Notes under the pieces: generated by a model
Database searches by the model: none
The model's input: only the letters and a program-made list of their open reading frames with translations
Told to the model about the DNA's origin: nothing
NCBI GenBank assembly: GCA_033722615.1
Contig: JAWVYQ010000001.1
Span: forward strand, 21-64,020
Length of the DNA stretch: 64,000 bases
Source: Candidatus Promineifilaceae bacterium
GTDB taxonomy: Bacteria > Chloroflexota > Anaerolineae > Promineifilales > Promineifilaceae
Direction: 5' to 3'
Program-made: the position numbers and the translations under genes
Part shown: positions 1 through 64,000 of the stretch, piece after piece
Layout of the letters: each line of letters opens with the position of its first letter
How positions within the stretch are numbered: the first letter of the stretch is position 1

Positions 1-637
1 GCCGCGAACGCCCATCACCGCTCGTTTGCTCGCCGACATGATCGAGGTCGCCGGCGCCGACCGTTGGATGACCCTAGACCTGCACGCCGGTCAGATTCAA
101 GGCTTCTACAAAATCCCCGGCGACGTGCTTACCGCCCGTTACATTCTCGTCGATTTCTTCAAGCAGAAAGAACTCGGCGACGCGATCATCGTTACCCCCG
201 ACCTCGGCTTTGCCAAAGGCGGCCGCCGCTATGCTGACGACCTTGGCCTCCCCCTCGCCTTCGTCGAAAAACGGCGCCTGGGCAACGATCTCCGCCGCCA
301 GGCCCTGACCCTAATCGGCGACGTGGAGGACAAAAATGTCATCGTCGTCGACGACCTGGTCGATACCGGCGGCTCTATCCAGCAGGCGGTCCAGGTTGTC
401 CGCGACCACGGTGCCCAGGACGTCTACGTCGCCTTCACCCACGCCGTGCTCTCTGAACCGGCCATCGAGCGATTGGCATCCCTCTCCGTCAAGGAGATCG
501 TTACCACCGACACCATTCCCATCCCCGAGGAAAAAATGCTGCCCAACATTACCGTTCTCACCGTCGCCGAGCTGTTGGGTGAAGTCATTGTTCGCTCGCA
601 TGAAGGTCGCAGCGTCGGCGAACTCTTCAACGAATAA
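1..637 (+). CDS. prs: ribose-phosphate pyrophosphokinase (PRPP synthetase), 5'-truncated by window edge
   Basis: Frame is open from position 2. Translation ...TPITARLLADMIEVAGADRWMTLDLHAGQIQGF...VVDDLVDTGGS... matches the Prs core, including the PRPP-binding loop. Confidence 0.9.
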   Translation, partial: PRTPITARLLADMIEVAGADRWMTLDLHAGQIQGFYKIPGDVLTARYILVDFFKQKELGDAIIVTPDLGFAKGGRRYADDLGLPLAFVEKRRLGNDLRRQALTLIGDVEDKNVIVVDDLVDTGGSIQQAVQVVRDHGAQDVYVAFTHAVLSEPAIERLASLSVKEIVTTDTIPIPEEKMLPNITVLTVAELLGEVIVRSHEGRSVGELFNE

Positions 638-846
638 AGCCGGCTAAACCGATTAATATTTCGGGAAAGTAGTACTGTTTTTACAGCTTTCTTATTGCAG
701 AAACCAGCCGAATCCCGTAATCTGAAGGAGTGATCAAGGCGTCGCACTCGTAGAGCAGCTTATTAAGGTTGCCTGCAACAAGCGTGTCGGCGACAAGTAA
801 GACAAGGTTTAATTCAACTAATCGGGCCATTTGCCCACCTTATTAT

Positions 847-3800
847 ATGCTAAAGAAAATACTCCATAAGATAGTTGGCGATCCCAACCAAAAGCTACTC
901 GAAAGCTTGCAGCCTGACGTCGAGGGGATCGGCGAGCTGGGCAAGCAATTCGCCGGCTACGACGATGATGAGCTGAGAGAGCGTTCTGTCGAACTCAAGT
1001 CTCGCTATGAGGCCGGGGAGACCCTCGAAGAGCTCCTGCCCGAGGCCTTTGCCCTCGTTCGCGAAGCGGCCGAGCGTACCATCGGTCTGCGGCACTATGA
1101 CGTTCAGATCATGGGCGGCATTTTGCTCCATCGCGGCAACGTCGTCGAGATGCGCACCGGTGAAGGTAAGACCCTCGTCGCCACGCTCCCCCTCTACCTC
1201 AACGCTCTCACCGGCAAAGGCGCCCACCTCGTCACCGTCAACGAATACTTGGCCAAGCGTGACGGCGGCTGGATGGGCAAGGTTTTCCACGCGCTCGGCC
1301 TCTCCGTTGGCTGCATTGGCCCTCAACGCTTCTCTGCCCTCTACGACCCCAATTACCTGGACCCCACGGCCGAGCTGGAAGACGAGCGCCTCGTTCACTG
1401 GCGGCCGTGTGAACGGCGTGAGGCTTATCGCGCCGACATCACCTACGGCACCAGTAGCGAATTTGGGTTCGACTACCTGCGGGACAACATGGCGAAAAGT
1501 AAAGAAGATCTTGTGCAACCCGAGACCCTCAACTACGCCATCATCGACGAGGTCGACAACGTCCTCATCGACGAAGCTCGCACGCCCCTTATCATTTCCG
1601 GTCCCGCCGACCAGAGCGGCAAAGATTATGCCCGCTTTTCCCAATACGTCCGCGGGCTACGGCGCAACACGGCCGAAGAGGAAGAAGAGCCCAACGGACA
1701 CTACGACATTGACGAAAAAAGCCGCTCCATCAGCCTCACCGAAATGGGCATCGCCGAGATTGAGGATCGGATTCCCGAGATTAACGTAGAAGCCGGCGAC
1801 AGCCTTTACGAACCTCGCTTTTATCATCTTACTTACTACCTTGATAACGCCCTCAAGGCCGAGTATCTCTTCAAGCGGGATCACGAATACGTCGTCCAGG
1901 ATGGGCAAGTCATTATCGTCGATAGCTCCACCGGCCGTCTTATGCCCGGCCGCCGCTATTCCGACGGCCTCCATGAGGCCATCGAGGCTAAGGAAGGCGT
2001 GCGCATCAAGCGCGAGACGACCACCGTTGCCACCATCACCATCCAGAACTACTTCCGCCTCTACGACAAATTGGCCGGTATGACCGGCACGGCTGTCACC
2101 GACGCCGAAGAGTTCGACGAAGTTTACGATCTGGAGGTCGTCCCCCTGCCCACCAACGTCCAATACATCGTCGACTCCGGCGAGATGGGGCTCGAAGAGA
2201 TGGAGGAAAAGGTTAACGGCGCCCGGCAAACCTATTACGCCCAGCCTGAGGAACCTGAACAGCCCGTCTTCTTCAAGCGCCTCGACTACCAGGATCAAGT
2301 TTACGCCAATGAGGAAGCGAAGGACAAAGCCATCGTTCGCGAAATCAAGCGCGTGCACGACACCGGCCGTCCCGTCCTCGTCGGCACCACGTCCGTGGAG
2401 CACTCTGAGAACATCCATAAGATGCTCAACAGAGAGGACATCGACCATTACGTGCTCAACGCCAAGCAGCACGATTCCGAGGCCCTCGTCGTTGCCCAGG
2501 CCGGCCGCAAAGGCTCCGTTACCATCTCCACCAACATGGCCGGCCGCGGTACCGACATCCTGCTGGGTGGTAATCCTGAAGGGCTGGCTGCCGAGATACT
2601 TGAAGACGAGCTGTTTGACCAGGACGACCTCACGCGCCTGGCCGAGCGCTTGGTCCAGAGCGGCGAAGAAGAGGCCTACAACTACGTCCGGCAGCGCTCC
2701 GAATTAACTGAAGATCTGGTCGATGCCTTGCTGGAGACCCAGCGAGAGTTTGACGCTGCCCTCGAAGGCATCGATGAATATGGCGAAGCAAGCTATCTCG
2801 CGCGTACGCTTCAGGAGCCTTATGGCGTTGACTACAACGACGCCGAGTTCATTGTCCGCCTTGTTAGTCGCGGCAATCTTGCTGAAGCGCGCTCGTCTGC
2901 CGAGGAAATGGGCGTTGACATCGCCCTTGTAGACGAGATCGCTCGTCGTCGGGAAGAGTACCGACAGTACCGCGTAAGCAAGCGCAACCCCCGCGACGCC
3001 GCCGGCTTCCTGGCCAAGAAACGGTTCGAACACAACTACGACGGCCGCTCGGCCCTTATCCGCGCCGTGCTCGGCGGAGACGATGACGAAGCGCAGAAGA
3101 TTGTCGATAACATCCCCGGTCTGGAACCTGACCTTATCCGTCGCCTAAAAGAGCTGCGAAAGGAGACCAAAGAAGAGCGACGAGAAGTCTGGAAGCTGGG
3201 CGGTCTGCACGTCATCGGTTCCGAGCGACACGAGTCACGTCGTATCGACAACCAGTTGCGCGGCCGTGCGGCGCGCCAGGGTGATCCCGGTTCCTCCCGT
3301 TTCTTCCTGTCTCTGGATGACGAACTGATGCGCCGTTTCGGCGGTGAGCGTCTGCGCCGCTTCATGGATTCGCTCAGCGACATCGAAGAAGAAGACGTTC
3401 CTCTGGAGATGGGCATTGTGGACCGCATCATTGAAAGCGCCCAGGAGCGTATCGAGGGATATAACTTCGACATCCGCAAAAATATCGTCGAATACGACGA
3501 CGTCATGAGCAAACAGCGCGAAGCGATCTACGCCGAGCGCCGCGCCATTTTGATGGGTGACGAACTCGACCTCGACGAGAAAATTGACGATGCCTTCGCA
3601 ACCTCTCTCCGCGAGCTCGTCCACAATTACATCGAGGACTACCCTGGATACGTTCAGGGCGAGATCGACCGCGCCATCGCCGATTTCAGCACTGACGCCA
3701 CCGACACAATTAATGTCAAGGGTGTCTTGCTCCGCCTGCGCGGACTGCTGCCCGGCGTTACCGAACTCGATCCCGCCGAACTGTCCCACCTCTCCGGCCG

Positions 3801-4761
3801 CGAACTCTCTGAACGCCTTCTGCGCCTGGCCCATGAGAACGTCGAGCGCGGCGAAAATCTCTACCAGCTCTTGCAGGCCACGCGCCGCTTCATACCGTTG
3901 GTGCCGGCCGTGCCCAATCTCGCCGCCTACATGAAAGGGCGTCGCTCCGGCCACCTGCAAACCCGCGAAAACGTCCGCCGCGACTTTATCGAAGAGGTCA
4001 AGTCCCTCTTCGAAAGCTTCCTCGCCGATTACGTGGAAGACGATGAGCGCGAAGCTATCTGGAAAGAGGCTTCTTCCGATCTCAACGAAGCCTTCGATCA
4101 CTTTGCCGTCGAAGGTGTGTCGCGGAGCGAGCTGGACAAGCAACAAGAGCGCTTCCGCGAGGAGGTCGACGAAACGTTGCGTCGCCTTCTCATCGATAGC
4201 CTTCAGGCTCTGGACGCCGAACGTCTCTTCCAGGCCCTGCAGGATCGCGTACAAACCGAGCAGGAACGGTGGCGTGAAAAAATCGGCGAAGAACAATACC
4301 AGGAATTCCAGAAGATGTTGCTCGTCAGCAAGATCGACACTGAGTGGCGCGACTACCTGACTGCTATGGACGACCTCCGCCGCGAGGTCAACCTGGAAGC
4401 CTTCGCTCAGCGCGATCCTAAGGTCGAATATAAGCGCCGTTCCTATCAAATGTTTGCCGACATGCGCCGCAACATTGACGAGGCCGTCGTCGATTCCTTC
4501 TTCCGCGAACTCCCCCGGCGCCAGGAATTTATCCAGCGCCAGGAAGCTATCGAAGCGTACGAGGAGCGGATGATCGATGCCGGCTACCAGATCAAACAGC
4601 GAGATCAGGGCAAAGGATACGAAGTGCGCCGGGACGTGGCCAAAGTGGGGCGCAACGATCCCTGCCCCTGCGGTAGCGGGAAAAAGTATAAGCATTGCCA
4701 TGGGCATCCCAGGCGACAGCGCGCCCGCCGCAATCGGAGTCGCGCCGGATCACGTCGCTGA
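847..4761 (+). CDS. secA: preprotein translocase ATPase SecA (unusually long, ~1300 aa)
   Basis: ATG at 847 gives the canonical N-terminus [20 protein letters not shown]-motor motifs are present ([70 protein letters not shown]). C-terminal zinc finger [14 protein letters not shown]. The TTG at 769 only adds a non-SecA-like extension. Confidence 0.95.
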
Positions 4762-4908
4762 ACGCTCGCCCACAATACGTTGTGGCACGTACGTTAGTGC
4801 CTCCGTTCATAGCGGGTTTTTTGGCGCCCGCTACCAGGCCAGGACGGGAGATCGCGCTTGGGCAGTCGCTGGTGCCAGGGGTCCCGGCGCGACGGAGATG
4901 CCGGTCAG

Positions 4909-7900
4909 ATGCCGGATGTACAGTTAGCGACAGCCAGCTCAAAATTACGCGCCTTACACGCCTTCCAGGAGGCGCTTGACGCTGCGTCGTCGCAGGCGGC
5001 CGTCTTTCGCCTCGTTTCCGATTTCGTCGAATTGCATCTTCAAAAGGCCTCTGCCTACTTTCACGAGCCTGACGTAGACCACGGGTCGCCGTCCGCTCCC
5101 GGCGTGCAGATTTCGCTCCCGCTGCGTCCCGACCTGCATCTGAGCCTGAGGCGAGGCGATCCCTTTACCGAAGATGAACTCGCCCTGGCCGAACTGGTTG
5201 CTTCCCTGCTGCGGCAGGCGCCCGCCCTTTCGCGGCCGGTTCGTTCCCACAGCGCTCTCACCCTCTTCCACGAACTCCGGCAGGCTATCGCTCACGCCCA
5301 TGACCTCGACGCCATCCTTTCGCTGTTGGAGTCTAGACTCCCCGACGCCTTTCCGGAGCTTTCTGCCGACATCTTCCTGGCCGAAAACGAAGAGGAGTGG
5401 GAGCAACGCGCTACGCGTCTCGGCCGTCTGGATGGGCCGCCCGCCGAACGCCGCGAAGAGGGGGAAAACGAGCAGGCCGACTGCATAGAAGCCCTCCACC
5501 GGGGAGAAACCCTGCTCCTGGACGAGGCTGGTCGCCGTGTGCCGGTTGGCGAAGCGCCTACCTCACCTCTTACCCGGGCCGTGATTCCCCTCCGTGTAGA
5601 AGAATCGCCCGTTGGCCTTCTCCACGCGGACGGCCGCGGTTACAATGCCCTCTCCGGCCAGGACGTCCTGTCTCTGGAGCTTCTGGCAGCAACCATCGCC
5701 ATCGCCCTTCGCACCGAACGCCTCGTCGGCGAAGCCCGGCAGCGGACCACCGAAATGGAGATGGTCCATGCCATGACCGAGTCGGCGCGCAACCTGAAAC
5801 CACTCCATCCTACCCTTGCCGAGATTCACGCTCAGATCGAGCAGGCTTTCGACGTGCGCGCCTTTCTGGTTGCCCTCTACGAGGTGGAGGAAGAGTTATT
5901 GACCTTTCCCTACGCCGTCGACGAAGGCGAGCCGTTGGCCGTTGAACCGGTCTCCGTCCATGATCAGGACAGCCTCTTTGCCTGGGTCGTCCGTCACAAT
6001 CGCCCCTTTATCACCGGCGACTGGCATCAGGATGAACGCCCGATGGCCGGCGTCGAACTCAAAGATGCCGTCCCCCACTCTGTTTTCTGCTACCCTCTCC
6101 GCATTGGGGATGAAGTCGTCGGTGCCTTTTCCGTCCAAAGCCACCGGCCGCACGTCTTTACCGACGACGACTACCGTCTCCTGACGTCGATAGCGGACCA
6201 GGTGGCCGTCATCGTCCGCAATGCCCGCCTCTACTCGACCACTCAGGGGTTGGTCGATAAGATTGCCCGCGAATATCTCACTGCTGCCTCTCTGCGCCAG
6301 GCCATTGCTTCCATGGGGACCTCTCTCGATCGGGAGGCCATTCTCGACTTCTTGCTCGTCTCGTTGGAAGATATGGTTGGTTACGACAGCGCCATCGTGA
6401 CCCTCATCGAGGACGAAGACGTCGTCACCTTCGCCCATCGTGTCGATGAAGACGGTGAGCCGGCGACCGTCGTCTCCGGCGGCGACGCCGAAACCTTGCT
6501 CGGCGGCCGTTTTGTTACCAGGATAATACGTTCCAAAGAGGCCATTCTGGTCGACGACGTGCGCGACGACCCTCAATGGGCGGACGGCATCCAGGACGAG
6601 GGCGTCGGTTCCCGCCTGGGCGTGCCCATGCTCGCCGGCGACGCTGTGACCGGTGTCCTGATTCTGGAGGATGAGCGGCCGGGTGCTTATGGACAGCGCG
6701 AGGCCTGGTTGGTTTCCGCCCTCGTCTCCCATGCCTCTCTCGCCGTGCAAAACGCCCGCCTGCATGAGGAGGTCCAGGACCAGCTTGACGAGTTATCCAC
6801 CCTCTACGAAGCCAGCAATGCCATTAACGCCAACCTGGATGAGGAAACCCTCCTGCGCACCGTCGTCGGGGAGATGGTGCGCGCCCTTGACGTCGATAGT
6901 TGCACCATTTTTGTCTGGAGCGAGAATCAGCAAGCGTTGCAAACGGCCGCCCATCAGCACCAGTTGGCGTCTGATGGTGAGGATGACGATCCGACTACCG
7001 TTGGTCTGGGCAGCCTTGGCGACCTTGAAGACAATCCTGTCGTCCGGCGCGTCCTCGACACTCAGGACGTTGGTCATTTGCACCGGGATACCGTCGCCTC
7101 CGACGAGGTCCGTGCACTGCTCGACGTTGCCGGCCTGGACATCCTGCTCCTGGTTCCCCTCGTGCGACGCGAACAGACGCTGGGCCTTCTCGCTCTGGGC
7201 CAGGCGGGAACCGATCGCCCCTTTACAGAGCGCGAATTACGCCTGACGCGCAATCTTGCAGCCCAGGTCGCCGTTGCTCTGGAGCACGCTCGCCTTTACT
7301 CGCAGGTTCGGCGGCGCGTCGAAGAGTTGTCCACCTTCCACCAGATCGTTCTGCAACTCAATACCCCGCTGGAGCTGGAGGTCGTCCTGGAAAACATTAC
7401 CGAGTCCGCACTCCAGCTTATCGGCGCCAACAACCTGCACATCTATCTCTACGATGACGACCAGGACGAATTCACCTTTTGCTCCGCCCTGTGGCGCGAC
7501 GGCCGCCGCACGCCGGCCGTCGCCGCCCCCCGCTCCGATGGCCTGACCGCCCGCGTTGTCCACGGTGGCGAAGCCATTATCGTCGACGACGCACCAGAAC
7601 ACGCGCTTTATCAGGGGCCGGAATCCTCTAACTGGGGCGTCTGCGCCATTGCCGGCTTCCCACTAAAGCATGGCGACCGCGTCATTGGGGCCTTTACCGT
7701 TACCTATCTGGAGCCCCACACCTTCACCCCGGATGAGTTGCTGCTCATGAACCTTCTGGCCGACCAGGCGTCTGTCGCCGTCGAAAACGCACGGCTCTTC
7801 GCCGAAGCCCAGCAGCGCTTGCGGAGCATGTCCGCTCTGGTCGATATGGCCAAACAGGTCACCGGCAACCTGAAAGTGGAGATGGTCATGCAGACAACGG

Positions 7901-9060
7901 TGCAACGGCTCCAGAAGCTGCTCGACGCTCGGGCCAGCACCATCTCCCTTCTCTCCGATGACGGTGAGGAGCTTGTGGTCGAGGCGGCCGCCGGTATTAA
8001 GCCTGAATACCATCGCGTGCGCATGAAACTAGGTGAAGGCGTTTCCGGCCGTGCTGTCAAAGAGCAGCGCATGATTTACGTCCGCGACACCAGCGACGAC
8101 CCCGATTTTCTCTTTTTCGATCCCATTCTCCGCTCTCTGTTGGTCGTCCCGTTGGTCGCGCGTAACGAAGTCATCGGCACCCTCTCCGTCGACAGTGATC
8201 AGCCCAACGCCTTTACCGAATCAGACGTGCAGTTGATGACGATTGCCGGCGCTCAGGTGAGCGTGGCCATCGCCAACGCGCGCCTTTTTGAAGCTGTGGA
8301 AGAGCGAGCGGCCGAACTGGCCGTTGCCTATCGGGAGCTGAAAGAGAGCGATCGCCTTAAGGACGAGTTGGTGCAGAACGTCTCTCACGAATTGCGTACG
8401 CCGCTGACCTTCATCCGTGGCTACATTGACCTTCTCCTCGATGGTGAGATGGGCATCGTCACCGCCGAACAGCAGCAGGCCCTCCAGATAATCTCAGACA
8501 AGACCGATGAGGTGACGCGCCTCGTCCAGGATATCATGGCCCTCCAGCGTATTAACGAACAGAACCTGGTGTACGAGCCTTTCTCCATGGCGCGCCTGCT
8601 GTACACGGCCGTTGATTGTCACCGGATGAGCGCCAACCAGCACGGCCTCGACCTTGTCTTCGATCCACCCCCTTCTGACGGAATCGTCGTCGGAGATAAG
8701 GGGCGCATCAATCAGGTGCTCGATAATCTGATTGGTAACGCAATCAAGTTCAGCCCAGACGGCGGTACCATCACCTTGCGAATGGTCGAGCGCCGCGACG
8801 ACGTCCTCGTGGTCGTCGCCGACGAGGGAATTGGACTCCCTTCTGACAAGGCTGCCCGTATCTTTGACCGCTTTTACCAGGTTGACGGTTCGTCGCGCCG
8901 CCGTTTTGGAGGAGCGGGTATCGGTCTCGCAATCGTAAAAAGGATTATGGACGCTCACCATGGCGACATCTGGGTGCGGAGCGAACTCAATCGGGGGAGT
9001 TCCTTCTATTTCACCCTGCCTAAGGAACAAGGACAAGAGACGATCCGTAGCATGCAATAA
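4909..9060 (+). CDS. multi-GAF sensor histidine kinase
   Basis: ORF is open from TTG 4858; the first ATG at 4909 has GGAG upstream, so the start is uncertain. There are many GAF-like modules, each ending in ...A.QVAVA(I/L)ENARL(Y/F). C-terminal HisKA H-box SHELRTPLTFIRGY. HATPase_c boxes DNLIGNAIKF, DEGIGL and GGAGIGLAIV. Confidence 0.9.
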   Translation: MPDVQLATASSKLRALHAFQEALDAASSQAAVFRLVSDFVELHLQKASAYFHEPDVDHGSPSAPGVQISLPLRPDLHLSLRRGDPFTEDELALAELVASLLRQAPALSRPVRSHSALTLFHELRQAIAHAHDLDAILSLLESRLPDAFPELSADIFLAENEEEWEQRATRLGRLDGPPAERREEGENEQADCIEALHRGETLLLDEAGRRVPVGEAPTSPLTRAVIPLRVEESPVGLLHADGRGYNALSGQDVLSLELLAATIAIALRTERLVGEARQRTTEMEMVHAMTESARNLKPLHPTLAEIHAQIEQAFDVRAFLVALYEVEEELLTFPYAVDEGEPLAVEPVSVHDQDSLFAWVVRHNRPFITGDWHQDERPMAGVELKDAVPHSVFCYPLRIGDEVVGAFSVQSHRPHVFTDDDYRLLTSIADQVAVIVRNARLYSTTQGLVDKIAREYLTAASLRQAIASMGTSLDREAILDFLLVSLEDMVGYDSAIVTLIEDEDVVTFAHRVDEDGEPATVVSGGDAETLLGGRFVTRIIRSKEAILVDDVRDDPQWADGIQDEGVGSRLGVPMLAGDAVTGVLILEDERPGAYGQREAWLVSALVSHASLAVQNARLHEEVQDQLDELSTLYEASNAINANLDEETLLRTVVGEMVRALDVDSCTIFVWSENQQALQTAAHQHQLASDGEDDDPTTVGLGSLGDLEDNPVVRRVLDTQDVGHLHRDTVASDEVRALLDVAGLDILLLVPLVRREQTLGLLALGQAGTDRPFTERELRLTRNLAAQVAVALEHARLYSQVRRRVEELSTFHQIVLQLNTPLELEVVLENITESALQLIGANNLHIYLYDDDQDEFTFCSALWRDGRRTPAVAAPRSDGLTARVVHGGEAIIVDDAPEHALYQGPESSNWGVCAIAGFPLKHGDRVIGAFTVTYLEPHTFTPDELLLMNLLADQASVAVENARLFAEAQQRLRSMSALVDMAKQVTGNLKVEMVMQTTVQRLQKLLDARASTISLLSDDGEELVVEAAAGIKPEYHRVRMKLGEGVSGRAVKEQRMIYVRDTSDDPDFLFFDPILRSLLVVPLVARNEVIGTLSVDSDQPNAFTESDVQLMTIAGAQVSVAIANARLFEAVEERAAELAVAYRELKESDRLKDELVQNVSHELRTPLTFIRGYIDLLLDGEMGIVTAEQQQALQIISDKTDEVTRLVQDIMALQRINEQNLVYEPFSMARLLYTAVDCHRMSANQHGLDLVFDPPPSDGIVVGDKGRINQVLDNLIGNAIKFSPDGGTITLRMVERRDDVLVVVADEGIGLPSDKAARIFDRFYQVDGSSRRRFGGAGIGLAIVKRIMDAHHGDIWVRSELNRGSSFYFTLPKEQGQETIRSMQ

Positions 9061-9148
9061 GCGCCGGGCCGCTGGCCGCGTTTGCTCGGGCTCGTCGTAG
9101 CGCCGGAGCCAGGGCGGGCAGTCGACACCGGCAGAAACAGGCAATCAC

Positions 9149-10243
9149 ATGGCCCAAGAGACGCCGTTACCATCTTTCTCCTCGTCCGCCCGCGCTGGCC
9201 CCCTCTCGGCGGCCGTTTTGAAAACTCTGCCCAAGATTGACCTGCACCGCCATCTGGAAGGTTCGCTCCGCCTCGAAACGCTGGTAGAAATCGCCCGCAA
9301 ATACGATCTGGACGTCCCGGCCGAGCCTGACGTCCTACGGCCCCACGTACAAATGTTGGATGATGATCCGACCCCCTCCAATTTTCTCAGCAAATTTGCT
9401 GTCTTACGCCGCTTCTACTGTGCTCCGGAAGTGATCGGCCGCCTGGCGTATGAGGCTGTGGTAGACGCTGCGCGGGACAACGTCTGCTATCTGGAGCTTC
9501 GCTTCAGCCCACAGGCCCTGGCCAGCCAGGTGGATTTTCCACTGGATGAAGTCATGGAGTGGGTCATCGCGGGTACCAGGCAGGCCAGTGAGGAGGCAGC
9601 CATCGACGTCGGTCTCGTGGTATCCCTGGTCCGTCACGAGCCCGTTGCCATCGGCCGGCAGGTGGCCGAAATTGCCTTCGATCACTTCACCTCCCATAAC
9701 GGCGCCAGCCGCATCGTCGGTCTCGACCTCGCCGGAGATGAACTCAACCACCCGGCCGAAGATTTCGGCGATCTCTTCCAGGAAGCCCGGCGCATCGGCA
9801 TGGGCATCACCGTGCACGCCGGCGAGTGGTCCGGGCCTGAAACTGTACGCACGGCCGTCGAGAAACTGGGCGCTGCCCGTATAGGACATGGCGTACGCGC
9901 TGTCGAAAGCGAGGACGTCCTCCAGATCGTGCGCGAGCGCGGCGTGACGTTAGAAGTGTGCCTGATAAGCAATCTGCAGAGTGGCGTCGTCTACGATTTG
10001 CGCGACCATCCGCTGAGCCAACTGCTCGCCGCCGGCGTGCGGGCCACACTCAACACAGACGATCCCGCTGTTAGTGATTCCTCCCTGACACAGGAGTACG
10101 AGGCAAGTGTGCGGTTGTTGGGGTTGAGAAATGATGATTTACGCCAGATGAACTTAAACGCGGCCGAGGCCGCCTTTTTATCTGAAGAGAAACGCCGGGA
10201 TCTCGTGCGTCGCTTCCGGCAACTTTGGCCCCCGGATCTTTAG
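9149..10243 (+). CDS. add: adenosine deaminase
   Basis: LPKIDLHRHLEGSL, VHAGEW and LNTDDPAVS are the metal-binding and catalytic motifs of the adenosine/AMP deaminase family. Confidence 0.9.
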   Translation: MAQETPLPSFSSSARAGPLSAAVLKTLPKIDLHRHLEGSLRLETLVEIARKYDLDVPAEPDVLRPHVQMLDDDPTPSNFLSKFAVLRRFYCAPEVIGRLAYEAVVDAARDNVCYLELRFSPQALASQVDFPLDEVMEWVIAGTRQASEEAAIDVGLVVSLVRHEPVAIGRQVAEIAFDHFTSHNGASRIVGLDLAGDELNHPAEDFGDLFQEARRIGMGITVHAGEWSGPETVRTAVEKLGAARIGHGVRAVESEDVLQIVRERGVTLEVCLISNLQSGVVYDLRDHPLSQLLAAGVRATLNTDDPAVSDSSLTQEYEASVRLLGLRNDDLRQMNLNAAEAAFLSEEKRRDLVRRFRQLWPPDL

Positions 10244-10920
10244 CGGCTCTCCCACTCCTTTAACGCCTTCTTGATCACCAGCCGTACAGCTTTGTCCTCG
10301 ATCTCTTTCGGGTGGCGGTGGGATTTCCCATCGACCAGGATCTCCAACTCCCCCGCCGGGACCTGCCGCAGGTGAATCGAACGGCCGGCCAACGCCGGCG
10401 TGGCTCCTACGTACTTCTGTAAAATTTCGTCGATCTCCGCCACCAGGTTGACGCTGGATGAGGTCTCAGTTGTCTCGCCGGTCGACTCTGGTGCTTCGCC
10501 GACGGGCTCTGCCGTTTTGCCTGCCGGTTCTACGGGTTCTGTCGTTTCGGGCACCAGCGGCGGCAACTCCGGCTCGAGCTGCGCTGTTGTGGGTTCCGGT
10601 TCGCCCTCGGCCGTCCCCCGCAATTGTCCTTCCAGTGAGGCCAGGAACGCTTCCTGCGCGGGCGTTAGTGGTTCCTCCTCCGCTTCCCGCGCTGCCCGGC
10701 CGCGCGGCGGCTCCAACGGCGGCGCCAGGCCTGCGTTCTCTAGCGCCCGGTAGCCGCCGGCAAAAGTGATCAACTCGCCAATAGCCGCCAGCACGCGCTG
10801 CCTTACCTTGTCCGACTGGACCTCCTGCAGCTTTTCCAGCCTTTGGCCACCGGCTTCGATCACCAGCTTGCCCATCGGCGGCACCCTTATCACTCGCATC
10901 ACCTCGATCTCGTTGCGCAT
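10240..10920 (-). CDS. hypothetical protein with two related ~40-aa modules flanking a Pro/Glu/Thr-rich linker
   Basis: 226-aa ORF that fills the gap between add and mutM. The terminal modules have coding-like composition. I recognise no family. Confidence 0.55.
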   Translation of the reverse strand: MRNEIEVMRVIRVPPMGKLVIEAGGQRLEKLQEVQSDKVRQRVLAAIGELITFAGGYRALENAGLAPPLEPPRGRAAREAEEEPLTPAQEAFLASLEGQLRGTAEGEPEPTTAQLEPELPPLVPETTEPVEPAGKTAEPVGEAPESTGETTETSSSVNLVAEIDEILQKYVGATPALAGRSIHLRQVPAGELEILVDGKSHRHPKEIEDKAVRLVIKKALKEWESR

Positions 10921-10966
10921 TCTAATTCCCTCGCTACCTCGGTAGAGGTCTCGTTTAACCGATCTC

Positions 10967-11797
10967 TTAAGCTTCTGTCTCCAGCGGTTGGCAGGCCGGG
11001 CAAAAGTGGGTGCTGCGGCCGGCTACCACGATGCGTTCGATCGTCGTGCCACAGCGGACACATGCTTCTCCCGTCCGCTTGTACACGGCAACGACATCTT
11101 GCATTGTACCGCGAGAACCGTCAGGTTTCACGTAACGGTCAATGCTTGCTCCTTTTCGCTCAATGCCCATCCGTAGCACTTTTTGCAGGGCGGCGTGCAG
11201 GTCTTTGATTTCGCCGTCTCGCAGCGAATGTGCGCCCCGCTGAGGGTGCAGGCCTGCATAAAATAGCGCTTCGTCGGCGTAAATGTTGCCTACGCCGGCG
11301 ATGAACGTCTGGTCGAGCAGCAACGCTTTCAGTTGCTTCGTCCGCCGTTCCAGTTGCTCTTTCAACCGCTCCGGCGTGAAATCCGGGTCGAGCGGCTCCG
11401 GGCCCAGCTTACCCAGGACGTCCTCGGGATCCCGCACCAGGTAGACGCGGCCGAACTTGCGCGGGTTGCGGAAGCGCATCTCTTTTCCGTTGGCCAGTGT
11501 GAATGTCGTGTGTGTGTGGGGGGCGACCGGCGCGTCGGCTTCCACTACCGAGAGATGGCCGGTCATTCGCAGATGGATGATCAACGTTTCGCCGCCCGTG
11601 AGCGTGAAAACCAGATACTTCCCCCGGCGGTCAATGGCTTCAATGCGCCGGCCGGCGATTCGCTCCCGCAGGGCTTCCGGCGAGGGAGTAGCGATGTGGC
11701 GCGGCCAACTGTTGCGCACCCCCGTAATCGTCTCTCCGACAAGGGGAACGCGCAACGCGCGCACGGTTGTTTCGACTTCTGGCAATTCAGGCATCGG
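10967..11797 (-). CDS. mutM: formamidopyrimidine-DNA glycosylase
   Basis: Internal ATG at 11797 gives the canonical MPELPEVE N-terminus (catalytic Pro2). C-terminal zinc finger CVRCGTTIERIVVAGRSTHFCPACQ. The start lies 1 nt from the stop of the upstream aminopeptidase gene. Confidence 0.92.
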   Translation of the reverse strand, partial: PMPELPEVETTVRALRVPLVGETITGVRNSWPRHIATPSPEALRERIAGRRIEAIDRRGKYLVFTLTGGETLIIHLRMTGHLSVVEADAPVAPHTHTTFTLANGKEMRFRNPRKFGRVYLVRDPEDVLGKLGPEPLDPDFTPERLKEQLERRTKQLKALLLDQTFIAGVGNIYADEALFYAGLHPQRGAHSLRDGEIKDLHAALQKVLRMGIERKGASIDRYVKPDGSRGTMQDVVAVYKRTGEACVRCGTTIERIVVAGRSTHFCPACQPLETEA

Positions 11798-11798
11798 C

Positions 11799-12980
11799 TT
11801 ACTGAGGAGCGCTCGCCGTCGCTGCCGATTCTTGGTTGGTGGGCGGCTGAGCGGCGTCCGCTCCATTCTCACCGTCGAGAAAGGTAAATGAGCCGCTCTC
11901 GTAAAAGAGTTCGCCGTCGACCCAGATTTCGCCCCCCTCGCGCATGTTGCAGATCATGTCCCAGTGGACGGCTGATTGATTCTTGCTGCCCGTTTCCGGG
12001 TAACCGGCGCCCACGGCCATATGAATGGTGCCCCCGATCTTCTCGTCAAAGAGGATGGATTTCGTAAAACGGTCGATGCCGTGGTTCGTGCCCACCGCGA
12101 ACTCCCCCAGGTAGCGGGCGCCGGCGTCCGTTTCCAATACGTTCAGCAGGAACGCTTCGTTTTTCTCAGCGCTGGCGTCGACGACTTTTCCCTCCTCAAA
12201 GTGCAGCACGATTCCTTCCACCTCCCGGCCGTTGAAGATGGCCGGGTACGTGAAGCGCACCCATCCGTTCACCGACTCTTCCACCGGGCCGGTGAAAATT
12301 TCTCCGCTCGGCATATTGTGGCGGCCGTCGGAGTTAATAAAGGTGCGACCTTCGATAGAGAGGGTTAGATCGACGTCGGGACCGGTAACTTTCACGTCCT
12401 TCTTGCCGGCCAGCCAGTCAACCAGAATCTGTTGCCTTTTCGAGATCTTCTGCCACTCGGCTACCGGATCGTCTTTGTCCACGTGGCACGCCCGGTACAC
12501 AAACGTCTCAAACTCGTCCAGGGACATGTCGGCTTCTTGAGCCTGGGCGTGGGTGGGGAAAAGCGTCCCGACCCAACGCATGTCGCCTGTCGCGCTGCGT
12601 TCCATCATCGTCTGGAATAAGTCGCGGCTGGCCGCCCGCTGGATCTGCTGGCGGCTGGGATCGACGCCGCTCAAGGCCCGTGTGTTACGGTTGCCCCCGA
12701 TCCTGATCAGGCAATCGTACGCCTCGTACACGATCTTCACCGGCTCAGGAATGTGTTCTAACTGCTCGTCATTCCCTTCCTTGAGCATGATCTCGGTAAA
12801 CGCTTCCTCGTTCCAGTTGAGCAACGGATGGCCACCGGCGTGAATGATGGCGCGATACGTCTCGGTTAGCAAGGGCAGCGCAATGCTGCTGCCGCTGAGG
12901 AGAACGTTATCCCCCGGCTGCACGCTGACACAGTAATCGACCAACAGTTGCGCCAATTTTTCCACACGTGGATCTGACAT
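11799..12980 (-). CDS. aminopeptidase, M29 (AmpS/PepS, thermophilic metalloprotease) family
   Basis: N-terminus MSDPRVEKLAQLLVDYCVSVQPGD..., plus ...GEFAVGTN... and HWDM segments typical of M29 aminopeptidases. GGAGGAG RBS upstream of the ATG. Confidence 0.8.
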   Translation of the reverse strand: MSDPRVEKLAQLLVDYCVSVQPGDNVLLSGSSIALPLLTETYRAIIHAGGHPLLNWNEEAFTEIMLKEGNDEQLEHIPEPVKIVYEAYDCLIRIGGNRNTRALSGVDPSRQQIQRAASRDLFQTMMERSATGDMRWVGTLFPTHAQAQEADMSLDEFETFVYRACHVDKDDPVAEWQKISKRQQILVDWLAGKKDVKVTGPDVDLTLSIEGRTFINSDGRHNMPSGEIFTGPVEESVNGWVRFTYPAIFNGREVEGIVLHFEEGKVVDASAEKNEAFLLNVLETDAGARYLGEFAVGTNHGIDRFTKSILFDEKIGGTIHMAVGAGYPETGSKNQSAVHWDMICNMREGGEIWVDGELFYESGSFTFLDGENGADAAQPPTNQESAATASAPQ

Positions 12981-13006
12981 CTCTCCTCCGGCTTCGGTTC
13001 ACGTCG

Positions 13007-13082
13007 TTTCCCGGAAAGTGGACCTGACAAAGCCTCGTCTGATCGCTAACGAGTTTCGTCCACCACAGTCGTTTCCGGAAAA
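13007..13082. promoter_or_regulatory. two copies of GTCGTTTCC(C)GGAAA palindromic box in a divergent promoter region
   Basis: acGTCGTTTCCCGGAAAgt at 13003-13019 and caGTCGTTTCCGGAAAAg at 13068-13083. Each contains a TTTCC-GGAAA palindrome. The copies are ~65 bp apart, upstream of the aminopeptidase start. Confidence 0.25.
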
Positions 13083-13223
13083 GCGAGTTATTGCTTAACG
13101 TCCCCTGTATTATATCCCAGCCCCGCAGGGGCTGTCAGGTAACCAATTAGTCATACTTCTTGTACTTTTCCCGTTTCTCGGGCCTTTTCAGCGGTTGGCT
13201 TTCACGCCCGGCTGATTTACAAT

Positions 13224-13889
13224 TTGCTTATCGTGTACCCAGAAGATCGCGTTTTAGTCGCCTACGTACCGGATCCGGCCGACTTCGCCATTATCCAGAG
13301 CGAAGGCTGGTATCGCATCCCGCAGAAGCACGCCCCTAAGGGCCTGTACGCTGAATATTTCGCCTTCTACTTCGGGCAGAAATTCGGGCCGCAGAAATGG
13401 GCCATCCATTACTATGCACCCCGCCTGGGCCACGAGCTGACCACGCGCGCCGCCCTCTTCCCGGGAGAACCCGATCATCCTCGGGCAAATGACCCGTACT
13501 ATCAGGTGCAGCTCGGGCAACTCCGGCAGCTAGAACGGCCCATCGTCAGCCTACGCTGGCGACGCGTTACCTTTCTCCACACGACCTGGGACCGCTTCCA
13601 GGATGCTACCGAAATCAACGACCTTTTCGTCGAAGGTGGCGAGTACGTGGACCGTCTCTACGCGACGTTGAAGGAGCGCGGCTTGCGGCCGGAGCGCGAC
13701 TATCTCGTCAAAGAGCAGGGCGACCGCTACCGTGTGCCCCTCGCCGTGCCGTGTCGTCAGGGCACCGTCCAGGTCACCGCCTCTGAACTGCCGCGCAGCG
13801 CGGCCGAAGCCGTTAACATGGCCGACGAAATCACCCGCGCTGTCGCCGCCCGCGGCGGGGAAAAGATCACGGGCCGCGATCCGGAATAA
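13224..13889 (+). CDS. conserved hypothetical protein
   Basis: 221-aa ORF with normal coding composition and no family I recognise. Start is uncertain: TTG 13224 directly abuts a TACAAT hexamer, and GTG 13233 is an alternative. Its 3' end overlaps holB convergently by 23 nt. Confidence 0.55.
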   Translation: MLIVYPEDRVLVAYVPDPADFAIIQSEGWYRIPQKHAPKGLYAEYFAFYFGQKFGPQKWAIHYYAPRLGHELTTRAALFPGEPDHPRANDPYYQVQLGQLRQLERPIVSLRWRRVTFLHTTWDRFQDATEINDLFVEGGEYVDRLYATLKERGLRPERDYLVKEQGDRYRVPLAVPCRQGTVQVTASELPRSAAEAVNMADEITRAVAARGGEKITGRDPE

Positions 13890-14910
13890 CCCCCTCCAGA
13901 TACGGATAGGTGAGAAACGCGTTCTCCAGCACCAGGCGCACGTTGGCATTGTGCTCCAGTTGCCACAAGGCCGTCCGCGTCTGCTTCAGCGCTGTGACCA
14001 CCGCTTCCCTGTCCCAGCGGCGTGCCAGGTTCATCAGCTCCTGACGCCGGTCCACGTTCGTGATCGCCCCTTCGTGGCCACCCCAGGCTAGCATCGTCAG
14101 ATCCCGCCACCACGTCAGCCACGTTTGCAGGATCGACGTCAGCGCTTCCGGATCCTTGGCCAGTTTTTCCGCCAGCGCAAAGCGTTCCACCCGGCCGCCG
14201 CCCAATGCCTCGCGCAGGGAGTCCACCTTCTGCGCCCGGTCCTGGACCACGTCCGGATCGTCCAGCGCGTCCACTGCCCACCCCAGCCGGCCGTCCGCCA
14301 GATGGGAGAGCAGGCGCGCCTCTTCCGGCGGCAGGTGCCAGCGCTGTTCCAGCGCCCCGGCAATGCGTTCGGCCGGCAGCGGGCGCAGGGCCACCACCCG
14401 GCAGCGGGACGTGATGGTGGGCAGGAGCGCGTCCGCTTCGACGGCCGTCAGCAGCAGCACCACGTCGCCCGGCGGCTCCTCCAGCGTCTTCAAGAATGCG
14501 TTGGCCGCCCCCTGCGACGCGGCCTGGAAATTGGTCACAATCGCCGCCTTGCGCCGCGCCTCGTAAGCTGCCAGGTTGAGGTTCCGTTGAAGCTCGCGGA
14601 TCTGCTCGATCTTCAGCGAAAGCTGGCCCCGGCCGCTGACCTCCGGGTGTAGGACGCGCACGTCCGGATGGCGGTCGGCGGCGATCAGGGTACACGCCCG
14701 GCAGCGCCCGCAGGGCCGCGCCTCGGGATCCGGCGCCTCACAATTCAGCGCCTGCGCAAACGTCCGCGCCAGCGCCGTCTTCCCGATCTGCTCTGGCCCG
14801 GTGAACAGGTAAGCATGGCCGACCCGGTCGTTAGTGACGGCCCCACGCAGCAGCTCGACGGCCCATTCGTGCCCGATCAAATCATTCCATACCGTCGCCG
14901 TCTGTTCCAT
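13867..14910 (-). CDS. holB: DNA polymerase III subunit delta'
   Basis: ATG at 14910 gives MEQTATVWNDLIGHEWAVELLRGAV..GHAYLFTGPEQIGKTALARTFAQALNCE...PCGRCRACT, the AAA+ clamp-loader delta' signature. The longer ORF reaching 15114 has a non-homologous extension. Confidence 0.88.
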   Translation of the reverse strand: MEQTATVWNDLIGHEWAVELLRGAVTNDRVGHAYLFTGPEQIGKTALARTFAQALNCEAPDPEARPCGRCRACTLIAADRHPDVRVLHPEVSGRGQLSLKIEQIRELQRNLNLAAYEARRKAAIVTNFQAASQGAANAFLKTLEEPPGDVVLLLTAVEADALLPTITSRCRVVALRPLPAERIAGALEQRWHLPPEEARLLSHLADGRLGWAVDALDDPDVVQDRAQKVDSLREALGGGRVERFALAEKLAKDPEALTSILQTWLTWWRDLTMLAWGGHEGAITNVDRRQELMNLARRWDREAVVTALKQTRTALWQLEHNANVRLVLENAFLTYPYLEGVIPDRGP

Positions 14911-15102
14911 GGCGCGGATTGTAGTGCGTAAGTCGCGAAACGTAAAGTACGCGCGACCGGGGAGTGAGCCAACAGAAGTTGCCAGCAACGGCGGGCTGCG
15001 GTAGAAAGAGGGTGGGCGATCACGGAGGCGACAGGTGCTACACGCCCGACAAGGTGCGTGGACCGAAGCACGCTGTTCGAATCTCCGTATGAGGAAGGAA
15101 GC

Positions 15103-16050
15103 ATGAGCTACCAATTGGACCCCGACGAAGCTCTCGCCGCAGGCCTAAAGCGTATTCTTCACGAGCAGATCGACGGCGCCGTTCACAGTCTGGAAGACAG
15201 AGGCGGTGATCCCGGTGCGGCTATCCATGATGCCCGCAAACGGTTCAAAAAGATCCGGGCCGTCATGCGCCTGGTACGAGATGAGGTGGGCCAAGACGTT
15301 TACCGGCGAGAAAACGTCTGCTATCGTGACGCCGGCCGGGCACTCTCAGACGTCCGTGACAGCTACGTCAAGGTAGCCACCGTCGACGCCCTTCTCGACC
15401 GTTATGGCGACCACCTGGCCGAGGATGCCTTTCAGGAGACACGGCGGCGGCTGGTGGACGCTCACCGCGCCGTGAGCCACCGTATCTTTGAGGAGGAGGA
15501 CGCGCCGGCCCAGGTCGTTGCCACGGTGCGGGAAGCCCGCTCGCGCATTGTCACCCTCCCCATCAGCCGTGATGATTTCGGCGCTATCCGCGACAGCATT
15601 CACCGTGTCTACAGGCGTGGCTGCCGCGGACTGGCGAACGCTTATGAAGAACCTCTTCCCGAAAACTTCCACGACTGGCGCAAACGGGTCAAATACCTCT
15701 GGTACCATGTGCGCATCCTCAACCCGCTGTGGCCCGGACTTTTTGACGAATGGGCCGGCCAGATCCACGATTTGTCCGATTACCTGGGTGATGCTCACGA
15801 CTTCGCCGAACTGCGCTCATTGTTGGAGGCTGAACCGTCCCTATGCCCGGACGATGACGAGCGAGAATTGTTGCTCGGCCTGGCCGACCGCCGTCGTGCC
15901 GAGCTAGAAGCGGCGGCCCATCCCTTAGGCCGGCGCATTTACGCCGAAGCGCCGAAGAATTTCGTGGAGCGTATGGCCGGCTATTGGCGTGCCTGGCAGA
16001 TGGAGGGGACAGTGACCGTCCGGCCGGACATCATCGTGCCGCCCGATTAA
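15103..16050 (+). CDS. CHAD domain-containing protein
   Basis: ATG at 15103 is preceded by GAGGAAGGAAG. The protein is helical, with CHAD-type conserved His/Arg/Lys patches (IHDARKRFKKIRAVMRL, FHDWRKRVKYLWYHVRIL, LGDAHD). Confidence 0.8.
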   Translation: MSYQLDPDEALAAGLKRILHEQIDGAVHSLEDRGGDPGAAIHDARKRFKKIRAVMRLVRDEVGQDVYRRENVCYRDAGRALSDVRDSYVKVATVDALLDRYGDHLAEDAFQETRRRLVDAHRAVSHRIFEEEDAPAQVVATVREARSRIVTLPISRDDFGAIRDSIHRVYRRGCRGLANAYEEPLPENFHDWRKRVKYLWYHVRILNPLWPGLFDEWAGQIHDLSDYLGDAHDFAELRSLLEAEPSLCPDDDERELLLGLADRRRAELEAAAHPLGRRIYAEAPKNFVERMAGYWRAWQMEGTVTVRPDIIVPPD

Positions 16051-16074
16051 CCTGGATCCTTGAAGGAGGTTTGC

Positions 16075-16893
16075 ATGGGCAAGAAATACAGGAAAAATGG
16101 GAAGATAAAGCGCAAATATTACGAGAAGGAACTGGCCAAACTCCAGGGCGAGCTCGTCAAGCTCCAATATTGGATCAAGGAGCAGGGTCTGCGCGTTGTC
16201 GTGATCTTCGAAGGGCGTGACGCTGCCGGAAAAGGCGGGGCAATTCGACGGATCATGCGTCGCCTCAACCCGCGCATGGTTCGCGTCGTCGCCCTGCCTA
16301 AGCCCAGCGATCTGGAGCAACGGCAATGGTACTTCCAGCGTTACATCGAACAACTACCGGCCGAGGGTGAGATGGTGCTCTTCGATCGTAGCTGGTACAA
16401 CCGCGCCGGCGTGGAGTGGGTGATGGGATTCTGTACTCAGGATGAATACCATCACTTCTTGCACGAGTGTCCGGTCTTCGAACGTATGTTGGTCCGCGAC
16501 GGCGTTATCTTGATCAAATATTGGTTCGAAATAAGCGCCGAGGAGCAGGAAGAACGGTTCCAGAGTCGTAACGAGGATCCGCGCAAACTGTGGAAGCTCA
16601 GCCCGATGGACATGGAATCTCGCGCCCGTTGGAATGAATACTCCAAGGCAAGAGACGCGATGTTTGCGTATACCGACATCGACGAGGCTCCCTGGTACGT
16701 GGTGCAGGCCAACGTCAAGAAGCACGCTCGCCTTAACTGCATCGCCCATCTACTCACCATGATCCCCTATCACGATCTGACGCCTGATCCGGTCGAGTTT
16801 CCCCCACGAGAGGCAGTGGATTACGAACGTCCCTCCACCAACGAATACAACTACGTCCCCCTCGTCTATGGATCAGGTTTTGACGGCAACTAA
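16075..16893 (+). CDS. ppk2: polyphosphate kinase 2 (single-domain PPK2), copy 1
   Basis: ATG at 16075 follows GAAGGAGG. Motifs FEGRDAAGKGGAI (Walker A), RSWYNRAGVEWVMG and DIDEAPWYVV. Confidence 0.9.
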   Translation: MGKKYRKNGKIKRKYYEKELAKLQGELVKLQYWIKEQGLRVVVIFEGRDAAGKGGAIRRIMRRLNPRMVRVVALPKPSDLEQRQWYFQRYIEQLPAEGEMVLFDRSWYNRAGVEWVMGFCTQDEYHHFLHECPVFERMLVRDGVILIKYWFEISAEEQEERFQSRNEDPRKLWKLSPMDMESRARWNEYSKARDAMFAYTDIDEAPWYVVQANVKKHARLNCIAHLLTMIPYHDLTPDPVEFPPREAVDYERPSTNEYNYVPLVYGSGFDGN

Positions 16894-17009
16894 TGCTTCC
16901 TCAAGCTGGCATTTGCACTTCGTCGTGATGACTTTAGCCGTCCCAAGTGTTTGAGCGACTACTACCAGGAGAGCCCACAAGAGGCGAAAGATTAGAGACG
17001 GAGACAACC

Positions 17010-17846
17010 ATGGACCAGCAATATGATGAGAACGGCATCATAACCCAAGCGTATTACCAGCAAGAGTTGCGCCGGCTCCAGACGGAGCTGACCAAATTGC
17101 AATATTGGGCCAGGGATCAGGATTTGCGAATCGTCGTCCTCTTTGAAGGTCGCGACGCGGCCGGCAAGACAGAGATGATCCGGCGCATCATGCAGCGTCT
17201 GAACCCCCGTATTGCGCGGGCCGTTGCCCTGGACAAGCCCACCGACCGCGAGCGAAAGCAGTGGTATTTCCAACGTTACGCCCGCCACCTTCCGGCGAAG
17301 GGGCAGATGGTCTTCTTCAATCGCAGTTGGTACAACCGCGCCGGGGTAGAGTGGGTGATGGGCTACTGTACGGAACAGGAGTACCGTCATTTTCTTAATG
17401 AGTGCCCCGAGTTCGAGCGGATGCTGGTGCGCGAAGGGTTCACCCTACTCAAGTATTGGCTTTCGGTGAGCGCCGAAGAGCAGGAGCGCCGCTTTCAGAG
17501 CTGGGTAGAGGACCCCAGGACGCGGTGGCAGTTCACGGACGTCGATCGGGAGGCCCGCGAGCGGTGGGTGCAATATTCTAAGGCCAAAGATGCGATGATG
17601 GCCCACACTGATATTGATGAGGCACCGTGGTACGTGGTGGACGCCGAGGTCCAGGAGCACGCACAACTAAATTGTCTGGCCCACATGCTGAGCCTGATCC
17701 CGTACAAAGACCTCACGCCCGAACGGGAAGAACTACCGCCGCGAGACTATAAGGAGTCGGGGTACGTCCGGCCGCCGATGAGTGAACAGAATATGGTGCC
17801 CGCAATATACGGCTCTGGCGAAGAGCGAGGTGTCGACGGCAACTAG
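17010..17846 (+). CDS. ppk2: polyphosphate kinase 2 (single-domain PPK2), copy 2
   Basis: Paralogue of the previous gene, with identical stretches RSWYNRAGVEWVMG and DIDEAPWYVV. Its Walker A reads FEGRDAAGKTEMI. Confidence 0.9.
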   Translation: MDQQYDENGIITQAYYQQELRRLQTELTKLQYWARDQDLRIVVLFEGRDAAGKTEMIRRIMQRLNPRIARAVALDKPTDRERKQWYFQRYARHLPAKGQMVFFNRSWYNRAGVEWVMGYCTEQEYRHFLNECPEFERMLVREGFTLLKYWLSVSAEEQERRFQSWVEDPRTRWQFTDVDREARERWVQYSKAKDAMMAHTDIDEAPWYVVDAEVQEHAQLNCLAHMLSLIPYKDLTPEREELPPRDYKESGYVRPPMSEQNMVPAIYGSGEERGVDGN

Positions 17847-18927
17847 CGGAAGTCGGCAACGAGGGGCAGGTGATCGTAGTGGCCCTGAGCGAGGTCGAGG
17901 GCGACGTCGGCCGCCTCTAGCCCGGCCGCGTCGAGCGCCTCGGCGCTCAAGGTCGTGGTGTTGAGCACAAAGGCGCGCACGAGCGATAGTCCGCTGTCGC
18001 TAAAGAGAATGCGGTCCAGGGCGCCGGGGTTGAATGGCTGCCTGTCGTCGCGCCAGGTGTACGTTTTTTCCCGGCCGCGTTGTGTGTGGGGAGCGCGTCG
18101 GTTAGCGGGGTGCCGTCCCAGTCGGGCGGGGCGTCGGGCCCAAAGTTGTCCTCATCCACCACGTCTCCCGTCAGCAGCGTGGCCAGGTGGTGGGCGGGAT
18201 CAGTGTCGTAGACGTTGAAATCACCGAGCACAAGGAGGGGGGTGCCGGCCGGTAGGTCAACCTCGCCGCCGGGCGTGTGGGCATCGGCCAGCCAGGCGAC
18301 GATCTGGTCGGCGTGGGCCTGGCGCAGAGCAATGTCGCTTTCTTCGCCGCCTGCCATGAAATGGGCGCAAACCACGTACACGTCATGGTCGAATTCTGCG
18401 TCAGGCAGGTCAACTAGAGCTGTGGCGTGGCCCAGGGAGTAATTGTCTCTTTCGTAAACGACGGTCGCCTGGCGCAACGAGAGGTCGAAACGAGAGGCGA
18501 TGACGCTATCGGATGCGCTGTGGGCCCGCCAGCGACCCTCGCCGTCCAGTTGCAGAGCGTCGTTGAGAATGGTGGCGATCTGCTGTGGGTCGCGAGCGGG
18601 CGCGATCTCTTGCAGGCAGAAGAGGTCGGGCGCAGTGGCGGCGGCGATGCGCCGGAAAGCGGCTGCTTTGTCGTATCGGGGCATGAAACTGTCGGCCGCG
18701 ATTTCGTCGGGGAAGAGCGAGTCCCAGTAGGGGTTGAAGCTCATCACGCGCAGCGTGCCGGGCGTCCGCTCGAGAAAGGCGACCTCCTCCGACACGGCCG
18801 TTACCGGCGACGGCGTGGAGCGCACGGAAGCAGGCCCCGGGGCGACGTTACATGCTGTCAGCAGAAGGAGAAAGAGCGCCCATAACGTCGAGCACCGGAC
18901 GGTCGCGCTTTTTTCTGTGTTCACCAT
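17843..18927 (-). pseudogene. endonuclease/exonuclease/phosphatase (EEP) family lipoprotein gene, frame disrupted at an A6 run
   Basis: The N-terminal 286 codons (lipobox LLLTAC, EEP core) are in one frame. The conserved C-terminus EKTYTWRDDRQPFNPGALDRILFSD...GHYDHLPLVADFR* is in the adjacent frame, ending at the stop 17843-17845. The frames switch at the T6/A6 run 18064-18069. Confidence 0.75.
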
Positions 18928-18987
18928 TCTAGGTCCTCCCCTTGGCGCCGGCCGGGATCGGCAAAGCGCGTCAACCCGATCGCGCTT

Positions 18988-19329
18988 TTATATCGTCTCC
19001 CCTTCGGTGTGCAGTTCCGCTACGCCCACCAAGCGGCGCAGACGGGCCGTTTCTGCCTCCAGGATGCGCCGGCCGAGTTTGGTCAGACGGTACGCTTTGC
19101 GCTCGCGGTCGGTGTCGTCCGGCTCCGGATCGGGCGCCCGCTCAATCCAGCCGCTGTCGAGCATCCGTTTGAGGGCACCGTAGAGGGTACCCGTGCTCAG
19201 GACGAGCCGGCCGTCGCTCAGGGCCTCCACCTCCTTGAGAATCGCGTAGCCGTGCTTGGGGCCCGGGGCCAGGCTTAAGATGATGTAAAAGGTGCTTTCG
19301 GTCAGCGGTAACCGCTCCTGTACGTCCAT
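18988..19329 (-). CDS. PadR family transcriptional regulator
   Basis: ATG at 19329 follows GGAG at 5-nt spacing. The winged-helix signature is PKHGYAILKEVEALSDGRLVLSTGTLYGALKRMLDSGWIE. Upstream in-frame ATGs (19365, 19452) lack an RBS. Confidence 0.85.
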   Translation of the reverse strand: MDVQERLPLTESTFYIILSLAPGPKHGYAILKEVEALSDGRLVLSTGTLYGALKRMLDSGWIERAPDPEPDDTDRERKAYRLTKLGRRILEAETARLRRLVGVAELHTEGETI

Positions 19330-19580
19330 CCAATCTCCGTCCGTGTATGTGTCGCCTGACGACATGTTGCTTGCCGGCAGCATAACATAAATTGGGACCA
19401 AAGGCAAGTTGTTCATGTTGTTCATGTTGGTCACGTTTTTCACTTTTTGCACGGGAGTTTGTGGATGGTGGGAAGTTGTTCGGGGTCACACCAGGCCGGC
19501 CGGCGTGGGAGACGCGGCTTGGGACATTATACCATAGTGAGAAGGTGAAAGATCGGTGAAAAACGGGCCAGATAGGCGGC

Positions 19581-19644
19581 AAAAAAAACGAGGTGGCCGG
19601 TCTCAGCGGGGAGCTGTCCGTACCACCTCTGGGCGGGGAGCAAT
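19581..19644 (-). ncRNA. candidate ~60-nt small RNA, copy A (C-rich 5' end, 14-bp interrupted hairpin with UCCCC loop, U8 tail)
   Basis: The minus strand reads ATTGCTCCCCGCCCA-GAGGTGG-ta-CGG-a-CAGC-tcccc-GCTG-aga-CCG-g-CCACCTC-g-TTTTTTTT. Upstream on the same strand are -35 TTGCGC (19671-19676), a 17-nt spacer and an extended -10 TGcTATAGT (19648-19656). A near-identical copy lies at 54551-54612. Confidence 0.4.
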
Positions 19645-19857
19645 TAAACTATAGCACAAACGGCGGCCGGGCGCAACTCGATTCACGCTCCAATTTTCCG
19701 CTCCCCTGCGCCCGTCAAATTGACTTGTACCGGGTTCCGCTTAGCGATGCCCGGTTTCCGGGAAAATGTGCCTTTCATAAGCAATCGCTTCATAAGCGAA
19801 CTGTTACTTCGCGGGCGTCGTGTGCCCACGTTCCGGGATGTCCTATAATAGGAGCCC

Positions 19858-21426
19858 ATGAACGATTCCAACCGCCCACTGAGCATTACCGGCAATAACC
19901 TGAAAGTTGACGACGTCGTCGCTGTGGCCCGCGGCCGCCCCGTCGCTCTCGATCCCGACGTTCTGCCCCGCGTTGAGCGTTCCCGGCGCGCCGTCGAGCA
20001 GTTGGTCGAAGAAGGGGCCGTGGCCTACGGTATCACCACCGGCTTCGGCCACTTCAAAGATAAGATTATCTCCCCCGACCAGACGGCCGCCCTCCAGCTC
20101 AACCTGGTACGCAGTCACGCCGTCGGCGTTGGCCCCGACCTGTCCGAGCCCGTCGTACGCGCGATGCTCCTGGTGCGGGCCAACACCCTAGCTAAGGGCT
20201 ATTCTGGCGTGCGCCCCGTCATTATCCAGACCCTCCTGGAGATGCTCAACCGGGGCGTCCACCCGCGCATTCCGTCCCAGGGCTCCCTGGGCGCCAGCGG
20301 CGACCTGGCCCCGCTGGCTCACCTGGCCCTCGTCCTCATCGGCGAGGGGGAGGCCGTCTATGAGGGCGAGCATTTGCCGGGGGATGAGGCCCTGCGCGCG
20401 GCCGGGTTGGAGCCGGTCACGCTGCGCGCCAAAGAGGGGCTGGCCCTGGTCAACGGCACGACGCAGATGGTGGGCCACGGCGCCCTCCTCGTGCGCCGGG
20501 CGATCAACCTTCTGCTCACGGCCGACGTCGCCGCTGCTCTTTCTCTGGAGGCCCTGAACGGCACCGCCCGCGCCTACGACGAGCGCGTGCACGCCGTGCG
20601 CCCTCACCCCCGCCAGATCGACGACGCCGCCTTGCTGCGCGCCGTCCTCGACGGCAGCCATTTCCTGCGCGGCCACGACTCCCTCAACGTGCAGGACGCT
20701 TACACTCTGCGCTGCGTGCCCCAGGTGCACGGCGCCGTGCGTGACGCCGTCGCCTATCTCCAATGGGTCATCGACATTGAACTCAACTCCGTCAACGACA
20801 ACCCCATCATTTTTGTGGATGAGGAAACGGGCGCCGTCGACGTCATCTCGGCCGGCAACTTCCACGGGGAGCCGGTGGCCATCGCCATGGATTACGCTGC
20901 GCTGGCCCTCACCGACCTGGGCAACATGAGCGAGCGGCGCGTGGAGCGTCTGGTAGACGCCGACACCAACGGCGGCGTGCTGCCGATGTTCCTCACGGAG
21001 CAGGGCGGCCTTAACAGCGGCTTCATGATGGCTCAGTACACGGCCGCGGCGCTGACATCCGAGAACAAAGTGTTGGCCCATCCTGCCAGTGCCGACTCCA
21101 TCCCCAGTAGCGCCAACACCGAAGATCACGTGAGCATGGGTCCCGCGGCCGTGCGCCAGACCGAGCAGATCCTTTCCCACGTGGAGAGTATCGTGGCCAT
21201 CGAGCTGCTGTGCGCCGCGCAAGGAATCGATTTCCGCCGGCGCAAGATGGGGCAGCCGGACGCCGACCTGGGGCGGGGAACGGCCGTGGCTTACGAACTC
21301 GTGCGCGACGCCGTCCCTTTTCTGGAAGAAGATGTCGCGCTGGCCCCCCACATCGAGCAGGTGCGGCAACTGGTCGCCGCGGGTACAATTAAAGAGATGG
21401 TTGAGGAGCGTCTGGACAGGGAATAA
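19858..21426 (+). CDS. hutH: histidine ammonia-lyase
   Basis: MIO-forming [12 protein letters not shown] motif. The selectivity dipeptide S-H in [11 protein letters not shown] is as in HAL rather than PAL or TAL. AGGAG RBS before the ATG. Confidence 0.88.
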
Positions 21427-21442
21427 AAAGGAAGGGATAACT

Positions 21443-22714
21443 ATGAGAGACGTCGTCATTGTCAGTGCAGTGCGTACGCCAATCGGCCGTCTGGCCGGGG
21501 CGCTCTCGGCCGTGCGACCAGACGACATGGCCGCTCTCGTCATCGAGGAGGCGGTAGAACGCGCCGGCATCGATCCGGCCGAGATCGAAGAGGTCTACAT
21601 GGGCTGTGCCAACCAGGCGGGTGAAGACAACCGCAACGTGGCGCGCATGGCCACGCTGCTTGCCGGGCTGCCCGAACACGTGGCGGCCGTCACCTTCAAC
21701 CGGCTGTGCGCCAGCGGCCTCAACGCTGTCAACCAGGCAGCGCGGGCCATTGCCGTCGGCGAGGGCGACGTTTTCGTGGCCGGGGGTGTAGAGAGCATGA
21801 CGCGCGCTCCCTACTCCTTCCCCAAGAACTCCCGCCCCTTCGGCCCGCCGGGCAACATCACGGGCTACGACACCACCCTCGGCTGGCGCTATCCCAACCC
21901 GCGCATGAAAGAGATGTTTCCCCTGGAAGCGATGGGGGAGACGGCCGAAAACATCTACGAACTAACCTGCGCCGGCACCCTGGACGGCGGCGAGATCACG
22001 CGGGAGGAGCAGGACGCTTTTGCCTACGAGAGCCAGCGCCGGGCGTGCGAAGCGATCAACGCCGGCCGCTTCGAAGAAGAGATCGTCCCCGTCGTTATCC
22101 CCCAGCGCAAGGGAGATCCCGTCGTCGTCGATACCGACGAACACCCGCGCATCCGCAAAACGGAGGACGGCGACTACGCACTGGCCACCAGCCTCGAAAT
22201 TATGGCCAAACTGAGCCCTGCTTTCCGCGAAGGGGGGACCGTGACGGCGGGCAACGCCAGCGGCCTTAACGACGGCGCGGCGGCGTTGGTGATCATGGCC
22301 GCCGAGAAGGCCGAGGAGCTGGGGGTCACTCCGCTGGCCCGATGGATCGCCTCGGGTGCGGCCGGCGTGGACCCGCGCACCATGGGTCTGGGGCCGGTGC
22401 CCGCCACGCGCAAGGCACTGCAACGGGCCAGCCTGACGATGGACGACGTCCACCTCATCGAGCTTAACGAGGCGTTCGCCGTGCAGGCACTGGCCGTCAT
22501 GCGCGAGTTGGGCATGGACCACAGCATTACGAACGTCAACGGCGGCGCCATCGCCCTCGGCCACCCGCTGGGCTGCTCTGGCGCGCGCATCCTGACGACG
22601 TTGCTGTACGAGATGAGGCGGCGGCGGGACGACGGTGCGTCCATGCGCCACGGGTTGGCCACCCTCTGCGTCGGCGTTGGCCAGGGCGAAGCAACCATCG
22701 TCGAATTGCTCTGA
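21443..22714 (+). CDS. acetyl-CoA C-acetyltransferase (thiolase)
   Basis: ATG at 21443 follows AAAGGAAGGG. N-terminus [16 protein letters not shown], catalytic Cys context [11 protein letters not shown] and C-terminal [17 protein letters not shown]. Confidence 0.9.
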
Positions 22715-22717
22715 GTC

Positions 22718-23785
22718 GTGACTTCCACAGAATCTAACCTCTGGGAGGCTCCGGGCGACAAGCCAGAGAGTGAGGAACAGCGCGCAGGCGTCCCGGAGGT
22801 TCGCGCATTGGTCACCGGCGGCACGGGCTTCATCGGGGCCAATCTGGTAGCGGGCCTGGCGGAGGAGGGGATCACGACCCGCGTTCTCCACCGCGAAAGC
22901 TCATCGTTGGAGGCACTGGTCGGGTTAACGTATGAACCGGTCATCGGCGACGTGCTCGGCGAGGTCGACGCGCTTGCTGCGGCGATGGAAGGTTGTCGCT
23001 GGGTATTCCACGTGGCGGCCGTCGCTGACTACTGGCGCCAGTCGACGGACCACCTTTACCGGGTCAATGTGGAGGGGACGCGACGCGTGCTCGACGCGGC
23101 GCGGCAGGCAGGCGTGGAGCGCTTCGTCTTCACCAGCTCGGCGGCCGCCATGGGTTTGCCTCGCCCAGGAGAGTGCGTGGATGAGGGCGACACCTTCAAT
23201 CTCCCACCATCTCGCTTCCCCTACGGTCACAGCAAAATGCTTGCCGAACGGGAAGTGCAGCGGGCGGTTGCAGAGGGGCTGGAGGCCGTCATCGTCAATC
23301 CTACCGTCGTCCTCGGCCCGCGAGACGTAAATCAGATCTCGGGCTCCATCGTCGTCGAGGCCGCCCGCGGGCTCGTGCGTTTCGTGCCGCCCGGCGGCGT
23401 CAATTACATCGCCGTGAGCGACGTTGTGGCCGGGCACATCGCGGCCGCGCGCCGCGGCCGGGTTGGCGAACGCTACATTCTGGGCGCCCACAATCTCTCC
23501 CACGCCGAAGCGATTCCCATCATCTGCCGGGTCGTCGGCCGCCGGCCGCCGCGCCTCAAAATCCCCGGTTGGGTGCTGCCGCCGGCGGCCGTCGCCGTGC
23601 GCATGAGCCGGTCCCTGTTCGGCCGACCCCGGGTCGTGGACGAGAGCCAGATACGCCTGCTGGGCGCCGACATTTACGCCGACGCCGGCAAAGCGCGTCG
23701 CGAACTGGATTTGCCACAAACTCCCTTTTCCGATGCTGTACAAGCCGCCTATAATTGGTACAATAAACACGGTTATCTGGGTTGA
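22718..23785 (+). CDS. NAD-dependent epimerase/dehydratase family (extended SDR) protein
   Basis: Rossmann motif LVTGGTGFIGANLV and catalytic YGHSK (YxxxK). Start is uncertain: GTG 22718, or in-frame TTG 22808 preceded by GGAGG. Confidence 0.8.
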   Translation: MTSTESNLWEAPGDKPESEEQRAGVPEVRALVTGGTGFIGANLVAGLAEEGITTRVLHRESSSLEALVGLTYEPVIGDVLGEVDALAAAMEGCRWVFHVAAVADYWRQSTDHLYRVNVEGTRRVLDAARQAGVERFVFTSSAAAMGLPRPGECVDEGDTFNLPPSRFPYGHSKMLAEREVQRAVAEGLEAVIVNPTVVLGPRDVNQISGSIVVEAARGLVRFVPPGGVNYIAVSDVVAGHIAAARRGRVGERYILGAHNLSHAEAIPIICRVVGRRPPRLKIPGWVLPPAAVAVRMSRSLFGRPRVVDESQIRLLGADIYADAGKARRELDLPQTPFSDAVQAAYNWYNKHGYLG

Positions 23786-23817
23786 CCCTTTTCTGGTTCA
23801 GTTGAAAGGAGGGAGAT

Positions 23818-24939
23818 ATGAGCGCCACCGCGCTATCTGTAAGCCCCAATTTCAAGGCGATGAGCGAGGGAAAGTGGATCTACAATCGCCGCTGGGACCT
23901 GGTTTTTATCAGTCTCAGCGTCCTCCTCGTTCCCGTGCCGTACCTGACTTGGATCCTCATGAAGGACGTGCTCCTGGTCGAGTCGGACGCCGGTCGCCAG
24001 GCGGTCAACCTGATCATCGCCGGCCTCATTGGCGGCCCCCACATGTACGCCACGTTCACGCGCACGGCGTTGGATACTGACTTTCGCGAGCATTACGCTG
24101 GCTTTGTGCGCTCCTCTATTATCATCCCCCTCGTCGTCGTCATCCTCGCCCTGACCAACCTGACCCTGCTGCTGACCATCTTCTTCTTTTGGGCTTCCAT
24201 TCACGTCTTGCACCAGATCGTCTTTGTCGTCGAGGCGTACAATGAGAAAGCGAACGTTGTGCGCGAATCGTCACTCTCTCCGGCCGCCCGCCTCGTCGAC
24301 TATGCCGTGGTCCTGACCAGCCTCTATCCTCTGGCGGCCTACCGGGTAGCCATCACGCAGGATTTTTCCATCGGCCCGAATAATCTTAACGACATCATCC
24401 CCGCCTTTTTCGAGCAGCCGTGGGTGGTCTATGCGGCCGGCGGCGCCTTCGGTATTTCCCTCGTGGCCTTTATCGTCAAAAGCGCCGTCGAGATCCGAAA
24501 TGGGTCGGCGCACGTGCCCAAGATCATCTTTATCAGCCTGACTGTCATCGCCTCCTTCATCGTTCCTGCACTGGGCAACCTGGATACGGCTTTCCAGGGG
24601 ATGAACGTCTGGCACTCCTTCCAATACCTGGCGCTGACGTGGTACATTAACCGCCTGCGCGCCGAACGCGGCGATTTGCAGCGGACGCCCTTCGTCGAGC
24701 GCATTTCCAGCGACGGCAAGGCCAAGATCTTTTACGGCTTCAACCTGGCGCTGACCTTTGGCGCCGTGATCATCATCGCCATCGTCTTCACTATCCTACA
24801 CTTCGTCGTCGGCGGTAAGTGGGCCGAGGCCAGCTACGCGCTGGAGACGTCGTACTACATCGGCGTTCTTTCCTTCCTCTGGATTCATTACTACCACGAC
24901 CATTTCCTCTTCACCCAGGCCGAATCCGTCGTGCCCTGA
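23818..24939 (+). CDS. polytopic membrane protein with His-box-like motifs, function unknown
   Basis: GGAGGGAG RBS before ATG 23818. About 8 hydrophobic segments. Histidine clusters GGPHMY, IHVLHQ (HxxxH), WHSFQY and IHYYHDH (HxxHxH). Confidence 0.7.
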   Translation: MSATALSVSPNFKAMSEGKWIYNRRWDLVFISLSVLLVPVPYLTWILMKDVLLVESDAGRQAVNLIIAGLIGGPHMYATFTRTALDTDFREHYAGFVRSSIIIPLVVVILALTNLTLLLTIFFFWASIHVLHQIVFVVEAYNEKANVVRESSLSPAARLVDYAVVLTSLYPLAAYRVAITQDFSIGPNNLNDIIPAFFEQPWVVYAAGGAFGISLVAFIVKSAVEIRNGSAHVPKIIFISLTVIASFIVPALGNLDTAFQGMNVWHSFQYLALTWYINRLRAERGDLQRTPFVERISSDGKAKIFYGFNLALTFGAVIIIAIVFTILHFVVGGKWAEASYALETSYYIGVLSFLWIHYYHDHFLFTQAESVVP

Positions 24940-25000
24940 CCGGCGACGTGGTCGCGCGCCCATTCTGTCGTTTATCGTTTTCTGAAGAAGGGACAGAGCG

Positions 25001-26038
25001 ATGAGAGAGCGGTTTAACAAGCCCGCTGCCGGGACGGCCGGCACTCTGGTCGCCATCATTTTAATCGGCATCGTTATCTGGATCGCCCTGCGCGCGCGGC
25101 CGTCGCCGTCTCTTGAGCCCACAACGATTGCGCCGGCGGCCGAACGCGCCACCAGCAGCCGGCCGGAAGCCACGGATGAACCCTCGGCGACGCCACCGCC
25201 CACGCCGACCCCTTCGGTTACCCCACCTCCACCGCCCAGCGAGACCGCCGCGCCACCGGCCGCCCCGGAACCGGAACCGACACCCGACGGCCCCGCCACC
25301 GTCATGGCCATCGCCGCCCCGACCATACAGGTCACCAGCGTTTCCCCCGACGGTCGCTGGCAGTCAGAACTCATCATCTATCCATGTAGCGAACTCTCGG
25401 ATGGCGGGGACGTGCTGTCCTTCGAGCAGCTAAACGTCGTCGATGTAGATGGCGGAGAGGTGGAGACGGCCGCCGAGCAGCTTATCAATTGTGGAGGCCT
25501 AGGCGCCTTTGGCCTCGAAGGTCTCTTCTGGTCCGCCAACAGCCGCTACTTCTACTTTACTACCGCCAAAGAGGGGGTGCCCGACGGCTGCGGCTATTGG
25601 CAGCGCCCTCTCCTCCGCTTCGCCGTTGAAACCGGGGAGACCCAATGGCTGGGTCCCGGCGAGCGCTCCCCCGACGGCGTCAGAATTGCCTCCTGGCAGG
25701 AGCGCGAGTTGGTCATTTGGGAAACCGGCGGCGACGAGATAGGGAGAATACCTGCGGCCATCCAGGACGCCGATCTCGGGACCATCGCCTGGTCGCCGGC
25801 CGGCGACGCCCTCGTTTATCTCCAGGCGCCCTCCTACTGTCCGCTGGAGAGATCGTATGTCGTTCACCTGACCATCGCCGACATGGAAAGCGCCATCTTA
25901 CTCGAAGCCGAAGATCCGCCCTTCGGCGATGTCTCCTGGATCGACGCCGACCGGCTGCGCCTCCGCTATTTTGACGGCGAGAAGTGGGAAGAGTGGATTT
26001 ATGACCTGGCCAGCGAAGAATTGCATCCCGACCGCTGA
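25001..26038 (+). CDS. membrane-anchored protein with Pro/Thr-rich linker and TolB/PD40-like beta-propeller repeats
   Basis: N-terminal TM segment GTLVAIILIGIVIWIAL, then a PT-rich stretch. Repeated SPDG(R/V)... and WSPAGD motifs are typical of PD40-type blades. Confidence 0.65.
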   Translation: MRERFNKPAAGTAGTLVAIILIGIVIWIALRARPSPSLEPTTIAPAAERATSSRPEATDEPSATPPPTPTPSVTPPPPPSETAAPPAAPEPEPTPDGPATVMAIAAPTIQVTSVSPDGRWQSELIIYPCSELSDGGDVLSFEQLNVVDVDGGEVETAAEQLINCGGLGAFGLEGLFWSANSRYFYFTTAKEGVPDGCGYWQRPLLRFAVETGETQWLGPGERSPDGVRIASWQERELVIWETGGDEIGRIPAAIQDADLGTIAWSPAGDALVYLQAPSYCPLERSYVVHLTIADMESAILLEAEDPPFGDVSWIDADRLRLRYFDGEKWEEWIYDLASEELHPDR

Positions 26039-26121
26039 TTGTCAGGGTGCATGTAGCTGCGTTACGCTCCTCCGTTTAGCCCCACTTAGCCCCACGCCAA
26101 CACTGGGCATGAGAGTGCGCC

Positions 26122-26601
26122 TTACCCCTCCAACGCCTGGCGCAGGTCGGCCATATGTTGCCGCTCGTGATCGGCGATGCGGTGCAGGATTTCCTCGATG
26201 CTCATGATTTGCAGGCTGGCGTGGCGACCCTCCTCGTCTAGATCCTCGGGGTCGAGTTCCTCGATGAAAGCCAGCAGCTCCGCGCGGTTCTCTTCCATTT
26301 GCGCCAGCAGTTCGGCCGGCGTCTTTTCCTTCGCCCTGGCCACACGGCTGCGGTTCCAGCGATCGATGTCGAAATCTTCGGGAGCGCCCCCGCCGCCGGC
26401 CAAAATATCGCGCATCGTGGCCAGCATCCCTTTCTCGGCGTCCGTGACGTGGCGCAGTACGTCGGCGGCCGACCACTCCTCCCCATGTGTGTAAATCGGA
26501 TGCGTCCACTCTGACTCTTCTATGCGGCGGGCCAGTTGGAAGAATTCTTCCCGCGTTTCGGTCAATTTCCTGACGGCCGTTTCCTTTCTCTCGTTCTTCA
26601 C
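26122..26601 (-). CDS. DinB family protein
   Basis: 159-aa four-helix-bundle-type sequence with the DinB His triad context (VLRHVTDAE ... ILHRIADHERQHMADL). Its start overlaps the stop of the upstream Clp-like gene by 4 nt. Confidence 0.75.
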   Translation of the reverse strand: MKNERKETAVRKLTETREEFFQLARRIEESEWTHPIYTHGEEWSAADVLRHVTDAEKGMLATMRDILAGGGGAPEDFDIDRWNRSRVARAKEKTPAELLAQMEENRAELLAFIEELDPEDLDEEGRHASLQIMSIEEILHRIADHERQHMADLRQALEG

Positions 26602-28835
26602 ACACTTTCTCCTTTTTCGGCGCTGTCGTCGATCTTAAATCGTAAGCCGTCACGCGCGTCCTCTGCGGCGTCGACAATAATGGTCGCTTCCCCGCCGTCG
26701 TGCTCTGTCAACAAAAAGTCGGCCAGCGGCTCGCGTAGGTGGCGGCTGATGATGCGGCGTAGCGGCCGGGCGCCGAACTCTGGCTGATCGTTCTGCGCCA
26801 GCAGCCACCGTTTTGCCTCTTCCGTTACCTCCAGGTGCAGGCCTTGCTCCTCCGCCAGGCGGAACTCCTTTTTCAACATCAGATCCAGGATCTTCGCCAG
26901 ATGCTCGGGCGTAAGCTGGTGGAAGAAAATGACGTCGTCCAGCCGATTCAGAAATTCCGGCCGGAAAAAAGTGTGCACCTCTTCCATCACCAGTTCTCGT
27001 TCGCGTTCGCCGATGAGGGGCGTGAGCAGATGGCGCGCCCCCAGATTGCTCGTCATGATGATCACCGTCTGGCTAAAGGTTGCCAGCCGTCCCTGGCCGT
27101 CGGTGAGGCGGCCCTCTTCCAGCACCTGGAGGAGCACGTCGAAGACGCGGGCGTGCGCCTTTTCCACCTCGTCCAGGAGGATGACGGTGTACGGCCGCTC
27201 GCGCACGTAATCAGTGAGCTGGCCGCCTCCCTCGAAGCCCACGTAGCCGGGCGGCGCGCCGATGAGCCGGTTGACGCTCCCTTCCCCCTGGTATTCGCTC
27301 ATGTCGAGGGTCAGCATCGCTTCTTCCGTGCCGAAGAGGAATTCGGCCAGGGCCTTCGCCAGTTCCGATTTGCCCACGCCGCTGGGCCCCAGGAAAAGGA
27401 AGGAGCCGATGGGCCGCTTGGGATCGCGCAGGCCGACGCGGGCGATCTTCACGGCGCGGCTGACGGCCATGACTGCCTCATCCTGGCCAATAATACGCCG
27501 GTGCAGATGCTCCACCATCTTGGCGTAGCGGCTCTGCTCGTCCTCGCTGAGCTTGGTTACGGGGATATTTGTCATCTGGCTGGCGGCCAGCAGCACGTCG
27601 TCGCTATCCAGGCGGCCGTCGGCCGCCGTCTCCGGCAGGCTCGCCGCATGGCCCTCGGTCACCATGCGCACCATTGCCGCCGCCCGGTCCACCAGGTGCA
27701 CGGCCCCGGCAGGCAGCGCCACCCGCTTGATGTACTGGCTGGCAACCTGGGCCGCCGTCTCCAGCGCCTGGCGGCTGACGTCGATTTCATACTCCTGTTC
27801 CAACCGCTGTTTGTGGTATGAGAGCATGGCCACCGTTTCGTCGCGGGTGGCGGCCGGCACGTTCAGCCGTTGGGTGTGCTCGCGAATGATCGTCTCCTGC
27901 GCCAGGCGTTCGTACGCGGCCGGCGTCGTCGTGCCGATCATCACCTGTTCGTTTCCCAGGAGGGCCTTCTGAATTTCCCGGTTGACCTGTTCAGGGAAGG
28001 GGGCGCGCAGACGGTCGGCGAAGAAGCGCTCGATGCCCGGCGCCAGCAGGACGCCGCCGCTGGCCCGCCGCAGCCCGGCCCGCACGGCCGCCAGCGGATT
28101 TTCGAGCAGCGCGGCCTCGTTGATTTGAACGACAGAGCGCAACCGGGGTGGACCTTTTCCTTCCGCCAGAAGCAGCGCCAGGCTGTATACTAACGTGCGC
28201 TTGCCTGCCCCTTCCGGCCCGACGAGGATCACGTGGCGCCGGTCGGCCAGGGCCAGAAGGTTGAGCATCTCCTGGAGCAGCGCCTCGCGCTGGTAGACGG
28301 GTCGTGCCTCTCCCTCCCGCGCCTCTTCGACGAAGTCATGTATCAGTTGCGTGCCATCCTGGGCCACTTCGTCTAGCAGGGCGAGCACGGCCGCCTGAGA
28401 AACCCCCAACTTTTGCAGCGCGCCGTACGTCGTCACCTTGATGTCGGCCATGGCCGCCAGGGCGTGCCCGCTGGTTACTTTCAGCTCGTCCCGCGCCTGG
28501 GCGATGCTCAACCCTTCGTCCAGGACCACCAGCATCTCGTCCGACAGGGGGACGTCTTTGCCGAAGTCATCGGTAAACGTGAAATTAGCGTCGCGGCCGG
28601 GCGCGTGGCGGGCCATCATCTCTACCCGCCGCTGCAAATCGTCGAGCTCGAAGCCCCGCTGCTGGGCCAGTTCGCTCAGAATCTGGTAAGCGGCCGACTC
28701 CTTCTCCGCCAGGAAAATGCGCAGCAACAACTGGGGTGTCAGCAGGCGCAGGTCGTAGTCGTCCCGCCTGTCTGCGGCCGTCGTCATCAGCCGCGCCAGC
28801 TCCGGCGCAGGAATGTTGGGGTTCAGGGTACCCAT
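26598..28835 (-). CDS. Clp/Hsp100-family AAA+ ATPase with degenerate first nucleotide-binding module
   Basis: ATG at 28835 gives MGTLNPNIPAPELARLM. Clp_N-type repeats are present. D1 has GPEGAGKRT and VLLAPGIERF in place of GEPGVGKT and ILFIDE. D2 is canonical (FLFLGPSGVGKSELAKALA, ILLDEVEKAH, FRPEFLNRLD). Confidence 0.85.
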   Translation of the reverse strand: MGTLNPNIPAPELARLMTTAADRRDDYDLRLLTPQLLLRIFLAEKESAAYQILSELAQQRGFELDDLQRRVEMMARHAPGRDANFTFTDDFGKDVPLSDEMLVVLDEGLSIAQARDELKVTSGHALAAMADIKVTTYGALQKLGVSQAAVLALLDEVAQDGTQLIHDFVEEAREGEARPVYQREALLQEMLNLLALADRRHVILVGPEGAGKRTLVYSLALLLAEGKGPPRLRSVVQINEAALLENPLAAVRAGLRRASGGVLLAPGIERFFADRLRAPFPEQVNREIQKALLGNEQVMIGTTTPAAYERLAQETIIREHTQRLNVPAATRDETVAMLSYHKQRLEQEYEIDVSRQALETAAQVASQYIKRVALPAGAVHLVDRAAAMVRMVTEGHAASLPETAADGRLDSDDVLLAASQMTNIPVTKLSEDEQSRYAKMVEHLHRRIIGQDEAVMAVSRAVKIARVGLRDPKRPIGSFLFLGPSGVGKSELAKALAEFLFGTEEAMLTLDMSEYQGEGSVNRLIGAPPGYVGFEGGGQLTDYVRERPYTVILLDEVEKAHARVFDVLLQVLEEGRLTDGQGRLATFSQTVIIMTSNLGARHLLTPLIGERERELVMEEVHTFFRPEFLNRLDDVIFFHQLTPEHLAKILDLMLKKEFRLAEEQGLHLEVTEEAKRWLLAQNDQPEFGARPLRRIISRHLREPLADFLLTEHDGGEATIIVDAAEDARDGLRFKIDDSAEKGESV

Positions 28836-28910
28836 ACGTTCTCTTTCTCTTGTTTTGGGTTTTGTCGTGTTGCGGATATGGTACATCGGGCTGGGACGGC
28901 GTGCCAGCCA

Positions 28911-28945
28911 ACAAAAAAGGGCTTTGACAGAACGCCAAAGCCCTT
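28911..28945 (-). terminator. rho-independent terminator downstream of fadD
   Basis: The minus strand reads AAGGGCTTTG-gcgttctgt-CAAAGCCCTT followed by TTTTGTT. This is a perfect 10-bp stem, ~45 nt after the fadD stop. Confidence 0.65.
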
Positions 28946-28980
28946 ATGGGCCGTCCTTATGGGCCGTCCTTATGGGCCGC
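28942..28980. repeat. 13-nt tandem repeat, 3 copies
   Basis: ccttatgggccgt / ccttatgggccgt / ccttatgggccgc at 28942-28954, 28955-28967 and 28968-28980. The array sits between the fadD stop and its terminator, and the first unit contributes to the terminator stem. Confidence 0.9.
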
Positions 28981-28989
28981 GGAGGGCTG

Positions 28990-30708
28990 TCAGGCGGCTA
29001 CTTTATCGGATTCCTGATCCGCGTCTTTTTCTTCTTGTACCAGCTCTCGCTTCAAAACTTTACCCACCGTCGTTCGTGGCAACTCTTCGCGGAACTCGAT
29101 GAGGCGGGGGTATTTGTAACGGGCGAGACGCTCCTTGCTCCAGTCGATGATCTCCTCTTCCGTCGTCTGATCGCCTTCTTTTTTCACGATCCACGCTTTC
29201 ACCGTCTCTCCCCGTTTGGGATGGGGTACGCCGGCTACGGCGACTTCGACGACGGCCGGGTGTTCGGCCAACACCTCTTCTACCTCGCGCGGGTAGATGT
29301 TGTAGCCGCCGGCGATGATCATATCCTTCTTCCGATCTTCGATGTAGAAGTAGCCGTCTTCGTCCATGCGGGCGATGTCACCCGTATACAGCCAGCCGTC
29401 GCGCAGGACGTTGGCGGTCTCGGTGGGCATTTCCCAGTAGCCGGTCATAATGCTGGGGCTCTTAAGGATCAGCTCGCCGATTTCACCCACCGGCACGTCG
29501 TTGTCCCCATTCTCTGGGTCGACGACGCGCGCCTCTACGTTGGGAATGGGCAGACCGATGCCCGGCCGGTTCTCCCCGTAAACGGGATTAGCGTGGGTGA
29601 CAACGTGGGCTTCTGTCAGGCCGTATCCTTCCACCAGCTTCGCCCCGGAAATCTCCTCGAAACGCCGCTTCGTTTCCAGGAGCAGGGGGGCTGAGCCGGA
29701 GATACAGGCGCGGATGGAGGTCAGGTCGTACTTGCCCGCTGCGACGTCCGGGTTGTTATTGATGGCAATGTACATTGCCGGGACGCCGGGGAAAATGGTC
29801 GGTTTATATTTGTTGATGCTGCCCAGCACGTCCTTCTGGTCGCGCGGGTCGGGGATGGCGACGACGGTCGCCGCCACGGCCATTGCCAGATTCATGACCG
29901 TTACCATCCCGTATGAATGGAAGAAGGGAATGGCTCCCAGAATGACCTCGTTGGCCTCTTCCAGGTCCGTGAGCCACGATTTGACCATGATGGTATTGGC
30001 CACCAGATTACGGTGGAGGGCGACGGCTCCTTTCGCCAGGCCGGTGGTGCCACCCGTGTACTGCAGCAGGGCGACGTCCTCCGCAGACACCTCGACCTCG
30101 GCCGGCGGCGCCTGGCGGCCGGCGGCGATAACATCCTGGAACCACAGGTCGCCCGGTTCCAGCGTTACGGCGTGCCCCTCTTGCTTCTCTTTGAGAAGCG
30201 TGAAGAGCATCTTCAGGTGAAGGGGAAGGTATTCTTTGATATTGGTGACGACGACGCGCTTGACGTTCGTGCGGCCCTTCTTCTGAACGCTCTTCAACCG
30301 TTCGTAGAAGAGGGTCATGACGAATACGGTCTCCGCCCCGCAGTCCATCAGTTGGTGCTCCAATTCCCGCTCTGAATAGAGGGGGTTGGTGGCGATGACG
30401 ATACCACCGGCCTTCAGCACGCCAAAATAAGAAACGACGAACTGCGGCGTGTTTGACATGAAGAGGACGGCCCGGTCCCCCTTCTGGAAGCCGTTGGCCG
30501 CCAGAAAAGCGGCTACGGCGTCGGCCATCTCGTTCAGCTCACCGTAAGATAACCGGTTTCCCTTAAAGATGATGGCCGTTTCGTTCGGATGGTTCCGGGC
30601 AGCCTGCTCCAGAAAGGCGTGCAGCGTGTGGTCCGGGACGTCAATTTCGAGCGGCACGCCTTCGTCGTAATGTGCTTGCCAGGGCTTTTGGGCATAATGG
30701 GCGCTCAT
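28990..30708 (-). CDS. fadD: long-chain fatty acid-CoA ligase (AMP-dependent synthetase)
   Basis: AMP-binding signature LLQYTGGTTGLAKGAVALHRN, plus GYGLTE, TGDIARMDEDGYFYIEDRKKDMI and the C-terminal PRTTVGKVLKRELV. Confidence 0.88.
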   Translation of the reverse strand: MSAHYAQKPWQAHYDEGVPLEIDVPDHTLHAFLEQAARNHPNETAIIFKGNRLSYGELNEMADAVAAFLAANGFQKGDRAVLFMSNTPQFVVSYFGVLKAGGIVIATNPLYSERELEHQLMDCGAETVFVMTLFYERLKSVQKKGRTNVKRVVVTNIKEYLPLHLKMLFTLLKEKQEGHAVTLEPGDLWFQDVIAAGRQAPPAEVEVSAEDVALLQYTGGTTGLAKGAVALHRNLVANTIMVKSWLTDLEEANEVILGAIPFFHSYGMVTVMNLAMAVAATVVAIPDPRDQKDVLGSINKYKPTIFPGVPAMYIAINNNPDVAAGKYDLTSIRACISGSAPLLLETKRRFEEISGAKLVEGYGLTEAHVVTHANPVYGENRPGIGLPIPNVEARVVDPENGDNDVPVGEIGELILKSPSIMTGYWEMPTETANVLRDGWLYTGDIARMDEDGYFYIEDRKKDMIIAGGYNIYPREVEEVLAEHPAVVEVAVAGVPHPKRGETVKAWIVKKEGDQTTEEEIIDWSKERLARYKYPRLIEFREELPRTTVGKVLKRELVQEEKDADQESDKVAA

Positions 30709-30896
30709 GGCAACTCCTCCTCATCGTACAGCAGTGGATGTCGCTTGCAATCAAGGCTTATCGTTGTGCAAGACGGGATAAAACGAGCGAGGCAGCCCGG
30801 TATCAACAGTGCCTTTATGTTTATGCTGCCCTGCGTCATAGATAAGTATACTTGTCGCGGGGGGGCTATGTCAATCTCAGAAATTGACCGATTTGC

Positions 30897-31694
30897 CTAT
30901 ACTTCCTGGGGGATCATGCCTTCTTTTTCCAGTTTCTCTACCGACTCTTCCCAGCCGGGCGGCCGGTTCTCCCGAAAGGCTTCTATCTCCGCTTCCACGT
31001 CGTACTCCACGTACACGTGTTCCACGTCCCACGGTCCGCCATCCCAGGTGAGGAGGCCGTATTTGGCCCGCGGATCGCCGTCCCCCGGCATGCTGACTGA
31101 GCTGACGTTGACCAGTGTGAAGCCGCCCCATGACCGCACGGAGGGCACATGGAGGTGGCCAAAGGCCAGGACGTCCGTTACCACGTTGTCCAGCAACTGC
31201 TCCAGCTCTCCGTCCGGTTGCCGGATCCGGCCGTACAGCTTTTCCTGGGTTGCTTCCGGCGGAAAGATGATCTGGTTAACGTCTTTGGGGTTGGCGTGAA
31301 CGACGAACAGATCGTGCTGGGGGTTGACAGTGGGAGAGATGCGACGGTGGAACGGCAGCTCTCGCAACCAGGCGCGGTCCATCGCCGGCAGCTGCTCTCG
31401 CGTCCAGGAGGCGATATCGTGGATCTGCTGCCGCCGTTGCCGTTCCTCTTCCTCGATATCGTCGGAAAGGAGCGGCGGGCCGTCGATCCACCGGTCGGTG
31501 TTGCCGTAGAGGCAGGCTATCTCGTCGTCTCGCTCGCGGATCGACTTGAGACACGCCTCCGGCCGGGGGCCGAAGAGGCAGAGGTCGCCGGCGAAGATGA
31601 TGGCCTCAACGTCTTCCCGGCCGTCGATGTCCGCCAGGACGGCTTCCAGTGCGGTCAGGTTGCCGTGTACGTCAGAGAAAATTGCAACGCGCAT
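30897..31694 (-). CDS. metallophosphoesterase family protein
   Basis: MRVAIFSDVHGN, AGDL, GNTD and GHLHVP are the calcineurin-like phosphoesterase metal-ligand motifs. Confidence 0.8.
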   Translation of the reverse strand: MRVAIFSDVHGNLTALEAVLADIDGREDVEAIIFAGDLCLFGPRPEACLKSIRERDDEIACLYGNTDRWIDGPPLLSDDIEEEERQRRQQIHDIASWTREQLPAMDRAWLRELPFHRRISPTVNPQHDLFVVHANPKDVNQIIFPPEATQEKLYGRIRQPDGELEQLLDNVVTDVLAFGHLHVPSVRSWGGFTLVNVSSVSMPGDGDPRAKYGLLTWDGGPWDVEHVYVEYDVEAEIEAFRENRPPGWEESVEKLEKEGMIPQEV

Positions 31695-31813
31695 GATGAC
31701 TCCTGCCGAAAAAGGTCAAGAATTCAGGTTGTGGTCGACCGACTTCTCCAGCAAGTGGATACGGTCGCTGGGAGTAGATCGGCTTTTCGAGTGGGCTTGA
31801 TGCTCTGCCCTCA

Positions 31814-32674
31814 TTATAGAGTGGGCGTCTCCCCCTGTCCATGATCGGGCTCTCCTTCCCTGGCCCGTTCCTCCGCCAGAATCTGGCGCAACGTCTCGCG
31901 CCGCGCTGCGCCGCTTAAGGTCTCAAGCGCACGCACGCCGAGGGGATCGATCTCCTCGCGTAGCAGGCGTAACTCCCCGGCCGACGGCGGTTCCGTTTCC
32001 GGAACGTCGTCGGGCACGATCGGGTCAAATCCTGTCTTGGCCTGGACACGCTCCAGGGACACACCCGGATGGAGGCTGACCAGGCGCATCCGTCCACTTT
32101 CCGGCTCGAAGTCAAACTGGCCGAGGTCGGAAACCAGGTAGCGGGGGCCATAACCGGCGCGGCGGACTGGATGGTGTCCGAGCCCGCTGCGGAAGTCAAG
32201 CTCCTCGACAAAGGTGTGCCGGCCGTGGCGGGGTACGTAGAGGTAGACCTTTTCCTCAAAGACCGTCACGTCGGGAATGCCACCTGACCCCGGCAGACGC
32301 AGGCGCGGGTTATCGTAGGTGCCCCCCATGTAGACGTTGTTGAAGTTGCCGTAGGCGTCCACCTGGCCGGGGCGGAAGAACTCCTTAGGACCGAAGCGCG
32401 GGAGCAGGTCGCTGGCTGCCTGCACGAAGCCCACCGTCAACAACCCCTTGCCGATCCATAGCCGCTCGATGGTGGCCACGCCTAACGGTGCCCACTCGCG
32501 GCACAATGCCTGGCCGATGGCTGAAATGAACGTTATCTCCGGCGCGTGCGTGAGCTTGGCCAGGAGGTAACCGGACGCCACCAGCGGGGTGGCGATGCCC
32601 TGAGCCACCACTTCCCCATCTTCAATCTGGCGACTGATGCAGACGGCCATCAATTCGTCAACTGTGTAGGACAT
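31814..32674 (-). CDS. CoA-transferase subunit B (glutaconate/3-oxoacid CoA-transferase family)
   Basis: MSYTVDELMAVCISRQIEDGEVVAQGIATPLV is a typical beta-subunit N-terminus. An alternative ATG at 32692 would overlap subunit A by 16 nt. Confidence 0.8.
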   Translation of the reverse strand: MSYTVDELMAVCISRQIEDGEVVAQGIATPLVASGYLLAKLTHAPEITFISAIGQALCREWAPLGVATIERLWIGKGLLTVGFVQAASDLLPRFGPKEFFRPGQVDAYGNFNNVYMGGTYDNPRLRLPGSGGIPDVTVFEEKVYLYVPRHGRHTFVEELDFRSGLGHHPVRRAGYGPRYLVSDLGQFDFEPESGRMRLVSLHPGVSLERVQAKTGFDPIVPDDVPETEPPSAGELRLLREEIDPLGVRALETLSGAARRETLRQILAEERAREGEPDHGQGETPTL

Positions 32675-32676
32675 CG

Positions 32677-33471
32677 TCAGCTTTCCGTCCATTGTCCTTG
32701 AACGTAGTCGTCGAAGTGACCGGCGTTGCAGGCAGCGATGTAGCGTAATATCTCCTCGCCATCCACCGGGTAAAGGGGGTAGCAGGAGGTGGGCCAGGCC
32801 CCGCGCGGCGCGTGTACGACGGCCGTCACCGGCTGGCCGGCCAGATCGATCGGGCCGTCGAGTTGCTCCACGACCTCCTCGGCTGTGAGGATCACTTCGT
32901 CAGCCACCAGCGTCAACTCCAGGTCGATCGTGGGATTGCCCCCCAGGACGGCGTTGCCAAAGGCGTCTGCCTTGAGCACGTGGATTACGCTGGCGTCGCA
33001 ACGGATGGCGGGGAAGGCGGTCAGTGGCTCGTCGCCATAAGGGTCGGTGATGGTCTGTACGTCCGGCCGGGCTTTGAACATGTCGGTCCCCTGCCAGGCG
33101 CGGCTGGGCATGAAGCCGACGCCCGCCATTTGGGCCCGCAGCCCGCTGGCAATGCTCGCTTCGCTTTCCTCGACAATCTCTATCTGGCCGGCATTTGCCT
33201 TCTGCGTAAACATCGGTGCCAGGCCAAAGGTCTCCAGGCCAAAGTAGCAGGTGCGCGTGCGCACCACGAGCCCGGCTCCCACCAGGAGGTCGGCGGCGAA
33301 GCCGCCGGTAAAAGCAAGGAGGGTGAGATCGCGTGGCGGCCCTCCCTGCGCGACGAGGGCGCGCGCAAAGGCCACCGGTCGCCGGTAAATGGTCATGCCC
33401 CCCAGGGCCAGCGTCTGACCCTCTCCAATACGCTCCGCTGCCTCGCGCAGCGACGTTCTCTTATCCTTCAT
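32677..33471 (-). CDS. CoA-transferase subunit A
   Basis: MKDKRTSLREAAERIGEGQTLALGGMTIYRRP is a typical alpha-subunit N-terminus. It is adjacent to and co-oriented with subunit B. Confidence 0.8.
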   Translation of the reverse strand: MKDKRTSLREAAERIGEGQTLALGGMTIYRRPVAFARALVAQGGPPRDLTLLAFTGGFAADLLVGAGLVVRTRTCYFGLETFGLAPMFTQKANAGQIEIVEESEASIASGLRAQMAGVGFMPSRAWQGTDMFKARPDVQTITDPYGDEPLTAFPAIRCDASVIHVLKADAFGNAVLGGNPTIDLELTLVADEVILTAEEVVEQLDGPIDLAGQPVTAVVHAPRGAWPTSCYPLYPVDGEEILRYIAACNAGHFDDYVQGQWTES

Positions 33472-33483
33472 CGAGTTGAGTAG

Positions 33484-34449
33484 TTACTGCTCTCGCTCGA
33501 CGATGCTATCGATCAGGCGGTCCATCTCCTGGCGGACGGGGGAGTCGGGGAGACGGGAGAGCGCCTGTCGCGCGCGGCCGGCCATTTCCTCTGCCTGGAC
33601 TCGGGCCACCTCTACGGCGCCCGATTCGCGCAGACTAAGCATCAACTTCTGAAACGGATCGGCTTCCGCTTCGGCCACCTGGCCGTCGCCCTGGGCCACC
33701 TTATTTCCATTCTGAAGCATGGCGACGCCCGTGCCCTGAACTACGTCGGCGCCTACCGGCTTGCCCATCTTTTCGGGGTCGCCGGTAATGTCCAGAATGT
33801 CGTCTACAATCTGAAAGGCGAGGCCCAGCCGGTAACCGTATTCGCTTAGGGCGTCGAGCATCTCCTCGTCGGCGCCCGCCAGCAGGCCGCCCATCCGGGC
33901 GGAGGCTCTGAAGAGACTGGCCGTCTTACGGGAGATAATCTCCTTATACGTTTCCCGGTCCATCTGGCCGGATTTGGCGGCTGCGGCCTGTAGCGTTTCT
34001 CCCTCCACCAGTTGCACAGTGGCGTCGGCCATGATCACGTTGAAAACGTCGCCATATGGGGCCATCATTTCGTAGACTTTGGTAAACAGATAATCCCCGG
34101 TGAGTAGGGCGAAGGTGCGCCCCCACCGGGCGTGGACCGTGATCCGGCCCCGGCGCGTCAGGCTGTGGTCGTTGATGTCATCGTGGACTAATGTGGCAGT
34201 GTGAACGAGTTCGACGGCGGCTGCAAGCGACACCGCCGATTCGATGTCCTTGCCGCCGGCCGCGAGGTAGGAAAGGAACACCAGGCGCGGTCGTACTCGC
34301 TTTCCTCCTGATTCGATGATGTGGCGGCTGGCTTCATCCAGAACTGTGACGTCGCTTTTTACGACGGAGCGCAGCTTTTCCTCAACCGCCTCCAGCCCCT
34401 TCGTCAATACCTCATTAGTCATAATGTTCGCCTCGTTCACAACTTTCAA
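33484..34449 (-). CDS. polyprenyl diphosphate synthase (trans-isoprenyl diphosphate synthase family)
   Basis: First and second Asp-rich motifs LVHDDINDH and FQIVDDILD. The start could be ATG 34422 instead. Confidence 0.88.
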   Translation of the reverse strand: MKVVNEANIMTNEVLTKGLEAVEEKLRSVVKSDVTVLDEASRHIIESGGKRVRPRLVFLSYLAAGGKDIESAVSLAAAVELVHTATLVHDDINDHSLTRRGRITVHARWGRTFALLTGDYLFTKVYEMMAPYGDVFNVIMADATVQLVEGETLQAAAAKSGQMDRETYKEIISRKTASLFRASARMGGLLAGADEEMLDALSEYGYRLGLAFQIVDDILDITGDPEKMGKPVGADVVQGTGVAMLQNGNKVAQGDGQVAEAEADPFQKLMLSLRESGAVEVARVQAEEMAGRARQALSRLPDSPVRQEMDRLIDSIVEREQ

Positions 34450-34640
34450 TTTTTTTTGAATACATTATAGAGTTAGTCACATTATAAAATGGCAAAGTGG
34501 TCCAGTCAAGGAGATTGTGAAAGAAAACGCAATCGTTTCACCCCTTTCTAACTCCTTTCTTTGCCCTGACTCCGCAGATGTTATAATCGGGAGCGATAAG
34601 TCGTAGGCCCACGCTGAGCCTACAATAGATTATACGGGTA

Positions 34641-36233
34641 ATGTCCATAATGACTAAATCCTGTCACGACGCTATTGTCGTCCTCGATTACGGTTCGCAA
34701 TACGCACGGTTGATCGCTCGCCGCGTGCGCGAGGCCAACGTGTACTGCGAGATTTTTTCTTGGCGAACCGATCCACAGGAAGTAATGGCCCTGGATCCGC
34801 GGGGGTTCATCCTCAGCGGTGGGCCGAACAGCGTCTACGACAGGCACGCACCGACGCTGCCCGGATACGTGCTTGAGAGCGGACGGCCGGTGCTCGGCAT
34901 TTGTTACGGCATGCAGTTGTTAGCGCACGCCCTGGGCGGCCGCGTCGCCGGCAGCCAGAAGCGGGAGTATGGGCCGGCCCTCTTGCAGGTCGACGAGCCC
35001 CAAAATCCGTTGTTTAACGGCTGGCAAAAGACGGCCGACAGTGCGCGCGGCCTGAATCCCCGGCAGGTGTGGATGAGCCACGGCGACAAAGTCGAAGCGT
35101 TGCCCCCGGGTTTCCAGCCTCTGGCCCATACGCGCAACTCTCCCTACGCGGCCGCCGCCGATCCCGATCGTGCCTATTATGCCGTGCAATTCCATCCGGA
35201 GGTGGCCCATACGACTCAGGGCAGCCGGCTGTTGCAGAACTTCGTCTACCACATTTGTGGTTGCCAGGCAGATTGGACGCCGGCTAATTTCATCGAGGAG
35301 CAGGTGGCGCAGATTCGGCAACAGGTAGGCCAGGGACGCATCGTCCTCGGCCTTAGCGGCGGCGTCGATTCGGCCGTTGCCGCTTCCCTCATTCACCGCG
35401 CCGTCGGCGATCAGTTGACGTGTATTTTCGTCAATCACGGTCTCCTGCGCCGGGAAGAGGCAGAACAGGTCGTCGAGACCTTTGAGCGCGAGCAGGGCAT
35501 GCACCTGGTGGCCGTCAATGCGGTGGAGGAGATGATGGAGGCGCTGGCGGGCGTCGCCGATCCGGAAGCGAAACGGCGCGTCATCGGCGAACGTTTTGTG
35601 CGCATTTTCGAGCGCGAGGCTGCCCGCCTGGGCCGGATCGATTTTCTGGCGCAGGGCACCATCTACCCGGACGTCATCGAGAGCGCCAGCGACGACCGGC
35701 CGGAGGCGCACACCATCAAGACCCATCATAACGTGGGAGGGCTGCCGGAGGAGATCCGCTTCGAGCTGGTGGAGCCTTTGCGCCTGTTGTTTAAGGATGA
35801 GGTGCGCCGTATCGGCCTTCAGCTTGGGTTGCCGGACAACATCATCTGGCGGCAGCCGTTCCCCGGTCCGGGGCTCGCCATTCGCTGTCTAGGGCCCGTC
35901 ACGTGGGAGCGGTTGGAACGGCTGCGGGCGGCCGACGCCATCTGGACGGGAGAGTTGCGCCGGGCCAGCATGTTGCGCCACGATACGCAGCAGGCCTTTG
36001 CCGTGCTCCTGCCCGTCAGGAGCGTGGGAGTGATGGGCGACGGCCGGACTTACGAAGAGGTCATTGCCCTGCGCGCAGTGACCACCGACGATTTCATGAC
36101 GGCCGACTGGGCCCGCCTGCCGCACGATCTCCTCGCGCGCGCCAGCCGGCGCATCGTCAACGAGGTTCCCGGCGTCAACCGTGTCGTTTACGACGTCACG
36201 TCTAAACCGCCGGGAACGATTGAATGGGAGTAA
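34641..36233 (+). CDS. guaA: GMP synthase (glutamine-hydrolysing)
   Basis: GATase motifs ICYGMQL and HPE. PP-loop [12 protein letters not shown]-terminal dimerisation domain ending KPPGTIEWE. Confidence 0.95.
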
Positions 36234-36244
36234 AAGGAGCAGCC

Positions 36245-37261
36245 ATGACCAATTCAACGCCACAAATGACGCGCATTCTGGGTATTGAGACGTCCTGCGA
36301 CGAGACGGCCGCCTCGGTGGTGGAAAACGGCGTGTCGATTCTGAGCAACATCATCGCCAGCCAGACCGACCTTCACGCTCGCTACGGCGGCGTCTTCCCC
36401 GAGGTCGCTTCGCGCAAGCACGTGGAGGTCATCCACGACGTGGTCCAGAGGGCCATGCGTGAAGCGTATCTCGGATTTGAAGATCTCGACTGCATTGCCG
36501 TGACCAGAGGCCCGGGTCTGGTGGGATCCTTGCTCGTGGGCCTCAACGTGGCCAAGGGACTGGCGCTGGCGCGCGACATCCCGTTGTTGGGCGTCAACCA
36601 TATCGAGGGGCACGTTTACTCTCTGTGGCTGACGGACGCGGCGCCCAAGATCGAGTTCCCCATCCTGACGCTGGTGGTCAGCGGTGGGCATACTGAATTG
36701 CTCCTGATGCCCGGCCACCTGCAATACCGTTATCTGGGCGGCACGCTGGACGACGCGGCCGGTGAGGCTTTCGACAAGGTGGGCCGGTTGCTGGGCCTTT
36801 CTTATCCCGGCGGCCCGGCCATTGATGCTGCTTCGGAGAAGGGCAGCCCAAACGCTTTCCCCTTTCCGCGAGCCATCCTCGACGAGGGATACGACTTTAG
36901 CTTCAGCGGATTGAAGACGGCGGTCTTGCGTGAAACCCAGCGTTACGATGAGGACCGCCTGCCTGTGTATGACCTGGCTGCCAGCTTCCAGGCGGCCGTC
37001 GTTGACGTTCTTGTGGAGAAGACGGCCCGCGCCGCCGAAGAACACGAGGTGACGGCCGTGCACGTGGCCGGGGGCGTTTCCGCCAACCGCGCCCTACGCC
37101 AGGCTATGGCCGAGCGCCTCGACATCCCCGTCCGTTATCCGCCGCCCATTCTCTGTACGGATAATGCCGCCATGATAGCCGCCGCTGCTCATTGGCGTTT
37201 CATCAACGGCGAACGGGATACCCTTGACCTCGACGTGACGCCCAGCCTGCAACTGGTCTGA
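36245..37261 (+). CDS. tsaD: tRNA N6-adenosine threonylcarbamoyltransferase
   Basis: ATG at 36245 follows AAAGGAG. Motifs ILGIETSCDET, GVNHIEGH, VSGGHT and VAGGVSAN. Confidence 0.93.
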   Translation: MTNSTPQMTRILGIETSCDETAASVVENGVSILSNIIASQTDLHARYGGVFPEVASRKHVEVIHDVVQRAMREAYLGFEDLDCIAVTRGPGLVGSLLVGLNVAKGLALARDIPLLGVNHIEGHVYSLWLTDAAPKIEFPILTLVVSGGHTELLLMPGHLQYRYLGGTLDDAAGEAFDKVGRLLGLSYPGGPAIDAASEKGSPNAFPFPRAILDEGYDFSFSGLKTAVLRETQRYDEDRLPVYDLAASFQAAVVDVLVEKTARAAEEHEVTAVHVAGGVSANRALRQAMAERLDIPVRYPPPILCTDNAAMIAAAAHWRFINGERDTLDLDVTPSLQLV

Positions 37262-37304
37262 TAAATTGGAAAGTGAACGGACATAAGAATTGGAGGAATG
37301 ACCT

Positions 37305-37841
37305 ATGCGTAAAACGTCCTTATCACGCACCATCACATTTCTGCTGATATTTCTGCTCGCCGTGCTGGGGGTAGTCGCCGCCCTCTCCACCACCGGGGCC
37401 GATCCTTCTCTGGCACAGACGTTGCCCACACGCACACCCACGCCGTCCAATTATCTGCCGGTTATCCTCCAGGAATATCCTTCTGCCTTCCAGCCGCAGG
37501 TCGGAGCGCCGACGTACGCGGCCGGTGAGGCTTGCGGCGGCACTGTGATGGCCGGCGTCGTTCACGACCTATCGGGGCAACCGGTTTCTGCCGACCGTTT
37601 CCGCGTCCACGTCTGGGGTAGCGGCGTCGACGCCCGCGTGCCCGTAGGCAGCGCGCCGGAAGTTGGTCCGGCCGCCTGGGAAGTGACCCTCTCCGAATCG
37701 CTCGCTGCCGGCCGTTACTCGCTCCAGTTGGAGCTGGCCGACGGCGCCGTCGTCTCGCCCATCGTGCGAGTCGAGAGCCGCGCCGAATGCAATCAGAATC
37801 TGATCCGCTTCGACTTCGTTCAGGTCCACGAACTGGAGTGA
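37305..37841 (+). CDS. hypothetical secreted or membrane-anchored protein
   Basis: GGAGGA RBS upstream. N-terminal signal-like TITFLLIFLLAVLGVVAAL. I recognise no family. Its stop overlaps the trpA start (TGATG). Confidence 0.6.
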   Translation: MRKTSLSRTITFLLIFLLAVLGVVAALSTTGADPSLAQTLPTRTPTPSNYLPVILQEYPSAFQPQVGAPTYAAGEACGGTVMAGVVHDLSGQPVSADRFRVHVWGSGVDARVPVGSAPEVGPAAWEVTLSESLAAGRYSLQLELADGAVVSPIVRVESRAECNQNLIRFDFVQVHELE

Positions 37842-38656
37842 TGAGCGAAACCGTAACGCGTTCCGGCCGGGCGCGCATCGCCGCCGCTTTCGCGCGGGCC
37901 CGCGCGCAACGCGCCGCGGCCCTTATGCCCTATTACACGTTGGGTTACCCGGACAGGGAGGCGTCGCTGGCCATCGTCGAGGCCATCAGCCCCCATAGTG
38001 ACCTATTGGAGCTGGGCGTTCCTTTTAGCGATCCGCTGGCCGATGGCCCGACCATCCAGCATAGCACCCACCAGGCCCTGGAAGCGGGGACGACGACGGC
38101 CGGCTGTCTGGAGATGGTGCAGACGTTGCGGTCGCGGGGCGTCCAGACGCCGGCCATGCTTATGGGTTACTACAATCCCATCCTCGCCTATGGGGAAGAG
38201 CGGTACGTGCACGACGCGGCCGAGGCCGGGGCGGACGGTTTCATCGTGCCCGATCTCCCTCCCGAAGAGGCGGATACGCTGGAGGCGGTCGCCGATGAGG
38301 TCGGCCTGGCCCTCATCCACTTCCTCGCTCCGACCAGCAGCCCACGACGGGTCGAGCAGGTGTTGGCCCGCGCCCGAGGCTTCATCTACATGGTCAGTCT
38401 CACGGGGGTGACGGGCACCGGCGCCGGCCCTGCCAGCGGTCTCGCCGACTTCGTCGAGGGAGTACGCGCTCGCGCCCGAGTGCCCGTCGCCGTCGGCTTT
38501 GGCATCAGCACGCCCGCCCAGGCAGCAACCGTGGCTGCATACGCCGACGGCGTCATCGTCGGCAGCGCCCTGATCCGCGCCGTGGACGCGAGCGAGAGTG
38601 ACCGGCCGGGCGCGGCCGCCGCTTTCGTCCAGGCTCTGCGTGCGGGTTTGCGGTAA
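37841..38656 (+). CDS. trpA: tryptophan synthase alpha chain
   Basis: LMPYYTLGYPD, LELGVPFSDPLADGPTIQ and GFGIS motifs. The ATG at 37841 overlaps the upstream stop by 1 nt. Confidence 0.9.
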   Translation: MSETVTRSGRARIAAAFARARAQRAAALMPYYTLGYPDREASLAIVEAISPHSDLLELGVPFSDPLADGPTIQHSTHQALEAGTTTAGCLEMVQTLRSRGVQTPAMLMGYYNPILAYGEERYVHDAAEAGADGFIVPDLPPEEADTLEAVADEVGLALIHFLAPTSSPRRVEQVLARARGFIYMVSLTGVTGTGAGPASGLADFVEGVRARARVPVAVGFGISTPAQAATVAAYADGVIVGSALIRAVDASESDRPGAAAAFVQALRAGLR

Positions 38657-38660
38657 AGTT

Positions 38661-38685
38661 CGTACATTTGTGCGCAAATTGTACG
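38661..38685 (+). terminator. imperfect hairpin directly after trpA stop (possible terminator or operator-like palindrome)
   Basis: cgtaca-tttgtgcgcaaa-t-tgtacg lies 5 nt after the TAA. The stem is ~10 bp with one bulge, and there is no U-tract. Confidence 0.3.
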
Positions 38686-38945
38686 GTCGAGCCGCCACCT
38701 TCCACGAGCCTCCTGCCTTTCTTTCTCTCTCTGACCAGACGGCGTCGCGTCCGGACGCCAACCGTATTTGAGTTCTGTAAGAGCGCGGCGGCCGCGAGTG
38801 AATGGCTGCCGCCTTTCATGTATCATGGAAAGTGTGGCGGCCGGCAGCAAATGGCCGGCGTCGAAAAGGTTCATCGAAGTCATTCGCTTTCCGCCCACTT
38901 CAGCCCTTCAAACTTCAGCCCACTTACACAAACGAGGAGAATCGT

Positions 38946-40988
38946 ATGCCCAACCGTCTGGCAGAGGAATCGAGCCCATATCTGTTGCAGCACGCCGACA
39001 ACCCCGTCGAGTGGTATCCCTGGGGCGAAGAGGCGCTGCAAAAAGCCCGCGAAGAAGACAAGCCTATCTTACTGAGTATTGGCTACGCCGCCTGTCACTG
39101 GTGCCACGTGATGGCGCACGAGTCGTTCGAAGATCCGGAGACGGCCGCCTACATGAACGAGCATTTCGTGAACGTCAAGGTGGATCGTGAAGAACGGCCG
39201 GATCTGGACAGCATCTACATGAACGCCGTCGTGGCCATGACCGGCCAGGGCGGTTGGCCGATGACCGTCTTCTTGACCCCCGAGGGCTATCCCTTTTACG
39301 GGGGCACTTATTTCCCTCCGGGTCCGCGCCATGGCATGCCGGGATTCAAACAGGTGATGTCCAGCGTCGTGCGCGCCTGGAATGAGCAGCGAGAAGAGAT
39401 TCGCGAGAATGCACAGGAGATCGGCCAGCATATCGGCCGGCGTCTCAACCTGGGCGGTCAGGATGGAGCGCTCAACAGCGCTCTCTTCGACAACGCGCTG
39501 GAAGGGCTGCACAAGAGCTTCGATCCGGAGAAGGGGGGATTTGGCCAGGCCCCCAAATTCCCGCAGGCTATGGCCATTGAATTTCTGCTCCGTATGGCCA
39601 AGGAACGGGACGATAAGATGGCCCTGCATATGGCCGAACACACCCTGGAAATGATGTGGCGCGGCGGCATGTACGACCACCTGGGCGGCGGCTTTGCCCG
39701 CTATTCGACGGACAAAGATTGGCTCGTTCCCCACTTTGAGAAGATGCTGTACGACAATGCTCTCTTGAGCCGCGCCTATTTGCACGCCTGGCAAGCGACC
39801 GGCCGTCCCCTCTACCGGCGCGTTGTCGAAGAGACACTGGATTGGGTCGTCCAGGAGATGCGTCACGAGCGGGGTGGTTTCTATAGCAGCATGGATGCCG
39901 ACAGCGAGGGCGAAGAGGGCAAGTTCTACGTGTGGCAGCCGGACGAGATCGCGGCCGTCCTCGATGAGGAGGAGGCCGAGCTCGTTTCCCGCTACTACGA
40001 CGTCACCGAGCGCGGCAACTGGGAAGGGAAAAGCATCCTCCACGTCACGCGTCCTCTGGAAGAGGTGGCCGAGGAGATCGGCGTGAGCGAGCAAACGGCG
40101 CGGGATACCCTGGATCGCGCCCGGGAGAAATTGTACTCCGCGCGAGCGGAGCGCGTCTGGCCGGGCAGGGACGACAAAGTGCTGACAGCCTGGAACGGTC
40201 TGATGCTGGCTGCCTTTGCCGAGGCCGGACGCGCCCTCGAGCGGCCTGATTACACGGAGATAGCGGTAGAGAACGCCGAATTCCTCCACGAGATGATGCG
40301 CGCCGGCGAGGGGCGCCTGCTGCGCACGTGGAAGGAGGGCGCCGGGGCGCGGTACAATGGCTACCTCGAGGATCACGCCTATCTGGCCGACGGCCTCCTC
40401 GCCCTTTACCAGAGCACGTTTGACGAGAAGTGGTTCGGTTGGGTGGAGGAGCTGGTGGACGAGATGATGACTCATTTCCGGGATGAGGACGATGGAGGCT
40501 TTTACGACACCTCCGACGACCACGAGGAACTTATCCACCGGCCGAAGGAGGTCCAGGACAACGCTGTGCCGAGCGGTAACGCTATGACCGCCCACGTCTT
40601 GCTCCGCTTCAGCCTCTATACGGGCGACGGCCGCGCCTGGGACGTGGCCGAGCAGTCGCTTTCCTCGATGTACGGGGCGATGACCCAGTACCCGACCGGC
40701 TTTGCCCACTGGCTGACGGCCGCGACGCTTATCCTGGCCGAGCCGAAGGAGATCGCCATTGCCGGCCGGCCCGAGGCGGAGGACACTCAGGCCCTTCTGG
40801 ACGTTGTCTTTGACGGCTACCGGCCGTATCAGGTGGTAGCCGTGGGCGAAGATGGCGACGCCGTTCCCCTCTTAAAAGATCGTTCGCAGCGTGACGGCCG
40901 GCCCACGGCCTACGTCTGCCGCCAGTTCGTCTGCAAGCAGCCGGTTACCGATCCGCAAGATCTGGCCGAACAACTGGCGCAACCGTAA
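38946..40988 (+). CDS. thioredoxin-domain (DUF255/YyaL-type) protein with six-hairpin glycosidase-like C-terminal domain
   Basis: ATG at 38946 follows GAGGAG. N-terminus [31 protein letters not shown], then [18 protein letters not shown] (thioredoxin-fold CxxC). Length is typical of the family (~680 aa). Confidence 0.88.
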
Positions 40989-41102
40989 CCTACCCCTTCA
41001 CGTAAAGAGATGTGAGAGGGGAGGAGCAAAAACCCCTCCTTTGGAGCGGATGCTCCTCCTCATACTGGAAGTACATTCGCAATCAAATCGCATTGGAGGT
41101 GC

Positions 41103-41300
41103 GTGAGCATGACAGCGAAAGCGAATAAACTAAGGCGTCAGAATGGGATCTTCGCCGGTGTCTGTGGCGGCCTGGGCGCCTTTTTCGGCATCAGCCCTTT
41201 CTGGTTCAGGCTGCTCTTCATCATTCTTGCCCTACCGGGGGGTGCGCCGGGCATCATCCCCTACCTGCTGCTCTGGATCGCCATTCCCCCCAGACGTTAA
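41103..41300 (+). CDS. pspC: PspC domain-containing membrane protein
   Basis: LRRQNGIFAGVCGGLGAFFGISPFWFRLLFIIL...YLLLWIAIP is the PspC domain signature. Start is GTG 41103 or ATG 41109, with GGAGG at 41095. Confidence 0.8.
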   Translation: MSMTAKANKLRRQNGIFAGVCGGLGAFFGISPFWFRLLFIILALPGGAPGIIPYLLLWIAIPPRR

Positions 41301-41333
41301 CGCATACTCGGTCGACAGCTTAATCCCCTCAGC

Positions 41334-41363
41334 GTGACCGGCGCTTGCGCAAGCGCCGGTCAC
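41334..41363. terminator. perfect 30-nt palindrome between convergent pspC and hemL (probable bidirectional terminator)
   Basis: GTGACCGGCGCTT-gcgc-AAGCGCCGGTCAC forms a 13-bp GC-rich stem. There is no flanking U or A tract. Confidence 0.5.
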
Positions 41364-41378
41364 CTGACGTGAAGAGGT

Positions 41379-42668
41379 TCAGACCAGGGAAGCAAATGCC
41401 TTCGTCGCCGCCTCGACCGTGGCCTTGATCTCTTCCTCTCCATGAGCGGTGGAAAGGAAGCCGACCTCAAACTGGGACGGCGCCAGGTAGACGCCGTTCT
41501 CCAACATGGCGCGGAAGTAGCGGCCGAAGCGCTCGGTGTCTGATTGGCTGGCCGTTTCCCAGTTGGTCACCGGTTCTTCGTTGAAGTACACGCCGAACAT
41601 CGTGCCCACGCGGCTGGCCTGGATGGGGACGCCGGCGTCCTTGGCCGCTGCTCGCAGCCCGTTTAACAACCGCTCGCCGGCCGCTTCCATCTGCTCCCAC
41701 ACCCCCGGCTCCTGGAGCGTCCTTAGCGTTTCAATCCCCGCCGTCATCGCCAGCGGGTTGCCGGAGAGGGTGCCTGCCTGGTACATGGGGCCGACCGGGG
41801 CCACCATCTCCATAATCTCGCGCCGGCCGCCGTAGGCCCCGACGGGGAGCCCGCCGCCAATGACCTTGCCCAGCGCCGTCACGTCTGGCTCAATACCGTA
41901 CAGCGTCTGCGCGCCGCCGGGATGGACGCGGAAACCGGTCATCACCTCGTCGAAGAGCAGAAGGGCGCCGTCGTCGGCCGTTAACTCCCGTAGCCCCTGC
42001 AAGAAGCCCTCTACCGGCGGCACTAACCCCATGTTTCCGCCCACCGGTTCCACGATCACGGCTGCGATCTCGCCCGGGAATTGCTCGAAGAGGCGGCCTA
42101 CGGCTTCAATGTCGTTGAAGGGGGCAACCAGCGTGTCGGCCGTCGTCGCGGCCGGGACGCCGGGCGAGTCGGGGAGGCCCAGCGTGGCGACGCCGGAGCC
42201 GGCCTGAACCAGCAGCATGTCGGCGTGTCCATGGTAATTCCCGCGGAATTTGATGATCTTATCCCGGCCGGTATAGGCGCGGGCCAGCCGCAACGCGCTC
42301 ATCGTCGCCTCGGTTCCAGAGTTGACGAAGCGTACCATCTCCACGTTGGGCATGAAATCCTGTACCAGCCGCGCCAGCTCGACCTCCAGCGGGCTGGGCG
42401 CGCCGAAGCTAGTGCCGCTGGCGGCCGCCTTTTCCAACGCCGCCACGACGCGAGGGTGAGCGTGTCCCAGGATCAGGGGACCCCAGGACATCACGTAGTC
42501 GACGTAACGATTGCCGTCCACGTCGTAGAGAAAAGGGCCGCTGCCGCGGTCGATAAAGAGGGGCTGGCCGCCGACGCTGCGAAACGCGCGCACCGGCGAA
42601 CTGACGCCGCCGGGCATCAGCTTTGTAGCTTCTTCGTATAGTTTTACAGATTTCTCAGCGTTGGGCAT
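41379..42668 (-). CDS. hemL: glutamate-1-semialdehyde 2,1-aminomutase
   Basis: [12 protein letters not shown], the class-III aminotransferase core and the PLP-Lys context [17 protein letters not shown]. Confidence 0.95.
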
Positions 42669-42747
42669 CGCTTTCCTCCGTAGCGTGATAATTGAGATCG
42701 GCGATTAAGGTTGTTGGGGCACTTGTTTGAACCGGACGAGGGGATCG

Positions 42748-43704
42748 TTAGCTATCGATCCATCCTGCGTCCCGGGCTTGCTCCCGGATTAGTTCGGCCA
42801 GTTGCTCGATGAAGAGGGGGTCGGTGTTCAGCGCGGGCGGCCGTTCCAGCTGGACGCCGTGCTTCTCGGCAACTTCCTGTGCCTGGATGTCGATGTCGTA
42901 CAAGATCTCCACGTGGTCGGAGACGAAGCCCACGGGCACGCTGACCACCTTCGTTACCCCCTGGCGGGCCAGCTCTGGAATATGCTCCTCAATTTGTGGC
43001 CCCAGCCACGGTTCCGGGCTGCGCCCGGCTGACTGGTAACTCCACGACCATTGGTCCGCGCGCAGTCCGGCCTCCTCGGCCACCAGCCGCGCCGTCTCCC
43101 GCAACTGCTCGTCGTACGGGTCGCCCATCTTCATGATGCGCACCGGCAGGCTGTGGGCGCTGAAGATGACGTGCACGTCCTCTCGTTCCTGCTCTGGCCA
43201 GCGCTCTAATCCCTGGCGGACGCGGTTGGCCAGCGCTTCGATATACTTCGGCGCGTCGTGGTAGCTGGCGATGTGCTCAAAGTGGATGTCGCCGTGATAC
43301 ATCTCCAACCCATCTTCAATCTTCTTCTGGTACTTGGCCACGCTCATCTTGCTGTAGTGGGGGGCCAGAACAAGGCTGACGGCGTGGCTGATGCCGTCGT
43401 CGATCATTTCGGCGACGGTTTCTTCGATCCAGGGCGCCCAGTGGCGCATCCCCAGATAGCAGCGGAATCGTTCGTCCAGTTGCTCGTCAATGGCCGCAAC
43501 CTGTTGCTGCGTGATCGCCAGCAGCGGCGACTTGCCGCCGATCTGCTCGTAATTGTGCGTGATCTCGTGAAGTACGGCCGGCGTCGTCACCCGCCCGCTG
43601 CGTATGTCGGCCAGATAGCCCGGTATCTCCTTCAGAGAGTTTGGCCCTCCGTAGGCCATGATCAGCACCCCAATCGGATAGTGAAAGCCGGTTGATTCGG
43701 TCAT
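42748..43704 (-). CDS. hemH: ferrochelatase (coproporphyrin ferrochelatase type, inferred from context)
   Basis: GVLIMAYGGPNSL, SAHSLP and the HVEILYDID region are ferrochelatase-family motifs. Confidence 0.9.
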   Translation of the reverse strand: MTESTGFHYPIGVLIMAYGGPNSLKEIPGYLADIRSGRVTTPAVLHEITHNYEQIGGKSPLLAITQQQVAAIDEQLDERFRCYLGMRHWAPWIEETVAEMIDDGISHAVSLVLAPHYSKMSVAKYQKKIEDGLEMYHGDIHFEHIASYHDAPKYIEALANRVRQGLERWPEQEREDVHVIFSAHSLPVRIMKMGDPYDEQLRETARLVAEEAGLRADQWSWSYQSAGRSPEPWLGPQIEEHIPELARQGVTKVVSVPVGFVSDHVEILYDIDIQAQEVAEKHGVQLERPPALNTDPLFIEQLAELIREQARDAGWIDS

Positions 43705-43854
43705 AATTGTTCTCGTCTTTGTATGTTGTTGAGCAACGCCTCAGGCCTCACGCCGGTCTCCCGGAAACCGTTCGTAAGGATAGCGCCTTGGCTGGGAAGG
43801 GGACGCTCCGCTTACATGAGCTTCCGGTAAACGTCTGGGTAATCAGGCTTTGCA

Positions 43855-44910
43855 TTATTTGCTCGTCTGCTCGTGGACGTACTCGACCATTCTCCTTACG
43901 TTTTCTGTGGGCGTCGTCTTGTGGATGCCGTGGCCCAGATTGAAGATGTGGCCCGGCCGGCCGCCGGCCTGTTCCAGTACCTGATCGATGCGATATTGTA
44001 GCTCTCGCCAGGGGGCCAATAACGCCAGCGGTTCCAGATTGCCCTGGACGGGCCGGTCGACGCCTGCTTTCTCCCACGCCCAATCCAGCGGCATGCGCCA
44101 GTCGACGCCAACCACGTCGCCGCCGCACACTGCGACTTCGTCCAGGTAGGCGGCCGTTCCCGTGCTGAAGTTGATGACAGGCACCTCGGCTTTATCCAGC
44201 ATCTGGAACAGTTTGCGGTTGGTCGGTTGCACGAAGCGCACGTAATCTTCCTTGCCCAGGGCCAGCCCTGCCCAGGAATCGAACACCTGGAGGGCGGATG
44301 CCCCGGCTTCCACTTGCTGCAGGAGGTAATCGGCCTGTACCGTGGCCAGCTTGTCCATCAGCCGGCGCCAGGCGGCCGGTTCGTTGTACATGAACGCCTT
44401 CGTTTTGGCGTACGTCTTGGATCCGCCTCCCTCAATCGCGTAGCTGGCCAGCGTAAAGGGCGCCCCGGCAAAACCGATGAGGGGAATATCTCGCGGCGCC
44501 AGTTGTTTGACGACCTTCCGGATCGCTTCCAGCGTAGCGCTCAGCATCGTATCGGCGGCCGGCGGCGTGGCCAGCAAGTCGACGTCGTACGGCTCCGAGA
44601 TTGGGTTGAAAATCCGCGGCCCCTCGCCCTTCACAAATTCCAGATCCAGCCCCATTCCGATAAGGGGAGGCAGTATGTCGGCGAAGATAATGGCCGCGTC
44701 CAGGTCGAAGGCTTCGATTGGCTGCATCGTCACTTCGGCCGCCAGTTCCGGCGTGCTGATCACGTCGATCATACTGTGCTGGGCACGGATGGCCCGGTAT
44801 TCGGCCATGTAGCGGCCGGCCTGGCGCATTAGCCAGACGGGCGTGGCGTCTACCGGCAATCCCCGGCAGGCGCGAAGAAAGCGGGACGTGGGTTCTTGCG
44901 AATCGGTCAT
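43855..44910 (-). CDS. hemE: uroporphyrinogen decarboxylase
   Basis: ATG at 44910 overlaps the hemQ stop (ATGA). Motifs PVWLMRQAGRYMAEY, FDSWAG and NLGHGI. Confidence 0.93.
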   Translation of the reverse strand: MTDSQEPTSRFLRACRGLPVDATPVWLMRQAGRYMAEYRAIRAQHSMIDVISTPELAAEVTMQPIEAFDLDAAIIFADILPPLIGMGLDLEFVKGEGPRIFNPISEPYDVDLLATPPAADTMLSATLEAIRKVVKQLAPRDIPLIGFAGAPFTLASYAIEGGGSKTYAKTKAFMYNEPAAWRRLMDKLATVQADYLLQQVEAGASALQVFDSWAGLALGKEDYVRFVQPTNRKLFQMLDKAEVPVINFSTGTAAYLDEVAVCGGDVVGVDWRMPLDWAWEKAGVDRPVQGNLEPLALLAPWRELQYRIDQVLEQAGGRPGHIFNLGHGIHKTTPTENVRRMVEYVHEQTSK

Positions 44911-45641
44911 GTAATCTCCTGTTGCCACACTGCCTTACCCACGAAGAAGGGGCCCAGCTTTTCCAAATGCAGCGAGGTCTGTTTTGTCTTGCGCATGCGC
45001 TGCACGATCAGGGATAGCGGGTACAGCTCCGGTCCGACCAGGCCCACCACGAAATCGTTGTCGTGCTTATCCAATCCGTGGCATGCCAGCCGGATGTCGT
45101 ATCCGTGGCCCGCTCGCCCGAACGCCCGGCCGATGCCCCCGTGCTCCATGAGGATGGTCCGCTGCTCCTCGGCCGAGAGCTGCTCGAAGGAACCGGACCG
45201 ACGCAGTGGATACCAGATAGCCCACGGAAGGTTAGGGCTGGTTACTCGCTCTTTAGGCCGCTCGATGAGTGTGCGGGACAGGTCCTGCTCGTACCCGATG
45301 GAGTAAGTGCGTCCGAGCATCGTGTACTCCGGTTTGGGCGACAATTGGCTGAACGGCGCCCGGTTTAGGAAGCGGCGCACGTCGTCCATGAAATAGTCAG
45401 GGTTTTCGCTAAAAGTCAGCAGCGCCACGCCCTGCGGGTCGTTAATGTCCTCGTAGAGAACGCCGGATATGTCGGCCTGTTTCAGTGCCTCGATCAGCGG
45501 TCCCGAATCGTGGCAATCGCCGTAGGCCAGCAACTGCATGAACAGGCGCCGATCTGCGGAAATGACTTCCCCTTGCTCGCTGCGCCCTTTTTCGCGTATG
45601 TCAACGCCGTCTTCTTCGCGCCTCTGAATGTCTAAAGTCAT
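44907..45641 (-). CDS. hemQ: chlorite dismutase-family protein, probable coproheme decarboxylase
   Basis: ATG at 45641 follows AGAGGAGAT. Cld/HemQ-type C-terminal half reads WYPLRRSGSFEQLSAEEQRTILMEHGGIG...GLDKHDNDFVVGL...VQRMRKTKQT...GPFFVGK. The gene is embedded in the haem cluster. Confidence 0.8.
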   Translation of the reverse strand: MTLDIQRREEDGVDIREKGRSEQGEVISADRRLFMQLLAYGDCHDSGPLIEALKQADISGVLYEDINDPQGVALLTFSENPDYFMDDVRRFLNRAPFSQLSPKPEYTMLGRTYSIGYEQDLSRTLIERPKERVTSPNLPWAIWYPLRRSGSFEQLSAEEQRTILMEHGGIGRAFGRAGHGYDIRLACHGLDKHDNDFVVGLVGPELYPLSLIVQRMRKTKQTSLHLEKLGPFFVGKAVWQQEIT

Positions 45642-45697
45642 ATCTCCTCTACCTCGTATAACTCTCTGTCTATGGGTGGGTTGCCGGTAAGTTGGCG

Positions 45698-46771
45698 TTA
45701 CGCTTCCTGGAGCCAGCGCGCGGCGTCCAGCGCGTGATAGGTAATGACCAGGTCGGCCCCGGCGCGCTTGATGCCCAGCAAGGTTTCCAGCACCACCCGC
45801 TCCTCGTCCAACCACCCGTTGGCGGCGGCCGCTTTAATCATGGCGTACTCGCCGCTGACGTTGTATGCGGCCAGCGGCAGCTCGGGAAACGCCTCACGCA
45901 CGCGCCGGATGACGTCCAGGTAAGGCAGTGCGGGCTTGACTATCAGGAAGTCGGCTCCTTCCTCGACGTCCAGCGCTGCCTCGCGCAGCGCCTCGCGGGC
46001 GTTAGCGGGGTCCATCTGGTGTGTGGTCCGATCTCCAAACTTCGGCGCACCCTCGGCCGCGTCCCGAAACGGCCCGTAAAAACCCGACGCATATTTCACG
46101 GCGTAACTCATGATTGGGATGTGGCTGAAATCGTTGTCGTCCAACGTCCGGCGAATGGCCCCGACCATGCCGTCCATCATGCCGCTGGGAGCGACGACGT
46201 CGGCGCCCGCATCCGCGTGGGCCACGGCCACCTTGCCCAGGATGGGTAACGTTTCGTCGTTCAGCACGTATCCCTCTTCCTGGTGCGGTTGCGGCCGCCG
46301 GCCGTTGCCCCGGTTCAGCAGGCCACAATGGCCATGATCGGTGTATTCACAGAGACAGACGTCGGTGATGACGACGATCTCGGGCAAAGCGTCTTTGACT
46401 GCCCGGATGGCGCGGGGAACGATGCCGTCGGGGTCAAAGTTCTCCAGGCCGACCGGATCCTTTTCGGCCGGGATGCCGAAGAAAATGAGCGCGGGAACGC
46501 CCAGTCCGGCCGCCCGCTCTGCTTCGGGCACCACCTCGTCCACGGACAATTGATGAATGCCGGGCATGGAGGGGATGGGGCTGCGCACCCCCTCACCGTG
46601 CGTCACGAATAGCGGGTAAATCAGGTCGTCGGGCGTCAGGTCTGTCTCGCGGACCATGGCCCGCAGCGCGGGCGAAGCGCGCAGCCGTCGCGGCCGCACT
46701 GTAGGAAAGCCTGTGGTGCGGCGTTGTCTTGTGTCGGTATCCGGTGCTGCTTCTTTCGTCGTTTGCTTCAT
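45698..46771 (-). CDS. hemB: porphobilinogen synthase (delta-aminolevulinate dehydratase)
   Basis: RPRRLR, the [14 protein letters not shown] metal site, VAPSGMMDG and the Schiff-base Lys context [10 protein letters not shown]. Confidence 0.95.
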
Positions 46772-46774
46772 CCT

Positions 46775-48523
46775 TTATCCGTCCTCTGCTTCGCGGCCGG
46801 CGATGGCCGTTACCAGACCATCCATCGTGTACTCGTCGGCGACGATGCCCGGCCGCAGCGAAAGCTCCTCTTCCACCGTTCCGGCCGTGATGGGACCAAT
46901 ACAGGCCACTGTAGCGTCCTGTAGTAAGCGCAACGCCTCCTGGCGGCCGCCCACCAAATCTATGAAATTGCGGACCGTCGACGAACTGGTAAAAGTGATA
47001 ATATCCACGTTCTCTAGCGCGGCAAGGGCCCCACTACTCGGCGTTGCTGGCAGGGTGCGATACGTGGGGATCTCGTCCACGGCCGCGCCTTGTGCTGCCA
47101 GCATCTGGCGCAACGTCTCGCGCGCGATGGCCGCCCGCGGTAATAAAATGGAGAGGCCGGAGACGTCGCCCAACCCCTCGGCAATACGCTCGGCTACAAA
47201 CTCTTCCGGGATGTAGTCCGGCGCCACGCCCTCTTCGGCCAGGGCGTCGCCCGTCGCCGGGCCGATGGCCGCCACGCGCACGCCGTCGAAAAGGGAGTTG
47301 TCAAGCCCTAACGCTTCCACCCGCTCAAAGAAGATGGCCACGCCGTTGACGCTGGTGAAAATAACCCAATCGTAGCGGCCGAGGTCGCCGATGGCCTCGT
47401 CCAGCTTGCTGCTATCTTCCATCGGCCGGATCTGAATGGTGGGAAACAGAATGGGTGTGGCCCCCAATTTCTGCAGGCGTTCCGCCAGTTCTGGCGCCTG
47501 GTGTGGCGGGCGAGTGACGACGATGCGTTGCCCGGCCAGCGGCTTCGGCGCCTTTTTGACCACCGAGACGTCTGGCTCGAGAGCCGCGAGAATGGCCGTC
47601 GCGCCTTGCGCTGTCGCCTCGTGTGCGAGGCGCTCTCCTAGCGCCAGGGCAGCCTCCAGGTCTGCTCCCTCGCTCTCGCTCTCCACCTTGATCACGCGCT
47701 GTCCGTCCGGTGTGGCGATCAATCCTCGTAGGCGTAGGCGGCCGGCGGCCTCCACCGTGGCATAAGCGGCGATGGGAGCGGAACAGCCACCGCCCAGCGC
47801 CTGTAAGAAGCGGCGCTCGGCAGCCGTCGTGCGCCGGGCCCCCTCGCTTTCGATGGCCGCCAGCAGCTCCAGTACGCGTTCGTCGCCGGCGCGACATTGA
47901 ACGGCCAGCGCTGCCTGTCCCGGCGCCGGTAACATCACGGTTGGCGGCAGCCACTCGCTGACTACGTCCGTCAAGTCCAACCGCTCCAGGCCGGCCGCTG
48001 CCAGTACGGCCGCGTCATATTCCCCCTCCAGCGCCTTGCGCACGCGCGTGCCGACGTTGCCCCGGATTGACCTAACTTGCAGGTCGGGGCGTTGGGCCAG
48101 CAACTGGGCCTGGCGGCGCAGGCTGCTCGTGCCCACGACGCTGCCGGCCGGCAGTGTGGAGAGCGTATGCCCGTGACGGGCCACCAGGCCGTCCTGGGCG
48201 TTGGCCCGGTCGGTGATGGCGCCTATTATGAGTCCGGGCGCTTCCTCCACCGGCAAATCTTTGAGGGAATGAACGGCGACGTCGATCTCGCCCTTCCGTA
48301 AGGCCCGCTCAAGCTCGGCCGTGAAAAGCCCCTTACCCCCAATTTCGGGCAGCGGCTTATCAAGGGTTTTGTCCCCCTTGGTGACGAACGGCCGGAGCTC
48401 ACACTTCAAATCAGGCCAGGCGTCCTGCAACAGTTGAACCACGCGCTCCGCCTGCCAGCGCGCCAACCGGGAGGTGCGCGTGCCGACTTTCAGGATTCGG
48501 TCAGGGGAATCGTTCATCCGCAA
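46775..48523 (-). CDS. hemC: fused hydroxymethylbilane synthase / uroporphyrinogen-III synthase
   Basis: The N-terminal ~300 aa are HemC (KVGTRTSRLARWQAE, SIRGNVGTR, GGGCSAPIA). The C-terminal ~260 aa are HemD-like (RIVVTRPPHQAPELAERLQKLGATPILFPTI..., FTSVNGV, FTSSSTV). Confidence 0.88.
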   Translation of the reverse strand: MRMNDSPDRILKVGTRTSRLARWQAERVVQLLQDAWPDLKCELRPFVTKGDKTLDKPLPEIGGKGLFTAELERALRKGEIDVAVHSLKDLPVEEAPGLIIGAITDRANAQDGLVARHGHTLSTLPAGSVVGTSSLRRQAQLLAQRPDLQVRSIRGNVGTRVRKALEGEYDAAVLAAAGLERLDLTDVVSEWLPPTVMLPAPGQAALAVQCRAGDERVLELLAAIESEGARRTTAAERRFLQALGGGCSAPIAAYATVEAAGRLRLRGLIATPDGQRVIKVESESEGADLEAALALGERLAHEATAQGATAILAALEPDVSVVKKAPKPLAGQRIVVTRPPHQAPELAERLQKLGATPILFPTIQIRPMEDSSKLDEAIGDLGRYDWVIFTSVNGVAIFFERVEALGLDNSLFDGVRVAAIGPATGDALAEEGVAPDYIPEEFVAERIAEGLGDVSGLSILLPRAAIARETLRQMLAAQGAAVDEIPTYRTLPATPSSGALAALENVDIITFTSSSTVRNFIDLVGGRQEALRLLQDATVACIGPITAGTVEEELSLRPGIVADEYTMDGLVTAIAGREAEDG

Positions 48524-48585
48524 TTAGCCTTCGGTATCAGGTCACCTCCGGGAGGAGTGGTCGAGCTTCCGGAGGTGGCTCTCTT

Positions 48586-49890
48586 TCAATCTTTGGTAGG
48601 TGGGTTGAGGTCGAACAGATCGCGGACGGTGGCCTCGTAATCGGTTGCCTGGCCATTGGTGGCCTTTTCGCGGAGACGGTTTGTGGGCTCGTGTAGAAGT
48701 TTGTTGACGAGGGAACGCGATAGATGTTGGACGTGCTTCACCGTCTCCGCATCGACGTCGTCCCCGAGGAAGCGCAGCGTGCGCTCCAGTTCTCGCTGGC
48801 GGATGGCCTCTGCCTTCTGGCGCAGGTCAACGATCACGGGCTTAATGGTCAGGGCGCGTATCTCTGCTTCGAGCGACTTGATTTCCTCGGCAATGATCGC
48901 TTCCACCCGGGGGATTTCTTGTTGGCGGGCGGCCAGCGCCTCGTCCAGGTTTTCCTGGAGTTCGTCGATGTCGAACAGGTGGACGCCGGGCACGTTGCTC
49001 ACGTCAGGCTCGACGTCGCGGGGTACGGCGATATCGATGATTACCAGCGGCCGCCCGTTGCGTTGCGCCATCGCCGTCTGCACCGTGGCGGCGTCGATGA
49101 CGGTGTGCGGTGCGGCGGTGGCGCAGATGACGGTGTCGGCCGCGGCCAGCGCCTGTGGCAACTGATTCAATCCGTACGTGCGACCGTTCCACCTGGCTGC
49201 GAGCTTCTCAGCCCGCTCGCGCGAGCGGTTGGCCAGTGCAATGTTGTCGATCTTCCGTTTGCGTAACGCGTTCAGGGCCAGTTGCCCCATCTCTCCAAGT
49301 CCGACGATGAGTACCTCCTGGCCTTCCAGGTTGCCCGCGTATTGCTGGGCCATCGTAATGGCTACCGAACTAACGCTGGCGGGGTTGCTGCTGATGGCCG
49401 TCTCCGTTCGCGCTCTCTTGCCGGTGCGAATGGCGCTGCGAAACAGGGCGCTGAGGACGGGCCCGATGGTGTGTGCCTCCACCGCCTTCATGTAAGCGTC
49501 GTTCACCTGACCCAGAATCTGGGGTTCGCCGAGGACGAGGGAGTCGAGACCGGCCGCCACCCGCGCCAGATGCTTAATGACCTTTCGACCCCGGTAGAAA
49601 TAGAGGTAGTCGTCGAAAGAATCTGGGGCTACAGGATGGATCGAAGCCAGATAGTCGACGAGCAATTGCCGGGCGTTGGTGGCCGGCGCGTCCACGACGG
49701 CGTACAGTTCGATGCGGTTGCACGTGGAGACGAGGGCAATCTCGGCGAGAGCGTCGAAATGGCCGGAGCCATCTTGAACCAAATCTAGCAGGCCATGCTC
49801 TTCGGGCAGGGCGCAACTGATTCGCTCGCGTAGCGCGACGGGCGCAGTGTTATGACTAAGACCGAGACAGACTATCTTTGTCAGGTGCAT
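48586..49890 (-). CDS. hemA: glutamyl-tRNA reductase
   Basis: ATG at 49890 gives MHLTKIVCLGLSHNTAPVALRE. Motifs STCNRIELY and the NADPH-binding VGLGEMG. The start lies inside the last 35 nt of the upstream regulator gene. Confidence 0.9.
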   Translation of the reverse strand: MHLTKIVCLGLSHNTAPVALRERISCALPEEHGLLDLVQDGSGHFDALAEIALVSTCNRIELYAVVDAPATNARQLLVDYLASIHPVAPDSFDDYLYFYRGRKVIKHLARVAAGLDSLVLGEPQILGQVNDAYMKAVEAHTIGPVLSALFRSAIRTGKRARTETAISSNPASVSSVAITMAQQYAGNLEGQEVLIVGLGEMGQLALNALRKRKIDNIALANRSRERAEKLAARWNGRTYGLNQLPQALAAADTVICATAAPHTVIDAATVQTAMAQRNGRPLVIIDIAVPRDVEPDVSNVPGVHLFDIDELQENLDEALAARQQEIPRVEAIIAEEIKSLEAEIRALTIKPVIVDLRQKAEAIRQRELERTLRFLGDDVDAETVKHVQHLSRSLVNKLLHEPTNRLREKATNGQATDYEATVRDLFDLNPPTKD

Positions 49891-50509
49891 CGTATTCCTC
49901 GGCAATGGAGAGGTGGACTGCATTCAAGAGGGTGTTGATTCGTCGCAATAATTGCATGCTGGCTTCAGGCCGGACGTGAGCATTTTCCGGCAAATGAAGG
50001 GCTGTTTCTACCAGCGTGTCGCGGAAGAAGATGGCCGCTCGCAGCGCGTCGGTCAGGCGGAGGTCGGTCTCCAGGGCGATCGTGGCGTACTCTTGGCCGA
50101 TCTGTCTGGCTTGCTCCAGCAGCTGGTCATCATCTTCTTCGCCGGCCAGGAAACGCATCGTCAGCCCCATCAGTTGCTGGCCGAGCCGTCGATGGCGCGC
50201 TCGCCCTTCCTCGTCGAAGTTGGCCAGCCACTTCGTGTCCTGGTGAACGGTGATCTCCTGGCGCGTCTGGGACAACGCCTCGTTGGCCCAAATCTGTTCC
50301 AGGTCGTCCGTATTTTGTAGCCCATGCCGCTCCTCGGCAAACATCATCAGATCGGCAGCGGCAAAGCGACGGTGGCCGCCGGGTGTGAGCATGACGGGAA
50401 TCTCGCCGTTGTCGGCCCACCGACGTAGCGTCGTCGGGTGGACGTTCAGGCGCTCGGCCGCCTTACTCAAGGGTAGCCATTCTTCCATCTGTTGCAACTT
50501 TTCTGGCAT
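49856..50509 (-). CDS. helix-turn-helix (MerR/excisionase-type HTH) regulator with C-terminal helical sensor-like domain
   Basis: N-terminus LSKAAERLNVHPTTLRRWADNGEIPVMLTPGGHRRF is the HTH_17/excisionase-type DNA-binding motif. The ~150-aa helical C-terminal domain belongs to no family I can name. Confidence 0.75.
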   Translation of the reverse strand: MPEKLQQMEEWLPLSKAAERLNVHPTTLRRWADNGEIPVMLTPGGHRRFAAADLMMFAEERHGLQNTDDLEQIWANEALSQTRQEITVHQDTKWLANFDEEGRARHRRLGQQLMGLTMRFLAGEEDDDQLLEQARQIGQEYATIALETDLRLTDALRAAIFFRDTLVETALHLPENAHVRPEASMQLLRRINTLLNAVHLSIAEEYDAPDKDSLSRS

Positions 50510-50528
50510 GCGAGAATCTGTCTAAAGC

Positions 50529-50554
50529 TGCATAAATCTAAGTAAAACTATGCA
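50529..50554. promoter_or_regulatory. palindromic operator-like box TGCATA-N14-TATGCA (haem-cluster motif copy 1)
   Basis: tgcataAAATCTAAGTAAaacTATGCA lies between the consensus promoter (50564-50591) and the regulator start (50509). The core is repeated at 53302-53322. Confidence 0.5.
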
Positions 50555-50563
50555 CTTGTGAAA

Positions 50564-50591
50564 ATTATAGCTTTTCGTCGCGACCTGTCAA
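50564..50591 (-). promoter_or_regulatory. sigma-70-type promoter for the regulator-hemA operon
   Basis: The minus strand reads TTGACA (50586-50591), a 16-nt spacer, then TATAAT (50564-50569). Both hexamers are perfect consensus. The -35 overlaps the hemY stop codon. Confidence 0.65.
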
Positions 50592-52030
50592 GCGATACCG
50601 TCTACCAGTTCATCTACTGTTTGTTGCGCCTGGTGCACACAATCCGGGATGCCGACACCGCGGTAGGGACTGCCGGTGACGTAGACGTGTTGGGGAAGGG
50701 CGGCTTCAATCGCTTCTACCCGTTCCAGATGGCCGACGTCGTACTGGGGGTTGGCGCGGGGCCAGCGGTAGATGCGGTGGAAAATGGGCCGCGCGTCGAT
50801 GCCCAGCAGGGCCTTCAATTCGCTGCGGACGACGGTCACCAGCTCTTCGTCGCCCACTTTCATCATCTGCGGGGTACGCGAGCCCCCGAAAAAGGCCCGC
50901 AGCAGCACGTAGCCGTCCGGCGCTCGCCGATCGAACTTTGTCGAGGTAATGGTGAGGGCGTTGATCGGTCGACGCTCGCTGCGCGGGATGACCAGGCCAA
51001 AGCCGTCCAGCGGCTGGTTGACTTCTTCGGCGCGATAGGCCAGAGAAATCGTGCCCGTGCTCACGTAACGGATGCGACGCAGGCCGCGCGCCGCGTCTGG
51101 GGCGACGTCTCCGACCAACTGCGCGGCGACGTGAGCGGGCACGGCCAGAATAACGGCGTCGGCCGTCAGCGTGTCGCCATCGCTCAGCGCCAGGGTGTAT
51201 CTCCCTTCCTCTCTGATCAGCCCCTTCACCGTCGTTTCCAGTCGGCAATCGCCGCTGAGGCGACTGCGCAGTTCTTCGACCAGTTCCTCCATGCCATCCT
51301 TGAAGGAGATGAACATGGACGGCGCCTGGCGGCCGTTTGAGGAGGGTTGCGGTCGCGACGCCCGCGCGCGGCGGGCGGCTAGCATTCCCTTGATCAGGCT
51401 CCCATGCTCGGCTTCGATCCGGCGGAAGCGCGGAAATGTGGCCATCAGGCTTTGCTTCTCGGCTTCCGCATTGTAGATGCCGGACATTAGCGGCTCGGCG
51501 ATCTTGTCTAGCGCCTCTTCGCCCAAGCGGCGCGTAATGAAATCGGCCAGCGTTTCATCCTCTTCATCTTTTTTGGGAGGGATGAATAGGTCCATGCCCA
51601 TGCGCAGTTTCCCAAGCGGGGAAATGAGCGGGGAGAGGGCAAAGGGCAGGAATTTGGTGGGCACGATAAGCAACACGCCGTCGGGAAGGGGAGTGGGCTT
51701 GCCGTTGTTCAGGACGAACACTTTTCGTTGCTCATCGTTGGTGGGCAGGAACCGGTCCTCCATCCCTAGCTCCCGCGCCAGTTGCAGGGCCCAAGGTTTC
51801 TGGGTGATGAAAGAATCGGGGCCACCCTCGACGATGAACGGTCCGTCGTCGACCACGTCCACACTCTCCGTCTTGATCTTCCCTCCCCAGCGGCCGGAGC
51901 GCTCGAGCAGGGTATAGGTGAGCTCGACGTCCTCCAGGGATACCTGTTGCTGTTGCAGGGTGTAGGCGGCACTGAGGCCCGCGATGCCGCCGCCAACGAT
52001 GGCCACGCGGAATTGCTTCCTTTCCGTCAT
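50588..52030 (-). CDS. hemY: protoporphyrinogen/coproporphyrinogen III oxidase (HemY/CgoX family, FAD-dependent)
   Basis: FAD-binding fold VAIVGGGIAGLSAAYTL and the GGKI..., EGGPDSF and MSGIYNAEAEKQSL regions typical of HemY. The start overlaps the upstream radical-SAM gene stop (ATGA). Confidence 0.88.
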   Translation of the reverse strand: MTERKQFRVAIVGGGIAGLSAAYTLQQQQVSLEDVELTYTLLERSGRWGGKIKTESVDVVDDGPFIVEGGPDSFITQKPWALQLARELGMEDRFLPTNDEQRKVFVLNNGKPTPLPDGVLLIVPTKFLPFALSPLISPLGKLRMGMDLFIPPKKDEEDETLADFITRRLGEEALDKIAEPLMSGIYNAEAEKQSLMATFPRFRRIEAEHGSLIKGMLAARRARASRPQPSSNGRQAPSMFISFKDGMEELVEELRSRLSGDCRLETTVKGLIREEGRYTLALSDGDTLTADAVILAVPAHVAAQLVGDVAPDAARGLRRIRYVSTGTISLAYRAEEVNQPLDGFGLVIPRSERRPINALTITSTKFDRRAPDGYVLLRAFFGGSRTPQMMKVGDEELVTVVRSELKALLGIDARPIFHRIYRWPRANPQYDVGHLERVEAIEAALPQHVYVTGSPYRGVGIPDCVHQAQQTVDELVDGIA

Positions 52031-53205
52031 ACGGCCGCCGCTTCCTCCCGCAGCGAGCGTGGTTGGTAGGTGCAGAAAGGCTCTTCACCCAGATAGTCGC
52101 CCGTCATGCCGTAAGCACGGGCCCGGCAGCCGCTACAAACCCGTTTGAACTCGCAGGCCCCGCACTTGCCGCCCAATAGATCGGGATCGCGCAGTTCGGC
52201 GAATAGCGGCGACTCTTCCCAGATCTCCTGTAACGGCTGGCGGCGCACGTTGCCCGCTTCAAGTGGCAGATAACCGCAGGGGAATACTTCTCCCCGGTGG
52301 CTGATAAAGGTCACGCCCGTTCCTGCCAGGCAGCCCTTGGTCATCGCGTTCATGGCCGTGCTGCCGCCGGGATGGCCCCGGTGCGCGCCGTCGCCGCCGT
52401 GCGGGTGGCCGCCCGCGTGGCGTTGCCGGCGCATGCTCTGTGGCCCCTGGCGAATGATGCCCTGTCGTCGCTCCTCGGCCTGCCGCTGGCGCACGATGCG
52501 GAAGTAGTGGGGGGCACACGTCGCTTTAAGTTCGATCTCTCCTTCCATCTCGGCGTCGTACATCCAGTTGAGTACGTCTTCATATTCGGCCGGCGAAATT
52601 TGCTGGTCGTCTGCGATCTCCACGCCGCACCCGACCGGCACTAGCAGGAAGAGGTGCAGGGCCACGGCGCCCAGCGACTTGGCCAACGCGAGCGTTTCCG
52701 GCATCTGATGGACGTTGTGACGGGCTACCGTCGTATTGATCTGGAAGGGAACGCCCTCCTCGCGCAGCGCTGTGATGCCCTTCACGGCCTGGTCAAAGGC
52801 GCCGCGCCCGCGGAATATGTCGTGGGTGGCGGCGTCGGCCCCGTCGAAGCTGACGCTAACGCGTCGAATGCCAGCTGCTTTAATCTTTTTCGCGACGCCC
52901 GCGTCGATCATCGTGCCGTTTGTGGCCAGGGCCACGATGATGTCCAGGTCGGTCGCGTGGCGGGCGATCTCGAAAATATCTCCGCGGAAAAGCGGTTCGC
53001 CGCCGGAAAGCACAAGAATGGGACGGGCGAATGACGCGATCTGCTCGACCATCTCCAGCGATTCGGCCGTCGTCAGATCGTGCGGCAACAACTGGTCGGC
53101 AATCGTTATGCGCCGACAGTGGATGCAGTTCAGGTTACACCCGGCCGTGGTTTCCCAGAAGATGAGGCGAGGAGGCGGATAAGCGGTGGCGTCGTCTTTT
53201 ATCAT
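52027..53205 (-). CDS. radical SAM/SPASM-domain protein, AhbD/NirJ-like
   Basis: CNLNCIHC radical-SAM cluster motif and GGEPL. The C-terminal SPASM-type Cys pattern is ATCAPHY...GCLAGTGVTFISHRGEVFPCGYL...GKCGACEFKRVCSGCRARAY...EPFC. Confidence 0.8.
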   Translation of the reverse strand: MIKDDATAYPPPRLIFWETTAGCNLNCIHCRRITIADQLLPHDLTTAESLEMVEQIASFARPILVLSGGEPLFRGDIFEIARHATDLDIIVALATNGTMIDAGVAKKIKAAGIRRVSVSFDGADAATHDIFRGRGAFDQAVKGITALREEGVPFQINTTVARHNVHQMPETLALAKSLGAVALHLFLLVPVGCGVEIADDQQISPAEYEDVLNWMYDAEMEGEIELKATCAPHYFRIVRQRQAEERRQGIIRQGPQSMRRQRHAGGHPHGGDGAHRGHPGGSTAMNAMTKGCLAGTGVTFISHRGEVFPCGYLPLEAGNVRRQPLQEIWEESPLFAELRDPDLLGGKCGACEFKRVCSGCRARAYGMTGDYLGEEPFCTYQPRSLREEAAAV

Positions 53206-53295
53206 GTGTGCCTTTTCCTAGAAGTTGTATCCACTTACGCACTTGACCGGAAAGTGAGAAATGACCAGAAATAGTGCGTTTGCCGGACCAGGCGA

Positions 53296-53322
53296 GCAGA
53301 AAAATCTAAGTAAGGTTATGCA
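53296..53322. promoter_or_regulatory. haem-cluster motif copy 2 (AAATCTAAGTAA-N3-TATGCA)
   Basis: gcagaaAAATCTAAGTAAggtTATGCA matches the box at 50534-50554 at 18 of 21 positions. It lies downstream of a promoter-like TTGCCT-N16-TATAGT and ~95 nt upstream of the radical-SAM start. Confidence 0.45.
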
Positions 53323-53352
53323 ATTCTATTTAAATGTATCCAGTCACATATG

Positions 53353-53380
53353 ACTATACCGGAAGCGGCGCGTCAGGCAA
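53353..53380 (-). promoter_or_regulatory. candidate promoter for the radical-SAM/hemY operon
   Basis: The minus strand reads TTGCCT (53375-53380), a 16-nt spacer, then TATAGT (53353-53358). Confidence 0.45.
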
Positions 53381-53473
53381 TATGACAAATGCCACTGATT
53401 GCCGGGACAGATGTCACTGACGGGACAGTTGAAGGTCAGAAAGCCTCAAGTGTCGTGGCTCCTCTGGTGCTAT

Positions 53474-54085
53474 TCAGGTCGAAAGCATGCGAGCTGCCAT
53501 GACGCCGCCCAACAGGCCCAGGAGGTGGGCTTCCCAGGAGACGCCCGGTTGCTGAGGGAAGATACCCCAGATCAGGCCGCCGTAGAAAATGGCTACAAAA
53601 ACGGCGACGAGCACGGCGTATCCGCTCCGTTCATAATATCCGCGCCAGAGCAGAAAGCCGAAGTAACCGAAGATGAGGCCGCTGGCGCCGATGTAGACAG
53701 AGCGGCCGGCGCCGAAGAACCACAGACCGACGCCGGTCACGAGCATTGTCGTGATCGTGACGGCGATGAAGTCGGCCACCCGCCGCAGCATTACCAGCCA
53801 GCCGAGGACGATAAAGGGGAGGGTGTTAGCGGCAACGTGGGCCAGACCGCCGTGCAGCAGGGGCATCATTAAAATCCCGCGTAGACCGATGGGCTGTCGG
53901 GGGATAACGCCGTAGGCGTTGAGCGCTTGGCCCAGAAGGAAGACGTCGGCCAGTTCCAGGACCCAGATAATGCCGACAAAGCTCCCCAGAATGGTTACCT
54001 GCGTTTGCAGGCGGTCAGCTGCCCGCCGCAACCGTTCTTGCTGTTCGTTCACAACATGCGCCTCTCGTTGCAAGTGGCCGGCCAA
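53474..54085 (-). CDS. rhomboid family intramembrane serine protease
   Basis: Six-TM profile. Motifs LLHGGLAHVAANT and the catalytic GASGLIFG, plus the downstream His in WEAHLLGLLGG. Confidence 0.85.
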   Translation of the reverse strand: MAGHLQREAHVVNEQQERLRRAADRLQTQVTILGSFVGIIWVLELADVFLLGQALNAYGVIPRQPIGLRGILMMPLLHGGLAHVAANTLPFIVLGWLVMLRRVADFIAVTITTMLVTGVGLWFFGAGRSVYIGASGLIFGYFGFLLWRGYYERSGYAVLVAVFVAIFYGGLIWGIFPQQPGVSWEAHLLGLLGGVMAARMLST

Positions 54086-54550
54086 AAGCGCCGGCCACCG
54101 GGGACGATTCTGCCCGTAATGTAGGGTACCTCCCCCGCAAAAGCAAAGGGCTCTCCTGTCCGCAGGCTTCCGCCCTTGCGGACGGCGGGCAGGGACGGAC
54201 CGACCTCTTGATCGGCGCCGACGGTCTCCATTCGCTTCGCTCGTGCGCGCGCAATTACACGGGGAACGGCCGCCGCGCTACGCGGACTATACAGCGTGGC
54301 GGGCCGGCCTTCCTTTTTCTGGGGCGCTACGCTAGTGGCGGGCGCAGTTGGTGTTGGGCCATGGTAAATGAGGCAGCTTGAGCGATTGCTCACCACCGAT
54401 CTTTGACGCTAACCTTTACTCGGCGCGGCCGCAGGGGTTGCCCTGCACCGCTAAATGAACCAGATTACGGAAAATGGATAGGTTAGAACTCTGTCAGGTG
54501 TGTTGGCCGGGGATGGGGAAAACGCGACCTGGCTAAGGGGTGCACACCAT

Positions 54551-54612
54551 AAAAAAGTGAGGTGGCCGGTACAGCGGGGGGCTGTCCGTGCCACCTCTGG
54601 GCGGGGAGCAAT
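54551..54612 (-). ncRNA. candidate ~60-nt small RNA, copy B
   Basis: The minus strand reads ATTGCTCCCCGCCCA-GAGGTGG-ca-CGG-a-CAGC-ccccc-GCTG-ta-CCG-g-CCACCTC-ac-TTTTTT. Upstream are -35 TTGCAT (54639-54644), a 17-nt spacer and an extended -10 TGgTATTCT (54616-54624). It matches copy A at 51 of 55 aligned positions, and all differences fall in unpaired positions. Confidence 0.4.
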
Positions 54613-54751
54613 GATAGAATACCATGTATTGAGGAAGAATGCAAATCCTTACTGAAATTCGGGTTATGAGCTTAAGGAATACTTTACACAATCGGGTATA
54701 ATAGCGTTTCCGGACGTATTTTGTATAGATTTCGGCGGCGGACCAGGGCCT

Positions 54752-56962
54752 CTACTCATAGATGAAGCGCTGAACGACGTTATGCAGGAATGTGTGGCGG
54801 GGAGAGCGGTGGGAGTGGACGAGAATCACGGTGCAGTCGGCCCTTTCTGTTATCCAATCTTCGAGTTCGCCAAAGGTGCCGCGGTGGAAGAAGCGGTGTT
54901 GGGAGGCATTCATCACGATGAGGTCTGCGTCGGCAAAGAGGTCTTGTGAGGGCCCGTTGCTACTATCCACACGCACGACGCGGCTTTCCGTAGGCACGGC
55001 GCAAAGCTCGTCGAGCTGCTCGTGGTAGGCTCGAATGGACGCTATCTGAGCGTCAGACGCGCCTTCGCCTACAGCTTGCACGAACTGGATGGAGGCCCGA
55101 TCGTGGGCGGCGATGGCGTTGGCCACGACGACTTTCAGCGGGTCAATGGGCCCGCGATTGGAAATGACGACGATGTTGTCGATCTCGGTCAGGCCCCTGT
55201 TTTTCATAATGAGACTGTCGCACGGGACGTGGTCCATCAGCCATTCAACATCGTCGCCGAAGGGCCAGATGCGGCGTGTCTCGTCCCCGACCTCGGTCAG
55301 GACGAGATTGTTGTTCTCGTGTTCTACGAAATTGCAGATGGCGCGGGGGGTGTCGTGGCTGACGATCTCGCCGACCTGGACAGGAACGCCCAGTTCATCG
55401 GCCAGCTGATTCACGCTCCTCTCAAAGGCAACGTCTTCCGGGCGCTCGGATTCGGCCGCTGCCCTGAGGCTCATCTGGTCGGGCACCTGCTCGAACTGAA
55501 TAACCTGGATCTGGCCGCCGCGCCCGCGGATGACGTCGGCCGCAACGTGCAGCAGCGTTTCTATCTCTTCAACCTTGGTGGCCCGGCGAATGGGAATTAG
55601 GATGCGGTAGGCGCCGACGGCGACGCGGGTCTCTTCGATGGTCCGTTTTTCGGTGCGGCCGCGGGCGGCATCCAGCGCTGCACCTTCCCGGCTGGCCCGC
55701 TCCTGGCCGTAAAAGCGGTACCAGAGGACGCCGGCGAGGATGATGCCCACCGCGCCAACCAGCGGTACAGTTCCCATGAAGAGGAGGAGGACGACGCCGC
55801 CGGCGACGCCGGCCAGTTGCACCCATGGATACCCCGGCGAGCGAAATACGGGCTTGTACTCAATGCGCTCGCTCTCGCGAAAGGCGATGAGGGCCACGTT
55901 GATCATCGAAAAGACGAGGATCTGAAAAGCGCTGGCCAACTTGGCCAAGTCCTGAACAGGGATAAAAGCGATGAGGAAGAGGATGGGAAGGCCGGTAGCC
56001 AGGATGGAGGGGATGGGTGTCCGGAAGCGACTGTTGATGCTCTGCAATATGGGCGGAGCCAGCCTGTTGCGGCTCATGGCGAAGGGATAGCGGGAAGAGG
56101 AGAGAATGCCGGCGTTGGCCATGCTGGTCAGCGCGAGGACGGCCGTGATCACAATGAGGATGAGGCCGACCGTGCCCAGGAATTGTTGGGCGCTATCGGC
56201 CATCGGCGTCAGCGTTTTCCCCAACTCGCCGACAGGGTTAACGCCGACGATGACGAAGACGATGAGTGTGTAAACGAGCATCATGACGACGACTGAAGCC
56301 AGAATGCCGATGGGGATGTTGCGGCCGGGATTCTCGACTTCTTCGGCGACGCTGGCGATCTTGGTAACGCCGGCGTAGGAGACAAAAACGAAACCAGTGG
56401 CTGCCAGCAGGCCGTCCAACCCCAGGTCGAAGAAAGGATGATAATGGTCTTGCTCGACGTAGGTGAGGCCGTCGGCCACGAAGAAGATGAGGACAAGGAG
56501 AACGGCCGATACGATAATGCTTTGTAGGCGCCCCGTTTGCTTGACGCCGAGGACGTTGACGCCGATGAGGAGCAGGGCGAGGAGGAGGGCGACGCCTTTC
56601 GTTGGGATGCTGTCGGTGAAGAGGAGAAGGTAGGCGCCCAGGCCGACGAGGGCAAAAGCGCTTTTGAAGACGAGGGAGAACCAGGCACCAATGCCGGCGA
56701 TGGTGCCTAACCTGGGTCCCATGGCGCGGTCAATATAGAGGTAGGTGCCGCCGGATTCGGGCATGGCAGTGGCCATCTCTGCCTTGCTGAGGGCAGCCGG
56801 AAGGACGATGAAGCCGGCGAGGAGGTAGGCAAGGATGACGGCCGGGCCGGCGATGGTGCTGGCGATACCCGGCAGGACGAAGATGCCGCTGCCGATCATG
56901 GCGCCAAGGCTGATAGTGATAACAGCGTACAGGCCAAGGTCTCGCTCGAGTTTTTTAGACAA
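54752..56962 (-). CDS. APC-superfamily amino acid permease fused to C-terminal tandem universal-stress-protein (USP) domains
   Basis: The N-terminal ~440 aa are polytopic, with ISLGAMIGSGIFVLPG. The C-terminal ~290 aa are soluble, with two USP-like alpha/beta modules. The apparent start is TTG at 56962, preceded by GGGGGA. Confidence 0.85.
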   Translation of the reverse strand: MSKKLERDLGLYAVITISLGAMIGSGIFVLPGIASTIAGPAVILAYLLAGFIVLPAALSKAEMATAMPESGGTYLYIDRAMGPRLGTIAGIGAWFSLVFKSAFALVGLGAYLLLFTDSIPTKGVALLLALLLIGVNVLGVKQTGRLQSIIVSAVLLVLIFFVADGLTYVEQDHYHPFFDLGLDGLLAATGFVFVSYAGVTKIASVAEEVENPGRNIPIGILASVVVMMLVYTLIVFVIVGVNPVGELGKTLTPMADSAQQFLGTVGLILIVITAVLALTSMANAGILSSSRYPFAMSRNRLAPPILQSINSRFRTPIPSILATGLPILFLIAFIPVQDLAKLASAFQILVFSMINVALIAFRESERIEYKPVFRSPGYPWVQLAGVAGGVVLLLFMGTVPLVGAVGIILAGVLWYRFYGQERASREGAALDAARGRTEKRTIEETRVAVGAYRILIPIRRATKVEEIETLLHVAADVIRGRGGQIQVIQFEQVPDQMSLRAAAESERPEDVAFERSVNQLADELGVPVQVGEIVSHDTPRAICNFVEHENNNLVLTEVGDETRRIWPFGDDVEWLMDHVPCDSLIMKNRGLTEIDNIVVISNRGPIDPLKVVVANAIAAHDRASIQFVQAVGEGASDAQIASIRAYHEQLDELCAVPTESRVVRVDSSNGPSQDLFADADLIVMNASQHRFFHRGTFGELEDWITERADCTVILVHSHRSPRHTFLHNVVQRFIYE

Positions 56963-56992
56963 GAGGTTTTTCCCCCAAGAGGTTTTTCCCCT
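56961..56992. repeat. 16-nt tandem duplication spanning the RBS and start codon of the permease gene
   Basis: aagaggtttttccccc / aagaggtttttcccct (15 of 16 identical). On the coding strand this is GGGGAAAAACCTCTT twice, so the SD-like GGGGGA and the TTG are duplicated. Confidence 0.9.
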
Positions 56993-57045
56993 ACGAAATG
57001 CTGGGGTTCGGTCACTTTCGTTAATGGTCGTGCAGTACGTGTCTG

Positions 57046-57074
57046 ATTATAGTATCGGATTTCCTAATGCCCAA
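57046..57074 (-). promoter_or_regulatory. candidate promoter of the permease gene
   Basis: The minus strand reads TTGGGC (57069-57074), a 17-nt spacer, then TATAAT (57046-57051), ~85 nt upstream of the TTG start. Confidence 0.45.
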
Positions 57075-57109
57075 TTGCTCCCGCGAGGGCGACTGCCAAT
57101 ATCCTAATG

Positions 57110-57973
57110 CTAAACATTTACGTCGCCGGTCTCATTCGCGTTCCACAACACATTGTCGATGAGCCGCGTCTTCCCCACGAAGACGGCCATAGAAAGGACC
57201 GCGCGCTCTGTGATCTGTTCCAGCTCCTCCAGGGTGTCTGGGTGGGCGACGCTGACGTAGTCGGCCGTGGCCAGCGGTTCGGCGGCGATCATTTGTTGCA
57301 TGTGGTTGCGCACGGCGGCCGCGTCCCGCTCTCCCGCGTCCAGCAGCCCGGCCCCGGCCGTGAGGGCCCGGTAGAGCACGTTGGCCGCTTCTCGCTGGGG
57401 TGCGGTCAGGTATTCGTTGCGGCTGCTCATGGCCAGGCCGTCCGCCTCGCGCACGATGGGGCAGACGACGAGGTCGACGTCGAAATTCAGGTCCTGGACC
57501 ATGCGCCGCAGGACGACGGTCTGCTGGTAATCCTTCTGGCCGAAGTAGGCGCGCGTCGGCCGGATGACGTTGAACAACTTGGCGACGATGGTGGTTACAC
57601 CGCGGAAGTGGGTCGGCCGGCTAGCCCCCTCCAATACCTGGGTCACCTCTTCGACGCTGACGTAGGTCTGGAAGCCGGCCGGGTACATGACGTCGTCAGA
57701 GGGGGTGAAGACGAGGTCGACGCCTTCCGCCTGGAGCAGGGCCAGGTCCCGCTCCAGATCGCGGGGGTAGCTTTCCAGGTCCTCGTCTGGCGCAAACTGG
57801 GTAGGATTGACGTAGATGCTGGCTGCGACCCGCTCGTTCTCCGGCCGGGCGGCGCGCACCAGGGAAAGGTGGCCCTCATGCAGATAACCCATCGTGGGAA
57901 CCAGCCCCCAGGAAAGAGTGGGATCTTGCCAGCGCGCCCGGCGCACTTCGTCGACCCTTTCAGTTACTATCAT
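57110..57973 (-). CDS. panC: pantoate-beta-alanine ligase
   Basis: VPTMGYLHEGHLSLV (HxGH), FGQKDYQQ and the SSRN motif. Confidence 0.95.
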   Translation of the reverse strand: MIVTERVDEVRRARWQDPTLSWGLVPTMGYLHEGHLSLVRAARPENERVAASIYVNPTQFAPDEDLESYPRDLERDLALLQAEGVDLVFTPSDDVMYPAGFQTYVSVEEVTQVLEGASRPTHFRGVTTIVAKLFNVIRPTRAYFGQKDYQQTVVLRRMVQDLNFDVDLVVCPIVREADGLAMSSRNEYLTAPQREAANVLYRALTAGAGLLDAGERDAAAVRNHMQQMIAAEPLATADYVSVAHPDTLEELEQITERAVLSMAVFVGKTRLIDNVLWNANETGDVNV

Positions 57974-58089
57974 GGAATTTGCCTGCTTTCACAGAGTCGC
58001 TTTTTTCTCTGTAACTTCGTAGGATTTTAACGGATTCTCAGTCCATCAAAAACAAAGCCGGGTTTGTGGTGTCCCGATTATCTCCGGTG

Positions 58090-59022
58090 TCAGCTGTTGG
58101 ACCGGGCGGCCATCCAGCGCAGGAAGAGGTGGTTAATTGGTGTGGGTACGCCGTGACGCTCCCCGGCCGCGACCACCGCTCCGCAAATGGCGTCTATCTC
58201 CGTCGGCCGTCCCTGCATGCGGTCCTGGAGCATCGAGCTGCGGTTGGCGGCCGTGCGCCGGGCGACGTCGAGGGCGGCTGCGGCCGGGTCGCCGGTGGGC
58301 AGGACGATGCCCTGGGCAGCGGCGACGGCGCCCACCTCACGCGCTGCTGCCTCCATCAGCCGGCGGCAGGCCCGATGCTCGGCGAGGAAGCCGTTGGGCA
58401 CGGCCAGGAGGGCGGTCAGCGGGTTGATGCCGGCGTTCACGGCGAGCTTGCCCCAGACGAGGCCGGCCACGTCCTCCGTCAGTTGCACGTCGAAGCCGGC
58501 CGCCCGCAGCGCGGCGACGAGATCGCCGAACGCTTTCTGCGCCGCGTTTTGCGCGGGATCGCCCGCAGCCAGGTCCGGGGGCGCCAGATGGATGGGGCCT
58601 TCGCCGGCGTGGCGCACGACGCCGGGCCGTTCCAACGTCGCCCCGAGGGAGGTGACGCCTAACGTTGCCCGTCGTCCGAGGGCGGCCTGCAACTGCTCCA
58701 GATTGCCGGCGCCGTTTTGCAGCGTCACGGCGACGCCATTGGCGGAGAGGGCGGCCTGGGCGCGGGCCACTGCCTGCGGCGTCTGGTAGCTCTTGACTAG
58801 GACGAGGGCGGCGTCTACCGGGCCGGCCGCCGCAGGGTCGGCCGTGACTGCGACCTGGTGTTCGGTCTGACGACCGTCCAGGTGGATCAGCGTGAGCCCC
58901 TGGCGTAGGGCTGCCAGTTGCGGCTTCCAGGAGCCGATCACGACTACCTCGGCGTGGCCGTCGAGACGCGCGGCGAAGAGCGTGGCGAGCGCTCCGCTAC
59001 CGATGATGCCGATCATGGGCAT
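58090..59022 (-). CDS. panE: 2-dehydropantoate 2-reductase
   Basis: N-terminal Rossmann IGIIGSGALATLFAARL. ApbA/PanE C-terminal domain with SMLQD and TEID. The gene sits between panB and panC. Confidence 0.88.
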   Translation of the reverse strand: MPMIGIIGSGALATLFAARLDGHAEVVVIGSWKPQLAALRQGLTLIHLDGRQTEHQVAVTADPAAAGPVDAALVLVKSYQTPQAVARAQAALSANGVAVTLQNGAGNLEQLQAALGRRATLGVTSLGATLERPGVVRHAGEGPIHLAPPDLAAGDPAQNAAQKAFGDLVAALRAAGFDVQLTEDVAGLVWGKLAVNAGINPLTALLAVPNGFLAEHRACRRLMEAAAREVGAVAAAQGIVLPTGDPAAAALDVARRTAANRSSMLQDRMQGRPTEIDAICGAVVAAGERHGVPTPINHLFLRWMAARSNS

Positions 59023-59098
59023 ACGCCTCCCGGAGGTCCTGCCAGAGCGTTCTGCGTGCGCCGGGGTGATGATAAGCCTTCCAGGCGTTCAGGGGCTT

Positions 59099-59977
59099 TC
59101 ATCCCTCTTCGGCCTCCAATAGCGCGTCGAATTCGGCCAGAGCTTCGTCGCTTATTTCGTAAGTGTGCTCCTCGTCGGGGAAAACGCCGGCGACGACCTC
59201 TTCGCGGAAGGCTTCGAGGGCGTTGGCAATCTGCTGGCCGGCGTTCGTGTACTGCTTGACGAAGCGCGGTTGGAAGCGGGAAAAGAGGCCGAGCATGTCG
59301 TGGAAGACGAGGACCTGGCCGTCACAACCCCGGCCGGCGCCGATGCCGACGGTGGGGATAGTCAGGCGCTCACTGATGGCAGCGGCGATGGGTGCGGGGA
59401 TCGCTTCCAGCACGATGCTGAAGCAGCCGGCTTCTTCCAGGGCCAGGGCGTCTTGTACCAGCCCGTAAGCGGCGGCCGCCGTCTTGCCCTGGACGCGGTA
59501 GCCGCCGAGGGCGGAGAGCGTTTGTGGCGTCAGACCAATGTGACCCATGACGGGGATGCCCACCTGGGTGATGGCCCTCACCGTCTCGGCCATGGCCCGG
59601 CCGCCTTCCAGCTTGACGGCTTCCATCCCGGCTTCTTTCAGGAAACGGCCGGCGTTGCGCACGGCCTCTTCTACGCTGGCCTGGTAGCTCATGAAGGGCA
59701 TGTCGCCGATGAGGAAGGCGTGTTCGGCACCCCGGGCAACCGCCCGGCAGTGGTGGAGCATTTCTTCCATCGTGATGGAGACGGTGCTTTCCAGGCCGAG
59801 TACGACCATCGCCAGGCTGTCGCCCACGAGAATGGCGTCGATGCCGGCGCCGTCTACCAGGGCGGCGCCGGCGTAGTCGTAAGCTGTGAGCATCGTCACA
59901 GGCTCGCCTTGCTCCTTCTTTGCCTGTAGCGCCTGGATCGTCACTTTCTTTCGCTCTGGGGCGTTTTGTGTGCTCAT
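59099..59977 (-). CDS. panB: 3-methyl-2-oxobutanoate hydroxymethyltransferase
   Basis: MLTAYDY, LVGDSLAMV, KLEGG and GHIGLTPQ motifs. Confidence 0.95.
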   Translation of the reverse strand: MSTQNAPERKKVTIQALQAKKEQGEPVTMLTAYDYAGAALVDGAGIDAILVGDSLAMVVLGLESTVSITMEEMLHHCRAVARGAEHAFLIGDMPFMSYQASVEEAVRNAGRFLKEAGMEAVKLEGGRAMAETVRAITQVGIPVMGHIGLTPQTLSALGGYRVQGKTAAAAYGLVQDALALEEAGCFSIVLEAIPAPIAAAISERLTIPTVGIGAGRGCDGQVLVFHDMLGLFSRFQPRFVKQYTNAGQQIANALEAFREEVVAGVFPDEEHTYEISDEALAEFDALLEAEEG

Positions 59978-60376
59978 ATCATCTCCTGCTTCCCGCCCTT
60001 GTCTGCTGTGGCCGGCGCCCGGGCTCGCGGAGAGGGGCGCCGTGCGGCCCGTTTGCGCCGCAGGCGGCCGGAGGCCGAGAAAAGTCCGACCACGCTCGTC
60101 TATTGGGTGATTCTACCAATGGCGACGGCTGGCGTAAAGGAGCCGGGACGGTACTATTTTCAGTCAGGTGGCGGGATGATATACTGACGCTTGAGAGTCC
60201 GTCCGGCGGGGTTCATGATGGAACACGGACACACCTTCACCCCCCTGAGGCATATAGAAGTGGCACGGAAACGTCTCCCTGACATTCCGTGTTCGCTCTT
60301 TTCTCCAATTCGTTTGAAATGAGTTCCTTGTTGGTTTGTTGGCAAGACGGGGAGCTTTAACCTACAGGAGGTTGTG

Positions 60377-62356
60377 ATGGGACGATTCGCGAATAATCGA
60401 GCCGGGCTGCTATTGGCGGTCGTAGGCGTTGCGTTCTCCCTAATGGCGCTGGCGGCCGGTCTGGCCTTCGCCGATCACCGGCAGGCGACGCTGGTCCAGG
60501 ATATCAATCCAAACGGGGACATGGACGCCCACGCCTCGGGCCTGACCTACTTTACCATCATCACCGACACGCTATACTTTGTGGCCACCGACGGGGATGG
60601 GGACGCAGAACTGTGGAAGAGCGACGGCACGATGACGGGCACGGTGCGCGTCAAAGATATAGCGCCGGGCGTCGACCCTTATACGCCCGGCGACCTGGTC
60701 AACTTCAACGGCGTTCTCTTCTTTCGGGGCAACGAGGGGACGAATGGGGAAGAGCTGTGGGTCAGCGATGGCACCGATACCGGTACCATGATGTTCAAGG
60801 ATATCAACTCCTCGGGCGACGCCACACCTTTCCGTTTCCGCGCAGTGGGCGATTTGCTCTTCTTCACGGCTGACGATGGGACCACTGGCCGGGAGCTATG
60901 GAAGAGCGATGGCACGGTGACGGGCACGGTGCGCGTCCGGGATATCAACGGCGGATCGGCCAGTTCTTTTCCCTCGCAACTAACCGTCTCTGGCAGCAGC
61001 CTCTTCTTTGTCGCCGACAACGGGATCAGCGGCGTCGAGCTGTGGAAGAGCGACGGCACGATGACGGGCACCGTGCGTGTCCGGGACATCAATCCCGGCG
61101 GCGGTTCAGAGCCGCGCGACCTGATCGACCTCAATGGGATACTGTACTTCACGGCCGACGATGGAACGAACGGCCGCGAACTATGGAAGAGCGACGGCAC
61201 GATGACGGGCACGGTGATGGTGGCCGATATTCACCCCGATCCCGCCGCCTTTGGTCCGGACCAGCTCGCGTCTGTGGGCACCGACGTCTTTTTTAGCGCC
61301 GACGACGGCGTGGGTGGGACGGAACTATGGAAGAGCGACGGCACAGAGGCAGGGACCGTTCCCGTCAGGGACATTGTGCCCGGTTCTGGCAGCTCGATTC
61401 CTTCCAACCTCACAGCGGTGAACGGCATTCTCTACTTTACGGCCATCGACGGTGCCCACGGCCGGGAGCTATGGAAGAGCGACGGTACAGAGGCCGGTAC
61501 GGTGTTGGTCGAAGATATCAATCCCGGTAGCGAGCGCTCCTTTGCCGGCAAATTGGTGGACGTTGGTGGTACCCTTTTCTTCCGAGCCGACGACGGCACC
61601 AGCGGCAACGAACTGTGGAAAAGCGACGGCACAAGCGTGACGACGGTCCTGGTGGCCGACATTAACGATGGGGGCGATTCACTGCCCGATTCGATAACGG
61701 CCCTGGGAACAGGCCTCATTTTTACGGCCGACGACGGCGTGGTCGGGCGCGAATTGTGGTTTGTGGAATTGACGAATGAGGCGCCGTCCGCCGAGGCCGG
61801 TGGTTCCTACGCCGGGGGTGAGGGCTCGACGATCTCTCTGAGCGGAACGGCCGCCGACCCGGACGGCGATCCGCTGCAAATTGGGTGGACGGTGGACTCG
61901 GCGTTGTGCGCCTTCTTCGACGCGACAGTGCTGGCTGCCGAGCTAACGTGTGACGACGATGGGACGTTCACGGTGACGTTGACCATCACCGATTCGTGGG
62001 GGGCGACCGCCGTGAGCACGGCTCAGGTAACGGTGGAAAACGTGGCACCTACTGTCGACGAACCGGTTGTCTCCGGCGATCCGGTCCGGATCGAAAGCAC
62101 AGCGACGATCACGGCGACGTACAGCGATCCGGGCGCGGCCGACACGCACACGTACGAAATCGAGTGGGGGGACGGCGCAGTCGATTCGGGAACGGCGGCC
62201 GGCGGGCAGATCGTGGCCGGCCACGCATATGCGACCGATGACGATTATAACATCACGGTGACCGTAAGGGACGACGACGGCGGCGCGGACAGCGCTGTGG
62301 CGACGGTTGTCGTCGTTCGCTTCCGTACGTTGCTACCGGTGGTAGGGGGGCCATGA
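60377..62356 (+). CDS. secreted ELWxxDGT-repeat (beta-propeller-like) protein with two C-terminal PKD-like domains
   Basis: AGGAGG lies 5 nt before ATG 60377, followed by a signal-like LLLAVVGVAFSLMALAAGLAFA. There are eight full repeats of ...GxELW(K/V)SDGTxxGTxxVxDIxPG... at ~48-aa period (60600-61770). Two PKD-type modules follow (DPDGDPL..., VENVAPTV...YNITVTVRDDDGG). Confidence 0.88.
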   Translation: MGRFANNRAGLLLAVVGVAFSLMALAAGLAFADHRQATLVQDINPNGDMDAHASGLTYFTIITDTLYFVATDGDGDAELWKSDGTMTGTVRVKDIAPGVDPYTPGDLVNFNGVLFFRGNEGTNGEELWVSDGTDTGTMMFKDINSSGDATPFRFRAVGDLLFFTADDGTTGRELWKSDGTVTGTVRVRDINGGSASSFPSQLTVSGSSLFFVADNGISGVELWKSDGTMTGTVRVRDINPGGGSEPRDLIDLNGILYFTADDGTNGRELWKSDGTMTGTVMVADIHPDPAAFGPDQLASVGTDVFFSADDGVGGTELWKSDGTEAGTVPVRDIVPGSGSSIPSNLTAVNGILYFTAIDGAHGRELWKSDGTEAGTVLVEDINPGSERSFAGKLVDVGGTLFFRADDGTSGNELWKSDGTSVTTVLVADINDGGDSLPDSITALGTGLIFTADDGVVGRELWFVELTNEAPSAEAGGSYAGGEGSTISLSGTAADPDGDPLQIGWTVDSALCAFFDATVLAAELTCDDDGTFTVTLTITDSWGATAVSTAQVTVENVAPTVDEPVVSGDPVRIESTATITATYSDPGAADTHTYEIEWGDGAVDSGTAAGGQIVAGHAYATDDDYNITVTVRDDDGGADSAVATVVVVRFRTLLPVVGGP

Positions 62357-62458
62357 GGCCTGTCTGAACAGGACTGGGTTATCGTTGCTGCTGTCCGTTT
62401 TCCTCTGAGTTGGAGTTTGCTTGGTCACACGGCACCTGTGTTCGGCCATTACAAGCCG

Positions 62459-63073
62459 TCAGAAATCGTTGCAGGTGACGAAGCGGGCGTCCCCGTCCTG
62501 GACCCATCCCAGCAGCGTTCGTGGCCAGCCGGTGGACGTGCGCAGAGCGGCCGTGGGCGCAAGGCGGAAGAGCAGGATTGGGCCGTCGACGGCTGCCTCC
62601 TCCAAGGTGAATTCCCGGCCGTAGACGACCTCCCGTCTGGGGCTGGTGCCCCTTTCGAGGAGAGTCCGGCGAACGTTGAGGTTGGCGGCCGCGTGGCTCA
62701 TCTTCATCACGTCCAGCCTATAGGCGGCCCGTTCGTCGCGGCTCGTGCGGTGGCTGTCGCCCTTGAAGCCGTGGTAGCCACGCACGCGCCGCCAGTCGGT
62801 GAAGGCGAAGCGGGCGGCGTCGGCGGGCATCTGGGCCAGCGCCTGTTCCAGGTCGGCCGGCTCCGGAGGGGCGTCGCGCGCTGCGCCGGTCAGGTGGGAG
62901 CGACAACGCCCGCTAAAAAGGGCCAGCGCTACGAAGGCGATCAGGATAACCACGACGAGGCGCGCCGGCCGAGCGCCGTCGGCACGCCCGCGCCCGCCAT
63001 CCGCCAGCAGTTGCCGCCGTCGCTCGTTGGCTATGGCCAGGCGTTCCCTCTCGGTACTGCAACATGCGCTCAT
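62459..63073 (-). CDS. hypothetical membrane-anchored protein
   Basis: 204-aa ORF with one TM segment (LVVVILIAFVALALF) and a soluble C-terminal domain. I recognise no family. Confidence 0.5.
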   Translation of the reverse strand: MSACCSTERERLAIANERRRQLLADGGRGRADGARPARLVVVILIAFVALALFSGRCRSHLTGAARDAPPEPADLEQALAQMPADAARFAFTDWRRVRGYHGFKGDSHRTSRDERAAYRLDVMKMSHAAANLNVRRTLLERGTSPRREVVYGREFTLEEAAVDGPILLFRLAPTAALRTSTGWPRTLLGWVQDGDARFVTCNDF

Positions 63074-63223
63074 AAATCTGACCCTGATTCGACTGTCGCG
63101 GGTGGGGCGTTGGAGCCCTTGGCCTGTAGCGGTTACTCTTGCTTCCGATCCTACTATAGAGGGTCGGCCGTTACCAAATCCGTGAGGAAGCGCACATTAT
63201 CCTGTCGCCACTGCCAGAATGTC

Positions 63224-64000
63224 TTACGGTATGAGATCGTCGAGGCCGTGGGCGGCTTCCAGCAGGCTCCTGAACGTCTGCACGAAGCGGGCGGCCGGGG
63301 CGCCGTCGACGACGTCGTGGTCGATGCTGACGGTGAGGTCGAGGATCTCGCGGATGGCGATTTCCCCGTGGTGCACGGCTGGCTTCTTCGAGATGCCGCC
63401 GACGGCAACGTTGAGGGTGAAGTTGGGCATCGTAATGGCCCAGCCGCCGCCCTGGCCAAACATGCCGACGGCCGTGACCATGACCGGGCTTGACACGTCG
63501 CGGAATGACTGGGGGAAACGCATCACGACCCAGTAAAAGGCCCGGCGCAGGATGGCGGGTAGGAGGAGAAAGGAGCGCATGAACCGGGATCCACTGCTGG
63601 CCTGGGGCTGGCTCTGCACCTCGCGCAATTCGCGGTGGAGGGCCCTCAGCGATTTGCGGTTGGCGGCGCGGAAGACGTGGGGCATCGGTATTTTCCGACC
63701 GTCGTGCTCGATCTCGAACATGGCGGTGACGTTGACGTCGTCGTAGATGACGAGCCGGTTGCGCCAGTCGCGGTAGGCGTGGAGGTGGGGGTGTTGCTCG
63801 ATGGCGGCGGTGAGGCAGTGGATGATGAAGGCGGTGAAGGAGAGCTTTTCGCCCGTCTCTTGCTCGAATGCGCGGATGGCGCGGCGGGCGTCGGTAACGT
63901 CGACTTCGATGAGGCCGTGAACGATGTGCCGGCGCCGGCCGAGGTAGCCGGCGTCAAAGGCGAAACGGCGCATACGGGGAATGGGTTCGGTGGTGTAGGG
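63224..64000 (-). CDS. 2-oxoacid dehydrogenase acyltransferase (E2) catalytic-domain protein, 5' end possibly outside window
   Basis: Catalytic motif SIDHDVVDGAPAARF (DHxxxDG) and the FTAFIIHCL region. The frame stays open to the window edge upstream of the ATG at 63973. Confidence 0.8.
   Translation of the reverse strand, partial: PYTTEPIPRMRRFAFDAGYLGRRRHIVHGLIEVDVTDARRAIRAFEQETGEKLSFTAFIIHCLTAAIEQHPHLHAYRDWRNRLVIYDDVNVTAMFEIEHDGRKIPMPHVFRAANRKSLRALHRELREVQSQPQASSGSRFMRSFLLLPAILRRAFYWVVMRFPQSFRDVSSPVMVTAVGMFGQGGGWAITMPNFTLNVAVGGISKKPAVHHGEIAIREILDLTVSIDHDVVDGAPAARFVQTFRSLLEAAHGLDDLIP

Follow-up and report, generated by a model that had tools for sequence, protein, structure and literature searches.

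A multicopy family of short small RNA genes with C-rich tails and loops, predicted in one branch of the Chloroflexota

The window analysed here, that is the whole 64,000-nt stretch of the contig, contains between padR and hutH a compact minus-strand unit of promoter-like boxes, hairpin and T-run, which raises the question of whether this locus is a small RNA (sRNA) gene in its own right and, if so, of what kind. In this unit (copy A) the −35-like hexamer TTGCGC (19671–19676, minus strand), which aligns with TTGCAT in a second copy (copy B) and with TTGCGC in the orthologous copy on metagenome contig L062, is separated by a 17-nt spacer from the extended −10 element TGcTATAGT (19648–19656, minus strand), and six further bases follow. 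The predicted sRNA of about 61 nt (19581–19641, minus strand) runs from a predicted +1 at G19641 to the end of a U8 tract. It comprises an unpaired C-rich 5′ tail of 12 nt, GCUCCCCGCCCA, which represents the putative seed (19630–19641, minus strand), an interrupted 15-bp hairpin that would provide both the terminator stem and a second C-rich site (19590–19629, minus strand), and the U8 tract of the intrinsic terminator (19581–19588, minus strand), a T-run that is kept family-wide. The stem is built from the segments GAGGUGGU/GCCACCUC, CGG/CCG, and CAGC/GCUG, and is closed by the apical loop UCCCC (19612–19608). Promoter, spacer, extended −10 element, hairpin, and U8 tract are present in the sequence as the initial annotation of this DNA had described them. 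Its claim of a second copy with the same promoter geometry was borne out as well, at 54644→54551: copy B has a promoter at 54616–54644 (minus strand), with TTGCAT at 54644–54639, a 17-nt spacer, and TGgTATTCT at 54624–54616, and six bases separate the −10 box from G54609, as in copy A. The predicted sRNA of copy B has about 59 nt (54551–54609, minus strand) and consists of a tail (54609–54598), a hairpin (54597–54559) whose apical loop is CCCCC, and a U6 tract (54556–54551).

When the two copies were aligned with some 80 nt of sequence to either side, their likeness began abruptly at ATTGCTCCCC and ended at the T-run, and the flanks could not be aligned. In the 64-kb window there are exactly two occurrences of the 19-mer GCTCCCCGCCCAGAGGTGG, compared to 0.05 expected. 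Both RNAs folded into the structure given above, with energies of −23.7 kcal/mol for copy A (z = −2.6) and −29.3 kcal/mol for copy B (z = −6.1). According to the initial annotation, all differences between the copies fall in bulges or loops; one of them, U versus C after GGUGG, lies in the stem, but it exchanges a U•G for a C–G pair, so that the preservation of pairing holds. A generic promoter and terminator scanner called neither copy A nor copy B, because their −35 boxes match the consensus at only three to four of six positions and the interrupted hairpin exceeds the loop limit of the scanner. The two copies in the window, taken by themselves, are thus suggestive but not conclusive.

Further copies in relatives, which the initial annotation had proposed to look for, were found in large number by a genome scan and a covariance model. 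The scan looked for CTCCCCGCCCAGAGG followed, after a gap of 30–45 bases, by TTTTT in 185,579 species, each represented by one genome, and it yielded 51 loci, 38 of which carry a unit of the copy A/B type. Together with a second copy in L001 and the two copies in the window these make up 41 pattern matches, and the covariance model added two degenerate copies, one at L015:2868–2929, which has kept the seed and has no T-run, and one at L050:5460–5520, with the seed variant GCUCCUGCCUAGAGG. Members selected by the pattern scored 62–91 bits with the covariance model; against model R1 copy A reached 79 bits (E = 1e-16) and copy B 85.5 bits (E = 2.5e-18), and the window holds no copies other than these two. 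The sRNA is present in 10 species represented by metagenome-assembled genomes (MAGs), which are labelled Ardenticatenaceae, Promineifilaceae, Anaerolineae, or Chloroflexota, at one to seven copies per MAG. Including the metagenome contigs described below, it was found beyond the window in about 50 places, in 10 species-level genomes and 10 metagenome contigs. NCBI places both the Ardenticatenales and the Promineifilales in the class Ardenticatenia. The two near-identical copies counted by the initial annotation are therefore the correct number for the window, but far more exist elsewhere, and they belong to a multicopy family that extends across a bacterial class.

Some genomes contain paired copies 0.9–2.2 kb apart (L001:5341–5400 and 6234–6293; L015:2871–2929 and 4241–4300; L050:3282–3343 and 5460–5520). 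One copy of the pair is degenerate in both L015, where the T-run is lost, and L050, where the seed is altered, which suggests duplication followed by decay. The matches in Thermoguttaceae, Pseudomonas, Shimia, and others had only the 15-mer of the search pattern in common with the family, scored at most 20 bits with the covariance model, and were rejected as unrelated. A separate observation concerns the gut Thermoguttaceae MAGs (L011, L021, L022, L023, L036, L037, and L044), which share a conserved, AT-rich element of about 130 nt (for example L021:2120–2240). This element contains the 15-mer CTCCCCGCCCAGAGG, scores 15 bits with the sRNA model, and is unrelated to the sRNA. Six sRNA copies (L002, L035, L043, L046, L048, and L049) were found in assembly DATHSI01, which is labelled Candidatus Sulfomarinibacteraceae (Acidobacteriota). 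Since the proteins encoded next to them are 64–83% identical to proteins of Chloroflexota MAGs, the MAG is probably mislabelled or a mixed bin.

The family allowed the promoter to be assessed across many loci. A promoter was scored when a TAnnnT −10 box ended 7–9 nt before the C of CTCCCC and a −35 box with at least three of the six TTGACA positions lay at a spacing of 16–18 nt. Of 49 distinct upstream regions, 47 had a promoter so placed; across 500 shuffles the average was 1.4 and the highest count 5. The most common −10 hexamer is TATACT (20 of 48 copies), a TG extension occurs in 24 of the 48 copies, and the −35 hexamer, at constant distance, resembles TTGACA. Apart from these boxes the upstream sequence is not conserved across the family. 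The fixed distance places the start of transcription at, or adjacent to, the G of GCUCCCC, and the promoter that had been proposed for copy A on its own thereby gained family-wide support. These data also bear on the possibility that the unit is a repeated DNA element, such as a palindrome of the REP or MITE type or a protein-binding site, or a mere terminator with no function as RNA. The copies are indeed multiple, palindromic, and intergenic, and a hairpin with a T-run would stop any incoming transcript; for copy B, an amino-acid permease/Usp gene on the same strand has its stop at 54752, 143 nt upstream. However, a promoter kept at a fixed distance within unconserved surroundings, and conservation that sets in at the predicted start site, are not what such an element would lead one to expect. 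It also lacks terminal repeats, and a search of viral contigs for the sRNA returned no match. Together with the low copy number and with the strand asymmetry and synteny described below, this gives a DNA repeat or simple terminator a very low probability.

The pairing of the hairpin is kept across an alignment of 40 sequences, in which 98.3% of the cells of the 15 hairpin pairs were standard pairs, compared to 29–48% when the partners were slid by one to three columns. Double compensatory changes occurred at five pairs, and the variants include CAGC/GCUG, UCGC/GCGA, CAAC/GUUG, and ACGC/GCGU as well as an exchange of GGUGG/CCACC for GGCGG/CCGCC. None of 500 shuffles reached the observed covariation score, and RNAalifold independently predicted the same helix. 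The alignment contains 24 U•G pairs at one position of the hairpin and 5 at another. On the opposite strand each of them would read as an A·C mismatch; they thus fix the transcribed strand and speak against a palindrome that acts as DNA; promoter and T-run are strand-specific as well, although the conservation of the T-run is partly built in, since the pattern of the genome scan demanded TTTTT. The apical loop has 4 or 5 nt depending on the copy, and the bulges also vary in length. A tiny peptide encoded on either strand might be considered because a mechanically called ORF of 101 amino acids (19593–19898, plus strand) overlaps copy A. The one-base differences in loop and bulge length between copies, however, break any frame and rule out a conserved reading frame, the sequence outside the sRNA is not conserved, and no start codon with a ribosome-binding site (RBS) lies inside the unit, so that the chance of a coding function is negligible. 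Within the hairpin, the inner stem alone covaries freely. The sequence of the outer stem, GAGGUGG/CCACCUC, is stricter than structure alone would need, and an ACGGA motif is nearly invariant.

The most conserved part of the sRNA is its 5′ tail. The first 12 nt, GCUCCCCGCCCA, were unpaired in all copies, in copy A both in the minimum free energy structure and in the ensemble, and the single-stranded, C-rich 5′ end that the initial annotation had pointed out is almost invariant. A metagenome scan was restricted to the hairpin pattern GAGGTGGYACGGA...CCGGCCACCTC and imposed no constraint on the tail. It recovered 10 further copies, of which eight carry the exact GCUCCCCGCCCA tail, one a single G→C change, and one a 3-nt insertion, showing that conservation of the tail is no artefact of the search. 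Promoter-like boxes were found at the expected distance in nine of these 10 matches, and the tenth (L054) has just 11 upstream bases, within which a TATACT −10 box is located. The apical loop is C-rich too, with CCC in 32 of 37 distinct copies, including CGCCCG in 18 and CUCCCCG in 10. The RNA thus displays at least two unpaired C-rich motifs, as is characteristic of RsaE/RoxS, namely CCCC and CCC in the tail and CCC in the loop.

All copies are intergenic. The downstream gene lies on the same strand in about 24 and is convergent in about 20 of 49 cases (about 40%). A cis-acting leader or attenuator of the downstream gene, padR in the case of copy A, would agree with the position of this copy upstream of padR on the same strand, an arrangement retained in L062, and with the roughly one half of all copies that have a same-strand gene downstream. 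Against such a function stand the convergent orientation of the downstream genes at about 20 of the 49 loci and the fact that these genes are unrelated to each other; the neighbouring proteins belong to 114 Pfam families, none of which dominates. Furthermore, the sRNA offers no alternative anti-terminator fold: its ensemble is dominated by the hairpin, and tail and loop are both C-rich. Between copy A and padR there is, moreover, a separate extended −10 promoter, TGGTATAAT. The statistics of genomic context have already largely refuted a leader or attenuator, and we assign it only a slim residual probability. Directly 3′ of the terminator of copy A (19525–19570, minus strand), the sequence TTTTCACCGATCTTTCACCTTCTCACTATGGTATAAT comprises TTTCAC/TCAC repeats and an extended −10 element, is kept in L062, and is probably the promoter and operator of padR.

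Orthologous neighbours, with protein identities of 49–98%, are common to 11 pairs of loci and one trio from different assemblies; where paralogues are syntenic between species, the neighbouring proteins have identities of 49–84%. In the most divergent case, L002 and L005, the neighbour is 49% identical and the two copies also share the GGCGG/CCGCC variant of the stem. Such orthologous neighbours indicate that individual paralogues are old and stably placed, which distinguishes them from REP and MITE elements. Their intergenic location, the several syntenic copies, and the roughly 40% of convergent downstream genes together argue for neither a leader nor a REP-like or mobile repeat. HutH of the window is 93% identical to the protein encoded on L062 and 74–83% identical to proteins named Promineifilaceae, Chloroflexota, Anaerolineae, or Ardenticatenaceae, which assigns the window to the lineage of the other copies. 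In L062, the closest relative, copy A is kept with its −35 and −10 boxes and a U→C change that preserves the structure, and the flank proximal to hutH differs by a 140-nt indel. At window positions 19681–19820 this indel appears as a 140-nt insertion between hutH and the promoter of copy A relative to L062, and the inserted sequence holds a small hairpin, TCGCTTATGAAGCGA, at 19785–19799. More distant relatives (HutH identity 76–83%) have a holB or patatin gene upstream of hutH and no sRNA at this site, so that the position of copy A is recent or lineage-specific.

The domains found most often among the neighbouring proteins were Response_reg (7 of 87) and LysM (5 of 87). Compared with a limited set of background genes of this lineage, both were only marginally enriched, Response_reg (2 of 97 background genes) with p = 0.06 and LysM with p = 0.08. 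The response-regulator receiver genes adjoin the copies in L019, L029, L032, L040, L046, L055, and L061; they are mutually 23–34% identical, and several of the seven are single-domain. Neighbours of this type may hint at two-component control.

The RNA could not be assigned to any known family. Rfam 15 gave no match for the whole window at the gathering threshold and none for copy A at E ≤ 10, with RsaE (RF01820), 6C (RF01066), and Chloroflexi-1 among the models, and copy B and the consensus-like L046 copy produced only chance matches, which fell on other sequence or the wrong strand and scored 11–17 bits compared to gathering thresholds of 35–50. In the literature searched, neither the sequence nor a description of such an RNA in Chloroflexota was found. 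The novelty suggested by the initial annotation is consistent with these results, and of the findings that it had named as counting against an sRNA, two, a REP-like hairpin lacking the promoter and an already known RNA family, were looked for and neither was encountered. Features of a generic trans-encoded sRNA that are present comprise an own promoter, an own Rho-independent terminator, an intergenic site, and a conserved, accessible seed region. We regard it as highly probable that the copies constitute a bona fide family of independently transcribed sRNAs. It is an undescribed multicopy family of one branch of the Chloroflexota, the class Ardenticatenia, and no existing family fits, as the comparison with families of C-rich-seed and sibling sRNAs failed on covariance model, length, architecture, and taxon.

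Seed-type sRNAs such as RybB and OmrA/B are built with a conserved 5′ end that is left unpaired and a terminator hairpin behind it. These enterobacterial Hfq-dependent sRNAs resemble the new sRNA in their unpaired conserved 5′ seed, terminator hairpin, and U-tail, and OmrA and OmrB are also paralogues with a common seed, but sequence and phylum are unrelated. RsaE/RoxS (RF01820) of the Bacillales likewise has its own promoter and an intrinsic terminator, and it presents several C-rich motifs in unpaired form; those of RsaE pair with G-rich Shine–Dalgarno (SD) regions. It is, however, roughly 90–115 nt long with two or three hairpins, compared to about 58 nt and one hairpin in the new sRNA, which additionally carries its main C-rich site at the very 5′ terminus, is present several times per genome, and belongs to another phylum, and no similarity between the two was detected by covariance model even at E ≤ 10. 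LhrC1-5 of Listeria share with the new sRNA the several near-identical paralogues per genome, some of them clustered, and C-rich motifs of the UCCC type in a loop and a single-stranded stretch, but show no similarity in sequence or model, and the new sRNA is about half as long. 6C of the Actinobacteria and sX13 of Xanthomonas are similar in carrying C-rich loops on stable GC-rich hairpins in high-GC bacteria, but have two or three such hairpins, no conserved 5′ tail, and a single copy, and they gave no Rfam match. RsaE/RoxS, LhrC1-5, 6C, and sX13 are known to use C-rich seeds for pairing with G-rich RBS regions, and 6C and sX13 are reported to be able to act without a chaperone (PMC6486639, PMC3771888).

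Based on the unpaired 5′ end, the architecture of terminator hairpin and U-tail, and the C-rich seeds of RsaE/RoxS, LhrC, 6C, and sX13, we lean towards a base-pairing riboregulator, with the copies as trans-acting sibling sRNAs whose C-rich seeds would be analogous, but not homologous, to those of RsaE/RoxS, LhrC, and 6C. Each copy would be an independent gene for a non-coding RNA of 56–61 nt. Transcription is predicted to begin from a sigma-70-type promoter, whose −10 box often carries a TG extension, at the G of GCUCCCCGCCCA or an adjacent base, and would end at the sRNA's own hairpin and U-run. The mature sRNA would expose two C-rich sites, the 12-nt 5′ tail and the apical loop C(G/U)CCC(C)G, which may pair in trans with G-rich stretches of a few mRNAs, most plausibly at or near the RBS, and thereby alter translation or stability of these mRNAs. 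The stable hairpin and the U-tail would shield the sRNA, which may also bind a chaperone. Through their differing upstream regions, the paralogues would connect different signals to a seed that they all share.

Direct searches for targets were conducted on the window and on 363 kb of loci from the genomes that carry the sRNA. Complementarity of at least 10 nt to the seed was found only on the antisense strand of the sRNA itself and in scattered 10-mers within coding regions. The energy of the duplex between the seed and 324 crudely called start regions averaged −12.0 kcal/mol and did not stand out from 10 shuffled seeds, which gave −11.6 to −14.1 kcal/mol. K-mers complementary to the seed are rare in start regions; GGGGAG occurs in 5 of the 324, compared to 59 for the usual SD motif GGAGG, and owing to this rarity any targeting of RBSs would concern a small subset of genes rather than SD sequences in general. 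These negative results are weak, because the start regions rest on crude gene calls and the sequence covered was only a small part of each genome. The proposal of the initial annotation, a novel sRNA that represses translation at the SD sequence, accordingly stands in its first part, where promoters, covariation, and tail strongly support an independent sRNA gene; its second part is still a reasonable analogy but gained no support, as the seed performed no better than its shuffled versions. The best site in the window, in the 5′ untranslated region (UTR) of panB (59978–60000, −22.4 kcal/mol), is not conserved in four orthologues (L068–L071) and was rejected as a target. As an anecdotal observation, the gene of a PKD-domain protein (60377–62356) is preceded at a distance of about 190 nt by the near-consensus extended −10 element TGATATACT (about 60176–60184), which implies a long 5′ UTR, and this region (60160–60376) contains ACGGGGAGC, a 9-nt match to the complement of the seed, about 21–30 nt before the start codon.

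The absence of an mRNA-target signal in these searches is also what would be expected if a genuine sRNA bound a protein or an abundant RNA, acting as sponge, decoy, or cofactor with the invariant tail and outer stem as recognition site, instead of the RBSs of mRNAs. Likewise, tail and outer stem are near-identical across orders while free covariation is confined to the inner stem, ACGGA in the hairpin is nearly invariant, and the promoters are often near consensus (TTGACA, TGnTATACT), suggesting abundant expression. That outer stem and ACGGA are so strictly conserved in sequence may reflect a protein-binding or other non-mRNA role. Sponges of the CsrB/RsmZ type look different, however: the new sRNA is very short, with one hairpin, and contains a single, largely base-paired motif of the GGA type, and no conserved neighbouring protein gene was found. 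Moreover, sRNAs that act on many targets through one seed, such as Qrr and OmrA/B, show a comparable invariance of the seed, so that invariance as such is also compatible with base pairing to mRNAs. On balance we consider binding of a protein or abundant RNA a tentative alternative that is rather unlikely. A lineage-specific, abundant housekeeping RNA, whose tail and SD-like and anti-SD-like stem (GAGGUGG/CCACCUC) would engage the ribosome or rRNA, RNA polymerase, or a global RNA-binding regulator, appears improbable; if it were true, the sRNA would stand for a functional class that is new among bacterial small RNAs.

To our knowledge, essentially no trans-acting sRNAs have been characterized in the Chloroflexota, and our literature searches agree with this. 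The filamentous Ardenticatenia and Promineifilum lineages of this phylum are abundant in wastewater and sediments. The family described here was defined from sequence alone, and its evidence is unusually clean, combining a promoter at fixed distance, covariation, an invariant seed, and synteny. The new covariance model is a candidate for inclusion in Rfam and can be used for the annotation of MAGs. As trans-acting riboregulators, these RNAs would add another case of an apparently convergent C-rich seed on a GC-rich hairpin, here in a minimal form of 58 nt and in multiple paralogues, and the family offers a testable way into post-transcriptional regulation in the Chloroflexota.

Follow-up and report, generated by a model that had tools for sequence, protein, structure and literature searches.

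The window analysed here, a 64,000-nucleotide stretch from a Candidatus Promineifilaceae (Chloroflexota) genome, carries a haem gene cluster of the coproporphyrin-dependent (CPD) pathway, in which hemE, hemY and hemH are all present and would supply coproheme (Table 1). An AhbD-like gene precedes hemY, and the ATGA at 52027-52030 holds both the TGA stop codon of the former and the hemY ATG; a GGAGG-like site is located about 13 nt upstream. This agrees with the translational coupling described in the initial annotation. The promoter-like site upstream of the pair, together with the lack of any terminator-like site in 50400-53600, fits an AhbD-like/hemY operon. The leader of this operon holds a 12-nt core that occurs only once more in the window, at 50534-50545, where it lies in the HTH/hemA operon leader; these two exact copies in 64 kb compare with 0.05 expected by chance, and the AhbD and ChdC operons may share one putative operator. 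The gene for a Cld-like (ChdC/HemQ-like) protein is located eight genes downstream of the AhbD-like gene, in the same cluster.

Table 1. Features of the haem cluster discussed in the text, with positions in the window.
Feature	Position	Strand	Remarks
AhbD-type radical SAM/SPASM gene	52027..53205	-	392 aa; predicted O2-independent coproheme decarboxylase (haem b synthase)
Codons of the radical SAM cluster motif C23-x3-C27-x2-C30	53116..53139	-	From the translation
SPASM region C292-x17-C310-x37-C348-x2-C351-x5-C357-x2-C360-x17-C378	52072..52332	-	From the translation; matches published AhbD motif
Linker insert, about residues 249-287, between radical SAM core and SPASM domain	52345..52461	-	TIGR04545 match breaks here; alignments
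Promoter-like site TTGCCT-16-TATAGT, upstream of the AhbD-like/hemY pair	53353..53380	-	Consensus match only
12-nt core AAATCTAAGTAA in the leader of the AhbD-like/hemY operon	53302..53313	+	Exact-copy search
hemY (CgoX-type oxidase)	50588..52030	-	Matches protoporphyrinogen/coproporphyrinogen oxidase models
HTH_17/MerR-type putative haem-cluster regulator	49856..50509	-	Profile match; kept in related clusters
Divergent ChdC/HemQ-like coproheme decarboxylase, H2O2-dependent counterpart	44907..45641	-	PF06778; PDB and fold matches
hemH (ferrochelatase), predicted source of coproheme for AhbD	42748..43704	-	Profile match

Both of the features first read from the AhbD-like protein, a CxxxCxxC motif and SPASM-type cysteines, are found in it, and Pfam detects the Radical_SAM (93.8 bits) and SPASM (37.6 bits) domains. 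C230 and the seven cysteines of the SPASM region are the eight ligands predicted for two auxiliary 4Fe-4S clusters; C23, C27, C30 and the SPASM-region cysteines are invariant in an alignment of 62 homologues. The stretch from C348 to C378 fits the published C-terminal AhbD motif of auxiliary cluster ligands, CX2CX5CX2CX17C (PMC10114771, PMC10452713). The full eight-cysteine motif of methanogen and sulfate-reducer AhbDs begins CX20-33CX17CX36-37C (PMC10452713); all eight cysteines are present here and the spacings from C292 to C348 fit, while the first spacing, C230 to C292, is 61 residues on account of the linker insert. The protein resembles the AhbDs that complete the sirohaem route in Methanosarcina barkeri and Desulfovibrio vulgaris, both in its CX3CX2C motif and in eight cysteines with spacings of x17, x37, x2, x5, x2 and x17, but differs from them in having 61 rather than 20-33 residues in the first spacing, an extra Cys193 and a family score just under the cutoff. 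The AF2 model (pLDDT 90.6) has a confident SPASM-enzyme fold, with SuiB, PqqE and anSME as best fold matches, as reported for a model of M. barkeri AhbD.

The top family model for the protein is AhbD (TIGR04545, 465.9 bits, with the match split in two by the insert), followed by TIGR04053 (355.2 bits), NirJ2 (303), NirJ (198) and AhbC (173). The protein does not reach the NCBIfam equivalog cutoff of TIGR04545 (500 bits) or the cutoff of TIGR04053 (395 bits). Three AhbDs from the same phylum, encoded within ahbC-ahbD-ahbA/B clusters, score 457.5, 490.5 and 479.1 bits against TIGR04545; since such context-verified AhbDs also fall below 500 bits, the cutoff is stricter than the AhbD family. Identity to AhbDs of these sirohaem clusters in the phylum is 47-51%, and all cluster ligands are kept.

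Phylogenetic analysis (IQ-TREE, 104 sequences) was anchored on context-verified AhbDs and published motifs, the characterised AhbDs of D. vulgaris and M. barkeri being absent from the tree. The clade containing our protein (SH-aLRT support of 99) is nested within a clade supported at 97, the tested members of which have AhbD as their best match, with AhbC as the outgroup at 100 and TIGR04053-type proteins in a separate clade at 99. Tree and family scores together thus place the protein in the AhbD-like group, apart from AhbC/NirJ1 and from TIGR04053, which is the outcome on which the initial annotation had made its assignment depend. The genome also encodes a true TIGR04053 member (contig 27; 443.9 bits, above the cutoff of 395), which shares about 39% identity and the same overall architecture with the AhbD-like protein. 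Unlike the latter, this paralogue lacks C193, C230, C292, C310 and C360 (with Glu and Ser at three of these positions) and the long linker, belongs to the separate clade and is encoded outside haem clusters.

The first half of the linker insert is conserved and partly helical (modelled helix 256-264), and residues 268-287 are rich in His, Pro and Gly, variable in length and modelled with pLDDT below 50, so this His/Gly-rich part is predicted to be a disordered linker. The His/Gly/Arg-rich insert that had been singled out earlier is there, at about residues 259-281, but it is not special to this protein: alignment columns show HPGG-type linkers in sirohaem-route AhbDs and in many representatives as well, and we rejected the insert as a unique feature. 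Disordered His/Pro/Gly repeats recur elsewhere, at other positions, in AhbC/AhbD-like proteins. The additional conserved Cys193 is replaced by Arg in the sirohaem-route AhbDs of Chloroflexota. It was considered as a marker of CPD-linked AhbDs and rejected, as P0139, a member of the Cys193 clade in our tree, directly follows an AhbC that scores above the AhbC cutoff.

For the Cld-like protein the most likely start codon is the ATG at 45641, which follows a GAGG-rich site; the product would then have 244 residues. The protein matches PF06778 with 44.7 bits (cutoff 25) and is far from reaching the NCBIfam HemQ cutoffs; a profile-based PDB search returned ChdC-type entries only, at E values of about 1e-3 and over the C-terminal domain only. 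Tyr144 and His167, both invariant, correspond in the alignment to the catalytic Tyr and the proximal His of CdChdC. In a Foldseek search with a model of moderate confidence (pLDDT 66.8), nearly all of the top 30 matches are characterised coproheme decarboxylases (TM 0.57-0.65). From the fold search and the aligned Tyr and His, the gene looks like a real ChdC, in line with the HemQ/ChdC assignment already made at this position.

As the MAG is 80% complete, absences of genes from it are provisional. In this 80%-complete MAG we found no match to PF17805 (AhbA/B) or TIGR01469 (CobA), and the radical SAM proteins recovered include no AhbC, so that the remainder of the ahb pathway, which would have pointed to a separate route, was not detected. 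HemN, HemF, CgoN (DUF1444) and NrdD were likewise not found in it; only HemW, not HemN, was recovered. The genome carries two COX1-type terminal oxidases and a cytochrome bd.

On four divergent contigs from Chloroflexota, the AhbD-like gene heads CPD haem clusters, and the next gene is hemY, hemH or Cld. Among 73 sampled genomes of the host family it is present in 16, of which 14 also have a Cld-like (ChdC) gene; 12 genomes have ChdC alone and 45 have neither. The two carriers without a detected Cld are G269 and G254, and in this sample the AhbD-like gene is almost never seen without CPD genes. Genomes of the same genus have or lack the gene at the same site, between a rhomboid gene and hemY, and three that share the cluster retain Cld, hemY and the other CPD genes and lack an AhbD-like gene. 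Identity of the AhbD-like proteins is steady at 75-78%, whereas neighbouring genes diverge with host distance. The AhbD-like gene is accessory in this family.

From the family placement, cofactor motifs, gene context and distribution described above, we infer the substrate and activity of the enzyme and the condition under which it matters. It is probably an AhbD-type haem b synthase that acts on CPD coproheme in parallel with the ChdC of the same cluster, and an optional, laterally exchanged add-on to the pathway. With its two auxiliary 4Fe-4S clusters it would use SAM, and neither O2 nor H2O2, to convert the propionates of rings A and B of coproheme to vinyl groups, giving haem b. Its coproheme would be supplied by the CPD pathway, through the HemY and HemH steps encoded nearby, and not by the sirohaem route. 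The AhbD-like placement, the lack of other ahb genes among those found and a ChdC that looks real make two enzymes for the same last step the best reading of these sequences. The aerobic and anaerobic pair of isoenzymes proposed in the initial annotation is retained to that extent, and its strictly anaerobic version is weakened: the presumably co-transcribed hemY encodes an oxidase of a type for which O2 dependence is described, and CgoN was not detected in the MAG, which leaves a fully anoxic CPD route unaccounted for. Since the HemY step seems to need O2, either HemY uses another electron acceptor, or the AhbD-type enzyme is important where O2 or H2O2 is low, not under full anoxia.

A variant of this reading, which we consider unlikely, is that the CPD-linked proteins of Chloroflexota form a distinct mobile AhbD subtype suited to O2 respirers, with a functional linker and Cys193, and that the enzyme mainly makes haem synthesis independent of H2O2 instead of serving strict anoxia; linker and Cys193 might then bind coproheme, haem or a metal, or dock an electron acceptor or pathway partner. 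It is also unlikely that coproheme is decarboxylated mainly or solely by the AhbD-type enzyme and that the divergent Cld-like protein serves in haem binding, haem delivery or peroxide handling. The marginal likeness of the Cld-like protein to characterised ChdCs and the two carriers without a detected Cld would agree with such a division of labour, but the 12 family genomes with ChdC alone, including the three same-genus genomes with the same cluster, need Cld for the last step in the absence of an AhbD-like gene, and the fold matches and invariant catalytic residues also speak for a decarboxylase.

Two other readings concern the AhbD-type enzyme itself. That it has changed function and performs another oxidative step without O2, as had been offered as an alternative, is suggested by the coupling to hemY in this genome and by the missing CgoN, HemN and HemF, which leave the HemY step with no O2-independent partner. 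The link to hemY is not specific, however, as the downstream partner elsewhere is hemH or Cld. The identity to true sirohaem-cluster AhbDs and the retained cluster ligands argue against a change as well, and since coproheme, the usual AhbD substrate, is made by the same pathway, none is needed; we know of no radical SAM enzyme for six-electron porphyrinogen oxidation, and regard this alternative as unsupported and very improbable. Least probable of all is a SPASM enzyme of unrelated function (TIGR04053-type, a NirJ2-type haem d1 enzyme or a peptide maturase) whose gene simply lies beside haem genes. The matches to TIGR04053 and NirJ2, with every family score below its own cutoff, would allow it, but the AhbD score is about 110 bits higher, the true TIGR04053 member of the genome lacks four of the cluster ligands, and location in haem clusters is conserved across lineages, with the gene hardly ever found apart from CPD genes.

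The preferred reading, an AhbD-type haem b synthase working alongside ChdC, corresponds to a pathway variant that is already in reviews, where the last CPD step is assigned to AhbD or ChdC (Bryant, Hunter and Warren 2020, PMC7242693; Layer and colleagues 2022, PMC10114771; Chem Rev 2026, PMC13564367). The locus is a clear but ordinary example of it and leaves the known pathway picture unchanged. As in the reviewed cases, an AhbD-like enzyme would complete the last step without O2 while the other Ahb enzymes are missing; the reviews deal mainly with Gram-positive bacteria and with AhbD or ChdC, whereas here one Chloroflexota cluster contains both genes, and the AhbD-like gene is a presence/absence polymorphism within one genus. 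Compared with sirohaem-route AhbDs, coproheme would similarly be available in the cell, but the gene belongs to a CPD cluster, and neither ahbA/B/C nor sirohaem genes were detected in the MAG. With ChdC/HemQ the enzyme is predicted to share the net reaction and the substrate, yet it is a radical SAM protein with iron-sulfur clusters, unrelated in fold and chemistry to the H2O2-using, Cld-type haem enzyme.

An O2- and H2O2-free end of haem synthesis in CPD bacteria has been argued from genome surveys only, and we found no assay of, or expression data for, an AhbD from a CPD organism in the literature. The locus exposes a gap in this scheme, in that O2 still seems necessary for the HemY step. 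It also constitutes a natural experiment, as AhbD and ChdC occur in one operon set with a shared putative operator, and as sister species differ only in the presence of the AhbD gene. In the O2-respiring Chloroflexota host, the habitat of which is probably redox-variable sediment, the AhbD-type enzyme would probably keep haem synthesis running when O2 or H2O2 is scarce.

The gene under study encodes a homologue of AhbD, the O2-independent coproheme decarboxylase of the sirohaem route, and the open reading frame, its family, its overlap with hemY and the surrounding haem cluster were all found as the initial annotation had described them. The protein carries the motif C23-x3-C27-x2-C30 and is matched by both the Radical_SAM and SPASM models of Pfam. 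Its TGA stop codon overlaps the ATG start of hemY (ATGA), and on the same strand hemY, an HTH gene, hemA, a hemC-hemD fusion, hemB, a Cld-like (ChdC/HemQ-like) gene, hemE, hemH and hemL follow on the 3' side. A promoter-like site lies upstream of the AhbD-like gene, and no terminator-like site was found in 50400-53600. On more distant contigs (L008, L010 and L012), hemC and hemD are separate genes.

Coordinates of the haem cluster features discussed in the text
Feature	Position	Strand	Remark
AhbD-like ORF, 392 aa	52027-53205	-	ORF translation
12-nt core AAATCTAAGTAA	53302-53313		leader of AhbD-like/hemY pair
12-nt core AAATCTAAGTAA	50534-50545		leader of HTH/hemA operon
HTH_17/MerR-type gene	49856-50509		candidate haem-cluster regulator
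hemC-hemD fusion, single 582-aa ORF	46775-48523		fused also in same-genus genomes
Cld-like gene	44907-45641	-	

The top NCBIfam model for the protein is AhbD (TIGR04545, 465.9 bits), followed by TIGR04053 (355 bits), NirJ2 (303 bits), NirJ (198 bits) and AhbC (173 bits). The TIGR04545 score is below the curated cutoff of 500 bits, an insert splitting the match into two parts. This does not rule the assignment out, since three AhbDs from the same phylum, 47-51% identical to the protein, reach 457-490 bits with this model. Their clusters also contain AhbA/B, precorrin-2 dehydrogenase, cobA-hemD and a radical SAM gene of the AhbC/NirJ1 type. AhbDs of methanogens and sulfate reducers share the eight-cysteine motif CX20-33CX17CX36-37CX2CX5CX2CX17-35C, the M. 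barkeri ligands being C223, C256, C274 and C324 for AuxI and C312, C315, C321 and C342 for AuxII (PMC10452713). The corresponding pattern here, C230-x61-C292-x17-C310-x37-C348-x2-C351-x5-C357-x2-C360-x17-C378, agrees in all spacings but the first (x61 versus X20-33). In a maximum likelihood tree of 104 sequences, rooted on AhbCs defined by their gene context, the protein and twelve close relatives form one clade (SH-aLRT 99) inside a 33-sequence clade (97), for all tested members of which AhbD is the best match. TIGR04053-type proteins form a separate clade (99). The protein thus falls among AhbD-matching sequences, apart from both the AhbC outgroup and the TIGR04053 clade, in line with the initial annotation, which had likened it to AhbD/NirJ. 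AlphaFold predicts the fold with confidence (pLDDT 90.6, pTM 0.89), and the structures closest to the model are the SPASM/Twitch radical SAM enzymes PqqE, SuiB (TM 0.71), BlsE, SkfB and anSME; SuiB is also the first structural match of the M. barkeri AhbD model (PMC10452713). We consider it very probable that the protein is an AhbD-type coproheme decarboxylase.

The same genome encodes an AhbD-like paralogue (L002:1396-2559, on contig 27), which belongs to TIGR04053 proper (443.9 bits, above cutoff) and differs from AhbD in having Glu, Ser and Ser at the positions of C230, C310 and C360. The same replacement pattern occurs in AhbDs of non-methanogenic archaea (Fix et al.). A divergently oriented SCO1/SenC gene adjoins this paralogue. 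At another locus (L051:2697-6869), the AhbD-like gene P0152 has as neighbours two radical SAM genes, one unclassified and the other B12-binding, and the gene of a 251-aa protein that matches no family.

Between the radical SAM core and the first SPASM cysteine, the protein has more residues than the AhbD model. Directly preceded by a modelled helix (233-247), the insert is conserved in the Chloroflexota family and partly helical (256-264) in its first half; its His/Pro/Gly-rich part is variable in length, with residues 268-287 predicted disordered (pLDDT below 50). The insert was rejected as a feature special to proteins of the coproporphyrin-dependent (CPD) pathway: linkers that are His-rich or of the HPGG type occur there also in AhbDs of the phylum that belong to the sirohaem route and in many library representatives. 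Cys193 (VPVGCG) marks a large AhbD subclade; AhbC, TIGR04053 proteins and the Chloroflexota AhbDs of the sirohaem route have Arg at this position. Cys193 is not a CPD marker either, because one subclade member (P0139) adjoins a true AhbC.

The Cld-like protein is very distant from characterised ChdCs in the PDB, with E about 1e-3 even when a profile of the family is used. Nonetheless, a Tyr (WYP) and a His (EHG) are invariant in its family and in the alignment coincide with the Tyr (catalytic) and His (proximal) of C. diphtheriae ChdC, and its structure model, of moderate quality (pLDDT 66.8), matches coproheme decarboxylases ahead of chlorite dismutases. Members of this Chloroflexota group are 62-80% conserved among themselves and carry a charged extension at the N-terminus, predicted to be disordered. 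The Tyr/His pair and the ChdC fold thus indicate that the cluster would encode two unrelated last-step enzymes, one AhbD-type and one Cld-like, as the initial annotation had proposed.

In the source genome, a 3.5-Mb Chloroflexota MAG that is 80% complete, AhbA/B, uroporphyrinogen methyltransferase, HemN and HemF were not found, nor was AhbC among its detected radical SAM proteins, which, besides the AhbD-like one, are MoaA, HemW, a maturase of tungsten cofactor and the TIGR04053 paralogue. The sirohaem and protoporphyrin routes are therefore not evident, and the remainder of the ahb pathway, which the initial annotation had regarded as a sign of a separate route, was not detected in this MAG as regards AhbA/B and AhbC. 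Coproheme, the known AhbD substrate, can be supplied by HemE, HemY and HemH.

The CPD haem clusters on four long and divergent contigs from Chloroflexota each begin with the AhbD-like homologue, which is followed by hemY, hemH or Cld, in some cases with a 4-nt overlap; the gene is tied to the CPD pathway and not to hemY specifically. Among 73 genomes of the family, 14 encode both AhbD-like and Cld-like genes, 12 only the Cld-like gene, two only the AhbD-like gene, and 45 neither. The two with only the AhbD-like gene (G269 and G254), in which no Cld-like gene was detected, may represent a natural CPD variant that has AhbD alone, or may have gaps in their assemblies. Within the genus, the source genome and G223 have the order rhomboid, AhbD-like, hemY, HTH, hemA, and G216, G220 and G271 have rhomboid, hemY, HTH, hemA, with a rhomboid-hemY gap of only about 85-120 bp. 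The AhbD-like gene is therefore optional, and ChdC alone is enough in sister species. Identity of the AhbD-like protein to its relatives (on L008, L010, L012, L014, L053 and L055) is 75-78% whether the host is of the same genus or distant, while over the same comparisons identity drops from 59 to 43% for hemA, 76 to 46% for hemH and 74 to 58% for hemE. This flat identity fits strong constraint plus exchange between lineages, and is a hint that the gene has moved laterally among Chloroflexota. Complete sirohaem-route clusters with ahbC, ahbD, fused or split ahbA/B and sirC occur in three other genomes (L043, L044 and L046 of G162, G032 and G097), so both haem routes exist within the phylum. The L043 cluster additionally has cobA-hemD, and some of these genomes are small (1.7-2.7 Mb).

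The 12-nt core in the leaders of the two haem operons has exactly two copies in the 64-kb window (0.05 expected by chance), which suggests, from sequence, one regulator common to both, probably the conserved HTH protein. About 150 aa at the C-terminus of this HTH_17/MerR-type protein are uncharacterised, and the protein recurs in Chloroflexota haem clusters (L008, L014 and L052-L055).

The MAG encodes two haem-copper oxidases and one cytochrome bd, so the organism respires O2; a tidal-flat metagenome, the best DNA match, is probably the source sample. HemY-type oxidases are described as O2-dependent, and CgoN (DUF1444) was not found in the 80%-complete MAG, so that an entirely anoxic route is left unaccounted for. 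With HemY as operon partner, the anaerobic isoenzyme put forward in the initial annotation does not fit in its simple form. The AhbD-type protein may be of importance where O2 is low or H2O2 is in short supply, and we lean towards a role specifically as a backup to ChdC under such conditions.

The last CPD step is known to be carried out by AhbD in some organisms and ChdC in others (PMC7242693), and CPD organisms without other Ahb enzymes can have AhbD (PMC13564367); AhbD at this step is already covered by three reviews (PMC7242693, PMC10114771 and PMC13564367). The present locus contributes details: a single Chloroflexota cluster with both enzymes, presence and absence within a genus, decoupled conservation, and the linker.

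What the first reader, a model, noticed from the sequence alone, without database searches (positions are those of the whole stretch)
54551..54644. Candidate small RNA gene, copy B, inside a 665-nt ORF-free region
This copy has the same architecture as copy A (19581-19676).
- The promoter is -35 TTGCAT, a 17-nt spacer and an extended -10 TGgTATTCT. Four nucleotides further on comes ATTGCTCCCCGCCCA.
- The same three-segment hairpin follows, here with a CCCCC loop, then a U-run.
- The promoter lies ~110 nt downstream of the permease stop, so the hairpin is not simply that gene's terminator. It could nevertheless serve both functions.
- The rest of the region, 54086-54550, upstream of the rhomboid gene, is GC-rich and lacks credible ORFs. 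It may hold further non-coding elements that I could not identify; I found no match to the RNase P, tmRNA, SRP or 6S signatures I could check by eye.
Two independently promoted, structure-preserving copies argue for a functional RNA family rather than a chance hairpin.
Basis: partly seen in the sequence, partly recalled or inferred. Interest (0 to 1): 0.65.

Follow-up and report, generated by a model that had tools for sequence, protein, structure and literature searches.

The report
New small RNA family in Chloroflexota
The flagged spot is one of two copies of a roughly 60-base small RNA gene with its own promoter and terminator; it belongs to an undescribed, multi-copy RNA family found only in one group of Chloroflexota bacteria, and its cytosine-rich single-stranded 5' end probably regulates other genes by base pairing.

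Summary
On the minus strand, 54609-54551 (copy B) and 19641-19581 (copy A) encode a 59-61-nt RNA. It has an invariant unpaired 5' tail GCUCCCCGCCCA, a bulged GC hairpin with a CCC loop, and a U-run.

Two collection scans and a covariance model gave 70 copies (59 distinct sequences) in Ardenticatenia-type Chloroflexota MAGs and metagenomes, plus two positional orthologues in the nearest relatives.
- There are up to 6 copies per genome.
- All 39 copies with enough upstream sequence have a sigma-70-type -35/-10 promoter ending 6-8 nt before G1. Only 2% of random positions score as well.
- The apical stem covaries, and U·G pairs fix the strand.
- Neighbouring gene orientation is random.
- Flanks are unrelated, apart from promoter-proximal and neighbouring promoter segments shared with the positional orthologues.
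- A hairpin-anchored search still recovered the C-rich tail in 27 of 28 hits.

There was no match in Rfam 15, phage, plasmid or viral collections, or the literature. The element is therefore not just the permease terminator, a REP or mobile element, or a riboswitch.

Function is inferred only. Most likely it is a trans-acting riboregulator that pairs through its C-rich tail and loop, like Yfr1, 6C or RsaE/RoxS. No targets were detectable in the roughly 0.5 Mb I held. The 465 nt at 54086-54550 show no sign of another RNA.

The parts
54639..54644 (-). Copy B -35 hexamer TTGCAT
   Evidence: Read. The identical hexamer is kept in the positional orthologue L068. It is part of the family-wide promoter signal.
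54616..54624 (-). Copy B extended -10, TGgTATTCT (hexamer 54621-54616), 17 nt after the -35 and 6 nt before G1
   Evidence: Promoter score is 9 of 13; only 0.4% of random positions reach 9 or more.
54551..54609 (-). Copy B small RNA, 59 nt, from the inferred start G1 (54609) to the end of the U-run
   Evidence: Covariance model hit of 83.1 bits, E = 7e-20. The start site is inferred from the -10 spacing and has not been mapped.
54598..54609 (-). Copy B single-stranded C-rich 5' tail GCUCCCCGCCCA, the proposed seed
   Evidence: The tail is essentially invariant across 59 distinct family members: only position 8 varies (G in 51, C in 6, absent in 2), plus one outlier, L054 (GAUAACCCCCCA). It is unpaired in the MFE fold of 55 of 59. 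It was recovered in 27 of 28 hits of a hairpin-anchored scan.
54559..54597 (-). Copy B bulged hairpin: basal helix GAGGUGGC/GCCACCUC, CGG/CCG, ACAGC/GCUGU, loop CCCCC
   Evidence: 93.6% of cells are paired, and 7 pairs show double changes.
54551..54556 (-). Copy B U-run; together with the hairpin it forms an intrinsic terminator
   Evidence: 57 of 59 members have a U-run of 5 or more.
19671..19676 (-). Copy A -35 hexamer TTGCGC
   Evidence: The hexamer is conserved in orthologue L073.
19648..19656 (-). Copy A extended -10, TGcTATAGT (hexamer 19653-19648), with a 17-nt spacer and 6 nt to G1
   Evidence: score 9 of 13. L073 has TGCTATTGT at the same place.
19581..19641 (-). Copy A small RNA, 61 nt (tail 19641-19630, hairpin 19629-19590, U8 19588-19581). 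It lies between divergent padR (-) and hutH (+).
   Evidence: Covariance model hit of 75.4 bits. Context from Pfam. A positional orthologue sits between padR and hutH in L073.

Best explanation
Copy B (54609-54551, minus strand) and copy A (19641-19581, minus strand) are two paralogous, free-standing genes for a 59-61-nt small RNA. The family is undescribed and multi-copy, and it is restricted to Ardenticatenia-type Chloroflexota.

Shown by sequence and comparison:
- Each copy carries its own sigma-70-type promoter (-35, 16-18 nt spacer, often a TG-extended -10) ending 6-8 nt before G1.
- The RNA has a 12-nt unpaired C-rich tail GCUCCCC(G/C)CCCA.
- It has a bulged GC hairpin whose apical stem covaries and whose loop keeps CCC.
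- It ends in a U-run, so the hairpin also acts as its intrinsic terminator.

Inferred by analogy only: the RNA acts in trans. Its exposed C-rich tail, probably helped by the CCC loop, pairs with G-rich sites in a specific set of mRNAs, typically at or near Shine-Dalgarno regions. That pairing would lower translation or change mRNA stability. Several sibling copies under differently diverged promoters would allow different inputs.

My confidence that this is a real, independently transcribed RNA gene family is about 0.9. My confidence in the base-pairing mechanism is about 0.4. The figure given is for the whole statement.
For: Family
- A genome scan keyed on the tail found 37 true loci in 10 MAGs, with 1-6 copies each.
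- A metagenome scan keyed only on the hairpin found 28 loci. All are family members, and 27 have the tail GCUCCCC(G/C)CC(CA).
- The covariance model R1 finds 70 copies, 59 distinct, at 50-87 bits. Nothing falls between those and the noise at 20 bits or less.

Promoter
- All 39 copies with upstream sequence score 8 or more of 13. Random positions average 5.1 (sd 1.1), and 2.1% reach 8.

Structure and strand
- 93.6% of cells are paired, against 23-55% when the partners are slid.
- 78 cells in 7 pairs show changes on both sides (0 of 500 shuffles reach that).
- Apical pairs show 18-29 compensated sequences each.
- U·G occurs at pair 22-48 in 36 of 59 members and at pair 24-47 in 11 of 59. These would be C·A mismatches on the other strand.
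- One-nucleotide loop indels rule out a conserved reading frame.

Free-standing unit
- The upstream neighbour is co-directional in 33 copies and on the other strand in 28.
- The downstream neighbour is co-directional in 31 and on the other strand in 29.
- In 13 copies both neighbours are on the other strand.
- Co-directional downstream genes share no function.
- Copy A sits in a divergent padR/hutH spacer.

Selection
- In the nearest relatives only the RNA plus its promoter align next to the orthologous genes.
- In L068 that is 83% over 94 nt, while 54086-54550 does not align at all. In L073 the element sits between padR and hutH.

Mechanism by analogy
- The tail is unpaired in 55 of 59 MFE folds.
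- Yfr1 is 54-69 nt, with an ultraconserved unpaired CU-rich 11-mer and a GC terminator hairpin (PMC2190773).
- 6C binds its targets through C-rich loops (PMC6486639).
- RsaE/RoxS use C-rich motifs against G-rich sites (PMC6158497, PMC5419742).
Against: - There are no expression data. The 5' and 3' ends are inferred, not mapped.
- No target signal was found. Complements of the tail are not enriched in the window (15 observed, 15.6 expected).
- They are also not enriched in about 0.5 Mb of related loci (10-mers: 10 observed against 21 +/- 16 for shuffled tails).
- The tail pairs no better with 52 translation-initiation regions of relatives than with coding windows (-8.5 against -8.9 kcal/mol, p = 0.68). 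It is therefore not a general Shine-Dalgarno binder. Power was low in all these tests.
- The basal helix GAGGUGG/CCACCUC is almost invariant, with only 3 compensated sequences in 59. That is more than a purely structural terminator stem needs and hints at sequence-specific recognition by a protein or a cellular machine.
- In three orthologous loci (L040, L053, L067) an esterase start codon lies only 14-65 nt after the U-run. Some copies may therefore also act as read-through leaders.
Confidence: 0.5

Rival explanations
1. This is a protein-binding or machine-binding RNA (a sponge, decoy or cofactor) rather than an mRNA-pairing regulator. A protein, the ribosome or RNA polymerase would recognise the invariant 12-nt tail, the nearly invariant basal helix and the CCC loop in a sequence-specific way. 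High expression from several strong promoters would titrate or equip that partner.
For: - Nineteen consecutive nucleotides (the tail plus the 5' strand of the basal helix) and the 3' strand CCACCUC are essentially fixed across two orders, while the apical stem drifts freely with compensation.
- No enrichment of complementary sites was found.
- The basal helix has the sequence of a Shine-Dalgarno/anti-Shine-Dalgarno duplex: GAGGUG paired with CACCUC (sequence; the resemblance is recalled from general knowledge of the 16S 3' end).
- The authors of the Yfr1 paper also left protein binding open for their ultraconserved motif (PMC2190773).
Against: - No conserved protein gene neighbours the copies.
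- No known bacterial RNA-binding protein motif such as GGA for CsrA is present.
- Invariant seeds are also typical of base-pairing sRNAs with many targets.
- My target searches had very low power.
Confidence: 0.2
2. This is a cis-acting leader or attenuator. The promoter drives the downstream gene, and the hairpin plus U-run is a conditional terminator relieved by a factor that binds the C-rich tail.
For: - 31 of 60 copies have a co-directional downstream gene, often 120-200 nt away.
- In L067, L053 and L040 an esterase start codon follows the U-run by about 14-65 nt, leaving little or no room for another promoter.
- Copy B is followed, 465 nt later, by co-directional rhomboid and radical SAM genes.
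- Radical SAM/SPASM genes also follow the element in L007 and L039.
Against: - 29 of 60 copies face a convergent gene, and 13 have both neighbours on the other strand.
- Downstream genes share no functional theme.
- There is no conserved alternative (antiterminator) fold. The only candidate, CCGCC-CAGA-GGUGG, is broken in the C8 tail variants (my own inspection).
- Copy A is followed by an independent padR promoter, TGgTATAAT, which is conserved in L073.
- The 465 nt after copy B are not conserved even in the nearest relative.
Confidence: 0.1
3. This is a repeated terminator, REP-like or miniature mobile element with no RNA function of its own. For copy B it would simply be the permease terminator.
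For: - A hairpin plus U-run is a canonical intrinsic terminator.
- Copy B lies 142 nt downstream of a co-directional permease gene.
- The element is repeated within genomes.
Against: - Every copy carries a promoter at a fixed distance.
- 28 of 61 upstream neighbours are divergent, including at copy A.
- There are only 1-6 copies per MAG, with no terminal repeats or duplicated flanks.
- Specific paralogues are syntenic between genomes: L014/L038, L022/L037, L025/L034, window B/L068 and window A/L073.
- No phage, plasmid or viral matches.
- A conserved single-stranded 12-mer upstream of the stem has no role in termination.
Confidence: 0.03

Closest known systems
Yfr1 (cyanobacterial sRNA)
   Same: - Size class: 54-69 nt for Yfr1 against 56-61 nt here.
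- A perfectly conserved unpaired C/U-rich motif of 11-12 nt.
- A GC-rich Rho-independent terminator hairpin with a U-tail.
- Clade-wide conservation, with the rest of the sequence free to vary (PMC2190773).
   Different: - There is no sequence similarity or Rfam hit.
- Yfr1 has a 5' stem-loop in front of its motif. Here the motif is the very 5' end and there is only one hairpin.
- Yfr1 is usually a single gene. Here there are up to 6 paralogues per genome.
- The phyla differ.
6C RNA (Actinobacteria; B11 in mycobacteria)
   Same: - Found in high-GC bacteria.
- Function resides in unpaired C-runs that pair with G-rich mRNA sites (PMC6486639).
- The CCC or CCCC(C) loop closed by C-G here resembles a 6C loop.
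   Different: - 6C has two hairpins, each with a loop of six or more C.
- It has no C-rich 5' tail and is a single-copy gene.
- cmscan gives no match.
RsaE/RoxS (Bacillota)
   Same: C-rich single-stranded motifs are used against G-rich and Shine-Dalgarno regions of several mRNAs, and the RNA ends in an intrinsic terminator (PMC6158497, PMC5419742, PMC8216469).
   Different: - About 100 nt with several stem-loops and three or four C-rich regions.
- Single copy, and in a different phylum.
- No Rfam match here.
Multi-copy sibling sRNA families such as CcsR/'cuckoo' in Alphaproteobacteria, LhrC1-5 in Listeria and Yfr2 in cyanobacteria (recalled from general knowledge; Yfr2 also in PMC6778093)
   Same: - Several near-identical paralogues per genome.
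- Each shares a C/U-rich unpaired motif and has its own terminator.
   Different: - Those families are often arranged in tandem or share one regulator. Here the copies are dispersed, each with an individually diverged sigma-70-type promoter.
- Sequence and architecture differ.
- This comparison was not tested beyond the negative Rfam scan.

Membership tests
Any Rfam 15 family (4227 covariance models) | Score at or above the family gathering threshold, or at least a weak overlapping hit at E <= 10 | tested here: not met
   There were no gathering-level hits in the whole window. No hit with E <= 10 overlaps the element at copy B, at copy A or in 8 other members.
Bacterial trans-encoded small RNA gene (generic kind) | Own promoter at a fixed distance from a conserved 5' end | tested here: met
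   39 of 39 copies score 8 or more of 13, against 2.1% of random positions. The -10 hexamer ends 6-8 nt before G1.
Bacterial trans-encoded small RNA gene (generic kind) | Intrinsic terminator, with a structure conserved through compensatory changes | tested here: met
   93.6% of cells are paired, 7 pairs show double changes, and 57 of 59 members have a U-run of 5 or more.
Bacterial trans-encoded small RNA gene (generic kind) | Location independent of neighbouring genes (not a UTR) | tested here: met
   Neighbour orientation is random. 13 copies are flanked on both sides by opposite-strand genes. The gene calls were crude, based on third-codon-position GC content (GC3).
Bacterial trans-encoded small RNA gene (generic kind) | Detected transcript of the predicted size with a primary 5' end | not testable with these tools
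   No transcriptome data were available. This needs dRNA-seq or a Northern blot.
C-rich seed riboregulators (the functional class of 6C, RsaE/RoxS and Yfr1) | Conserved, accessible C-rich single-stranded segment | tested here: met
   The tail GCUCCCC(G/C)CCCA is essentially invariant, with L054 the only outlier, and the loop keeps CCC. The tail is unpaired in 55 of 59 MFE folds. Its conservation does not depend on the search key.
C-rich seed riboregulators (the functional class of 6C, RsaE/RoxS and Yfr1) | Complementary G-rich target sites in mRNAs, preferably conserved and near start codons | tested here: inconclusive
   No enrichment was found in the window, in about 0.5 Mb of loci, or in 52 translation-initiation regions. 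The sequence available is far too little for a genome-wide comparative test.
6C RNA (RF01066) | Two hairpins, each with a loop of six or more C; actinobacterial | tested here: not met
   There is one hairpin with a 4-5-nt loop, no covariance model match, and the carriers are Chloroflexota.
REP / MITE-type repeated element | Many copies without their own promoter, and a palindrome or terminal inverted repeats with target duplications | tested here: not met
   There are 1-6 copies per MAG and every one has a promoter. Flanks are unrelated, with no repeats at the borders. Copies are syntenic between genomes. No phage, plasmid or viral hits.
Riboswitch / cis-regulatory leader | Consistently upstream of co-directional genes of related function, with an alternative antiterminator fold | tested here: not met
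   Downstream genes are co-directional in 31 copies and on the other strand in 29. They have unrelated functions. No conserved alternative fold was seen. Three orthologous esterase loci are an exception.
Hfq-dependent sRNA | 3' terminator hairpin with a long U-tail, and Hfq binding | not testable with these tools
   A U-run of 5-8 is present. Whether these organisms encode Hfq, or whether it binds this RNA, was not examined.

The most novel reading that the evidence does not exclude
The RNA is not an mRNA-targeting riboregulator at all. Instead it is a dedicated ligand of the translation or transcription machinery, or of a single RNA-binding protein.

Three features fit this reading:
- The basal helix copies a Shine-Dalgarno/anti-Shine-Dalgarno duplex (GAGGUGG/CCACCUC).
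- The invariant tail resembles the 3' strand of a tRNA acceptor stem plus NCCA (CUCCCCG-C-CCA).
- Nineteen contiguous invariant nucleotides across two orders are more than a seed needs.

If so, it would be a new class of abundant multi-copy housekeeping-type RNA specific to Ardenticatenia.
Probability: 0.12. Interest if true: 0.8.

Novelty: new member of a known kind. Interest (0 to 1): 0.6.

Why it matters
I found no described regulatory small RNA for this clade: no Rfam 15 family matches the element, and the literature searches returned nothing relevant. The group includes the filamentous Promineifilaceae and the Ardenticatenaceae.

This family is short, sharply defined and multi-copy. Its conservation rests on promoter, structure and strand evidence together, which makes it an unusually clean entry point.
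- A covariance model now exists that finds the family with no false positives in the data I held.
- The 5' end, the seed and the terminator are predicted to the nucleotide.
- Ardenticatena is a cultured genus, so Northern blots, dRNA-seq and pulse-expression tests may be feasible there, provided its genome carries the family. I did not check this.

If the C-rich tail turns out to pair with G-rich ribosome-binding sites, that would extend a solution seen independently in Actinobacteria, Bacillota, Alphaproteobacteria and Cyanobacteria to another phylum. If instead it binds a protein or the ribosome, it would be a new RNA class.

Tried and rejected
Searches that found nothing:
1. Rfam at gathering and at E <= 10 on both copies and on 8 other members gave nothing overlapping the element.
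2. ARAGORN found no tRNA or tmRNA in the window.
3. The generic promoter/terminator scanner missed both copies because of its thresholds. I replaced it with a family-wide positional test.
4. Extra diverged copies: the covariance model with filters off on the window found only two. In the loci it found only L013:2871 and L049:5681, both degenerate and lacking a U-run.

Target hunting:
5. Complement of the tail with up to 2 mismatches in the window: 15 hits against 15.6 expected.
6. An RNAduplex scan of all loci timed out.
7. 8-10-mer complements in 0.5 Mb were not enriched.
8. Tail against 52 translation-initiation regions showed no preference.

Context and relatedness:
9. No common neighbouring gene was found by all-against-all clustering or Pfam.
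10. BLASTN against phages and plasmids and a viral-contig scan gave nothing.
11. The literature has no paper with the sequence and none on Ardenticatena or Chloroflexi sRNAs of this kind.
12. Exact-protein look-ups to name the source contig found nothing on record.

Ideas considered and dropped:
13. Region 54086-54550: no Rfam hit, fold z = -0.56, not alignable to the nearest relative, and the only ORFs are Arg/Pro/Ala-rich mechanical ones. I rejected it as a further ncRNA candidate.
14. A small ORF inside the RNA (GUG at nt 16): rejected, because 1-nt loop indels break any frame across the family.
15. An antiterminator hairpin CCGCC-CAGA-GGUGG: rejected, because the C8 tail variants break it.
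16. A conserved downstream element: only a short TTTCGCATAGTG in one orthologue group, with nothing beyond it.
Full report
**What is in the window**

Both copies lie on the minus strand.

| Feature | Copy B | Copy A |
|---|---|---|
| -35 | TTGCAT, 54644-54639 | TTGCGC, 19676-19671 |
| Spacer | 17 nt | 17 nt |
| Extended -10 | TGgTATTCT, 54624-54616 | TGcTATAGT, 19656-19648 |
| Bases between -10 and G1 | 6 | 6 |
| G1 | 54609 | 19641 |
| Hairpin | 54597-54559 | 19629-19590 |
| U-run | U6, 54556-54551 | U8, 19588-19581 |

- Copy B reads GCUCCCCGCCCA-GAGGUGGCACGGACAGC-CCCCC-GCUGUACCGGCCACCUC-AC-UUUUUU.
- The 22-mer ATTGCTCCCCGCCCAGAGGTGG is identical in the two copies and occurs nowhere else in the window. 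None is expected from shuffles.
- Sequence on either side of the two copies is unrelated.
- The hairpins fold at -29.3 kcal/mol (z = -6.1) for copy B and -23.7 kcal/mol (z = -2.95) for copy A.
Two small corrections apply: three bases, not four, lie between the -10 hexamer and ATTGC, and a generic consensus scanner does not flag these promoters or bulged terminators on its own.

**Context**

- Copy B lies between an amino-acid-permease/Usp fusion gene (54752-56962, minus) and a rhomboid gene (53474-54085, minus). A radical SAM/SPASM gene and an amine oxidase gene follow.
- Copy A lies in the spacer between divergent padR (minus) and hutH (plus).
- Copy A therefore has no upstream co-directional gene to terminate.

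**Relatives**

- Rfam 15 has nothing, either at gathering thresholds or at E <= 10 around either copy. There are no tRNA or tmRNA genes in the window.
- I scanned 185,579 species-representative genomes for the tail, 30-44 free bases, then TTTTT. This gave 39 loci.
  - Two (Pseudomonas, Rhodanobacteraceae) are chance matches with no hairpin.
  - The other 37 come from 10 MAGs named Ardenticatenaceae, Promineifilaceae, Anaerolineae, Chloroflexota or 'Sulfomarinibacteraceae', with 1-6 copies each.
- NCBI places Ardenticatenaceae and Promineifilaceae in class Ardenticatenia.
- The 'Sulfomarinibacteraceae' MAG is nominally an acidobacterium. Its loci are syntenic with Ardenticatenaceae MAGs, and its HutH is 80% identical to the window's. 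I take the label to be wrong, or the bin to be mixed.

**Removing ascertainment bias**

- The first scan required the tail, so I ran the single metagenome scan with the hairpin alone as the key and left the ten 5'-most tail positions free: CAGAGGTGG, 20-30 free bases, GGCCACCTCNNTTTT.
- All 28 hits are family members.
  - 21 have GCUCCCCGCC.
  - 5 have GCUCCCCCCC.
  - 2 have a form one base shorter.
  - 1 (L054) has GAUAACCCCC.
- The C-rich tail is therefore conserved in its own right.

**Covariance model**

- Model R1, built from 36 distinct sequences, finds 70 copies in all the sequence I held, 59 of them distinct, at 50-87 bits. The next scores are 20 bits or lower.
- The window holds exactly two copies.

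**Promoters**

- For all 39 copies with at least 60 nt of upstream sequence, I took the best -35/spacer/-10 (+TG) match whose -10 hexamer ends 3-9 nt before G1. Scores were 8-12 of 13, mean 9.6.
- Across 5000 random positions in the same loci the mean is 5.1 (sd 1.1), and only 2.1% reach 8.
- The -10 hexamer ends 6 nt before G1 in 21 copies, 7 nt in 15 and 8 nt in 3. The spacer is 16-18 nt.
- Sequence between and upstream of the hexamers is not conserved.
- This places the transcription start at or next to G1. It is an inference from promoter geometry, not a mapped end.

**Structure and strand**

- On the 59 distinct sequences, 93.6% of cells form standard pairs, against 23-55% when the 3' partners are slid by 1-3 columns.
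- Seven of 16 pairs show changes on both sides, in 78 cells. None of 500 shuffles reaches that (similar on the MAFFT alignment; RNAalifold agrees on 12 pairs).
- Three apical pairs carry most of the covariation, with 18, 20 and 29 compensated sequences.
- The basal helix GAGGUGG/CCACCUC is almost fixed. It is U-A in 56 sequences, C-G in 2 and A-U in 1.
- U·G pairs (36 of 59 at one position, 11 of 59 at another) would be C·A mismatches on the other strand. The reverse strand scores only 12-15 bits. The C-rich strand is therefore the RNA.
- The loop is (U)SCCC, with CCC nearly invariant and a fixed closing C-G pair. Loop length differs by one base between members, so no reading frame is conserved.
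- The tail is unpaired in 55 of 59 MFE folds, and 57 of 59 members end in a run of at least five U.

**A free-standing unit, not a UTR, REP or mobile element**

- I called genes crudely from third-codon-position GC content (GC3).
  - The upstream neighbour is co-directional in 33 copies and on the other strand in 28.
  - The downstream neighbour is co-directional in 31 and on the other strand in 29.
  - In 13 copies both neighbours are on the other strand.
- Co-directional downstream genes have unrelated functions: radical SAM/SPASM, DUF892, DUF7019, GntR, luciferase-like oxidoreductase, response regulator, DUF3375, RpiR, CN hydrolase, esterase, PadR and rhomboid.
- Particular paralogues keep their neighbours between MAGs: L014/L038, L022/L037, L025/L034, L009/L016, L017/L030 and L024/L026.
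- Both window copies have positional orthologues in the nearest relatives I could fetch.
  - In L068 (permease 88% identical in protein, 84% in DNA) the only other alignable DNA is the 94 nt of promoter plus RNA, at 83%. A histidine kinase gene has come between the permease and the RNA, and nothing of 54086-54550 aligns.
  - In L073 (HutH 93% identical) the RNA with its -35 and -10 sits between padR and hutH. About 140 nt of spacer present in the window is absent there.
- More distant relatives lack the element at those positions.
- There are no matches in phage or plasmid records or in viral contigs.
- Full-text searches found no paper with the sequence and none on small RNAs of this group.

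**Function**

All of this section is inference.

- The architecture is an exposed, invariant C-rich 5' segment, a second C-run in the loop, a terminator hairpin with a U-tail, and several sibling genes. That is the architecture of trans-acting base-pairing riboregulators that target G-rich sites.
  - Yfr1 is 54-69 nt, with an ultraconserved unpaired ACUCCUCACAC and a GC terminator (PMC2190773).
  - 6C binds its targets through C-rich loops (PMC6486639).
  - RsaE/RoxS use C-rich motifs (PMC6158497, PMC5419742).
- I could not find targets.
  - Complements of the tail are at chance level in the window and in about 0.5 Mb of loci.
  - The tail binds 52 annotated translation-initiation regions of relatives no better than coding windows. 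The anti-Shine-Dalgarno sequence does prefer those regions.
  - So if the RNA pairs, it pairs with a specific regulon rather than with ribosome-binding sites in general. The data held are far too small to find that regulon.
- The near-invariance of the basal helix reads like a Shine-Dalgarno/anti-Shine-Dalgarno duplex. This keeps a protein-binding or ribosome-binding role open.
- In three orthologous loci an esterase start codon follows the U-run by 14-65 nt. Some copies may therefore double as read-through leaders.

**The rest of the 'ORF-free' region, 54086-54550**

- No Rfam match at E <= 10, apart from one chance-level hit on the other strand.
- Folding energy is ordinary, z = -0.56.
- There is no similarity to the nearest relative.
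- Only mechanical ORFs with Arg/Pro/Ala-rich translations are present.
- I see no evidence for another element there.

**Verdict**

- This is a new small RNA family of a known kind. Its existence as a gene family is established about as well as sequence comparison allows.
- Its mechanism is proposed by analogy and is untested.

Noticed in passing
window 19844-19860 (+); L073, L074 and L075 near 3001: hutH appears to be leaderless or nearly so. A TATAAT at 19844-19849 ends 8 nt before the ATG at 19858. The same TATAAT-then-ATG arrangement is kept in three relatives.
   Followed up: partly
window 19526-19563 (-): The padR promoter TGgTATAAT (19534-19526) is preceded by a direct repeat TTTCAC...TTTCAC. 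Both are conserved in orthologue L073. The repeat is probably a PadR autoregulatory operator.
   Followed up: partly
window 54752-56962 (-): This is an amino-acid permease fused to a Usp domain. Beyond a handful of close Chloroflexota-type hits, its best homologues (52-58% identity over the full length) are haloarchaeal. That suggests inter-domain transfer or a saline habitat.
   Followed up: no
window 50588-54085 (-); L007:1996-3252; L039:216-1574: Rhomboid, radical SAM/SPASM and amine oxidase genes form a co-directional cluster downstream of copy B. Radical SAM/SPASM genes also lie downstream of the sRNA in L007 and L039. This may be a peptide-maturation cluster. No precursor gene was identified.
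   Followed up: partly
window 54074-54098 (-): A perfect 9-bp hairpin, GTGGCCGGC-GCTTTTG-GCCGGCCAC, overlaps the first possible start codon of the rhomboid gene (TTG at 54085). It has no U-run and its role is unknown.
   Followed up: no
L049:5681-5740 (+); L013:2871-2929 (+): Two degenerate family members lack a proper U-run. L049 also lacks a recognisable promoter. Its basal helix is GAGGAGG/CCUCCUC, a compensated change, and it has two extra bases after the tail. These may be decaying copies.
   Followed up: partly
L040, L053 and L067, downstream of the sRNA: In the lineage with the C8 tail variant (GCUCCCCCCCCA) an alpha/beta-hydrolase (carboxylesterase) gene starts 14-65 nt after the U-run. 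In L067 that leaves no room for a promoter of its own.
   Followed up: partly
L014, L022, L033, L038 (and L008), 15-20 nt after the U-run: A short conserved motif, TTTCGCATAGTG, lies downstream of one orthologue group of the sRNA. Nothing further downstream is conserved. It might be the -10 region of an adjacent promoter.
   Followed up: partly
L002, L028, L034, L036, L037 and L038 (MAG DATHSI...): This MAG is labelled Candidatus Sulfomarinibacteraceae (Acidobacteriota) but carries six copies. Its loci are syntenic with Ardenticatenaceae MAGs, and its HutH is 80% identical to the window's. The taxonomic label is probably wrong, or the bin is mixed.
   Followed up: partly
L058, 12-24 nt after the U-run: GGGGGAGCC lies directly downstream of the terminator and is a perfect complement of that copy's own tail (GGCUCCCCC). 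This is a single case, either chance or a local pairing partner.
   Followed up: no
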